Of a stretch of DNA of 36,664 nucleotides, positions 1 through 36,664 are shown piece after piece. Each line of letters begins with the position of its first letter. The first letter of the stretch is position 1. Source of the stretch: Hyphomicrobiaceae bacterium (GTDB taxonomy: Bacteria; Pseudomonadota; Alphaproteobacteria; Rhizobiales; Hyphomicrobiaceae); assembly GCA_025359005.1 (NCBI GenBank), contig JANYHP010000425.1, positions 1 through 36,664 of the forward strand, in the 5' to 3' direction. A program made the translations under genes and the position numbers. Under the pieces are notes generated by a model. The model was given only the letters and a program-made list of their open reading frames with translations. It ran no database searches and was not told the DNA's origin.

Positions 1-1
1 G

Positions 2-268
2 CACGATCGAGAAGCCGCATTGGTTCAGGGCCTTACGCATCTCATCGCCCGCGTGCTCGTTCGTATGGAACCGTGGCCGACCCGGCTGACCACAGCGAGC
101 TTCGACCATCTCGTTCAAGCCATTGAAATGGTTCGCTATGATTCTGCCGAAGTGTTTGCAGCAATCGAACAAGCCAACCCATTCGCAGCCGAGGTTCGCG
201 AGAGATTCTTCTCTCTCGCAGCCGAACTGCGACAAGAACTGGAGGAGCATGCTGAGGCGCGTGATTGA
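2..268 (+). CDS. Hypothetical protein, C-terminal fragment; the frame is open to the window edge
   Basis: The frame of the 20..268 ORF stays open back to nt 2 (HDREAALVQG...) and ends in a TGA at 266-268. The region looks lower in GC than the rest of the window. I recognise no family motif. Confidence 0.3.
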   Translation, partial: HDREAALVQGLTHLIARVLVRMEPWPTRLTTASFDHLVQAIEMVRYDSAEVFAAIEQANPFAAEVRERFFSLAAELRQELEEHAEARD

Positions 269-746
269 CGCTCCTAAGCGCAGTCGCGAACGAACGTAAA
301 CCGGACCCAAAAACACCGAACCGGTCGACGCTCAGGGCCATGGGCTGTCCTCCGCTTGCCGTCCCGACTTTCAGCTTTCCTACCCAAGACCCGACGAACG
401 CCAAGCTCGGCGTTCAACGATCTGCGCCAAGTCACTTCATGGCCCACTGTGCGCGTCCCCGGCATCACCGCTGCATGCTCGAAGTTGAGGGACAAGCTGC
501 CTGTCGTCAAGCGACCGGCGGGTCTTCGGCGGCGACCAACCGGCATCCTCGTGCCACAGTACGGAATGCCGCCGCCCGCTCGCAGGACGTCGCTGCGGCG
601 GGCCAAAGGAGCGGCGTAAGCGAGCGGGGTATTGAGGGGGAGGCTGCCGCTGCGATAGAACCCGCATCATAGAACCCTTGGTTGCCAGCCCTTACCGAGT
701 ACTTCTGCGTTCGTTGCCACTAACAGCCTGCAGAGACGCACCGAAG

Positions 747-1502
747 ATGCCAATGGGTCCACTCGCCGCGTTTCCGCTTGCCGCCATCGAGGCTGCCGCC
801 GTGCGCGGCTGGCCGGCGCGGGAGGCGATGGCGGTTGATGGTTGGCTGTGGCGGCAGACGTCGGGCGGCTCGATCCGCGCCAACACGACGGCGACGCTCG
901 CCTATACGGGCACGGATGTGGCGCTGAGTATCGACGCCATCGAACGCCTGGCCCGCGACCGCGGCGTGCCGGCGTGCTTCACAGTCTGCGACGCGTCAAT
1001 GCCGAGCGACCTGGATGCGCGGCTGGCCGCTCGCGGCTACACGCGCGGCACCGAGCACGTCACGATGGCCAAGTCGGTCGATCCTGCGGCGCCCGCGCCG
1101 GCGGCGATCGAACTTGCCACGGCCCCATCGCCAGGCTGGCTCGCGGCATACCTATCCGGATTGTCCATTGACCGCCGGCCTGTGGCCACCTCGATCCTGG
1201 CGCGCCTGCCGCGATCGGCCATCTACGTCGCCGCGCTCACCAACGGCGTGACCATTTCCAGCGGGCTCACCATTCCTGACGGCGCGGTCGCCTCGGTGCA
1301 GTGCATGGCGACCCTGCCGGATGCGCGGCGCCAGGGTGGGGGCGAACGCGTGCTCGCCGCCATCGAGCACGCCGCAGCGCGACACGGCGTGACGGTCCTC
1401 TACCTGCAGACCAGCGCCGACAATACGGCCGCACAAGCGCTGTATCGAAACCGCGGCTTCCGGATCGCCGGCCACTATCACACCCGCGCAAAAGTGTTGT
1501 AG
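747..1502 (+). CDS. GNAT family N-acetyltransferase
   Basis: The C-terminal part carries the GNAT acetyl-CoA motif region (RRQGGGERVLAAIEHAAARHG...LYLQTSADNTAAQALYRNRGFRIAGHYH). I prefer the ATG at 747 (MPMGPLAAF...) over the TTG at 678. Confidence 0.72.
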   Translation: MPMGPLAAFPLAAIEAAAVRGWPAREAMAVDGWLWRQTSGGSIRANTTATLAYTGTDVALSIDAIERLARDRGVPACFTVCDASMPSDLDARLAARGYTRGTEHVTMAKSVDPAAPAPAAIELATAPSPGWLAAYLSGLSIDRRPVATSILARLPRSAIYVAALTNGVTISSGLTIPDGAVASVQCMATLPDARRQGGGERVLAAIEHAAARHGVTVLYLQTSADNTAAQALYRNRGFRIAGHYHTRAKVL

Positions 1503-1693
1503 CGAACACGGAGCAACGCCGACTTGCTTCAGCACCAATTTGCGCCCACACGCCAACACGGCGCGGCGCGGCCTGCACGCGTCCCAGGCCGTCACGCCTT
1601 CGGCACAATGATCGTGTCCGAGTTGTTCCGGATTTGACGCGATCGCTGACAACAGTCAGCCCGCCCTTTTCGATACCCCTCAGAGGAAACCCC

Positions 1694-2794
1694 ATGAACA
1701 TCGCATCCATCGCCATGAGCCTCCTCACGCCGGCCATTGTCGGCCGCATCGCCAGCGCACTCGGCATCAGCCCGACCATCGCGCAGGCCGCCATCACCGC
1801 GATTATCCCGGCCATCCTCGGCGGCATGGCCTCCAAGGCAACCACCCCGTCGGGGCTCGGCGTGCTCACTGGCCTGCTCGGCCAGCAGAACCCGTCGGCC
1901 CTTGCCGGCCTCGGCGATATGATCGGCGGCGCCAATCAGGCGAGCCTCGTCACCGGCGGCACCACGGCCCTGAATACCCTGCTCGGCTCGTCGACGGCCG
2001 GCGCCCTGGCCGGCGCGGTAGCCAAGTTCACGGGCGCACCGGCAGCCGCCAGTTCCAGCCTGCTCGGCATACTCGCTCCCGTCGCACTCGGCACCTTGGC
2101 CCAGCAACAGAAGGCGAGCGGCCTCGATGCCGCAGGCGTCGCCAACCTGCTGGCCGGCCAGAAGGACAACATCGCCGCAGCCCTCCCCAAGGGCTTCGGC
2201 GACCTGCTGAAAGGTATCGGGCTTTTCGACGCCGGCAGCACGCCAGCCCCGGCCATGGCCGCCAAACCTGTCGCTCCGATGGCGCCCATCGCGCCCATGG
2301 CGCGGCCCGCACCGCACCCGATGGAGCACGCCGCCGCAGCCCGGCCCGAACCCGCCTCGGGTCTCGGCCGCTGGCTGCCTATCATTGCCGCAGCCGCCCT
2401 CGGCGTCGCTGCCTATAGCTTCTGGCAGAGCACGCGCAGCCCGCAACTGCCCCCCGTCGCCAAGATCGTCTATAACAATGTTGACCTGACCGCGAAGGCC
2501 GGCACGCTTTATGAGGGGCTGAAAACCTCCATCGCCGGCATCAAGGACGCGACCTCGGCCGAAGCCAGCCTGCCGAAACTGCGCGAACACGTTGCAGCCC
2601 TTGGCGATATCCGCGAGCTGCAAGACAAGTTGCCCGCCGACGGCCGCAAAGGCCTCGCAGCGCTGTTCGCGGGCTTTGCCCCCGCCCTCGAAGGTCTGGT
2701 ACTGACGGCCGGCAAGGCACCGGGCGCCGAAACCATCGTCAAGCCGCTGTTGGAGCAGGTGATGGAGCGCGTCAAGGCGTTGGCCAAGGGTTAA
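1694..2794 (+). CDS. DUF937-like membrane-associated protein
   Basis: The internal ATG at 1694 is preceded by 'agaggaaac' as a ribosome-binding site. The N-terminus (MNIASIAMSLLTPAIVGRIASALGISP..., LLGILAPVALGTLAQQQK) is typical of the Gly/Ala/Leu-rich DUF937 repeats. There is one TM segment (WLPIIAAAALGVAAYSFW). The upstream part of the 497-aa ORF overlaps the GNAT gene and is Arg/Pro-rich junk. Confidence 0.7.
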   Translation: MNIASIAMSLLTPAIVGRIASALGISPTIAQAAITAIIPAILGGMASKATTPSGLGVLTGLLGQQNPSALAGLGDMIGGANQASLVTGGTTALNTLLGSSTAGALAGAVAKFTGAPAAASSSLLGILAPVALGTLAQQQKASGLDAAGVANLLAGQKDNIAAALPKGFGDLLKGIGLFDAGSTPAPAMAAKPVAPMAPIAPMARPAPHPMEHAAAARPEPASGLGRWLPIIAAAALGVAAYSFWQSTRSPQLPPVAKIVYNNVDLTAKAGTLYEGLKTSIAGIKDATSAEASLPKLREHVAALGDIRELQDKLPADGRKGLAALFAGFAPALEGLVLTAGKAPGAETIVKPLLEQVMERVKALAKG

Positions 2795-2823
2795 CCGTAA
2801 CAGTCTGAAATTAAGCATAGAAA

Positions 2824-2856
2824 GGGGCATTGCGCAGCGCGTGGTGCCCTTTTTTG
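2824..2856 (+). terminator. Rho-independent terminator downstream of the DUF937 gene
   Basis: A short 5-bp stem (gggca...tgccc) with a long loop is followed directly by tttttt (ggggcattgcgcagcgcgtggtgccctttttt). Confidence 0.55.
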
Positions 2857-3188
2857 CCTACCGGAAAACCGACCCGAGACTCACCCTCCCGCATGGCCCT
2901 GGGAGCGCCGCAGAAGGCGCAGGAGAGGCATCGCACACGCGGTGGCTAGGGTGGTGGCCTGGAGGGTCGAAATCGCACCAAATCGCAAATTTGGCGCAGC
3001 GTTTGCGTTAACGCTGTCGAGGCGCTTTTTCGGGGCTGCGCGGCCCGCGCGACCTGCGCGACAGACCAAAGCCGCGGCGCGGACATTGATGTGAATTTCC
3101 TCTTCCGCGAGCATAAATCATATTTCAGCAACCTGAAGTTAGGTTTTTAGTCCCTTAATCATCTCGCAGCCGTTCAGCGAGGCCACAC

Positions 3189-3596
3189 ATGCACGACATC
3201 CCGGCAGACCTCGACGCCTCCGAGCGGCGGCTCTGGCAGTCCATCCCGGCTGACATCCACCGCGCCCTGACGCCTGCCCAGATGTTGGCTCTGCTGGCCG
3301 CCGTAAAACCGGTGCCCGTCCGTCACGCACTCGCGCTCCGCGCCAGCTTCCGCGGGCTGGAGAAACGTTACTACACCGCCTTTTTCTTCGGCGAAGATGG
3401 CCGCAACATCGAACGCCTGCGCGCCGAGGGACAGTTGGATGCCATCCCCGTTGGCGTCACCTTCTTCGTACTGATAGCGGCGCTCGCCGCCTATGGCTTG
3501 GTACCGCTGCTGTTCCTCGTCTACATGGTCAAGTCGATGCTCGGTCTCGACCTGATGGACGGGCCGTCACCGATTCACACCCTGATTTGCGGGTGA
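3189..3596 (+). CDS. Hypothetical small membrane protein
   Basis: 135-aa ORF with an ATG start and a C-terminal hydrophobic stretch (VGVTFFVLIAALAAYGLVPLLFLVYMV). No family recognised. Confidence 0.45.
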   Translation: MHDIPADLDASERRLWQSIPADIHRALTPAQMLALLAAVKPVPVRHALALRASFRGLEKRYYTAFFFGEDGRNIERLRAEGQLDAIPVGVTFFVLIAALAAYGLVPLLFLVYMVKSMLGLDLMDGPSPIHTLICG

Positions 3597-3651
3597 ACGG
3601 TAGCGGCGTATAGAAGCACGCGAGTTGCCGCTCAATCACAAGGCCCACGCC

Positions 3652-4248
3652 ATGTCCGCCGCCGATGATCGCCGCGAAATCCGTGACTTGCTGGAGAACT
3701 GGGTCGTCTGGCGCGACGCCGGCCACTGGGAGCGCTTCCGTACCGTCTGGCACCCCGACGGCGTGATGATGGCGACCTGGTTCCAGGGACCGTTCGACGA
3801 CTTTATCCGCGTCTCGCAAGAAGGTTGGAACAAGGGCGTCAGCATCCTGCACTTCCTCGGCGGCATCTCCATCGACCTCGCCGGCACGCGCGCCATTTCT
3901 CAAACCAAGATGACAATCTCCCAGCGCGGCCTGATCGAAGGCCAAATGGCCGATATCGTCTGCACCGGGCGCTTCTACGATTTCCTCGAAAAGCGCGACG
4001 GCCGCTGGGGCCTCGTGCTGCGGCAACCCATCTACGAAAAAGACAGCGTCATGCCGGTCGATCCCGCGGCGCGCATCGTCCTCGATCAAATCCTTTTGGC
4101 CCGCTTCCCCGTCGGCTATCGCCATCTCGCCTACGTGCAGTCGCAGATCGGCTATACGGTGAAGCCCGACATGCCCGGTCTCAGAGGGCCTGAAGTCGAC
4201 GCCCTCTATGCCCGCGGCGCCCGCTGGCTCGCCGGCGAAGCGCGTTGA
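3652..4248 (+). CDS. SnoaL-like / NTF2-fold family protein
   Basis: The N-terminus (DDRREIRDLLENWVVWRDAGHWERFRTVWHPDGVMMATWFQG) matches the SnoaL_4/NTF2-like pattern. ATG at 3652 is preferred over the upstream TTG. Confidence 0.6.
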   Translation: MSAADDRREIRDLLENWVVWRDAGHWERFRTVWHPDGVMMATWFQGPFDDFIRVSQEGWNKGVSILHFLGGISIDLAGTRAISQTKMTISQRGLIEGQMADIVCTGRFYDFLEKRDGRWGLVLRQPIYEKDSVMPVDPAARIVLDQILLARFPVGYRHLAYVQSQIGYTVKPDMPGLRGPEVDALYARGARWLAGEAR

Positions 4249-4413
4249 ACGCCGCATCCGGTGCTTATCGGGTCAACGGGCCCGGCAACGGTACCTTCGC
4301 CATCCCCTTCGAACGACGCTTGCAGGGCGGTCGCGCTGAAGTAGAATGACGCAAAGTCTGGAGAGTTCCAATTCGAGGGCACGGGCCGCTGACACGAGCC
4401 GCAGGAGATAGGC

Positions 4414-4869
4414 ATGGCGGTACTTTTCCGGATACACCTGCTGGTGACAGCCGCATACCTCTTGCCCGCATCTGCGATGGCGCGCGATGCCGCCGACGCG
4501 GCCGCGAAATGGGGCATGATCGGCACTTGGGCACCTGATTGTACAAGCGGGCCAAGCCGATCGAACGTCTATCTGATCTATCAACGGCGGTCCGGCGGGC
4601 GATTGGTTCACAAGCGCGATTTCGGCGACGCGCGTGACGAGAACGACATAACCGAAACGACGCTCCTGCCGGACGGAAAGCTTGAATTGGTGTTCGATTT
4701 GAAAAGCCTGTCACCTCCCCAAAAGCGGCGCGCCGTTTTCGAGAAAGTGTCAGACGACGTTTATCGGGCGTTCGAGAACCAGGTCGTTGGCACGTCGGAT
4801 TTCTCGGTCAAGGATGGCAAGTTGCTCAGCACCGGCGCCCCGATGCGCGTGGCTAACCGCTGCCGCTAA
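4414..4869 (+). CDS. Exported hypothetical protein
   Basis: RBS 'gcaggaga' lies 5-6 nt upstream of the ATG. The N-terminal signal-peptide-like segment is MAVLFRIHLLVTAAYLLPASAMA|RD. Confidence 0.5.
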   Translation: MAVLFRIHLLVTAAYLLPASAMARDAADAAAKWGMIGTWAPDCTSGPSRSNVYLIYQRRSGGRLVHKRDFGDARDENDITETTLLPDGKLELVFDLKSLSPPQKRRAVFEKVSDDVYRAFENQVVGTSDFSVKDGKLLSTGAPMRVANRCR

Positions 4870-5283
4870 GGCGGCGCTCGATCACTATACACCGAGCCGT
4901 TCGCAGCACCGGTACCATAGTTCGATCACGCCTTCGTGATCGCGTCGCCATAGTTCGGTCTCATCCCCTCCCATGATGGCGCAATGACGCGGTGGGGTGC
5001 AGTACCGTCGTCTCCGGGAGCCTGTCGGCATCCCGGGCCCGGGTTGGCGATTGAGCGACCCGGCGAACCGCGAAGACAGCGGATCTGCAAGTTCCGCGAA
5101 CCTAACATCGACCTTTGGCGGGCCTTGGCCTGCTCTGGGTTCCGCGCCCCTGTCGGCGCGATCACCGCCGCTCTGCGCCGGCCCGATCGCGTTGCTCATC
5201 GTCACCATGGACCGCCGTGGCGCGCATCTGAGAGTGCGCGATAAACCATCGCTTTCCGAACGCACGATCGCTGGAGAATCACC

Positions 5284-6483
5284 ATGACCCACTCTCGTTC
5301 GACACAACGCCATCCCGCTTACAGCTTCGGCATCGAGGAGGAATACTACCTCGTCGACCGCACCACGCGCGCGCTGGCCAAGGACCCGCCACGCCGGCTG
5401 CTGGCAGGGCTGAAGACTGCCCTCGGCGCCAATTTCAGCGAAGAATACATGCGCTCGCAGATCGAGATCAGCACGCCCGTCTGCACTTCGGCTGCCCAAG
5501 CGCGCACAACCCTTGTCGATATGCGCCGCACCATCGCCGACGCCTGCCGCCGCCATGGGCTGGCCCCCATCGCCGCCGCCACGCATCCGTTCACGCTGTG
5601 GCGCCAGCAGCGCCATCGCGACGTCGCGCGCTACAACGCCATCGCCGACGACTTCCAGGCGCTTGGCCGTCGCATGCTGATCTGCGGCCTTCACGTCCAC
5701 ATCGGCATCCCCGACCCGGATCGGCGGATCGCGCTGATGAACGATCTTAGGCCCTATCTACCGTTGTTTCTGGCGCTATCGGGATCATCGCCCTTCTGGG
5801 GCGGAGAGAACACCGGGCTCAAATCCTACCGCACCGCCATCAACGATTCGACGCCGCGTAAAGGCATTCCGGAACCCTTCGCGTCCTGGGCCGATTTCGA
5901 GCGCACCACCGCCACACTCATCGATGCCGGCGTGATCGAGGACGCCACCAAGATCTGGTGGGACGTGCGGCCCTCCGTGCGCTATCCAACGCTTGAGGTG
6001 CGCATCATGGACGTCTGCCCGTCGGTGGACGACGCGATCGCGCTGGCGTCGCTACTGCGCTGTCTCTGCCGCTTCCTCGACCGCACGCGGACCACGCGTC
6101 GAGCAATGCCGGTGCCGAGCGTACTCGTCGATGAGAACCGCTGGCGGGCACAGCGCTACGGCCTCTCGGCCGGCCAGATTGATACCGAGAACGGCGGCCT
6201 CATTCCCGTGTCCGATCTTGTCGCGAGTGTGCTTGATCGGGTCGCCGACGACGCGGTCCACCTCGGCTGCGTCGACGACGTGGACCACGTCCGCACCATC
6301 GTTGCGCGCGGCACCAGTGCCGACCAGCAGCTCGCCCGCTTTGCAGCACTCCGCTTAACCGGCCGCCCGCGCAAGCTGGCCCTCGCCGGCGTCGTCGACG
6401 CGCTGATCGAGACAACCGCGTCACGCGATGACGCGGCGGCGCCGGCCGAGCGTGCATCGTCGCTGAATGCGCTCGCACCGTAG
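5284..6483 (+). CDS. ybdK: Carboxylate-amine ligase, YbdK/GCS2 family (glutamate-cysteine ligase family 2)
   Basis: The N-terminal motif FGIEEEYYLVD, the HVHIG motif and the ~400-aa length are characteristic of the GCS2/YbdK family. RBS 'ggaga' precedes the ATG. Confidence 0.82.
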   Translation: MTHSRSTQRHPAYSFGIEEEYYLVDRTTRALAKDPPRRLLAGLKTALGANFSEEYMRSQIEISTPVCTSAAQARTTLVDMRRTIADACRRHGLAPIAAATHPFTLWRQQRHRDVARYNAIADDFQALGRRMLICGLHVHIGIPDPDRRIALMNDLRPYLPLFLALSGSSPFWGGENTGLKSYRTAINDSTPRKGIPEPFASWADFERTTATLIDAGVIEDATKIWWDVRPSVRYPTLEVRIMDVCPSVDDAIALASLLRCLCRFLDRTRTTRRAMPVPSVLVDENRWRAQRYGLSAGQIDTENGGLIPVSDLVASVLDRVADDAVHLGCVDDVDHVRTIVARGTSADQQLARFAALRLTGRPRKLALAGVVDALIETTASRDDAAAPAERASSLNALAP

Positions 6484-6503
6484 GACGCGCCCGGCACCGG
6501 AAA

Positions 6504-6533
6504 GGGAGATGAGGGCTCTGCCCTCATACTCCC
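6504..6533 (+). terminator. Stem-loop downstream of ybdK; possible terminator, but no U-run
   Basis: In gggagATGAGGGCtctGCCCTCATactccc there is an 8-bp perfect stem (6509-6516/6520-6527) with a 3-nt loop, extendable with one bulge. Confidence 0.4.
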
Positions 6534-6564
6534 GCAAAAGGGCTCTGCTTTCGGTCGCGCGATT

Positions 6565-6707
6565 GATCGGAAAACCGCCACACACTTTTCCGATCGCGCC
6601 GCGGCCCTGTTGAAATCCGTTTGGGACGGGCGTGGCCGCACGGTGCAAAAGGCGCGGGTCCAGGGACGCGTCCCTGGTCGGGGATCGTCAAGGGGCGAAT
6701 GCCCCTT
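6565..6707. promoter_or_regulatory. Cluster of three strong palindromes/hairpins upstream of the ParA-like gene
   Basis: The three elements are: a 10-bp inverted repeat gatcggaaaa(6565-6574)/ttttccgatc(6586-6595); an 18-bp perfect palindrome ccagggacgcgtccctgg (6660-6677); and a 7-bp stem aaggggc-gaat-gcccctt (6690-6707). Confidence 0.4.
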
Positions 6708-6823
6708 ACATCGGCCGACAGGCCGAACAGGTGCCACCGCGCCACGTGCCAGGGAACCACAATTTGCACGTTGCAACCGAATCACCGCATCGAGCAGTTT
6801 CTTTTCATCGATCGCGAGGCGGC

Positions 6824-7729
6824 ATGGCAGTTTTCCTGGCAGTTGCGAACCGCAAAGGCGGCGTTGGCAAATCCACGATCTCCGTGGCGTTGGCGCAGGC
6901 CTTCGCCGCCTGGGGCGGCAAGCGCGTGCTGATGATCGACCTCGACAGCCAGTGCAACGCCTCATTGATCCTGATCGGTGGCCAGGGCTGGCGCGCCGCG
7001 CGCGACGCCGACAAGACCATCGCGGACTTTTTTTACGACCTGTTCGACGGCATCCCCGCTCAACCCCGTGACTACCTGATCCCCAACGTCGGCGACGTGA
7101 GCGATGCTGGCGGCAAGCCGTTGCGGCTCAATCTGTTGCCCGGCTCGCTGCTGCTGGAGGATATCCAGGGCGAGCTGTTCGTCCGCCAGGCGCGCGAAAG
7201 CACCAACCCTGACGTGGTGGCCAGCCGCGTCCGCGGTCGCATCGAAAACCTGCTGCGCCGCTACGGCGCGAGCTACGATCTCGTCATCCTCGATTGCCCA
7301 CCGGGCTTATCATTGGCTGCGTTAGCCGCGCTCAAGACGGCCGATCGCGTGCTGGTTCCCTTCAAGCCCGACTATGTGTCGCAACTCGCCGTCGATCGCA
7401 TCGCCCTGCTGATCGAGGACAAGGGCACCCTCGACGCGCTCGCCGCCGTTCCCTTCGAGCAGCGCCGCTACATCTGCGTTGCCAACGGCGTGCGCAACTC
7501 CGGCAAGGATCGCAACCTCATCGAGGAAATCGGCCTCTTCCATCCCATGCTCGACACGCAACTGCCGCAGAAAGAGTCGATCGCCAACGCCTTCGATTGG
7601 GCCCCTGGCCTGAAGTCGATCGAGGCAAAATACGGCGACGGTATCGCCGAGATCAAACGCCTGTACGCAGAGATCGCGCCGCTGGTTGATGCGGCTCTAA
7701 AGCCCGCAGCCAAGGCCGCCAACCAATAA
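6824..7729 (+). CDS. ParA/MinD-family P-loop ATPase (orphan ParA-like)
   Basis: A deviant Walker A with the signature lysine (AVANRKGGVGKST) sits right after the ATG at 6824. LMIDLDSQCN and a Walker B-like LVILDCPPG are also present. The upstream part of the 365-aa ORF is Arg-rich and non-genic. Confidence 0.85.
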   Translation: MAVFLAVANRKGGVGKSTISVALAQAFAAWGGKRVLMIDLDSQCNASLILIGGQGWRAARDADKTIADFFYDLFDGIPAQPRDYLIPNVGDVSDAGGKPLRLNLLPGSLLLEDIQGELFVRQARESTNPDVVASRVRGRIENLLRRYGASYDLVILDCPPGLSLAALAALKTADRVLVPFKPDYVSQLAVDRIALLIEDKGTLDALAAVPFEQRRYICVANGVRNSGKDRNLIEEIGLFHPMLDTQLPQKESIANAFDWAPGLKSIEAKYGDGIAEIKRLYAEIAPLVDAALKPAAKAANQ

Positions 7730-7759
7730 CGATTCCGCAACCAATCCCCGGGAGGCGAT

Positions 7760-8245
7760 ATGGCACGCACGACCAAGCAGCTCTCGGGCGGTGGCAAGGA
7801 CAAGCTCCTCCGCGCGCTCGTCGCGACCGAAGCGCATATCTCCGCGGACGCCGCAGCCCGCCTCGGCGATACCTTGTGCAGTGCCATCGCCGACGTGCGT
7901 GTCCGCCGCGAGGCCTGGGAGCCGGTGCGGAACACTACGGCACCGGCAAATGGCAACAGTACGTCGCCACCGCCGCTTGTGCCTGTCGACGTCGCAGCAC
8001 CGGCGCCCGCCGCCGCCCCGTTCGATCCGTTCGCCTTCAGCGCGCTCGCGGTGTTAACAAAAAAGGGCTTTGCCGAACTCTCCGCCCGCCTCGCAACGAT
8101 CTCCTCGGCAACCGATCTGCACACTCTCGCCACCGCGCAGCATCTGACGGTCGAAGCCTCGTTGACCGAACTCGCCGCCCTGCGCGCGGCCATCGTCAAG
8201 GCGACCGAGCAGCGCCTCGCCGAGCGCCGCGCCGCCGCGAGTTGA
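7760..8245 (+). CDS. Hypothetical protein, candidate ParA partner/adaptor
   Basis: It starts 30 nt after the ParA-like stop on the same strand. It has a basic N-terminus (MARTTKQLSGGGKDKLLRAL), a central Pro/Ala-rich low-complexity tract and a helical Ala/Leu/Glu-rich C-terminus. No family recognised. Confidence 0.5.
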   Translation: MARTTKQLSGGGKDKLLRALVATEAHISADAAARLGDTLCSAIADVRVRREAWEPVRNTTAPANGNSTSPPPLVPVDVAAPAPAAAPFDPFAFSALAVLTKKGFAELSARLATISSATDLHTLATAQHLTVEASLTELAALRAAIVKATEQRLAERRAAAS

Positions 8246-8266
8246 ACGACCACCCGTGTCCTGTAG

Positions 8267-8350
8267 GTTGGGTCAAGCGTTTCAGCGCGACCCACCCCCA
8301 CACGCACCGGGCTTGCATGTTGGGTCGCGCGAAGGCTTGACCCAACATGC
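8267..8350. repeat. Four-arm nested inverted repeat (REP/BIME-like) between convergent genes
   Basis: The core TGGGTC/GACCCA occurs four times in alternating orientation. A 12-bp perfect stem pairs 8315-8326 with 8339-8350. An alternative 12-bp stem pairs 8267-8278 with 8335-8346, with an inner 10-bp stem 8285-8294/8321-8330. Confidence 0.6.
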
Positions 8351-8382
8351 AATGATCGGCCCAACGCCAAACGACCACGCAT

Positions 8383-8721
8383 TCACTTCCACAAGACCGC
8401 CGCCGCGCTCATGGCAATCCCGGCGATGATCCCGACCAGACCGGCCATGCGGACAGCCTTGGCCATGAAATGCCGCGCCACCGTGCCGCCGACCATTTTC
8501 GCGCGCGCGGTATTGCTGCCGGCCGCGGCGATCTTATCCACGTGGCCCTTCAGATGATCGGGAACGCCGGGCAGCAGGCCACTGCGTGCCGTCGCGATCG
8601 CCGAACTCACGGCAGCACCCCGGATATCGATGCTGTTGCGCTGAGCCCACCGCCATAGCAGGCCGCCCAGCAGCAGCACCGCCAAACCGGCTCCGAGCAG
8701 CCAGGGACTGTGAACCGTCAT
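8383..8721 (-). CDS. Small hypothetical membrane protein (112 aa)
   Basis: The internal ATG (cat at 8719-8721) is preceded by a GGAGG RBS. Two hydrophobic segments are present (WLLGAGLAVLLLGGLLW and LVGIIAGIAMSAAAVLW). The rest of the 401-aa ORF is antisense to ruvC. Confidence 0.55.
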   Translation of the reverse strand: MTVHSPWLLGAGLAVLLLGGLLWRWAQRNSIDIRGAAVSSAIATARSGLLPGVPDHLKGHVDKIAAAGSNTARAKMVGGTVARHFMAKAVRMAGLVGIIAGIAMSAAAVLWK

Positions 8722-8874
8722 CGATCCGCCTCCAAACGATTGCCACGCACAACCGTGCCCTGTCGCATCCCCTTCAGCAAGCTGAGACTGTAGTTGGGCA
8801 AGATTGCAGCAAGCTGTGTCCTCACGCGGCGGTGCGCCTCGCCATCGCCCGCACGACCGTGTTAGCGACAGGAT

Positions 8875-9408
8875 ATGAAAACCACAGCGATTCGTATCAT
8901 CGGCATCGATCCTGGCCTCCGCCGCACCGGTTGGGGTGTCATCGAATCCGACGGCGTCCGCCTCTCCTATGTGGCCAGCGGCGCGATCACCTCGGACGCC
9001 GACGATATGCTGGCGGTTCGCCTCGCCGATCTCTTCCGCGGCCTCGGCGCAGTGCTCGCCGAGTATGCGCCGCAGGAAGCCGCCGTCGAAGAAACCTTCG
9101 TCAACGAGAACGCCAAGGCCACCCTCAAGCTCGGCCAGGCCCGCGGCATCGCCATGCTGGCGCCGGCCATGAAGTCGATCCGCGTCGCCGAATACACACC
9201 AAATCTCATCAAGAAGACCGTCGTCGGCGCCGGCCATGCCGAGAAAAAGCAAGTGCAGATGATGGTGCAGATGCTGTTGCCCAAGGCACGCTTCGGGACC
9301 GCCGACGAAGCTGACGCGCTTGCCATCGCCATCTGTCACGCCAATCATCGCTCGAGCCCGCACGCGCTTGCCCTCGCCCAGCGCGTCGCACTGGCCGAAG
9401 CGCGCTGA
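8875..9408 (+). CDS. ruvC: Crossover junction endodeoxyribonuclease RuvC
   Basis: [17 protein letters not shown] at the N-terminus, the [22 protein letters not shown] region and [13 protein letters not shown] are canonical RuvC motifs. Confidence 0.93.
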
Positions 9409-9435
9409 CATCGAGCGCACTGGAGACCGCAGACC

Positions 9436-10056
9436 ATGATCGGCAAGTTGCGCGGCAAGGTGGATGCGGTGGGCGAAAGCCATCTCATTCTGGACGTGGG
9501 CGGTGTCGGCTACGAGGTGCTCGCCTCGGCGCGCACGCTGCGCAATCTCAAGGCCGGCGACGAGGCGTCCCTCACCATCGACACGCACGTGCGCGAGGAC
9601 AGCATCAAGTTGTATGGCTTCACCAGCGAGGTGGAACGCACCTGGTTCCGCACGCTCCAGACCATTCAGGGCGTTGGCGCCAAAGTCGCCCTCGCAGTGC
9701 TCGGCACGCTGTCACCGCAAGATCTCGCTAACGCCATCGCGCTAGCCGACTGGCAGGCCGTCGAACAGACGCCGGGCGTCGGCAAGAAACTCGCGCTCCG
9801 CGTCGTCGCCGAACTGAAAGACAAGGCACCGGGCCTCGCAGTCGGCAGCCTCCCCATGCCCGCCGGTACAGCGCTGGCGTCCGACACCACGTCCACCGTC
9901 GGCAACGCGCCCGCTGAGGCGATCTCGGCGCTTACCAACCTCGGCTATCAGCCCCATCAAGCGAGCCAGGCCGTCGCCGTCGCCATGAAAGACCTCGGCG
10001 ATGGTGCCGAGTTAGCCAAACTGATCCGCCGCGGTTTGCGCGAACTCGCGCGATAA
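9436..10056 (+). CDS. ruvA: Holliday junction DNA helicase subunit RuvA
   Basis: MIGKLRGKV...GGVGYEV at the N-terminus, the HhH region ([29 protein letters not shown]) and the position directly after ruvC identify it. Confidence 0.93.
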
Positions 10057-10064
10057 GCCGCGCC

Positions 10065-11534
10065 TCACTTCTGCAGCGCAGGCGGCGTCACCTGCATCGG
10101 CGGCAGCCCCGACCCTTGCGGCTTCATCATCTCGAGGAAGCGCTTCTCTGTCTCCTCCGCGCTCAATTGCGGCGCAACGCTGGCCACCGGCTTGTCCAGC
10201 AGATGCGTCAGCGCCGGATTTGCCAGCACGAGCGCCAACACCAGCACTTGGGCTGCGAGAAATGGCGCCAGCGCCGCAATCGTCGCGCCAAGCGTCGCCC
10301 CTGTCCGCAGATTGGCGCGCGCCAGCACCAGCGCCGCGCCGAACGGCGGCAACAGAAAGCTCGTCTGCAACACCAGCAGGATCAGCACACCAACCCAAAC
10401 CGCGTCCGGCGCCCGCATCAACAGCGGCGGCGCCAGCACTGGCACCACCACGAAGATGATCTCGAACGCATCCAGCGCCAGCGCAGAAAGCGCGATGGCC
10501 GCAAGCCCCACGGCAATCACCGTGGCCGGACCACCGGGCAACCCCGTGATCGCCGCCTCGACCAGCTTGTCGGTACCGAGCAACCGCAGCACCAGCGTGA
10601 ACGTCGTTGCCGCCAGCAGGGGCGCGAACAGCACGCCGGTGCCCACCAGCGTCTCCGACAGCACACGACCGAGTTCGCCACCGCTGAGCCGGCCGCGGAT
10701 CGCCGCCCACACGAACAGTGCCACCACCCCCGCCGCCGCCGCCTCCACCGCGTAGAACGCGCCCGCAGCGACCCCGCCGAGCAGGCCGCCGATGGCCGCA
10801 CACGCCGCCGCCGCCGTGATCCAATCACGCCCCGTTGGCCGCGGCACGACGCCCGACGTTCGCGCAGACCGCCGCCCCAACAGTGCCGCCACGCCGATTG
10901 CCAGCACCACGAACAACGCCGCCGCCGGCAACGCACCCCGCATCAAGTCCTGCGTGTTGACGATGCGGTCGCGGGCGCCGGTCGCATTCGACGCGATCGT
11001 GTGCGCGGTGAGCAGCGCGTCGCCGAGCAGGATCAGCACCAGCGAGGGCGGCACCACCACGCCGAGTGTCCCCGCAACCGCGATCATCGCCTCGCGCAGC
11101 GCGCCACTCACACCAGCATCCGCCAGCCGCGGGCCGACCGTGCGCGTCATGGCCAGCACGCTGGCGCCGACCGAACCGTTCATGGGGCCCAGCAACGCAC
11201 CCAAACCGATCCCGGCCACCAGCGGCGCGCGCGGGCCACCACCCGCGAGTGCTGCGAAACTCCGGAAGATAGCTTCCGCCAGGCCGAGCCGGTCGAGCAG
11301 CGCGCCCATCAGCAGATAGAGCGGCAGCGCCTGCAGCAGATCGCTTTCCAGCAGATTGATCAGCCGCCCCGGCAAAGCGCCGAGCAGATCGAGCGTGACC
11401 ACACCACTCACCAGTCCGGCCAGCGCTCCAACCATCGCCGCCAGGAGCAGCGCCAGATAGGCGGGAATGCCCGTCGCCAACACCGTGACCGCCACCAGCC
11501 CCAGCAGCACCAAACCGAATGCAGCAACGCTCAT
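10065..11534 (-). CDS. dctM: TRAP transporter large permease subunit (DctM family)
   Basis: Polytopic 489-aa protein with DctM-like segments (LPLYLLMGALLDRLGLAEAIF, GPMNGSVGAS, VVPPSLVLILLG). Its ATG overlaps the dctQ stop in an ATGA (11531-11534). Confidence 0.82.
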   Translation of the reverse strand: MSVAAFGLVLLGLVAVTVLATGIPAYLALLLAAMVGALAGLVSGVVTLDLLGALPGRLINLLESDLLQALPLYLLMGALLDRLGLAEAIFRSFAALAGGGPRAPLVAGIGLGALLGPMNGSVGASVLAMTRTVGPRLADAGVSGALREAMIAVAGTLGVVVPPSLVLILLGDALLTAHTIASNATGARDRIVNTQDLMRGALPAAALFVVLAIGVAALLGRRSARTSGVVPRPTGRDWITAAAACAAIGGLLGGVAAGAFYAVEAAAAGVVALFVWAAIRGRLSGGELGRVLSETLVGTGVLFAPLLAATTFTLVLRLLGTDKLVEAAITGLPGGPATVIAVGLAAIALSALALDAFEIIFVVVPVLAPPLLMRAPDAVWVGVLILLVLQTSFLLPPFGAALVLARANLRTGATLGATIAALAPFLAAQVLVLALVLANPALTHLLDKPVASVAPQLSAEETEKRFLEMMKPQGSGLPPMQVTPPALQK

Positions 11535-12013
11535 GACCCGGTGTCCGATCGCGCCCGCTTGAGATCCACGACCGCCTGCGTCAGCACCAGCAGCATCAGC
11601 AGCGCCAGCGCCGCCTTCAACACGAAATAAGCGGGGTTGCCGGTATCTGGAAATCGCTCCAGCCCCGCCACGGAGGCAGCGATCGGTCGCGCCCCCGCGT
11701 AAAGAACGAACAGCGCCCACGGCACCAGCGCAAACAGCGTTGCCAACGCCGTCAACCGCCTTCGCGTCTTGGCCCGCAACCTCTGCGCAAAAGCATCGCT
11801 CGCCAGATGCGCGTTGGCCCGCGTTGCCGCCACCACGCTCGCCGCCACGAACAGCGCGAACAGCCACTGTCCGATATCGTTGGCCTCCCGCGACCAGGCC
11901 CTGATAACCTCGCGCAACGGCCATTGCAGGAACAGCAGCGCCGCCACCGGCAACGCCAGCCAGCGCATCGCCGCCAACAGCCCTGCGACGCCCCGATCAC
12001 ACAATCGTTCCAT
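11531..12013 (-). CDS. dctQ: TRAP transporter small permease subunit (DctQ family)
   Basis: 160 aa with four hydrophobic segments, a 4-nt overlap with dctM, and typical DctQ size and position. Confidence 0.72.
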   Translation of the reverse strand: MERLCDRGVAGLLAAMRWLALPVAALLFLQWPLREVIRAWSREANDIGQWLFALFVAASVVAATRANAHLASDAFAQRLRAKTRRRLTALATLFALVPWALFVLYAGARPIAASVAGLERFPDTGNPAYFVLKAALALLMLLVLTQAVVDLKRARSDTGS

Positions 12014-12039
12014 GCCGATGCCCCTGCTTCAGCCCCCGG

Positions 12040-12426
12040 CTACCGTGCCCGCTCGATCGTCACCCGGCTGACGACCTGCCCCGTTGCCAGGTCCAAAATC
12101 GTGATTGCCGCGCCGCCGCCGGCCATGCTGTGGCTGACGGCGACCCGCGTCCCCGACAGGCTCACTTGGCTGATCTCGGCGCCCGCCGGCAGCGCCAGCC
12201 GCACGTCGCCCAACAGCGCCGGCGCCACCGCGGATGCCTGCGCCACTGCCGTCCCTTGCGTTCCCGAGCCCCGCACGAGATAGATGACCCGCCCGATCAA
12301 TAGTACGACGCCAGCGATCAGGATCGCCGTCATGCCGACGATAGCGCGGCGCAGCAGACGAACCTGTCGGTCGGAGAGTAGAGCGCCCGCTTGCGGATCA
12401 GGCGTTCCTTGAGAGGGGATGGTCAT
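12040..12426 (-). CDS. Hypothetical bitopic membrane protein
   Basis: One TM segment (AIVGMTAILIAGVVLLIGRVIYLV) is followed by a ~80-aa beta-rich domain. The stop lies 26 nt upstream of the dctQ start. Either the ATG at 12426 or the GTG at 12441 could be the start. Confidence 0.45.
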   Translation of the reverse strand: MTIPSQGTPDPQAGALLSDRQVRLLRRAIVGMTAILIAGVVLLIGRVIYLVRGSGTQGTAVAQASAVAPALLGDVRLALPAGAEISQVSLSGTRVAVSHSMAGGGAAITILDLATGQVVSRVTIERAR

Positions 12427-12465
12427 GCTGGTTTGCAACACTCAGTTTTTCGAAACTCGGACACC

Positions 12466-13485
12466 ATGACGACCTTTCCGGACGACAAGCACGTCACCGT
12501 TGAAGACGCCGACGCCGGCCGGCGCCTGGACGTGGTGCTGGCGCGCGCCTTGCCGGACGTTTCGCGCGCCCGCCTGCAGGCGCTCATCCGGGCCGGCGCG
12601 GTCATGCGGCCTGATGGCTTAACGATAGAGGGGCCAAACAGCAGGGTCAAACCCGGCGAGCACTATCTGATCCGTGTACCTGAGGCCGTGGCGCCCGTTC
12701 CCGTCGGCGAGGCCATCGCGCTGAGCATCGTGCACGAGGACCGCGCCGTCATCGTCATCGACAAGCCGGCCGGCCTGGTGGTCCACCCAGCCGCCGGCCA
12801 CGCCACCGGCACCTTGGTCAACGCGCTGATCGCCCACTGCGGCGACAGCCTGTCCGGCATCGGCGGCGTCCGGCGGCCCGGCATCGTCCACCGGCTCGAC
12901 AAGGACACCAGCGGGTTGATGGTGATCGCCAAGACGGATGCCGCCCATCAGAGTCTCAGCGCGCAATTCGCCGCGCACGGCGCCGACGGCCGCCTCGAGC
13001 GCGGCTACGCGGCATTGGTCTGGGGCATTCCAACCCCCCCGGCCGGCCGCGTCGAGACGTTCCTTGGGCGCAAAGCCAACGACCGGACGCGCATGGCCGT
13101 CGTCCGCCAAGACCACGGCCGCCACGCAGCGACCCGCTATCATGTGGCCGAAACCTATCCAGCCAGCCATCCCGAACGCAGTCCGGCCCCGACCGCGCTG
13201 GTTCGCTGCACCTTGGAAACCGGCCGTACCCATCAGGTGCGCGTCCACCTCGCCCATCTCGGCCATCCCCTGCTCGGCGACGCCACGTATGCGACTGGCT
13301 ATAAGACCCGCATCCCCAAGCTCGGCGCAACAGCTCAGTCCGCGTTGAAGGCTCTCGCGCGTCAGGCCCTGCATGCTGAACTGCTGGTCTTCGAGCATCC
13401 CACCAGCGCCAAGAGCCTCCGGTTCATCTCGGCCCTGCCGCCCGACATTGCCGACTTGCGAGCGGCGTTGGAGCGCGGCGACTGA
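12466..13485 (+). CDS. rluD: RluA-family 23S rRNA pseudouridine synthase (RluD-like)
   Basis: An S4-like N-terminus (GRRLDVVLARAL) is present, together with the catalytic HRLDKDTSGLMV motif and the RTHQVRVHLAHLGHPLLGD motif. Confidence 0.87.
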   Translation: MTTFPDDKHVTVEDADAGRRLDVVLARALPDVSRARLQALIRAGAVMRPDGLTIEGPNSRVKPGEHYLIRVPEAVAPVPVGEAIALSIVHEDRAVIVIDKPAGLVVHPAAGHATGTLVNALIAHCGDSLSGIGGVRRPGIVHRLDKDTSGLMVIAKTDAAHQSLSAQFAAHGADGRLERGYAALVWGIPTPPAGRVETFLGRKANDRTRMAVVRQDHGRHAATRYHVAETYPASHPERSPAPTALVRCTLETGRTHQVRVHLAHLGHPLLGDATYATGYKTRIPKLGATAQSALKALARQALHAELLVFEHPTSAKSLRFISALPPDIADLRAALERGD

Positions 13486-13660
13486 GTCCGCTGGCCCTTT
13501 CCATGTCTTTAGGGAGAGGCAATTTTGCAACAATCGCATATAATCGACCATCGGCCCTTGGCTGTCATCGCAACGCCATCCATGTCTGTGACGCGGTTCT
13601 GTGCTGATGGGTCGCAAGCCCATCACTCCCGAGATCGCCTGCCAATCCACGGAGTTGCCC

Positions 13661-14161
13661 ATGCCCCGTCGCATTATGCACCGAGCAAGCGTGGCCGCGA
13701 CGGCCACCGCTTTGATTACGCTTTCGTCCCTTTCACTCGGCTACGCCGAGGCGGCTGGCGCCTTTGCCAATTTCACCGGCTCCTGGTCCGGCGGCGGCAA
13801 GATGCATCTTGAAGGCGGTCGCACCGAGCAGCTCCGCTGCAAGGCCTACTACAGCGACAAGAGCGGCGGCACGGCTCTTGGTATCTCGCTCCGCTGCGCC
13901 AGCAGCGCCAGCAAGGTGGAGCTGCGCGCCAACCTCGTGGCCAGCGGCACGCATGTCACCGGTGATTGGGAGGAACGGCAGTTCAATGTCGCCGGACGCG
14001 CCAACGGCTCCGCCAGCGGCAACCACATCTCACTCGCCATCAACGGCGGCGGGCTCACAGGCTCGATGTCGGTGACGACCAACGGCAAGACTCAGACGGT
14101 CTCTGTGTCTGCCGAGAACGTCGCCCTGAAGGGCCTGCAGATCGCCCTCGCGCGGGACTGA
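13661..14161 (+). CDS. Exported hypothetical protein
   Basis: RBS 'ggag' lies at 13651 and the ATG at 13661. The signal peptide reads ...ATALITLSSLSLGYAEA|AG. The mature part is beta-rich with two Cys. No family recognised. Confidence 0.5.
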   Translation: MPRRIMHRASVAATATALITLSSLSLGYAEAAGAFANFTGSWSGGGKMHLEGGRTEQLRCKAYYSDKSGGTALGISLRCASSASKVELRANLVASGTHVTGDWEERQFNVAGRANGSASGNHISLAINGGGLTGSMSVTTNGKTQTVSVSAENVALKGLQIALARD

Positions 14162-14172
14162 CGAGGCGCACC

Positions 14173-14209
14173 AAAAAAAACGCCGGACGCCTGGGGAGGG
14201 CGTCCGGCG
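14173..14209 (-). terminator. Rho-independent terminator of the RTX gene; the hairpin is shared with the convergent + strand gene
   Basis: An 11-bp perfect stem cgccggacgcc(14181-14191)/ggcgtccggcg(14199-14209) is followed on the minus strand by an 8-nt U-run (A-run at 14173-14180 on the + strand). Confidence 0.8.
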
Positions 14210-14253
14210 CACGTTCATGCGCCGCCCGATTCGGGGCGGGCAGCGCACGAAAA

Positions 14254-15663
14254 TCAAACCAGCAGCATGCCCGCCTTGAGCAGGTCGGCGGCGGTGGTGT
14301 TGTGCACACCTTCGAGCACCGCGACGTCGACAAAGCTGCCACCGACCTTGGCCCACAAGTGTGATCCCTCGGCCGAGTCGACGAGCTTGACGTTCCCGGC
14401 ATTGGCCGCCTGGCTACCCTGGAAGAGCGCGTGCAGATCAAGCACGTCGTGGCCGTTGCCGAAGTCCTTGATGGTGTCGATGCCGGTGCCGACATCCTTC
14501 TTGCCCCACACGAACGTATCGTCGCCGGCGCCACCGAACAGCGTGTCGGCGCCCTTGCCGCCGCGGAGGATATCGTTGCCGGCCCCGCCGTCGAGAGCAT
14601 TGTTGCCCTTGTCGCCGATCAGCACGTCGTTAAAGGCACTGCCGCGGACTGCTTCGACGCCTGAGATGGTGTCGCTGCCGAAGCCGGTCGCAGTGTGCGC
14701 ATTGAGATTGACGTGCACGCCGTTGGTGGCGTTGGCGAAGTCGATCGTGTCGTAACCAGCCCCGCCCACCACCGTGTCGTTGCCGCCGCCGGCAAAGATA
14801 TAATCGTTACCCGCGCCGCCATTGACATGGTTGGTGCCCGTGCCGCCGTTGAGCACGTCGTCGCCCGTGCCGCCGAACAGCGTGTCGTTGCCGGCGCCGC
14901 CGTTGATATGATCGCGACCCGACAGGCCGATCAGCGTGTCATCGCCTGCGTTGCCGTTGATGGCGTCGTTATAGTCGTGCGCGCCGTGGCCGCCCTGGGT
15001 CGCATGCGCCATCATCGTTGCATTGGCCGTGCCGATGTCGATGGTGAAGTTGGCGTCGTGGAAGTTCTGGTCGCCGCCGTTCAGCAAATCTTCGAACGCG
15101 ACATGCATCTGCCCGGTGACGGGGTCCGTTGTCACCTTTGCGTGCTGGAAGCCATCGACGTTGTCGTTCGTGTTGGTGGTGAACAGGTTCGTCCAGTATT
15201 CGGTATGCACGTTCGACCACTGGTCGTTGGACGAGTGGAACGCCAACTGCATCGGCTGGCCCGAGTTCACGTTGGCCGGCGCGCCGTCGGAGGTGTTGAC
15301 GAGATGGAACGAACCGCCGTCCTTCATCATGCCCGCGATATCGGATTGACCGGCAGCGTTAGGCGCCACGAAGAAGCCGATGTGCTGGCCCGCTTTCAGC
15401 GCCATATCGAATGCAGACGGCCCACCCGCCACACCGCCGGCCGAAACGTTGCTGAACAGCAGCTGCGTCGAGGTGATTTTTCCCGTATCGTCGTAGGTAT
15501 ACATGCCAACGGTGTTGTGATAGCCGGCGCCAGAGCCGTCAAAGTGCACGTGCGCGGTCACGCTTTGGTGGATTGTCATCTTGTCGAGCGCGACCGACTG
15601 CGAGCGATTGCCCGCGTCGCCGATCAGCGTGTCGTTGCCGTTTGTGCCTTGAAATACTGCCAT
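14254..15663 (-). CDS. Secreted Ca2+-binding RTX protein with an N-terminal DUF4114-like domain (predicted T1SS substrate)
   Basis: About ten GGxGxDxL/I nonapeptides are present ([36 protein letters not shown]..., [26 protein letters not shown]). The N-terminal domain carries DUF4114-like marks ([45 protein letters not shown]). The C-terminus ([21 protein letters not shown]) resembles the T1SS C-terminal target domain. There is no N-terminal signal peptide. The ATG at 15663 has a GGAG RBS. Confidence 0.82.
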
Positions 15664-15834
15664 TTCACTCCGCACGTCCCGTGCGGCTCCCTGATCTGTC
15701 TTCGGTCTCGTTGCTGACGCCTGCTGGTGCCGGCGCTCCGTGCTCAGTCATACCTATGAAGTATCGAGGAAGTGCCCTATGCGGGTCGCTGCATTTGCAG
15801 CAATTGCCGGGCACTTCCTTAACGTTTGCGCGCC

Positions 15835-17268
15835 TTACCAGGCGATGCCCTGGTAGCCGGCGTTGTCGACCGGCAGCACCTTGTAGAGACGTGCCAAGTC
15901 GATCACCGGCTGGCCCGGACGACGGGCCTCGATCGCGCGGCGGAACTCGTCGGTGGCGTGACTGACGACGATGACATCAGCATTCGCGCAGAGCGTATCG
16001 GCGTCGGCGAGGCACATGCTTTCCATGCCGTCCATCACCCGCGCCTGGCTCGGGCAGGCGTGACGCACGTAGGCGATCTGGCCCAACAGGTTGTCGTTGA
16101 AGCGGAGGTTGGGATCGTAAACCTTGAGGCTCGCACCCTTGGCTTCCAGCATCGCCATCAATTCCAATGTGGGGCTTTCACGCAGATCGTCGGTGCCTGG
16201 CTTGAAAGTGACGCCGAGGAAACCGATGCGCTGTGCGCCGCGATCATCCATCAGCGCTTCGACGAGACGCGCGGCTTCGGCGATGTGGCGCTGATTGGTA
16301 ACGCCGAGCGATTGGATCAGCGGCAGATCGCAATCCTGCGCTTCGGCCAGATGAGCCACAGCGCGTACTTCCTTCGGCAGGCAAGAGCCGCCGAACGCGA
16401 AGCCGGGCTTGAGGTAATAAGGCGACAGGTTGAGCTTGGTATCGGTGACGAAGATGTTCATCACTTCGTGGCTGTCGATGTCGAGCGACTTGCAGAGACG
16501 GCCGATCTCGTTCCCGAACGCCACTTTCGTCGCGTGCCAGACGTTATCGACGTACTTGACCATTTCCGCGCCGGCGATCGAACAGAACTGGATGTTCTTG
16601 TCGACGGCCCCATAGATGCGCGACACGATCTCTTCGGTGCGCTTGTCCGAGGCGCCAACGACCGTTTTCGGTGGCGCGTAGAAATCGGCGACGGCGACGC
16701 CTTCGCGCAGGAATTCCGGATTGAACGCGATGCCGAAATCGAGGCCGAGCTTTTTGCCCGAGGCCGCAGCCACTTCGACGGCGACGCAATCGAGCGTGGT
16801 GCCGGGCGGTACCGAGCAACACAGCACGACGACGTGGAAGCCCTCTTTCATGGCCAGCGCCTGGCCTATGGCGCGGCTGGCCTGGCGCACGTAGGTGAGA
16901 TCGCAGCTACCGTCCGGCGCGGTCGGCGTGCCGACCGAGAGGAACGTCACGTCGGTGCCGAGCACGGCGGCAACCAGGTTCTGCGTCGCATCGATGCGAC
17001 CGAGACGGACTCCTTCGGCGAGCAGCTCGCCCAAGCGCTCTTCGACGATCGGCGAACGCCCTTCCTTAACGGCACGCACCTTCTCGAGGCTCACATCGAC
17101 GCCGGTCATGGAAAAGCCGAGATGGGCGAGGCATGCGCACGAAACGGCACCGACGTATCCAAGGCCGATCACCGAGATCGACGGCTTGGCTGCATCTGCG
17201 GTGGTGTTGATTGTCTGCTGGATGGACTGGCCGGCGTTGGCGCCGAATTGCTGATGCACGAGATTCAT
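15835..17268 (-). CDS. algD: GDP-mannose 6-dehydrogenase-like nucleotide-sugar dehydrogenase (AlgD-like)
   Basis: The Rossmann N-terminus ISVIGLGYVGAVSCACLAHLGFSMTGVDVS..KV..V..GRSPIVEE.LGELL resembles P. aeruginosa AlgD (GLGYVGAV...GVD...G.SPIVEPGL). The catalytic Cys region is FGGSCLPKEV. It lies next to an Alg8-like gene. UDP-glucose dehydrogenase cannot be fully excluded without a search. I prefer the start at 17268, which has a GGGAG RBS. Confidence 0.75.
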   Translation of the reverse strand: MNLVHQQFGANAGQSIQQTINTTADAAKPSISVIGLGYVGAVSCACLAHLGFSMTGVDVSLEKVRAVKEGRSPIVEERLGELLAEGVRLGRIDATQNLVAAVLGTDVTFLSVGTPTAPDGSCDLTYVRQASRAIGQALAMKEGFHVVVLCCSVPPGTTLDCVAVEVAAASGKKLGLDFGIAFNPEFLREGVAVADFYAPPKTVVGASDKRTEEIVSRIYGAVDKNIQFCSIAGAEMVKYVDNVWHATKVAFGNEIGRLCKSLDIDSHEVMNIFVTDTKLNLSPYYLKPGFAFGGSCLPKEVRAVAHLAEAQDCDLPLIQSLGVTNQRHIAEAARLVEALMDDRGAQRIGFLGVTFKPGTDDLRESPTLELMAMLEAKGASLKVYDPNLRFNDNLLGQIAYVRHACPSQARVMDGMESMCLADADTLCANADVIVVSHATDEFRRAIEARRPGQPVIDLARLYKVLPVDNAGYQGIAW

Positions 17269-17820
17269 TTCACTAAAACTCCCGAAATCCCCGTGGCCGC
17301 GCATGTGGCGACCGTTTGACACGTTCGAGACCGGGCCTGCACCCCTGGCGCGTCCCTTTGCGGGATCTCGCCGTTGCCGCGCTTGCCTTCCGAAGTCGGC
17401 CGCGCGGCATGTCGCTCGAACAAGGACACCATCTCAGGAAAAGCTCTGCGATCGCTGAAGCGAACCGATCAAATTGCTCCTATCTCGCTTTTTCCAAAAG
17501 TGATGTTGGATCGAGTCCTTCGTGCGAGCGTTCCAAAAGCCTTGTTTTCCCGGCAGCCTGAGCGCTCTTTGAACGCGAGGTCTATCCAGGGTCCACCCGG
17601 GCAAAAATTGGAAACAAATGCCGAAATCAGCGGCCTTGTTTCGACTGGGGAGGATCAGCGATACTTGGTCAGCGCGAATGCGCGCGGCCAAAATTCCGGA
17701 AGAACAAAAAGGGCGGAGAGCGCCGTACCGCGGGTCGCTTCAAAGCGGCACAGCCGCTTGCAAACCTTACACCACGTCATCAGGTAACGGTGGAATTGAA
17801 ACGCCGGCGCCGCGCACGCG

Positions 17821-19539
17821 TCAGAAGCCGAACACCGACACGACGAACCCGATGCTTGGGATCGTCAGCATCTCGGAATAGTAGATCACGCCGAGGAACA
17901 AGCTGGCGAACGAGATCCACGTCAGCCACATCGCCATGAACGTCTGCGCCTTGGCGAGCAGTGTATCGCCGCCCTGTCCCGACGACTGGTTGCCGCGGTT
18001 GGCCCAGCGCTGCTTGGACAACCGCCACAGCATGTAGACCTTCACCTGCGCATTAAGCTTCTGGTTGACCGGCAAAATCCACACGTAGTTGAGATCGACG
18101 CGTTCCGAATAAGTGAACAACGCCAGCGACAGCAGCATGCGCGTGATCGCCAGATAGAGAATGTACTGGACGATATACATCGCCCCGTTGCGCATCGCTT
18201 CCGACACCGCCAGCATCGGGCTGAACAGCGTCGTCCACATGGCGAGACGCTGGTCGACGACGCACCACCAGATAAAGAACGGCATACGCGCCGGCCCGAG
18301 CTTGATGGCGCGCTGCCCGTTGCGCAGCATGTTGCCCGACCAGCGTCGTAGGTTTTCCTCCATACGCGTCCAGCCCGAGCCCTCGACCACCTCGATGGTC
18401 GTGCCCGACGCATCCGGCACATAGGTCATCTTCACGCCCTTCGACAGCAGCGCATACCACGTGCTCTTGTCGTCGCCCGACAGGAAGCGGAACGTGCCCC
18501 AGAGCCAGTGATTGAGGAAGTCGGCTTCCTGCAGACGAATGAAATCTTCGGTGACGATATGATCGGCGCGAAACACACTCATGCGGCCGGTCAAGGTCAG
18601 CACCCGGTCAGACAGCGCGTGGCTTTGCATGGCGATGCGCCTCTGGGCAAAGCGCATATTCAGCCACGATTGCATCCACCACGGCCCGTGCACGACCACG
18701 CCTTCGTCGGTCGTCAGCGCGTGCAACTCCGGATCGATCGCAAACAGCGGGAAGCAGCGCTTGAGACACCCCGGATGCAGCACGAAATCGCCGTCCATGA
18801 ACACGACGAGATCATTTTTGCCGACGCCAGCACGCGACATGGCCCGCAGGATGAGCGCGATGGCCACGCGCTTGCCGGGCTGGTTCTGGCGGATGATCCG
18901 CAGCGTTACATCGAGATCCTTGGCAATGATCTTGAGATGGTTGGCGATTTTCAACTCGTCCGACAGTTCACTCGAACCGAGCCACAGCGTTGCCGGCACG
19001 CCAGCTTCACGGATTTGCTGACACAGCCCGCGCAATACCGACTCCGAGATCGCGCGATGCTCGCGAAACGTCGTCATCTGGACGTGGATGTGCTTGGGCC
19101 GCCAACCTGAGTTCCAGAGTGCTTCTGCTTGCGCGCGCTTTTTCGGATACGTGATAAGTCCGAACACCTTGGCGCGCAGGAAGTGGTTCATCCACCAGCC
19201 GTAACGCCAGATGCCGAGGATGCCGAGCACATACGTGACCTGGTTGAGCTCGACCGAATAGATCGGATTAGGGATCGTCATCAACATGCCGATGCAGCCG
19301 ACGAAGAACAGCGTCAGCTTCAGCATCACCAGCGGCGACCACTTCTCCCAGAACGGCAACGGCTCCGGCGCCGAGATATCGCCGATGATGAAGGGCGCGC
19401 GGCCGTCGGCATGCATTGCGCTCGCTGGACGCACCTCATGGGCGGGCTTGGTCCGCAACCGCGAGACCGGACGCACGCCACGCGGCGCCGCCAAAGGAGT
19501 GGCAATCTGCTGCTCCCGCGGTCGGCTCGCGAGTGTCAT
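17821..19539 (-). CDS. alg8: Alg8-like GT2 processive glycosyltransferase (mannuronan synthase-like)
   Basis: The protein is polytopic, with motifs I recall from Pseudomonas Alg8: GIWRYGWWMNHFLRA, VVFMDGDFVL, LTLTGRMSVFRA, FRFLSGDDKSTW, YVPDASGTTIE, LRRWSGNMLRN and VDQRLAMWTTLF. Its ATG overlaps the stop of the upstream gene (ATGA at 19536-19539). Confidence 0.8.
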   Translation of the reverse strand: MTLASRPREQQIATPLAAPRGVRPVSRLRTKPAHEVRPASAMHADGRAPFIIGDISAPEPLPFWEKWSPLVMLKLTLFFVGCIGMLMTIPNPIYSVELNQVTYVLGILGIWRYGWWMNHFLRAKVFGLITYPKKRAQAEALWNSGWRPKHIHVQMTTFREHRAISESVLRGLCQQIREAGVPATLWLGSSELSDELKIANHLKIIAKDLDVTLRIIRQNQPGKRVAIALILRAMSRAGVGKNDLVVFMDGDFVLHPGCLKRCFPLFAIDPELHALTTDEGVVVHGPWWMQSWLNMRFAQRRIAMQSHALSDRVLTLTGRMSVFRADHIVTEDFIRLQEADFLNHWLWGTFRFLSGDDKSTWYALLSKGVKMTYVPDASGTTIEVVEGSGWTRMEENLRRWSGNMLRNGQRAIKLGPARMPFFIWWCVVDQRLAMWTTLFSPMLAVSEAMRNGAMYIVQYILYLAITRMLLSLALFTYSERVDLNYVWILPVNQKLNAQVKVYMLWRLSKQRWANRGNQSSGQGGDTLLAKAQTFMAMWLTWISFASLFLGVIYYSEMLTIPSIGFVVSVFGF

Positions 19540-21152
19540 AGCACCGTGCTCATCCGCTGCCGAATGATGTTGTAGAGCCCGAAGTTCGACCGCTGCGGGA
19601 ACACAACGACCACGGGCAACCCCGACCGATAGCGCTCGGTATTGCCCACGCGTCGCAGATCCTGGAAGCCGATCACCACCTGCGCCGAGCGATCGACACT
19701 GCCGCGCCAGCGGTAGCCGGGGATCTGCGCGGTGTTCTGCTCTTGTACGAAGCCGGACGTGCGATCGATCTGCAGCACCTTGCCCTTCAGTGTTTCCGCG
19801 AGCGCCGGCACATACAGCAACACCTCGTCGCCGAGCCCCGTGCGCGCCACTTCGTCCTGATTAAGGAACGCCGTCACCTGCCGCTGTTCGCGTTGTTCAA
19901 ATACCGCGATGACGTCGCCCCGTCGCACCGTTCCCTGGTCGACGCGCTTGATTTCGAGAATGGTGCCATCGAACGGCGCGCGCACGGCGAGCCGCTTCTT
20001 GTGGTTGAGCAACGCCTCGTATTTGGATTGCGTCAGCGCGATCTCGTTTTCGGCCAGCTTGACCTGTGCCTCGAGCTGGCTGAGGTCGCCCACCATCGTC
20101 TGGCCGGTATAGAACCATTTGCCATCGCCGTGGGCGGCGATGTCGACGCGCGACTTGAGTTCGATCTGCTTGCTTTCCACCGTCTTGCGCAGGCCGACCG
20201 CCAGCTTCTCGGCGTTCTCCAGCAATGTATCGGTGGTGAAGCCTTTGCGATGCAGGATGGCGAGCCGCGCGTACTGCTGCTCGGCGGCCTGCAACTGCGC
20301 CTCGACGCTTTCCAGATCGATCTTGGCCTGGTCGAGGTTCTTGCCCTCGACCGTGGTCAGGCTTTTCATGCGCTCGAGTTCGTCGGTCAGCCGCTTGCGA
20401 TAGAATACCTGCTGCGCCCGACGTTCGTTGACGGCGATTTCAGCCAACTCGATATCGCGTTCGAGCTGATTGTCGGACACGTTGACGACGATCTCGCCGT
20501 TCTTGACCGCGTCACCCGGCTTGAACTTTTCCCACGCCACGCGGCCGTCGACCTGTGACGTGACTGTCTCGATCGGCGCGGTAATGACCGCCGTCTGCAC
20601 TTCCATGCGGTAGAAATTCGAATATGCCAGCAACCCCGTGTAGCTGAAGATGGTCAGACCCAGCACGGCGTAAAAGCCGGTCATCGCCACGGCCTTGACC
20701 GGCCAGCGCTTGACCGGCAGTTGGGCCAGTCCAGCCTTCTTCTTCGGCTCGAGCGATGCCGGTGTCACCGGCACGTCGATGCGCTGGATGGTATCGGCCA
20801 CCTCCGACATGGAGCCGCGCACCAACTCCTCGAGAAAGTGCGTCATCAATTCGGTTTCGCGCTCGCCGAGCTCGACGAAACGGCCCGCGAACATGCCCGT
20901 GTCCAGATTGTTCCGGACAACTTCGGCAACCGCCTCGAACGTGACGTCGAAGCCCTGGAACGGCAGCGTGCAGGTAAGTGGAATCTCGTCGCCAGGGGAG
21001 GGAATGTCGCCCGGAAAGTCCTCGACGCGGAAGCCGCCAAGGCTCCAATCGGCGCAGCGGACCTTGCTGCCGTCGAGCGCCACGAAAAACGGCGCACTGA
21101 CACGGTGATGCCGCCGCTGGTCTGGCCGCTCCCGTCTGACAGTGACACCCAT
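19536..21152 (-). CDS. alg44: PilZ-domain / HlyD-type membrane fusion protein (Alg44-like c-di-GMP receptor co-polymerase)
   Basis: The N-terminal PilZ motifs RRHHR (RxxxR) and DWSLGG (DxSxxG) are separated by 17 residues. A single TM follows (AVAMTGFYAVLGLTIFSYTGLLAY). The periplasmic part is HlyD-like, with a long coiled-coil (LERDIELAEIAVNERR...IDLESVEAQLQAAEQQYARL...LEAQVKLAENEIALTQSKYEAL) and beta-barrel/lipoyl segments (VRAPFDGTILEI). The gene symbol denotes architectural analogy only. Confidence 0.72.
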   Translation of the reverse strand: MGVTVRRERPDQRRHHRVSAPFFVALDGSKVRCADWSLGGFRVEDFPGDIPSPGDEIPLTCTLPFQGFDVTFEAVAEVVRNNLDTGMFAGRFVELGERETELMTHFLEELVRGSMSEVADTIQRIDVPVTPASLEPKKKAGLAQLPVKRWPVKAVAMTGFYAVLGLTIFSYTGLLAYSNFYRMEVQTAVITAPIETVTSQVDGRVAWEKFKPGDAVKNGEIVVNVSDNQLERDIELAEIAVNERRAQQVFYRKRLTDELERMKSLTTVEGKNLDQAKIDLESVEAQLQAAEQQYARLAILHRKGFTTDTLLENAEKLAVGLRKTVESKQIELKSRVDIAAHGDGKWFYTGQTMVGDLSQLEAQVKLAENEIALTQSKYEALLNHKKRLAVRAPFDGTILEIKRVDQGTVRRGDVIAVFEQREQRQVTAFLNQDEVARTGLGDEVLLYVPALAETLKGKVLQIDRTSGFVQEQNTAQIPGYRWRGSVDRSAQVVIGFQDLRRVGNTERYRSGLPVVVVFPQRSNFGLYNIIRQRMSTVL

Positions 21153-21292
21153 ACTCGCAACTCACTCGTGACGCATACGCACTTCCCCCGCACACAATGC
21201 GGCGCAGGGGCAATGCTTGGTATGTCACGTTGAGGTTAACAACCGCTGGACGCGGCGACTGCGATCGCCGGCACAACAACCGGCAAGTGCAA

Positions 21293-22696
21293 CTAAAGCG
21301 GGAATATCTTGCCCGGATTGAGAATGTCGTCGGGATCGAGCGCGGCCTTGATCGACCGCATGACAGCAATGGCCGGGCCGTGCTCTGCGGCCATATACCC
21401 AGCCTTGCCCTGCCCGATGCCGTGTTCGCCGGTACACGTCCCCTCCATGCGGATGGCACGCTCGGTAAGCCGCTTGACGAACGTCTTGACCGCGGCCACC
21501 TCCACCCCGTTGGCCGGATCGAAGGCAGGCGAGGTGTGGAAATTGCCGTCACCGACGTGGCCGACGATGGGGGCGACAATGCCCAGCTCCTTGATATCCT
21601 GCTCGGTTTCGAGCACGCATTCAGCCAGTCTTGAGATCGGCACACACACGTCGGTTGCAAAGACAACGCGGCCTGGCCAGGTGGATTTGACTGCCCAGTA
21701 AGCGTCGTGGCGCGCCTTCCACAGCCGGTTTCGGTCTTCCTCCCGCTCGGCCCAGTCAAAGCGGATGGCGCCTTCCGCTTCGGCGAGATCCTTAAACACC
21801 GCCACCTGGTCGCGCGCTGAGATGTCCGTCCCGTGGAATTCGAGGAACAGCGTCGGCGCCTCGTCGAGCCCGAGCTTGGAATGACCGTTCACGGCCTTGA
21901 TCTGGACCGCATCGAGCAACTCCATGCGAGCGATGCCGAGGCCGAGTTGTATCGATTGGATGACCGCGTTGCAGGCGCCTTCGATCGTCTTGAAGGGGCA
22001 GACTGCCGCCATGATGCGCTCGGGGATGCCATAAACACGAACGGTGAGTTCCGTGAACACGCCGAGCGTGCCTTCCGAGCCCACCAGCAACCGCGTCAGG
22101 TCATAGCCGGCCGATGACTTTCGAGCCCGCTGCCCGGTCTTGATCGTCGAACCGTCAGCCAACACCGCTGTCACGTTCAACACGTTCTCGCGCATCGTGC
22201 CGTAGCGCACCGCGTTGGTGCCGGACGCCCGGGTCGCCGCCATGCCGCCGATGGTGGCCCACTCGGCGCCCGGATCGACGGGGAAGAACAAGCCGCGATC
22301 GCGCAGATAGTCGTTCAATTGCTTGCGCGAGACGCCCGGCTCCACCACGCAGTCGAGATCGCGTTCGTTGACGGCGACGATCTTGTTCATCCGCGAGAAA
22401 TCGAGGCTGAGCCCGCCCTCCGCCGCATTGACGTGCCCTTCCAGGGACGTGCCCGCGCCGAACGGGATCACCGGCACCCGGTACTGTCGAGCAACCCGCA
22501 CGATATCGACCACCTCCGACGCCAGCTCGACGAAGATGACCGCATCCGGCGGCTGGTTGGGGATCCAGGTCAAGGTATGGCCGTGCTGCTGGCGTATAGC
22601 CTCCCCGGTCTGCAGCCGGTCGCCAAAGCGCTGGCGCAGCACCCCGATAGCTGTAGCCGTGTCTCGCGCCCGTCGTGCGCCGCTGTTGTCGTTCAT
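21293..22696 (-). CDS. FAD-binding oxidoreductase, GlcD / D-lactate dehydrogenase (cytochrome)-like
   Basis: The 467-aa protein has an FAD_binding_4-type N-terminal half (VIPFGAGTSLEGH, GGMAATRASGTNAVRYGTMRENVL) and an FAD-oxidase C-terminal half ending in GEHGIGQGKAGYM...LDPDDILNPGKIF. Confidence 0.82.
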   Translation of the reverse strand: MNDNSGARRARDTATAIGVLRQRFGDRLQTGEAIRQQHGHTLTWIPNQPPDAVIFVELASEVVDIVRVARQYRVPVIPFGAGTSLEGHVNAAEGGLSLDFSRMNKIVAVNERDLDCVVEPGVSRKQLNDYLRDRGLFFPVDPGAEWATIGGMAATRASGTNAVRYGTMRENVLNVTAVLADGSTIKTGQRARKSSAGYDLTRLLVGSEGTLGVFTELTVRVYGIPERIMAAVCPFKTIEGACNAVIQSIQLGLGIARMELLDAVQIKAVNGHSKLGLDEAPTLFLEFHGTDISARDQVAVFKDLAEAEGAIRFDWAEREEDRNRLWKARHDAYWAVKSTWPGRVVFATDVCVPISRLAECVLETEQDIKELGIVAPIVGHVGDGNFHTSPAFDPANGVEVAAVKTFVKRLTERAIRMEGTCTGEHGIGQGKAGYMAAEHGPAIAVMRSIKAALDPDDILNPGKIFPL

Positions 22697-22982
22697 CCCA
22701 GTCCCCTCGTCCAGCCGTCGCCCAGTGATCGTTCCCCGATGTTAGGCCCAACACCCATCCATCACAATCATCCAAGGCAACCATTGCCAAAGGCCAAACC
22801 TGCGCAGCCGCCACGAGACCTCTGACAAAAAACAGAATTCTCCCCTTGACGGAGGCATTGATGCCACATCGACGGAAATCCTTTCCGATCCCGTCCGAAA
22901 CTCGTCGCCTTTTGGCTATCGGTCGTCTAAGTTCCGCTCGTTTTCCATTCCCGGGGACAAACCATCTGTGAAGGAGTATCAC

Positions 22983-24263
22983 ATGATACGGAGGTTGTTT
23001 GTGGCGACCGCTGCCTTGCTGGCAGTCGGAGCTGCGACTGCTCAGGCTCAAGAGAATTGGGTCCTCTTGGGCTCCAAGAACGTTCTCCTGAGCGGCTCGA
23101 GCGATACGATTGATTTGAGCCAGGCCCGCGGCAAGTACAGCGCCCTGCGCGTGGTTGCTAAGCGCCGCGGCATCGAACTGAACAATATCGAAGTCGTTTA
23201 TAACGAAGGCAACGGTCACAACGAAAAGCGGGCCATCAACCTGCTGGACGGTGAGCGCACCCGCCCGATCAATCCCAGCAACGAGGGCCGCTTCGTCGAT
23301 GCCATCGGCTTCTGCTTCAAACCGCAGGGCTTGAGCGCCGTTGTTCCTGCCGTGATCGAAGTCTACGGCCGTCAGACCGAAGGCGACGCCCGCGCCACGC
23401 GGACAGCCGGACGCGGTATCAACAAGAGCGTTGCAGCCTGCCCCGGCGGCGCCGCAGCACCTGCTGCCGCTGGTACGGCCGCGCCTGTAACAGGCCCGAT
23501 CGCAGCCACCCCAACTTCGTCGGCCGCAACCACCGCCAAGCCCGGCACGCCGAGCGAAACTGGTGAAGTGCTGTTCAGCACGCAGGCCGTCGGCTTCGCC
23601 GTCGACCGCGATGTCATCCGCGTCGGCGCCGAGATCGGCAAGTTCGACAAGGTGCGCCTCCGCGTCCTCGACAACGACATCTTCATCAAGAGCATGAAGG
23701 TTGTGTATTCCAACGGCGAGTCGCAGGAAATTGCCTACAACGCCGACGTCAAGCGTGACAGCCGGACCCGGTGGCTCGACCTAAAGGGCGACCGCTTCAT
23801 CAAGGAAATCCAGCTGATCTATAATGCCAAGCCGAACGTACGCGGCCAGGCCTTCGTCGAGGTCTACGGCCAGTATGCCGAAGGCTGGCTCGGCCAGGCC
23901 GGGGAAGGCCGCAAGTACAACGCCGGCTTCGTGCTGCTCGGCGCCCAGACCGCTGGCTTCACCATCGACCGCAACGACGTGGTCAAGGTTGGCCGCAATG
24001 AAGGCGGCTTCAAGCGTCTTGAAGTGCGCGTGTTCGATCAGGCGATCACCCTGTTCGAAGTGCGCGTGCTCTACGGCAACGGTGAAGTCGACATCATCCC
24101 CGCCAACCGCACCAAGGTAGAAGCAGGCGGCCGTTTCGCCGTCGACCTGAAGGGCGGCACGCGCATCGTCCAGGAAATCCGTCCGACCTACCGGACGCGC
24201 ATCTTCCAGCAGGGCAGCGTCGCCAAGGGCCGCGCCGTCGTGCAGTTCTGGGGCCAGCACTAA
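22983..24263 (+). CDS. Exported protein with three tandem ~110-aa repeats (DUF2541/YaaI-like pattern)
   Basis: RBS 'aaggag' lies at 22971 and the ATG at 22983. The signal peptide is MIRRLFVATAALLAVGAATAQA|QE. Three copies follow the pattern LLG/xxQxVGFxxDRDxIxVGxxxGKFxxLRxxVxxxxIxxxxxxVxYxNGExxxI...LKGxxRxIxEIxxxY...VxxYGQ. Copy 1 is separated from copy 2 by an Ala/Pro/Thr-rich linker. Confidence 0.65.
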   Translation: MIRRLFVATAALLAVGAATAQAQENWVLLGSKNVLLSGSSDTIDLSQARGKYSALRVVAKRRGIELNNIEVVYNEGNGHNEKRAINLLDGERTRPINPSNEGRFVDAIGFCFKPQGLSAVVPAVIEVYGRQTEGDARATRTAGRGINKSVAACPGGAAAPAAAGTAAPVTGPIAATPTSSAATTAKPGTPSETGEVLFSTQAVGFAVDRDVIRVGAEIGKFDKVRLRVLDNDIFIKSMKVVYSNGESQEIAYNADVKRDSRTRWLDLKGDRFIKEIQLIYNAKPNVRGQAFVEVYGQYAEGWLGQAGEGRKYNAGFVLLGAQTAGFTIDRNDVVKVGRNEGGFKRLEVRVFDQAITLFEVRVLYGNGEVDIIPANRTKVEAGGRFAVDLKGGTRIVQEIRPTYRTRIFQQGSVAKGRAVVQFWGQH

Positions 24264-24290
24264 GCGCTGAACGCCTCGCATTGAAAATCG

Positions 24291-24317
24291 AACGGGCGCC
24301 GCAAGGCGCCCGTTTTT
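24291..24317 (+). terminator. Rho-independent terminator
   Basis: aacgggcgcc-gcaa-ggcgcccgtt forms a 10-bp perfect stem with a GCAA tetraloop, running into ttttt. Confidence 0.85.
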
Positions 24318-24400
24318 GCTGCCAAACCAAGTCGACGAAAGTGGTCCGTTGCCGAAAGACGTTATCGCATGCGGTACGTCACAAACGGGCGATCAACCAC

Positions 24401-24664
24401 TTAACCAACCGAAACGATCGTCATCGTGCCCGTCGTGCCGATCGACGATGTGTACGGCCCCGTGAAACCAGCCGTGGGCGGTTCTGGAACGTTGCCCTGC
24501 ATGGTCAGCGTGACGCTCTGGTCCCCTGAGATTTTGAGGACATTGCCCTCGCGCGTGTAGGTTCCCTTGCGACCGTCGTCGCTGACAACCGTGCCGGTTG
24601 CTCGATCGAATGTCGCGGTGGTGACTTTGCCGTCGCTGGTCGTGAACTTGACGACGAGTTTCAT
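24401..24664 (-). CDS. Small hypothetical beta-rich protein (87 aa)
   Basis: An AGGAGG RBS lies 7 nt upstream of the ATG. The composition is Thr/Gly/Val-rich. There is no signal peptide. No family recognised. Confidence 0.5.
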   Translation of the reverse strand: MKLVVKFTTSDGKVTTATFDRATGTVVSDDGRKGTYTREGNVLKISGDQSVTLTMQGNVPEPPTAGFTGPYTSSIGTTGTMTIVSVG

Positions 24665-24813
24665 AAGTTGCCCTCCTGGACGCTACACCCGGCTCACCGT
24701 GAGTCACTCCTCGTGGCCGGTTGGTTAACATTGCACCGCGCGCAATAATCGGCAACAGCGATCAGGTGGCGGTACGGACGTCACGACCCCCGACGTCGCG
24801 ACTAACGGAACGC

Positions 24814-25335
24814 TCAAAATTCAATCGCCCGCTTGACCTCGAAAATCTCCATCACCTTGGCGCCTTTGTGGGGACCATCGCAGACGAACTCCCACTTGCC
24901 CTGGCTGTAGGTGTCGCAGAGCTTGACGCCCTTCACCAGCACCCAATGGCCTTCCTTCCCTTTGTGGATGGCGAGAATGTAGTGCGACCAGGCATTGCGC
25001 GGCCGCTGCATCCACGTCCACAGCGACGGACGCTCCTTGCGCGCAACCTGCATGTAGTCGGCAATCTGCCGCATATTGAAACCGTAGTGCCGCAGCGCCG
25101 CCGCCACGTCGTCGGCAGTGGTGCCCTTGATCTCCGGCTGTGCACCGTCCGGCAGCGCCCGGAACGCCCGGATCTCGTTCTCGATCTTCGAAATCGGATA
25201 ACCGGTGATCGCCGAAACGACATAGGGGCCGCAAAAGGCGGTCCGCCCCGTATCGTTGAAGGCATCGTTGCGCCCGGAGGCAATGGGCGGAATAGTGATG
25301 GGCAGCGGAGCGGACATCAGACAGCGCCGGGTCAT
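24814..25335 (-). CDS. Hypothetical protein with a papain/C39-like Cys...His signature
   Basis: Only the C-terminal ~170 aa of the 293-aa ORF look genic; the start is the ATG at 25335 or 25317. The candidate nucleophile context is AFCGPYVVSAITGYP and the candidate His is GHWVLVKG, followed by CDTY. These resemble the CGPxxL...HxVVL pattern of C39-like peptidases. This is an inferred assignment. Confidence 0.45.
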   Translation of the reverse strand: MTRRCLMSAPLPITIPPIASGRNDAFNDTGRTAFCGPYVVSAITGYPISKIENEIRAFRALPDGAQPEIKGTTADDVAAALRHYGFNMRQIADYMQVARKERPSLWTWMQRPRNAWSHYILAIHKGKEGHWVLVKGVKLCDTYSQGKWEFVCDGPHKGAKVMEIFEVKRAIEF

Positions 25336-25440
25336 AGGGGGGCAGGGACTGAAGTCTTCCACGGTGTGGTAAACAATGTCTTGATAGGTTGCAGTGGCGC
25401 CCACGATGCACGGCGCCGGTAGACGCGGGGAATTGACAGA

Positions 25441-26670
25441 ATGGCTTTGGATCTGACGCGTCGCGGTTGGCTTGAAGGGGCTGCTGTGCTGGCCTTCGCC
25501 GGCAAGCCGGACGGCGCCCAAGCGCAATCGGCAGCGCAGCCCTTCCCCCAATGGGCCGAGACGTTCCGCCCCCGCGCCCGCGCCCGTGGCGTCTCGGATG
25601 CCACCTATAACCTGGTCATGGCCGCCATGAAGCCCGACACCTCGGTCTACGCGCGCGACAAGGCGCAGCCCGAGTTCCACGAGCAGGTCTGGCAATATAT
25701 AAACCGCCGCGTTTCAGACTGGCGCATTACAACAGGCCGCGAACGCGCCAAAGAACACGCCCCCCTATTGGCCAGGATCGAACGCACCTACGGCGTCGAT
25801 CGCTACACCATGCTTGGGCTGTGGGGCATGGAGTCGGCGTTCGGCGATGTCGTCACCAACCCCAAGCACATGCGACCCATCCTGCCGGCGCTCGCGGCCC
25901 TCGCCTGGGGCGAACCGCGCCGTCGCCCCTACTGGGAGCAGGAATTGCTCAACGCACTGGTCATCGTCGAGCGCGGCTGGGCCAAGCCCGCGGAGATGAT
26001 CGGTTCGTGGGCCGGCGCCATGGGGCATACGCAGTGGATGCCGGAAGTGTGGCTCAGCATGGGCGTCGATTTCGACGGCGATGGGCGGGTCTCACCCTTC
26101 GGCCCGCCCGATGATGCGCTGGCCGGCACCGCGCAATACATCGCCAAGCGCGGTCACTACCGGCGCGGCGAGGGCTGGGGGTACGAAGTCGTCCTGCCTG
26201 CCGGCATGAATGCGAATTCCGCCGAGATGGCGCCCGTCACCGCTTGGGGCGAGCGCGGCGTGCGGCGTGCAGGGGGCCAATTGTTTCCGCGGCCGCAGGA
26301 GCGCGCGCGGCTCTGGCAACCGGTCGCTGGTGGCCCCGTGTTTCTGCTGACCAAGAATTTTGATGCCGTCCGCTCCTACAATCCCGCCAACACCTACGCC
26401 CTTGCCATCGTCCATCTGGGCGACCGAATCCGCGGCGATGGCCCGTTCGCACAATCCTTCCCTGGCGGCGAACGCATTCTGACATTGCCGGAAGTGCAGG
26501 AAATCCAGCAGCGCCTCACCGCGCGCGGCTTTGACACTGACGGCACCGACGGCCGCGTCGGCAACGACACGATGCGCGCCGTGCGCGCCTTCCAGACCAA
26601 GTCAGGCCTCGCCCCAGCCGACGGCTACCCAGGCCTCAAGGTACTCGCCAAATTGCGCGAGGCCAGCTGA
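25441..26670 (+). CDS. Lytic murein transglycosylase (MltB/SLT_2 family) with a C-terminal peptidoglycan-binding domain
   Basis: A Tat-like signal is present (TRRGWLEGAAVLAFAG). The catalytic region reads LGLWGMESAFG...GAMGHTQWMPEVW. NFDAVRSYNPANTYALAI is also present. The C-terminal PG_binding_1 motif is VQEIQQRLTARGFDTDGTDGRVGNDTMRAVRAFQ. Confidence 0.87.
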   Translation: MALDLTRRGWLEGAAVLAFAGKPDGAQAQSAAQPFPQWAETFRPRARARGVSDATYNLVMAAMKPDTSVYARDKAQPEFHEQVWQYINRRVSDWRITTGRERAKEHAPLLARIERTYGVDRYTMLGLWGMESAFGDVVTNPKHMRPILPALAALAWGEPRRRPYWEQELLNALVIVERGWAKPAEMIGSWAGAMGHTQWMPEVWLSMGVDFDGDGRVSPFGPPDDALAGTAQYIAKRGHYRRGEGWGYEVVLPAGMNANSAEMAPVTAWGERGVRRAGGQLFPRPQERARLWQPVAGGPVFLLTKNFDAVRSYNPANTYALAIVHLGDRIRGDGPFAQSFPGGERILTLPEVQEIQQRLTARGFDTDGTDGRVGNDTMRAVRAFQTKSGLAPADGYPGLKVLAKLREAS

Positions 26671-26872
26671 CGCGCCCCTCTGTTCTCTTGAACCCCATGG
26701 GTCCAGGGGCTCGCCTCTGGTTAGAAAGCTCGAGAGGCGAACAGGCTCTCGACTTGCACCCGGCACGGGTGAAGTCTTTGCTTCCCCCAGGGGGATCGTC
26801 GCAGCCGCCGCGGCCTGCTAAGACCGTCGTCAACAGACCGCCATCAGGCGGCGCACCCAGGGGGAAACCACC

Positions 26873-27922
26873 ATGTCCATCACACGCCGGCACGCCATCG
26901 GTGGTATCACGACGCTTGCCGCAGCGACCACGCTGCCACGCCTCGCCGCCGCGCAGACAATGATGACGGCGACGCACACGTTCGGACCGGCCACGGCCAT
27001 CTACGCACTCGGCTGGATCGGCGTAGCAAAGGGCTTCTTCAAACCTGAACATCTCGACTTGAAATTCGCCGCCTTCAACGCCGGCACGCAAGGACGGCAG
27101 GCCGTTGCCTCCGGCCAGGCGCAGTTCGGTCATGGCGACAGCAACCATCCGCTGCAACTGTCCACGCGCGGCAAGAAGTGCAAGATCCTGTTTGCGACAC
27201 AGGCCATCGCGTCGATCTCCAATATCGTCGTGCGCCGCGATCTCTACGACGCCGGCATCACCACCATCGAGAAATTGGCCGACTACAAGCGCCCGGACGG
27301 CGCCAAGCCCATCATCGCCGCGACCGCCATCGGCTCTGGCACATGGATGTACGGCACCTATCTGTTCGAAGCAAAAAAGCTCGGCGACCGCATCCACTGG
27401 GTCGCCGGTGGCGGCGCCAACACCATGTACCCGAGCCTGCAGACCAAGCAGTTCGACGCCATCGTGGCGGTGCCGACCTGGGTCATCGAGGCGGAAACGC
27501 AAGGCTTCGGCAAAGCCATCTACGACACCTCCAAGCCCGGCGTCTTCGAGGCCACGTTCGGCGGCACGGTGCCGGTGCTCGTCGTCTACGCGCTTGAGGA
27601 AACCATCGAGACCGACCGGCCGCTGGTGCAAGCCTTCGTCAACGGCATGGTGGCGGCAATGAAGTGGGTCAAGGCCACGCCGATCGACGAGGTCTATGCG
27701 CTGGTCGCCGAAAAGTACTTCGCCGGCGTCGATCCCGTCGCGGTAAAGGCCGAACTCGGCTTCGACAAGAATACCTGGGCCTACGATGGCCGCATCGACA
27801 AGCCCATGTGGGAGCGCGGCGGTCGCGTCTGGTACCGCAAGGGCACCGACATCCCCGAAACCAAATACGAAGACATCGTCGACATGAGCTTTCTCGAAGC
27901 GGCGCTGGCCAAGTTCAAGTGA
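26873..27922 (+). CDS. ABC transporter substrate-binding protein, NMT1/THI5-like (NitT/TauT family)
   Basis: It has a Tat signal (MSITRRHAIGGITTLAAATTLPRLAAAQ) and periplasmic-binding-protein size. It is the first gene of an SBP-ATPase-permease operon. Confidence 0.75.
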   Translation: MSITRRHAIGGITTLAAATTLPRLAAAQTMMTATHTFGPATAIYALGWIGVAKGFFKPEHLDLKFAAFNAGTQGRQAVASGQAQFGHGDSNHPLQLSTRGKKCKILFATQAIASISNIVVRRDLYDAGITTIEKLADYKRPDGAKPIIAATAIGSGTWMYGTYLFEAKKLGDRIHWVAGGGANTMYPSLQTKQFDAIVAVPTWVIEAETQGFGKAIYDTSKPGVFEATFGGTVPVLVVYALEETIETDRPLVQAFVNGMVAAMKWVKATPIDEVYALVAEKYFAGVDPVAVKAELGFDKNTWAYDGRIDKPMWERGGRVWYRKGTDIPETKYEDIVDMSFLEAALAKFK

Positions 27923-27929
27923 GGCGCGC

Positions 27930-28763
27930 GTGTCCGAAGTCTTGCCCATGACGGCCATGACGGCGACGGCGGCACCAGCCGACCGCATCACCGTACGCAA
28001 TCTCGACAAGCGGTTCCGCGGCGCCTCCGGCGATGTTGTCGCCGTAGACAACGTTTCGTTCACGGTGCGCCAGGGCGAGTTTGTGGCGCTGCTCGGCCCG
28101 TCGGGCTGCGGCAAGAGCACGATCCTGAACATGGTCGCTGGCTTGCTCGAACGCTCGGGCGGCGGGGTGGCGATCGACGCCGATCCTGTTGTGCACGGCG
28201 CCATCAACCGCAAGGTGGGCTACGTGTTCCAGCGCGACACGGTCTTTCCCTGGCGCACGGTGGAAGCCAACATCGGCTATGGCCTCGAGATCGCCGGCGA
28301 CAGCAAGACAGCGCGCGCGGCCAAGGTGCAGCGCGCGATCGAGACGGCAGGGCTCTCAGGCTTCGGCCGCAGCTTTCCGCGCACGTTGTCGGGCGGCATG
28401 CGGCAGCGCGTAGCCTTGATGCGCACGTTGATCCTGGAACCCGAAATCCTGCTGATGGACGAACCCTTCGGCGCCCTCGACACCCACACCAAGCTCGAAA
28501 TGCACAAGACGCTGCTCGAAATCTGGGAGCGGGAGCGCCAGACCGTACTGTTCGTCACCCACGATCTCGGCGAAGCCCTGACCTTGGCCAGTCGCATCAT
28601 CCTGCTGTCGGCCCGGCCCGGCCGCCTCAAGGAAGATTTCGAAGTGCCCTTCGCCCGGCCGCGCGATCCCGTTGCCTTGCGCGAGAGCGCCGAGTTCGGG
28701 CGCCTCTATTCCCACATCTGGCATTCGCTCGGCGAGGAATTCCGCCGCACCAAGGCGGACTGA
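27930..28763 (+). CDS. ABC transporter ATP-binding protein (NitT/TauT family)
   Basis: Walker A GPSGCGKST, the signature LSGGMRQR, Walker B LLMDEPFGALD and the H-loop VTHD are all present. The start is a GTG at 27930, with an alternative ATG at 27948. Confidence 0.9.
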   Translation: MSEVLPMTAMTATAAPADRITVRNLDKRFRGASGDVVAVDNVSFTVRQGEFVALLGPSGCGKSTILNMVAGLLERSGGGVAIDADPVVHGAINRKVGYVFQRDTVFPWRTVEANIGYGLEIAGDSKTARAAKVQRAIETAGLSGFGRSFPRTLSGGMRQRVALMRTLILEPEILLMDEPFGALDTHTKLEMHKTLLEIWERERQTVLFVTHDLGEALTLASRIILLSARPGRLKEDFEVPFARPRDPVALRESAEFGRLYSHIWHSLGEEFRRTKAD

Positions 28764-28765
28764 TC

Positions 28766-29614
28766 ATGACGGCACGCAAGATGTCGATCTGGGCCTGGCG
28801 GCTGGTGGTGCTGGCGGTGTTGCTCGGTACCTGGGAATGGGGCTTCGACCTCGCCAAGCTGGTACTGCCGAAGGCGTGGGTGCCGAAGTTCCTCGACCCC
28901 TATTTCGTCTCCAAGCCAACGGCGATTTGGGCGAGCTTCCTCAGGCTCGGCTGCTTCACTGACCCGCTCGGTTTCAGCGCCTGCCTCGCGGCCAACGACA
29001 ACAACCTGTGGGTCGCCATGCTGGTGACCTTGAAGAATATGTGGTGGGGCTTCCTGTGGGGCACCGGGCTCGGCATGCTGACGGGGCTGGTGCTTGGCCG
29101 TTCCGACTACCTCTCGGAGATCTTTGCGCCCTTCATTGTCGCGCTGAATTCCATCCCGCGCATCGCGCTGGTGCCGCTGATCATCCTCATGTTCGGCCTC
29201 GGTGATCTGTCAAAGATCGTGACGGCGGGGATTGTTGTCTACTTCGTCGTCTTCTTCAACACCTACGAAGGCACGCGCGCCGTCGACCGCGACCAGATCG
29301 CAGCCGCACGTCTGCTCGGTGCCAGCGAGTTCACAGTGCTGCGGACTGTCGTCGTCCCCTCGGCGCTGGCGTGGGTGTTTGCGTCGCTAACGCCGGCGGT
29401 ATCGTTCGCGCTCATCGGCGTCATCGTCGGCGAGTTCATCGGCGCCGAGCGGGGGCTCGGCAAGCTGATCATCGAAGCTGAAGCGCGCGCCAACGCGTCG
29501 GAAATGATGGTGGCGATCTTCGTCATGATGATCGTCGGCATCCTGCTGGCCATCGTGGTGCGCCGCATCCAGGGTTACCTGCTGCGCTGGCAACCGCAGT
29601 TCGACAAGAGCTAA
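28766..29614 (+). CDS. ABC transporter permease (BPD_transp_1, NitT/TauT family)
   Basis: Six hydrophobic segments are present, with an EAA-like loop (NTYEGTRAVDRDQIAAARLLGAS). It starts 2 nt after the ATPase stop. Confidence 0.87.
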   Translation: MTARKMSIWAWRLVVLAVLLGTWEWGFDLAKLVLPKAWVPKFLDPYFVSKPTAIWASFLRLGCFTDPLGFSACLAANDNNLWVAMLVTLKNMWWGFLWGTGLGMLTGLVLGRSDYLSEIFAPFIVALNSIPRIALVPLIILMFGLGDLSKIVTAGIVVYFVVFFNTYEGTRAVDRDQIAAARLLGASEFTVLRTVVVPSALAWVFASLTPAVSFALIGVIVGEFIGAERGLGKLIIEAEARANASEMMVAIFVMMIVGILLAIVVRRIQGYLLRWQPQFDKS

Positions 29615-29748
29615 CGCCGCCGCGGACATGCCCGCGGGACTGTGGCCGGCCCACGATTCCGTGCTAGTGTCGGGCGAAGCAGGCGCGGGGCCATTCGTTA
29701 GGCAACGCCGCCGCAGTGTGTGCACGCCAAGGACGGATAGCCGCAGCA

Positions 29749-30579
29749 ATGACCGACGCGCCGAAAAACAGAGTTACCAAATCGGCGACATCGCCGCCCC
29801 GTACTTCGGCCACGGCGCGTGCGCCGCAGAACGCGGCCTTCGAGCAGGAAGTCGACGAGGAACTGCAGCGCGACAGGTTGCACGAGCTGTGGGAGCAGTA
29901 TTCGGGCTATGTGCTAGCCGGTGCAATCGCCATCGTACTCGGCGTCGGCGGCTATAAATTAATGGAATCCAAGCGCTTGGCTCAGATGGAAGCCGAAGGT
30001 GCGCGCTATACCGTCGCGGTTAAGCAGTTGACCGACACCCCCGCCGACCCAACCCATCCCGCCCTCGACAGCATCGCCAAAGGCACCGGCGGCTTCGCAA
30101 TGCTGGCTCAAATGCGCTTGGCCGGCGCCGAGGCTGTGGCCGGCAAGGCCGCCGAAGCGGCCGCCCGATACGATGCCGCCAGCCAGATGCGCGGCGCCGA
30201 CGTGATGCTCGCCGATTTTGCCCGCCTGCAATCCGCCATGTTGCAGTTGGATACGGCACCATGGGCGGACCTGAAGGCCAAGCTGGCTCCTCTTGCTGTC
30301 GACGCCAACCCCTGGCGGCACGGCGCGCGCGAAGTGTTGGGCATGGCGGCGCTGAAGGCTGGCAACAGATCTGAAGCGCGGATGCAGTTCGAGAAGTTGA
30401 TAAGCGACACCGCGGTCCCGGCGGGGATAGCTGAAAGGGCACGAATCGTGATGGGGTCACTCGCAGCCGCTGAACTGGCTGAAAAGGGCCCGCTGGCTCC
30501 GGCGCCGGTAGTAGCAACGACGCCTGCACCCGCGGTCGCGGTGCCTGCAAATGGCGCACCGGCCGAAAAAAAGAAATGA
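29749..30579 (+). CDS. Membrane-anchored TPR-like protein (YfgM-like)
   Basis: It has a basic N-terminus, one TM (YVLAGAIAIVLGVGGY) and a helical-repeat periplasmic domain. It lies immediately upstream of bamB, as in many proteobacteria. Confidence 0.55.
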   Translation: MTDAPKNRVTKSATSPPRTSATARAPQNAAFEQEVDEELQRDRLHELWEQYSGYVLAGAIAIVLGVGGYKLMESKRLAQMEAEGARYTVAVKQLTDTPADPTHPALDSIAKGTGGFAMLAQMRLAGAEAVAGKAAEAAARYDAASQMRGADVMLADFARLQSAMLQLDTAPWADLKAKLAPLAVDANPWRHGAREVLGMAALKAGNRSEARMQFEKLISDTAVPAGIAERARIVMGSLAAAELAEKGPLAPAPVVATTPAPAVAVPANGAPAEKKK

Positions 30580-30663
30580 CTGCAGTGAACCCTGCAGCTG
30601 TGATTACGCAACGAGACCTGCGGCGTGCCCCCCGCGCCGGCAACGAAGGCATCTGGATCGATC

Positions 30664-32067
30664 ATGCGGAGCGAGCACAGACGTTTAGGGGATGAAAAGC
30701 ACGGCCCGGCGCGTGGCAAGCGCCACAGCGTTGCGCGAGCGGCGCGGCAATCGCTGGCTGGCGTATTGATGCTGATGCCGGCGCTGCTGACGGGCTGCTC
30801 AGACAGCCTGCCGAGCTTGCCCAAGTTGACCGAACTCAACCCCTTTGCCGAAAAGCCCACCGTCCTGCCGGGCAAGCGCGTCGCCGTGATCAGCGATGCC
30901 AGCGCCGTCGGCGCCGATCTCGCCCCCGCCGACAGCCCCATCCAGGTCGGCGCCCTCGCCGGCAACGAGCAATGGACGCAACCAGGCGGCACCCCGAACA
31001 ATTCTCCAGGTCACCTGGCCCTGGCCCCGACCATCAAGGTCGCGTGGACGGCGGACGCCGGCAACGGCTCCAGCAAATATGGCAAGATCAGCGCCAGCCC
31101 CATCGTCGTCGGTGGCAAAGTCTTCACGCTCGACGCCACCGGCGCCGTCACTGCCTTTTCCGTCAGTGGTGGCGGGCAGGTCTGGCGTGTTTCGCTGAAG
31201 CCCGAAGGCGAGAAGTCCGCTGAAAAGGGCTACGGCGGCGGCTTGGCGTCGGATGGCGGCAAGATCTTCGCGGCAACCGGCTTCGGCACCATCGTGGCGC
31301 TCGACCCGGGCACCGGCAAACAGCTCTGGGAGCGCAACATCGGCATTCCCGTCCGCACCTCGCCGACGGCGTCGTCCGGGCGCGTGCTGGCCGTCACCAT
31401 CGACGGCGAAGTGGTGTGCCTGTCGGCCGACGACGGCAGTGAAAGCTGGCGTTATCGCGGCCTCGAGGAAAAGGCCAGCATCATCTCCAACGCCAGCCCC
31501 GCCATCGAAGGCAGCTTGGCCATCGTGCCCTTCACTTCCGGCGAAGTCGTAGGCCTCAACCTTGCGACTGGCACGCCCGTCTGGACCGAGAGCCTGGCCA
31601 AGACCCGATTGGCCTCGTCGCTCGCCTCCATGACCGACGCGGCACGCCCGGTGATCGACAACGGCACCGTGTTCGCCGTCGGCCATGCCGGCCGCATGAT
31701 TGCCTCGTCGCTGCGCGGTGAGCGCATCTGGCAGATTTCCGTCCCCGGCACGCAGCAACCCGTCGTATCCGGCGACAGCGTCTTCGTCGTCGACACCAAC
31801 GGTTTGCTGATGGCGCTGACCCGCCGTGACGGCAAGGTCCGCTGGTCGGGCAAATTGGCTGGCAACAGCATCTGGTCCGGTCCCGTTCTCGCCGGTGATA
31901 AGTTGTGGCTGACCTCAGCAGCAGGGCAGCTGGTCTCTGTCGAGCCTTCCACCGGCAAGATCGCCACCACCCTCGATCTGGGCCAGCCGGTCTACATCGC
32001 GCCCATCGTCGCCGGCAATCGCATGTTCGTGTTGACCGACAAAGCCAAGCTGATCGCCCTGAATTGA
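30664..32067 (+). CDS. bamB: Outer membrane protein assembly factor BamB (PQQ-like beta-propeller lipoprotein)
   Basis: The lipobox is LLTGC|SD. Repeated blades of the type G.V.ALD..TG...W are present (e.g. GTIVALDPGTGKQLWE, GEVVGLNLATGTPVWT, LLMALTRRDGKVRWS, QLVSVEPSTGKI). Confidence 0.85.
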   Translation: MRSEHRRLGDEKHGPARGKRHSVARAARQSLAGVLMLMPALLTGCSDSLPSLPKLTELNPFAEKPTVLPGKRVAVISDASAVGADLAPADSPIQVGALAGNEQWTQPGGTPNNSPGHLALAPTIKVAWTADAGNGSSKYGKISASPIVVGGKVFTLDATGAVTAFSVSGGGQVWRVSLKPEGEKSAEKGYGGGLASDGGKIFAATGFGTIVALDPGTGKQLWERNIGIPVRTSPTASSGRVLAVTIDGEVVCLSADDGSESWRYRGLEEKASIISNASPAIEGSLAIVPFTSGEVVGLNLATGTPVWTESLAKTRLASSLASMTDAARPVIDNGTVFAVGHAGRMIASSLRGERIWQISVPGTQQPVVSGDSVFVVDTNGLLMALTRRDGKVRWSGKLAGNSIWSGPVLAGDKLWLTSAAGQLVSVEPSTGKIATTLDLGQPVYIAPIVAGNRMFVLTDKAKLIALN

Positions 32068-32619
32068 CGGCAACCGTCGGCCCTGGATTGCTGCACACGA
32101 ACGAGGCGGGGGGCGGCTCTGTTACGGACGATGCAAGCCCTTCGAGCCGCGCGCCAGCGGCCACGGCGGATATCCGTCTCCAGCGGTACTATTCCTCAGT
32201 CGCACCAAAATGCAGCCGCGCGGCCCAAAACGCTTCCGCTGAAGCCAAAGACCGTCCAAACTTGGATCGCATTGCGTATGGCGCCGCCGTGGGCCACCTG
32301 CATACCAACGGGGATCGTTTAAGGCGTGTGATTGCGGCATTGCATGAGGCAGTACGCGTCACGCCCGACCGCTGGAGAGGATACAAGACACCCGGCGGAA
32401 CCACTTTCCAACGCGTTCTCAGTGCCGGCCCGACAGATACCGGCGGAAGTGCTAAGCACGAGACCAATTAAAATGAGTAAAGGTAGAGTGACACGTTGCC
32501 CCGTGCGACGGGCCGCGTTGTCAGTGGCGATGAATTCACGACAACTTGGCGAACCGACCTACAGAACCTGATACTCTCACTGATGTCAGCGCTCTGGAGA
32601 AATTACCCCCGGATCGTCG

Positions 32620-33609
32620 TCATCCGCGGGTCGCTTCCGCTATATCGGGCGGAACCACTATTCCATCCCGCGCTGCGCGTGCCCGATTGGCGAGCCGGCG
32701 TGTACCTGGCAGGCGCGCGCCCGGCTGGTTTTCTATTTCTCTGATCAGCGCCGCCATCCGGCCAGTGAATGTCGCGTGCCCAAACGCCGCTGGATCGATG
32801 GCGACTATCAATTGTCCTGTTTCCGGCGGAGGACCCTGGCCATCCAAAAATGACGATGCTTCGAACGCCAGGTTCGCGCCGGGGACTGAAGCCGCCAGAA
32901 CCTCTACCATAAACGCCAGTGCGGTGCCTTTCGCGTCACCGAGCGGGATCATCGTACCCTGCAGTGCCTTTGCAGCATCGGTTGTCGGATGTCCGTTGAC
33001 ATCAAGCGCCCAACCTTCGGGTATGGCCTCCCCACGCTGCTTTGCGGTGACAATAGGTCCGCGAGCCACTTTGGAGAGTGCTAAGTCGACGACCGCCGGA
33101 TCTCGTCCTTCTAAGGGTGCGGCGAATGCAATTGGATTAGTCCCGAACACAGCCTTTGACCCACCCCAAGGGGCCATCGCGCTCGGCGTGTTGGCGAAAA
33201 GCAATGCGACAAGGCCTTTTCTGGCCAGTGCTTCGCAAGGCAGCCCCGCCGAACCACAATGGTTAGAGCGTCGGATTGACGCCGTCGCTATCCCTTGTCG
33301 CAACGCGAGCGCTGGCAAGTCTGACACGGCAAGGTCGATCGCTGGATAGGCGAAACCACATTCAGCGTCGATCGCGAGCACGCCAGGGCGTGGTCGCGTT
33401 GCCGAAGGCACTGCCTGGCCATTGATCTTGCCGCTTTTTACCATCTGTATGTAAGTCGGGATCCGGGACAGACCATGGCCTTTGAGGCCATCAGCCTCGG
33501 CGGCCACCAATGCCAACGCAACTGAATGTGCGTTCGAAGCACTGCAGCCGTACCGCACGAATATGGCAGTGACCCACGCAACTGCGTCTACGAGTGAAAG
33601 GGTGCTCAT
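32620..33609 (-). CDS. Ldh_2 family (malate/L-lactate/ureidoglycolate-type) NAD(P)H-dependent oxidoreductase
   Basis: GLKGHGLSRIPTYIQMVKSG, RRSNHCGSAG, GTNPIAFAAP and KGTALAFMVEVLA are typical Ldh_2 motifs. The gene looks lower in GC than its flanks. Confidence 0.8.
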   Translation of the reverse strand: MSTLSLVDAVAWVTAIFVRYGCSASNAHSVALALVAAEADGLKGHGLSRIPTYIQMVKSGKINGQAVPSATRPRPGVLAIDAECGFAYPAIDLAVSDLPALALRQGIATASIRRSNHCGSAGLPCEALARKGLVALLFANTPSAMAPWGGSKAVFGTNPIAFAAPLEGRDPAVVDLALSKVARGPIVTAKQRGEAIPEGWALDVNGHPTTDAAKALQGTMIPLGDAKGTALAFMVEVLAASVPGANLAFEASSFLDGQGPPPETGQLIVAIDPAAFGHATFTGRMAALIREIENQPGARLPGTRRLANRARAARDGIVVPPDIAEATRG

Positions 33610-33863
33610 GCCGCAAGCGCCTCGTTAAAGTGGAAAAGAAGCCCCGGGTCGAAAACGGCCGCCCGCCAACCGTAATATTGCTTTGAGGGGCACGCACGGT
33701 CCAGGCCGGTCAACGCGCGAACCATGTCCGGCAATATCTTGCCCCGACCCCAACAGCCTCACGCCCTCCGCCGTGTACCGCGTACCGCGCAGATGCCTGC
33801 CAGCCATCACGCTCCGTGATCGAGCCAACTCGCCCCCAGCCCCAAACCACCAGAAGCGCGCGC

Positions 33864-34859
33864 CTACTCCGCAAACAGCACCGTCACGTCTTCGTCGGCG
33901 GTGTGGTTCGTGGCGCTCACCGAACGCCCGCCTGTCACCGCGCCGGTGAGCCCCGCCCGGCAGGTAAAGGCTTTTTCCTTCTCCGCCGTCTCGATCGTCA
34001 TCTGGTAGGTGGCCGCGCTGCCGCGCGCGTTGGCGCCAGCGTAGGCGACAAAATTCACCCATTTGATCGTCGGCGGCGCGCCCGCTGTTGCCCGCGCCGT
34101 CAACGCCTGCGCCTCCGCCTCGGGCACGCAGTAGCGTTGTTGCAGTGTGGGCGCCGTCTCAGCGGTCCAGGCCGCAACGCCGGCAATGGGCTGGTAGCTG
34201 GCAGACAGCGTCCGCACCTGGCCGGGCCCGAACTCCTGCTGCCAGTACATAGTAGACTTCAACACCCAGCGCGGCTCGTATTGCCCCTCCACCTGGCGGA
34301 TCGCGCTGCGGGCCATCAGGCCCAAACGCGTCTCCTCGGCCAGTTCTGCAATCAGGCCCGGCAGTTCCGGCGCCAACGGATAAAGTGGCAGCTTGGCGGC
34401 ACTCAGTTGCGCCGTCACATCGACCAGTCCCAGCGCCAGCGCCCGCGACTCGACGAAGAACTCGACCGGCACACCGTCGACCTGGGCCGCCAGCGCGATG
34501 TAGTTTGCGGTATTCTGCGGATCGTAGGCAGTGTTGTCGACGTCCGCACCGTCAATCTGCAACATGTCGATGTCCGGCAACGCCATGCCAACGAGCGTGG
34601 TACGCGCGCGTTGCTCCGTGTTGCGGACGCTATACGTCGCCTGCACCCGCGCGGAGCCGATGACGATGGCCTCCCGCTCAGTGACCAACCCGCCACCACC
34701 CGCATAGGACAGCCCGCCGGCCGGCAACTCGGCAGTCGGCTCCGCGGCGCGCACCGCGATCACAGCCATCGCCGATAGGCCCAGCGCCAGACACAAGCCT
34801 CGCGCTCGCGTGAGCCTAACCCCGACCGCCGCCCGCGTCACCCGTCGCATCACGCCCAC
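33864..34859 (-). CDS. Exported hypothetical protein (DUF4424-like, tentative)
   Basis: The signal peptide is LCLALGLSAMAVIAVRAAEP. The mature N-terminus AELPAGGLSY resembles the start of DUF4424 proteins as I recall them. The protein is 331 aa. Confidence 0.5.
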   Translation of the reverse strand: MGVMRRVTRAAVGVRLTRARGLCLALGLSAMAVIAVRAAEPTAELPAGGLSYAGGGGLVTEREAIVIGSARVQATYSVRNTEQRARTTLVGMALPDIDMLQIDGADVDNTAYDPQNTANYIALAAQVDGVPVEFFVESRALALGLVDVTAQLSAAKLPLYPLAPELPGLIAELAEETRLGLMARSAIRQVEGQYEPRWVLKSTMYWQQEFGPGQVRTLSASYQPIAGVAAWTAETAPTLQQRYCVPEAEAQALTARATAGAPPTIKWVNFVAYAGANARGSAATYQMTIETAEKEKAFTCRAGLTGAVTGGRSVSATNHTADEDVTVLFAE

Positions 34860-34964
34860 TCCATCGTACCGACAGGCTCATGCGGCCGTCCTGGGCATTA
34901 TAGCATCCGGCGTTCGCGCGTCACGTGGCGCCATCGCCTGACATCCGGGCGCGATGAGCCGGCG

Positions 34965-35543
34965 TCAGGCGGCGGCCTTCACCAGGCGCTTCTGCAGGTC
35001 GAAGACCGCCATCATGTAGCCGACGCGATCGTCCACGGCTTCCGCCAGGATCGAGAAGTAGTTCGGCGTTTCGGGAAGAATCTCGCCGATGACTTCGCCA
35101 TATTCGAACTTCAGATCGGCTTCGTGCTTGCGCGCGATGGCCTGCATCTTGGCATTCTCGGCAAGGCAACTCATGTAGAGGCGATGGATACCGCGGTTGC
35201 GCGCCGACCGGATGACCCGGCCCATCAGCTCCGTGCCCAGCCCATGATCCTGGAACGCATGCTCCACTGAGAAAGCGGCTTCTGCTTCATTGCCCCAGCG
35301 GTCACCCAGCTTGCGCAACTCGGCCGCCGCGCGCACTTCCGTATCCTCGGCGTAGGCGTACACGATACTGCCCATGTCGTTCATGCGCAGCGCATAGTCC
35401 TCGATGAAGGTATCGGAGACTGAATGGGCGAAACGCATCCGCCGGCTATCCTTGTCCAGCCGGAGCAGGTGGTCCCGGAATGCAGAGGTCTCGCTGGGCA
35501 GCAGTTTTCGGATCGTCCCGGCGAGCGGTGGGTGGTTGCTCAT
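34965..35543 (-). CDS. GNAT family N-acetyltransferase
   Basis: The ATG at 35543 has an AGGAG RBS. The motif A region is VEHAFQDHGLGTELMGRVIRSARNRGIHRLYMSCLAENAKMQAIARK. Confidence 0.68.
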   Translation of the reverse strand: MSNHPPLAGTIRKLLPSETSAFRDHLLRLDKDSRRMRFAHSVSDTFIEDYALRMNDMGSIVYAYAEDTEVRAAAELRKLGDRWGNEAEAAFSVEHAFQDHGLGTELMGRVIRSARNRGIHRLYMSCLAENAKMQAIARKHEADLKFEYGEVIGEILPETPNYFSILAEAVDDRVGYMMAVFDLQKRLVKAAA

Positions 35544-35740
35544 ACTCGTTCTCCTCTTGGGTCCGGTGTCGGACTCTTGAGCGGATGAGTTGGAATGTAA
35601 GTGATCACTTCGCATTGCACAATAGCGCGAGGGCCGCACCCTGCCCAATAAACAAGCATATGAAATCATTTCAATTTAATGACAATTAACGATGCATGAA
35701 CATCGCCGGTTCACAGCTCGCGCAAAGGCCGTTTTCTGGT

Positions 35741-36589
35741 TTATGCCGCAGATGCGAAGTCGGGCACACCTGGCCAGAAAACGCGCCCGGCAACCGTGAC
35801 TTTCACGGGATCTCCGGTGGTCAGCAGCCGCGGTCCGGTCGCTCGCCCAGTGGGTGCGGCATAGTGGGGGCGTCGGCTCAAATAGTCCTCGAAGCTGTCA
35901 GCCACGATCTCAGGCTGCGACAAAAGACGCGTGAACGATGGCAGATGGCGACGGAACAGGTGCTCGACCAGCGGATAATGAGTACAGCCCAGGATAGCGC
36001 GATGCGGCGGCTGGCCACCAGTCTGGGCAAGCAGGCCGTCGACGCCCCGTTTGACCAGAGCCTCCAACTCGCTCTCGGGCCGCGCCGCCTCGATGGCGCC
36101 AGCCAGATCGGCGCAGATCTGCTGCACCACGGTTGCACGCGGACAACGCTTGCGGATCTCTTCCGGGTAAACGAACGACGTGATCGTTCGCGTCGTGCCG
36201 AAAACGGCAATGACGTCGGTGTTATATTTTTGCGGGTATTGCGGTGCGGAGACAGCCCATGGCGTCTGGGTCGCCGCTTCAACTGTCGGCGCCACGATAC
36301 CGAGCACGTTGCGCGCCTCCCAACCCGATTTCGGCAGCCAATCTTGCTGCAGCGTCCTGGCCGCAACGCAGGTAGCGGTATTGCAGCCGAGCAGCACCAA
36401 GCGCGCGCCTGCGCCAAACAACGTCTCGACGCCCGCCCTCGTCAGGTCGACTACTTCCTCCGAGGGGCGATTGCCATAAGGCGCGTTGGCATGATCACCG
36501 AGATACACAAATCCGATCCCGGGAAACCGGTCAGCAAGTGCCCGGTACACGGTGAGCCCGCCATGCCCTGAATCAAAAACCCCGATCAT
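35741..36589 (-). CDS. murI: Glutamate racemase
   Basis: IGVFDSGHGGLTV, the first catalytic Cys in LGCNTA and the second in LGCTHYP are present. I prefer the ATG at 36589. Confidence 0.9.
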   Translation of the reverse strand: MIGVFDSGHGGLTVYRALADRFPGIGFVYLGDHANAPYGNRPSEEVVDLTRAGVETLFGAGARLVLLGCNTATCVAARTLQQDWLPKSGWEARNVLGIVAPTVEAATQTPWAVSAPQYPQKYNTDVIAVFGTTRTITSFVYPEEIRKRCPRATVVQQICADLAGAIEAARPESELEALVKRGVDGLLAQTGGQPPHRAILGCTHYPLVEHLFRRHLPSFTRLLSQPEIVADSFEDYLSRRPHYAAPTGRATGPRLLTTGDPVKVTVAGRVFWPGVPDFASAA

Positions 36590-36664
36590 GCCCGCAGCGT
36601 TGCCATGCGTTCGCGGCAGGCGCAAGGCAACGGCACCCGGGCAAAATCAAATACGACGCAAAGC

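Follow-up and report, generated by a model that had tools for sequence, protein, structure and literature searches.

A probable exopolysaccharide synthase locus of the Alg8/Alg44 family in an uncultured Hyphomicrobiaceae bacterium

Organization of the locus

Can alginate-synthase-like genes that stand apart from the other alginate genes form an exopolysaccharide module, and by which route would the polymer leave the cell? The question is raised by a contig of an uncultured Hyphomicrobiaceae bacterium from soil or water. The window, i.e., the whole stretch of DNA analyzed, is the entire 36.7-kb contig. An earlier note made from the sequence had described three minus-strand genes (alg44-like, alg8-like, and algD-like). 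Their coordinates and strand were confirmed, and the expected Pfam domains, namely, PilZ, HlyD_3/HlyD_D23/Biotin_lipoyl, Glyco_tranf_2_3, and three UDPG_MGDP_dh domains, were all matched. The three genes are real; however, the conserved locus comprises four, as the note had overlooked a gene for an RTX/DUF4114 protein that ends the order alg44-like, alg8-like, algD-like, RTX/DUF4114 (Table 1). Between 13.5 and 23.2 kb, the minus strand has a single strong terminator-like site, and it closes the unit. The alg44-like and alg8-like genes are translationally coupled through an ATGA overlap, also claimed earlier and read straight from the sequence. On balance, we consider it rather probable that the locus is a synthase-dependent exopolysaccharide module of the Alg8/Alg44 (alginate synthase) family that is gated by c-di-GMP and operates by the full mechanism proposed in the following sections.

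Table 1. Features of the four-gene unit, in window coordinates.
Feature	Position (nt)	Strand	Details
Intrinsic terminator	14180..14210	-	12-bp stem with 10 G-C pairs, T7 run
RTX/DUF4114 protein, 473 aa	14254..15675	-	directly downstream of the dehydrogenase gene
AlgD-like GDP-mannose 6-dehydrogenase (putative), 477 aa from M19	15835..17268	-	Pfam N-terminal, central, and C-terminal UDPG_MGDP_dh domains
FGGSCLPK catalytic-Cys motif	16372-16395	-	
alg8-like/algD-like intergenic region, ~550 bp	17269..17820	-	conserved block ~17431-17480; GGGAG ribosome-binding site
Alg8-family GT2 synthase, 572 aa	17821..19539	-	Glyco_tranf_2_3, E 6e-29 (Pfam)
alg44-like stop/alg8-like start	19536-19539	-	ATGA
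Alg44-like co-polymerase/adaptor, 538 aa	19536..21152	-	cytoplasmic PilZ, one TM helix, periplasmic EmrA-type membrane-fusion domain
Alpha-helical hairpin, ~160 residues, aa 228-388	19989..20471	-	AF2 secondary structure
Hairpin tip motif RLAILHRKGFTT, aa 296-307	20232-20267	-	fits RxxxLxxxxxxS/T
PilZ domain, aa 12-107	20832..21119	-	RRHHR (RxxxR, nt 21102-21116); DWSLGG (DxSxxG, nt 21033-21050)

The dehydrogenase ORF was called at 15835-17322 (495 aa). Its true start is most likely M19 (nt 17268), preceded by a GGGAG Shine-Dalgarno-like block that is kept in three relatives, and the gap between alg8-like and algD-like genes would therefore measure ~550 bp. The conserved block in this gap, delineated by alignment with three relatives, makes an internal promoter or regulatory region possible; neither an Rfam family nor a consensus terminator was found there.

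The synthase and its PilZ partner

The first three proteins of the unit belong to the families of AlgD, Alg8, and Alg44, which Pseudomonas aeruginosa and Azotobacter vinelandii encode in a 12-gene algD operon. The core motifs are shared as well: DxD, GDDKS, and RWxGNMxR in the GT2, RxxxR and DxSxxG in a PilZ-TM-membrane-fusion partner, and FGGSCLPK in the GDP-mannose 6-dehydrogenase. The GT2 motifs quoted in the earlier note were found at aa 316-325 (LTGRMSVFRA), 352-361 (FLSGDDKSTW), and 397-407 (LRRWSGNMLRN), and the family-invariant residues are GKR (222-224), DGD (249-251, nt 18787-18795), LTGRxS (316-321), GDDKS (355-359), and RWxGNMxR (399-406). Hydrophobic segments are present on both sides of the GT domain. 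The family is compact: a search of 1.84 billion proteins gave 485 representatives at E<=1e-3. Its members carry source annotations such as "mannuronan synthase" or "glycosyltransferase Alg8".

The expected grouping with Alg8 rather than with cellulose synthases was borne out. The protein shares 35% identity over 451 aa (E 7e-88) with the synthase of Loktanella salsilacus, whose operon is a complete alginate-type one (algD-alg8-...-algG-algI-algJ-algX-algF-algL), whereas Escherichia coli BcsA was reached only at a BLASTP E of 0.1 and an hhalign probability of 12%, and an assignment as cellulose synthase was rejected. Membership of the Alg8/Alg44 family is supported, at the level of sequence, by the proteins of the Loktanella alg operon and by the source annotations. 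Judging from its family and invariant catalytic motifs, the GT2 would polymerize the chain and thread it across the inner membrane.

In the Alg44-like protein, Pfam placed PilZ at residues 12-107 (E 7e-5) together with the membrane-fusion families. The PilZ residues R13, R17, D35, S37, and G40 are invariant across 20 homologues and predominant across 79, and the c-di-GMP motifs, as defined by RxxxR and DxSxxG (PMC8461298), are intact. As in the P. aeruginosa/A. vinelandii core, the c-di-GMP sensor would be the partner and not the synthase, and c-di-GMP bound to PilZ is proposed to gate synthesis. The designation "Alg44-like" holds for the PilZ plus membrane-fusion architecture. It does not imply a close Alg44 relative, since the PilZ sequence gave no match to the solved Alg44 PilZ (4RT0), not even in a profile search at E<=1, and the protein carries an extra long hairpin.

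The dehydrogenase and the predicted polymer

The closest solved relative of the dehydrogenase is P. aeruginosa AlgD (1mfz), aligned end to end with 351 bits (E 7e-104) against 259 bits for the best UDP-glucose dehydrogenase, in line with the AlgD assignment made earlier. The C-terminal GI(A/C)W falls within this alignment, and the catalytic FGGSCLPK agrees letter for letter with the Cys268 motif of the P. aeruginosa enzyme GMD (PMC10740432). By orthology, the enzyme would oxidize GDP-mannose to GDP-mannuronate, the substrate coming from housekeeping enzymes with genes elsewhere in the genome, and we infer from the sequence a mannuronate-type chemistry of the product.

An enzyme that makes another NDP-uronic acid, e.g., UDP-glucuronate, would yield a glucuronan-like or mixed polymer. 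The top named NCBIfam models, AglM and TuaD, are indeed UDP-glucose dehydrogenases, but all lie far under their cutoffs, and a GDP-mannose dehydrogenase model was not among the NCBIfam matches listed. The PL14 lyases near sister clusters (see below) could be read the same way, as PL14 includes glucuronan lyases besides alginate lyases. The clear lead of P. aeruginosa GMD over its entire length, the two motifs shared with it, the 40% identity to algD of the complete Loktanella operon, and the presence of AlgA-like GDP-mannose pyrophosphorylase genes in 17 related loci all speak against this, and we regard a non-mannuronate polymer as very unlikely. For the favored mannuronate-type product, a plain unacetylated poly-beta-1,4-mannuronate or a close derivative is predicted because epimerase and acetylation genes are not linked to the cluster.

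Missing genes and related loci

The order in the P. aeruginosa/A. vinelandii operon differs from the alg44-alg8-algD order seen here, and AlgK, AlgE, AlgG, AlgX, AlgL, AlgI, AlgJ, AlgF, and AlgA have no counterpart in the cluster. A Pfam scan of essentially all sizeable ORFs in the window revealed no algK/E/G/X/L/I/J/F gene anywhere in the contig: an AlgK-type Sel1/TPR scaffold, an Alginate_exp porin, and beta-helix epimerase, ALGX, MBOAT, AlgF, and alginate-lyase domains were all absent. The claim that accessory alg genes are wanting near the trio thus extends to the whole contig. The flanks are of the housekeeping type (RuvA/RuvC, TRAP transporter, pseudouridine synthase, GlcD-like oxidase, SLT_2 transglycosylase, ABC transporter, YfgM/BamB, and others). 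A full alg operon just outside the cluster, which would have undone the earlier reading, was found neither within 15 kb on either side nor within 10 kb in syntenic relatives (contigs of 0.1-1.6 Mb).

Relatives of the clade are widespread, in at least 593 species genomes. The neighborhood survey proposed in the earlier note was carried out on 83 loci (10 kb around the alg8-like gene), and conserved partners were also grouped by gene-family clustering. In 78 of the 83 loci, the gene immediately upstream of the Alg8-family gene is alg44-like, and in 50 an algD-like gene is found within 10 kb of the Alg8-family gene. Downstream of the cluster, a PL14 polysaccharide lyase gene occurs a few kb away in 14 Hyphomicrobiaceae loci and type I secretion ABC/MFP genes in 9-13, which supports a polyuronate product. 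It also means that "no lyase" holds for this contig and not for the lineage.

Since the window ends where the contig does, genes for epimerases, acetylases, or a porin might be located elsewhere in the genome. The cluster might then belong to a split operon that makes true alginate or a modified mannuronan, with epimerase, acetylation, AlgK/AlgE-type export, or lyase genes acting in trans. The PL14 lyases of sister loci would fit such an arrangement, as would the Sel1/AlgK-like and MBOAT/AlgI-like genes kept by type-B relatives (Roseibium, Colwellia) and the precedent of algC, which is unlinked to the alg operon even in Pseudomonas (PMC8461298). However, AlgG-, AlgX/J-, AlgF-, or AlgL-like genes were not found within 10 kb of any Hyphomicrobiaceae-type cluster among the 83 loci; conservation is seen instead for RTX, type I secretion, and PL14 genes, and the TolC-type tip motif of the adaptor would be superfluous for an AlgK/AlgE route. 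A split operon is accordingly held to be unlikely.

Alginate operons of an atypical kind, devoid of algKE and algGXLIJF, were already surveyed in environmental bacteria (Bundalovic-Torma et al., 2020; PMC7112194), and the present locus falls among them. The earlier note, which knew of no such system characterized in this lineage, needs to be qualified to that extent. The survey is purely computational and, in the text consulted, makes no mention of the Hyphomicrobiaceae cluster, its long-hairpin adaptor, its RTX/DUF4114 partner, or an export route.

A candidate export route through TolC

With AlgK and AlgE missing, how might the chain cross the outer membrane? The Alg44-like protein differs from that of P. 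aeruginosa/A. vinelandii by the extra ~160-residue hairpin and a TolC-type tip motif, and its 538 aa compare with 347 aa for the protein at the Alg44 position in Loktanella. The AF2 model comprises a beta-barrel (23-94), a TM helix (152-180), helices at 228-302, 308-340, and 356-388, and a second beta-barrel (425-520). Foldseek matched this model best to EmrA of EmrAB-TolC (E 8e-18) and next to MacA, EmrA being the best sequence match too. The predicted lipoyl, long alpha-hairpin, and beta-barrel domains recall the EmrA/MacA/HlyD adaptors of TolC pumps and type I secretion, which carry the same RxxxLxxxxxxS/T at the hairpin tip. Unlike them, the Alg44-like protein includes a fused cytoplasmic PilZ domain, and its partner is a glycosyltransferase rather than an MFS or ABC transporter. 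Residues R296, L300, G304, and T307 are invariant in homologue alignment A1, and among 79 cluster-linked homologues the motif is retained as R in 68/74, L in 66/74, and T/S in 49/74. MacA, AcrA, and HlyD bind TolC through an RLS/RLT motif (PMC3391258).

The EmrA-like hairpin and its RxxxLxxxxxxT tip suggest, by prediction and analogy, a synthase-adaptor-TolC export route, in which the hairpin would dock an unlinked TolC-family channel to give a tripartite conduit. Next to the cluster, a TolC/OEP gene was found neither in the window nor in any of the 83 loci. The related type-B clusters retain an AlgK-like Sel1 protein alongside the same hairpin; therefore, the hairpin by itself does not prove an AlgK/AlgE-independent route.

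There is genetic precedent in Sinorhizobium meliloti, of the same order as the host, where the GT2 BgsA and the HlyD-type BgsB need TolC for mixed-linkage glucan (PMC13438883); a cyanobacterial cellulose tripartite system is cited in the same work. The Bgs system is a c-di-GMP-activated, bicistronic pair of adaptor and GT2, has no dedicated porin gene, and relies on an unlinked TolC, which is the architecture proposed here. The two differ in that BgsA is cellulose-synthase-like and binds c-di-GMP by its own C-terminus, unlike the Alg8-family GT2; it uses UDP-glucose and makes a neutral product; and BgsB lacks PilZ, with no dehydrogenase or RTX gene linked, whereas all three are present here.

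The RTX/DUF4114 protein

The attached RTX/DUF4114 gene also sets the locus apart from the P. aeruginosa/A. vinelandii operon. The protein has an N-terminal beta-sandwich (~aa 30-225, DUF4114), ~11 GxGxD nonapeptide repeats (aa 260-410), and a type I secretion-type tail matched by the NCBIfam T1SS C-terminal target domain. Pfam gave HemolysinCabind at E 2e-37 and a marginal DUF4114 match (27.6 bits, cutoff 27), the Roseibium orthologue scoring 45.7 bits. Azotobacter secretes the RTX-bearing mannuronan C5-epimerases AlgE1-7, and Rhizobium secretes Rap/Ply proteins via PrsDE. With its RTX-type repeats, the protein resembles these Ca2+-binding, type I-secreted proteins tied to acidic exopolysaccharides, but in place of a beta-helix A-module or glycanase it has what appears to be a DUF4114 beta-sandwich.

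In the weakest step of the mechanism, the protein, presumably co-transcribed with the synthase genes, would leave through a type I secretion system with genes at another site and probably act as a Ca2+-dependent, lectin-like matrix protein binding the mannose-configured polymer at the cell surface. For the DUF4114 beta-sandwich of Acanthamoeba, binding to mannose-agarose has been shown (PMC11934332), and DUF4114 of Myxococcus PilY1.1 was proposed to bind EPS in a Ca2+-dependent manner (PMC9109919). It could instead be an unrelated adhesin- or toxin-like neighbor, or an enzyme (lyase or epimerase) with the polymer as its substrate. RTX proteins are frequent in these taxa, the AF2 model of the N-domain (pLDDT 69) had no significant Foldseek match (best E 0.06), the weak, non-significant matches include jelly-roll and PL7 folds, and the Azotobacter epimerases offer a parallel. 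We think these alternatives rather doubtful: Pfam detected neither a beta-helix A-module nor a known lyase domain, and the non-RTX N-terminal domain itself adjoins alg44-alg8 on the same strand in 47 of the 83 loci, in alpha- and gammaproteobacteria including Roseibium and Reyranella, which argues against a chance neighborhood.

Gene Organization of the Locus

The three minus-strand genes described in the earlier note were found in the ORF listing, and the domains ascribed to them were recovered by Pfam scans. The description of a three-gene locus was correct for these core genes but missed a fourth conserved gene, coding for an RTX/DUF4114 protein, directly downstream of the dehydrogenase gene. 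The stop codon of alg44L (the gene of the alg44-like protein) and the start codon of alg8 overlap in ATGA, as read directly in GTGCTATGACACTC, and the two genes are translationally coupled. All four genes end at one shared terminator, which is the only strong intrinsic one on the minus strand in the region of the locus. The start of the dehydrogenase is most likely M19 (nt 17268), leaving a spacer of ∼550 bp to alg8, because a GGGAG block followed by ATGAAT is conserved in the spacer alignment of the window and three relatives. The ∼550-bp length is specific to the closest relatives of the window, the spacer being ∼170 bp in other Hyphomicrobiaceae loci. A block within it (AATTTGA..GTT..TTTCA.CGA), conserved in four genomes, may represent an internal promoter or a regulator site for the algD-like gene.

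Features of the locus and its flanks in the window
Feature	Position	Strand	Description
Low-coordinate flank, transcriptionally downstream	1-14 kb		GNAT acetyltransferase, DUF937, SnoaL-like protein, GCS2 ligase, ParA-like ATPase, RuvC, RuvA, fused TRAP permease, RluD-type pseudouridine synthase
Intrinsic terminator after the RTX gene	14210-14180	minus	12-bp stem, 10 G-C pairs, then T7
RTX/DUF4114 gene	14254-15675	minus	473 aa; directly downstream of dehydrogenase
algD-like dehydrogenase ORF	15835-17322	minus	495 aa; three UDPG_MGDP_dh domains (Pfam)
alg8-algD spacer	17269-17820	minus	
Conserved spacer block	∼17431-17480		
alg8-like GT2 ORF	17821-19539	minus	572 aa; Glyco_tranf_2_3, E 6e-29 (Pfam)
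alg44-like PilZ-adaptor ORF	19536-21152	minus	538 aa; PilZ + HlyD_3 + HlyD_D23 + Biotin_lipoyl (Pfam)
High-coordinate flank, transcriptionally upstream	21-36 kb		GlcD-like FAD oxidase, DUF2541 protein, SLT_2 lytic transglycosylase, NMT1/ABC transporter, YfgM-like TPR_21, BamB, Ldh_2 dehydrogenase, DUF4424, second GNAT
GlcD-like FAD oxidase	21293-22696	minus	141 bp upstream of alg44L, same strand
DUF2541 protein	22968-24263	plus	431 aa; divergent, beyond the GlcD-like oxidase

The Pfam scans covered nearly all long ORFs of the window (GC content 60-69%). The absence of scaffold, porin, epimerase, lyase, and acetylation genes, which the earlier note had claimed for the vicinity of the locus, holds for the entire 36,664-bp contig: no relative of AlgK, AlgE, AlgG, AlgX, AlgL, AlgI, AlgJ, or AlgF was detected among its ORFs, and neither the Sel1/TPR lipoprotein domain of AlgK nor the Alginate_exp porin domain of AlgE was present in any of them. 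Similarly, tblastn with the AlgG, I, J, X, F, and L proteins of Loktanella gave no match in the window or in the Hyphomicrobiaceae-type loci. No RNA element, such as a c-di-GMP riboswitch, was detected over the whole window at the Rfam gathering thresholds, and the PLSDB plasmids contained no DNA nearly identical to it. In ∼20 Hyphomicrobiaceae loci, the GlcD-like oxidase and DUF2541 genes share synteny with the cluster; other taxa lack both genes. This probably reflects a conserved neighborhood and not a shared function.

Glycosyltransferase and Dehydrogenase

The canonical Alg8 reference was taken from the complete alginate-type operon of the roseobacter plasmid NZ_CP072995.1 of Loktanella salsilacus (L005 7657-19347 and L087 1-6891), standing in for Pseudomonas/Azotobacter Alg8. 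This operon codes for a nucleotide-sugar dehydrogenase, a GT2, a 347-aa protein, a GDP-mannose pyrophosphorylase-like protein, a beta-helix protein (algG-like), an MBOAT (algI), an ALGX-domain protein, an unassigned protein, a second ALGX-domain protein, AlgF, a 905-aa protein, and alginate lyase; most of its genes are annotated merely as hypothetical. The GT2 of the window was 35% identical to the plasmid synthase over 451 residues (E 7e-88; tblastn of PLSDB followed by alignment), with LTGRMSVFRA and GDDKSTW identical between the two. These belong to the motifs quoted in the earlier note (LTGRMSVFRA, FLSGDDKSTW, and LRRWSGNMLRN), all of which were found in the GT2 translation. In an alignment of 21 family members with 30-86% identity, GKR, DGD (249-251), LTGRxS, GDDKS (355-359), and RWxGNMxR (RWSGNMLR, 399-406, in the window) were invariant, and hydrophobic segments at 67-93, 454-478, and 533-560 flank the GT-A core. 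A cellulose synthase identity was rejected, since E. coli BcsA gave a BLASTP E of 0.1 and an hhalign probability of 12% against the family profile; this direct comparison was pairwise and covered BcsA.

More than 2000 relatives of the GT2 were present in a 90% clustered database, the best 120 being 65-91% identical and belonging to Hyphomicrobium or Hyphomicrobiaceae MAGs, and the names attached to relatives by JGI were "mannuronan synthase" or "glycosyltransferase Alg8". When 1.84 billion cluster representatives were searched exhaustively with phmmer, only 485 matched at E ≤ 1e-3; the family is small and discrete, the search not reaching the huge cellulose-synthase-like families. By the feature and similarity tests run, the GT2 is a member of the Alg8 family, as the earlier note had proposed. 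Residues 1-60 form a Pro/Ala/Arg-rich N-terminal extension shared with the closest relatives of the window and lacking in most family members; it is probably translated, because a relative with 85% identity has the same MTL start. A C-terminal extension of ∼400 aa brings many representatives of the Alg8 family to 880-960 aa (proteins P0242, P0248, P0251, and P0268). That of P0248 matches the beta-helix family Pect-lyase_RHGA_epim weakly (E 1e-4), a hint that synthases fused to an epimerase or a lyase may occur naturally.

The best PDB match of the dehydrogenase was the GDP-mannose 6-dehydrogenase (GMD) AlgD of P. aeruginosa (1mfz; E 7e-104, 351 bits), to residues 3-436 of which its residues 49-495 align end to end. 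A UDP-glucose dehydrogenase identity is disfavored, as the PDB comparison clearly favors GMD, the best UDP-glucose dehydrogenase scoring 259 bits with an alignment that fell short of the C-terminus. Around its catalytic cysteine, the enzyme has the same FGGSCLPK motif that surrounds Cys268 of Pseudomonas GMD (PMC10740432), and the protein shared 40% identity with algD of the Loktanella operon. NCBIfam was uninformative, since it returned UDP-sugar dehydrogenase models only, all of them sub-threshold, and no GDP-mannose dehydrogenase model was listed. The AlgD-like assignment of the earlier note was retained, and the dehydrogenase could be grouped into the AlgD family by the domain, motif, and pairwise-match tests run.

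Distribution and Architecture of Related Loci

A pattern derived from the GT2 alignment was scanned against 185,579 species genomes, at least 593 of which encode relatives. The best 80 of these (≥49% identity), two metagenomic relatives, and the window gave 83 loci, which were compared by tblastn with reference proteins and all-against-all ORF clustering. The best 80 came from Hyphomicrobiaceae, Filomicrobium, Parvibaculaceae, Anderseniella, Reyranella aquatilis, Roseibium/Labrenzia (among them R. album CECT 5095, a cultured strain, as well as R. denhamense), and two roseobacters, as well as Colwellia, Kangiella, Bermanella, Halopseudomonas, and Porticoccaceae. The alg44L gene lies immediately upstream of alg8 in 78 of the 83 loci, an AlgD-like gene within 10 kb of alg8 in 50, and the non-RTX N-terminal domain of the RTX protein beside the cluster on the same strand in 47; relatives of this domain reach Roseibium, Reyranella, and Pseudomonadales (27-38% identity).

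Two architectures were distinguished. Type A, found in Hyphomicrobiaceae including the window, is alg44L-alg8-algD-RTX/DUF4114. Genes for more RTX proteins, for the ABC transporter and adaptor of a type I secretion system, and for a polysaccharide lyase of family PL14 often come next. The shortest form is that of the window and of the three loci closest to it (L001, L007, and L008; 84-86% identical). Type B, found in Roseibium, Colwellia, Kangiella, and others, has the order RTX/DUF4114, alg44L, alg8, a DUF1574-like protein of 440 aa, an AlgK-like Sel1-repeat protein, an AlgI-like MBOAT, a 650-aa protein, and a hybrid histidine kinase. Families recurring near the clusters included sigma-54-type response regulators, AlgA-like proteins, Sel1, MBOAT, histidine kinases, T1SS ABC/MFP components, and PL14. 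Gene-family clustering revealed no OEP/TolC gene in the window or recurring near type A or type B clusters.

Minimal pairs were also observed. In L003 (10001-12998), an Alg8-family GT2 is accompanied by a 507-aa PilZ adaptor 22% identical to that of the window, and neither this locus nor L004 (10001-11853) nor L010 has a dehydrogenase, RTX, or modification gene linked to the pair; that of L010 is followed by 10 kb of downstream sequence devoid of algD. The two-gene alg44-alg8 core thus circulates on its own.

PilZ-Containing Adaptor Protein

The alg44-like protein, for which 577 relatives from Hyphomicrobiaceae were detected, carries a PilZ domain at residues 12-107 (Pfam). The PilZ motif is defined by RxxxR and DxSxxG (PMC8461298), and the corresponding residues R13/R17 and D35/S37/G40 were invariant in a 20-sequence alignment. 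The catalytic motifs of the synthase and the c-di-GMP-binding motifs of its partner are intact and under conservation. The solved Alg44 PilZ structures (PDB 4RT0/4RT1) were not retrieved at E ≤ 1 by either phmmer or the 20-sequence profile, and the periplasmic part matched EmrA (4tko) by profile (E 3e-5). An AF2 model (pLDDT 72.5) predicts that the PilZ domain forms a barrel (23-94) and that a TM helix (152-180), a domain of lipoyl-like fold, a very long hairpin (helices 228-302, 308-340, and 356-388), and a beta-barrel domain come after it. With this model, Foldseek retrieved EmrA of EmrAB-TolC (8zar; E 8e-18), then MacA, AcrA, and MexA, and also 4tko. The predicted hairpin tip carries RLAILHRKGFTT (aa 296-307), which fits RxxxLxxxxxxS/T, the RLS/RLT motif of TolC-tip binding by MacA, AcrA, and HlyD (PMC3391258). 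The tip residues R296, L300, G304, and T307 did not vary in the close alignment. Of 79 homologues linked to such clusters in 79 genomes, 74 gave aligned sequences, with R in 68, L in 66, and T/S in 49. The lipoyl, alpha-hairpin, and beta-barrel features of a TolC-dependent adaptor are therefore all found in the protein, together with the tip motif.

The median length of the clade is 542 aa. The protein at the Alg44 position in Loktanella has 347 aa and only marginal similarity to that of the window (E 0.07), and hence the window clade contains a hairpin-forming insertion of ∼160 residues. The Alg44-like designation of the earlier note thus held for the PilZ/TM/membrane-fusion layout and the adjacency to alg8, but neither for PilZ sequence homology to Alg44 nor for a short periplasmic domain. 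The protein probably works like Alg44, but it belongs to a distinct, longer subfamily, for which PilZ-EmrA-type adaptor is the better description.

RTX/DUF4114 Protein

In the protein encoded by the fourth gene, HemolysinCabind matches six stretches (E 2e-37), ∼11 GxGxD units lie at aa 260-410, and NCBIfam detects a T1SS C-terminal target domain (20.3 bits; cutoff 17.6); an N-terminal signal peptide was not seen by eye. With nonapeptide repeats and a C-terminal signal, it has the features of a predicted type I secretion substrate. DUF4114 (PF13448) was marginal in the window protein (27.6 bits against a cutoff of 27) and scored 45.7 bits in the Roseibium orthologue, and its signature FEDxxxGGDxxFxD was clear in the alignment of the N-terminal domain, for which a protein-database search returned five homologues. 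An AF2 model of this domain from six sequences is a beta-sandwich of ∼200 aa (pLDDT 69, pTM 0.70), with which Foldseek found nothing significant (best E 0.06, TM ≤ 0.2).

In Acanthamoeba, the mannose-binding protein has a DUF4114 beta-sandwich that binds to mannose-agarose (PMC11934332), and Ca2+-dependent exopolysaccharide binding has been proposed for DUF4114 in Myxococcus PilY1.1 (PMC9109919). With this literature, its type I secretion tail, and its ∼11 nonapeptides for Ca2+ binding in view, the protein would most economically be read as a secreted Ca2+-dependent lectin-like matrix protein for a mannose-configured polymer. It may instead have an enzymatic role. An AlgE-type epimerase was rejected, as no match to Beta_helix, NosD, or Pect-lyase_RHGA_epim was obtained and the N-terminal domain is a predicted beta-sandwich, and no Pfam domain supported a known lyase. 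In the relative L002 (13482-16070), the downstream RTX protein has a His/Asp-rich N-terminus and, before the RTX repeats, a long and perfectly periodic Ala/Glu/Lys tandem repeat (AAEKAAAEAAAKAEAEK, ∼17 copies).

Proposed Export Route and Implications

Nearly all that is understood of alginate biosynthesis comes from Pseudomonas and Azotobacter, in which the dedicated AlgK/AlgE scaffold and porin and the periplasmic modification machine are considered integral. The locus resembles the alginate core Alg8/Alg44/AlgD in its GT2 and dehydrogenase families, while the partner at the Alg44 position diverges; in the canonical system, AlgK/AlgE and AlgG/X/J/I/F/L are linked to the synthase, whereas the window locus is devoid of all of these. 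In a computational survey, operons without algKE and algGXLIJF are already noted in environmental bacteria as "atypical alginate operons" (PMC7112194). The literature search gave no relevant paper on the system in Hyphomicrobium, Roseibium, Colwellia, Reyranella, or Filomicrobium or on granular-sludge "alginate-like" polymers, nor any on the RTX/DUF4114 partner of the cluster or its export route. The core idea is an expected extension of known families, and what goes beyond homology is inferred by us. The interpretation of the earlier note is supported with refinements, namely, the fourth gene, the lineage-level association with T1SS/PL14, and a proposed outer-membrane route.

AlgD orthology and the AlgA-like genes present in 17 related loci point to GDP-mannuronate as the likely substrate, which the Alg8-like GT2 would polymerize to beta-1,4-mannuronan, presumably gated by c-di-GMP through its PilZ partner. 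The absence of linked modification genes suggests that the product would be unmodified polymannuronate. Export would proceed via TolC docked by the EmrA-like hairpin of the adaptor. An experimental precedent within the same order is provided by S. meliloti, in which BgsA (GT2) and BgsB (HlyD-type adaptor) need TolC for mixed-linkage glucan and a tripartite complex has been proposed (PMC13438883); a cyanobacterial cellulose synthase-HlyD-TolC system is cited in the same paper. The hairpin is suggestive and not decisive, because type B keeps an AlgK-like Sel1 protein despite having the same hairpin. The joint reading, in which a c-di-GMP-gated conduit of Alg8, PilZ adaptor, and TolC bypasses AlgK/AlgE, the product is pure polymannuronate, and a T1SS-secreted Ca2+/DUF4114 lectin organizes it at the cell surface, is tentative and, taken as a whole, rather improbable.

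Should it be true, the lectin would be a protein-mediated substitute for the gelation of true alginates by guluronate blocks and Ca2+, and polyuronates would be secreted in a hitherto undescribed way by many Alpha- and Gammaproteobacteria of soil, wastewater, and the sea, relatives being encoded in at least 593 species genomes. The comparison of loci indicates that the Alg8/Alg44/AlgD core circulates widely without the scaffold, porin, and modification parts, and the EmrA-like adaptor with its RLT tip suggests an alternative exit via TolC. If this is confirmed, acidic polyuronates would join mixed-linkage glucan and cyanobacterial cellulose as polymers of the recently proposed "synthase-adaptor-TolC" mode. 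Such loci would be a natural genetic source of unepimerized, unacetylated polymannuronate, of biotechnological value as a substrate for in vitro epimerization, and the abundant Hyphomicrobiaceae would be candidate producers of uronic-acid biofilm matrix polymers. With the conserved RTX/DUF4114 protein, a new pair of polysaccharide and matrix protein would be added. The system is widespread, and the mechanistic question of export becomes directly testable, the type B cluster of the cultured Roseibium album being a convenient experimental entry point. This cluster (strain CECT 5095, L053 6170-21473) has ∼25 similar loci, often with a sigma-54-type response regulator nearby.
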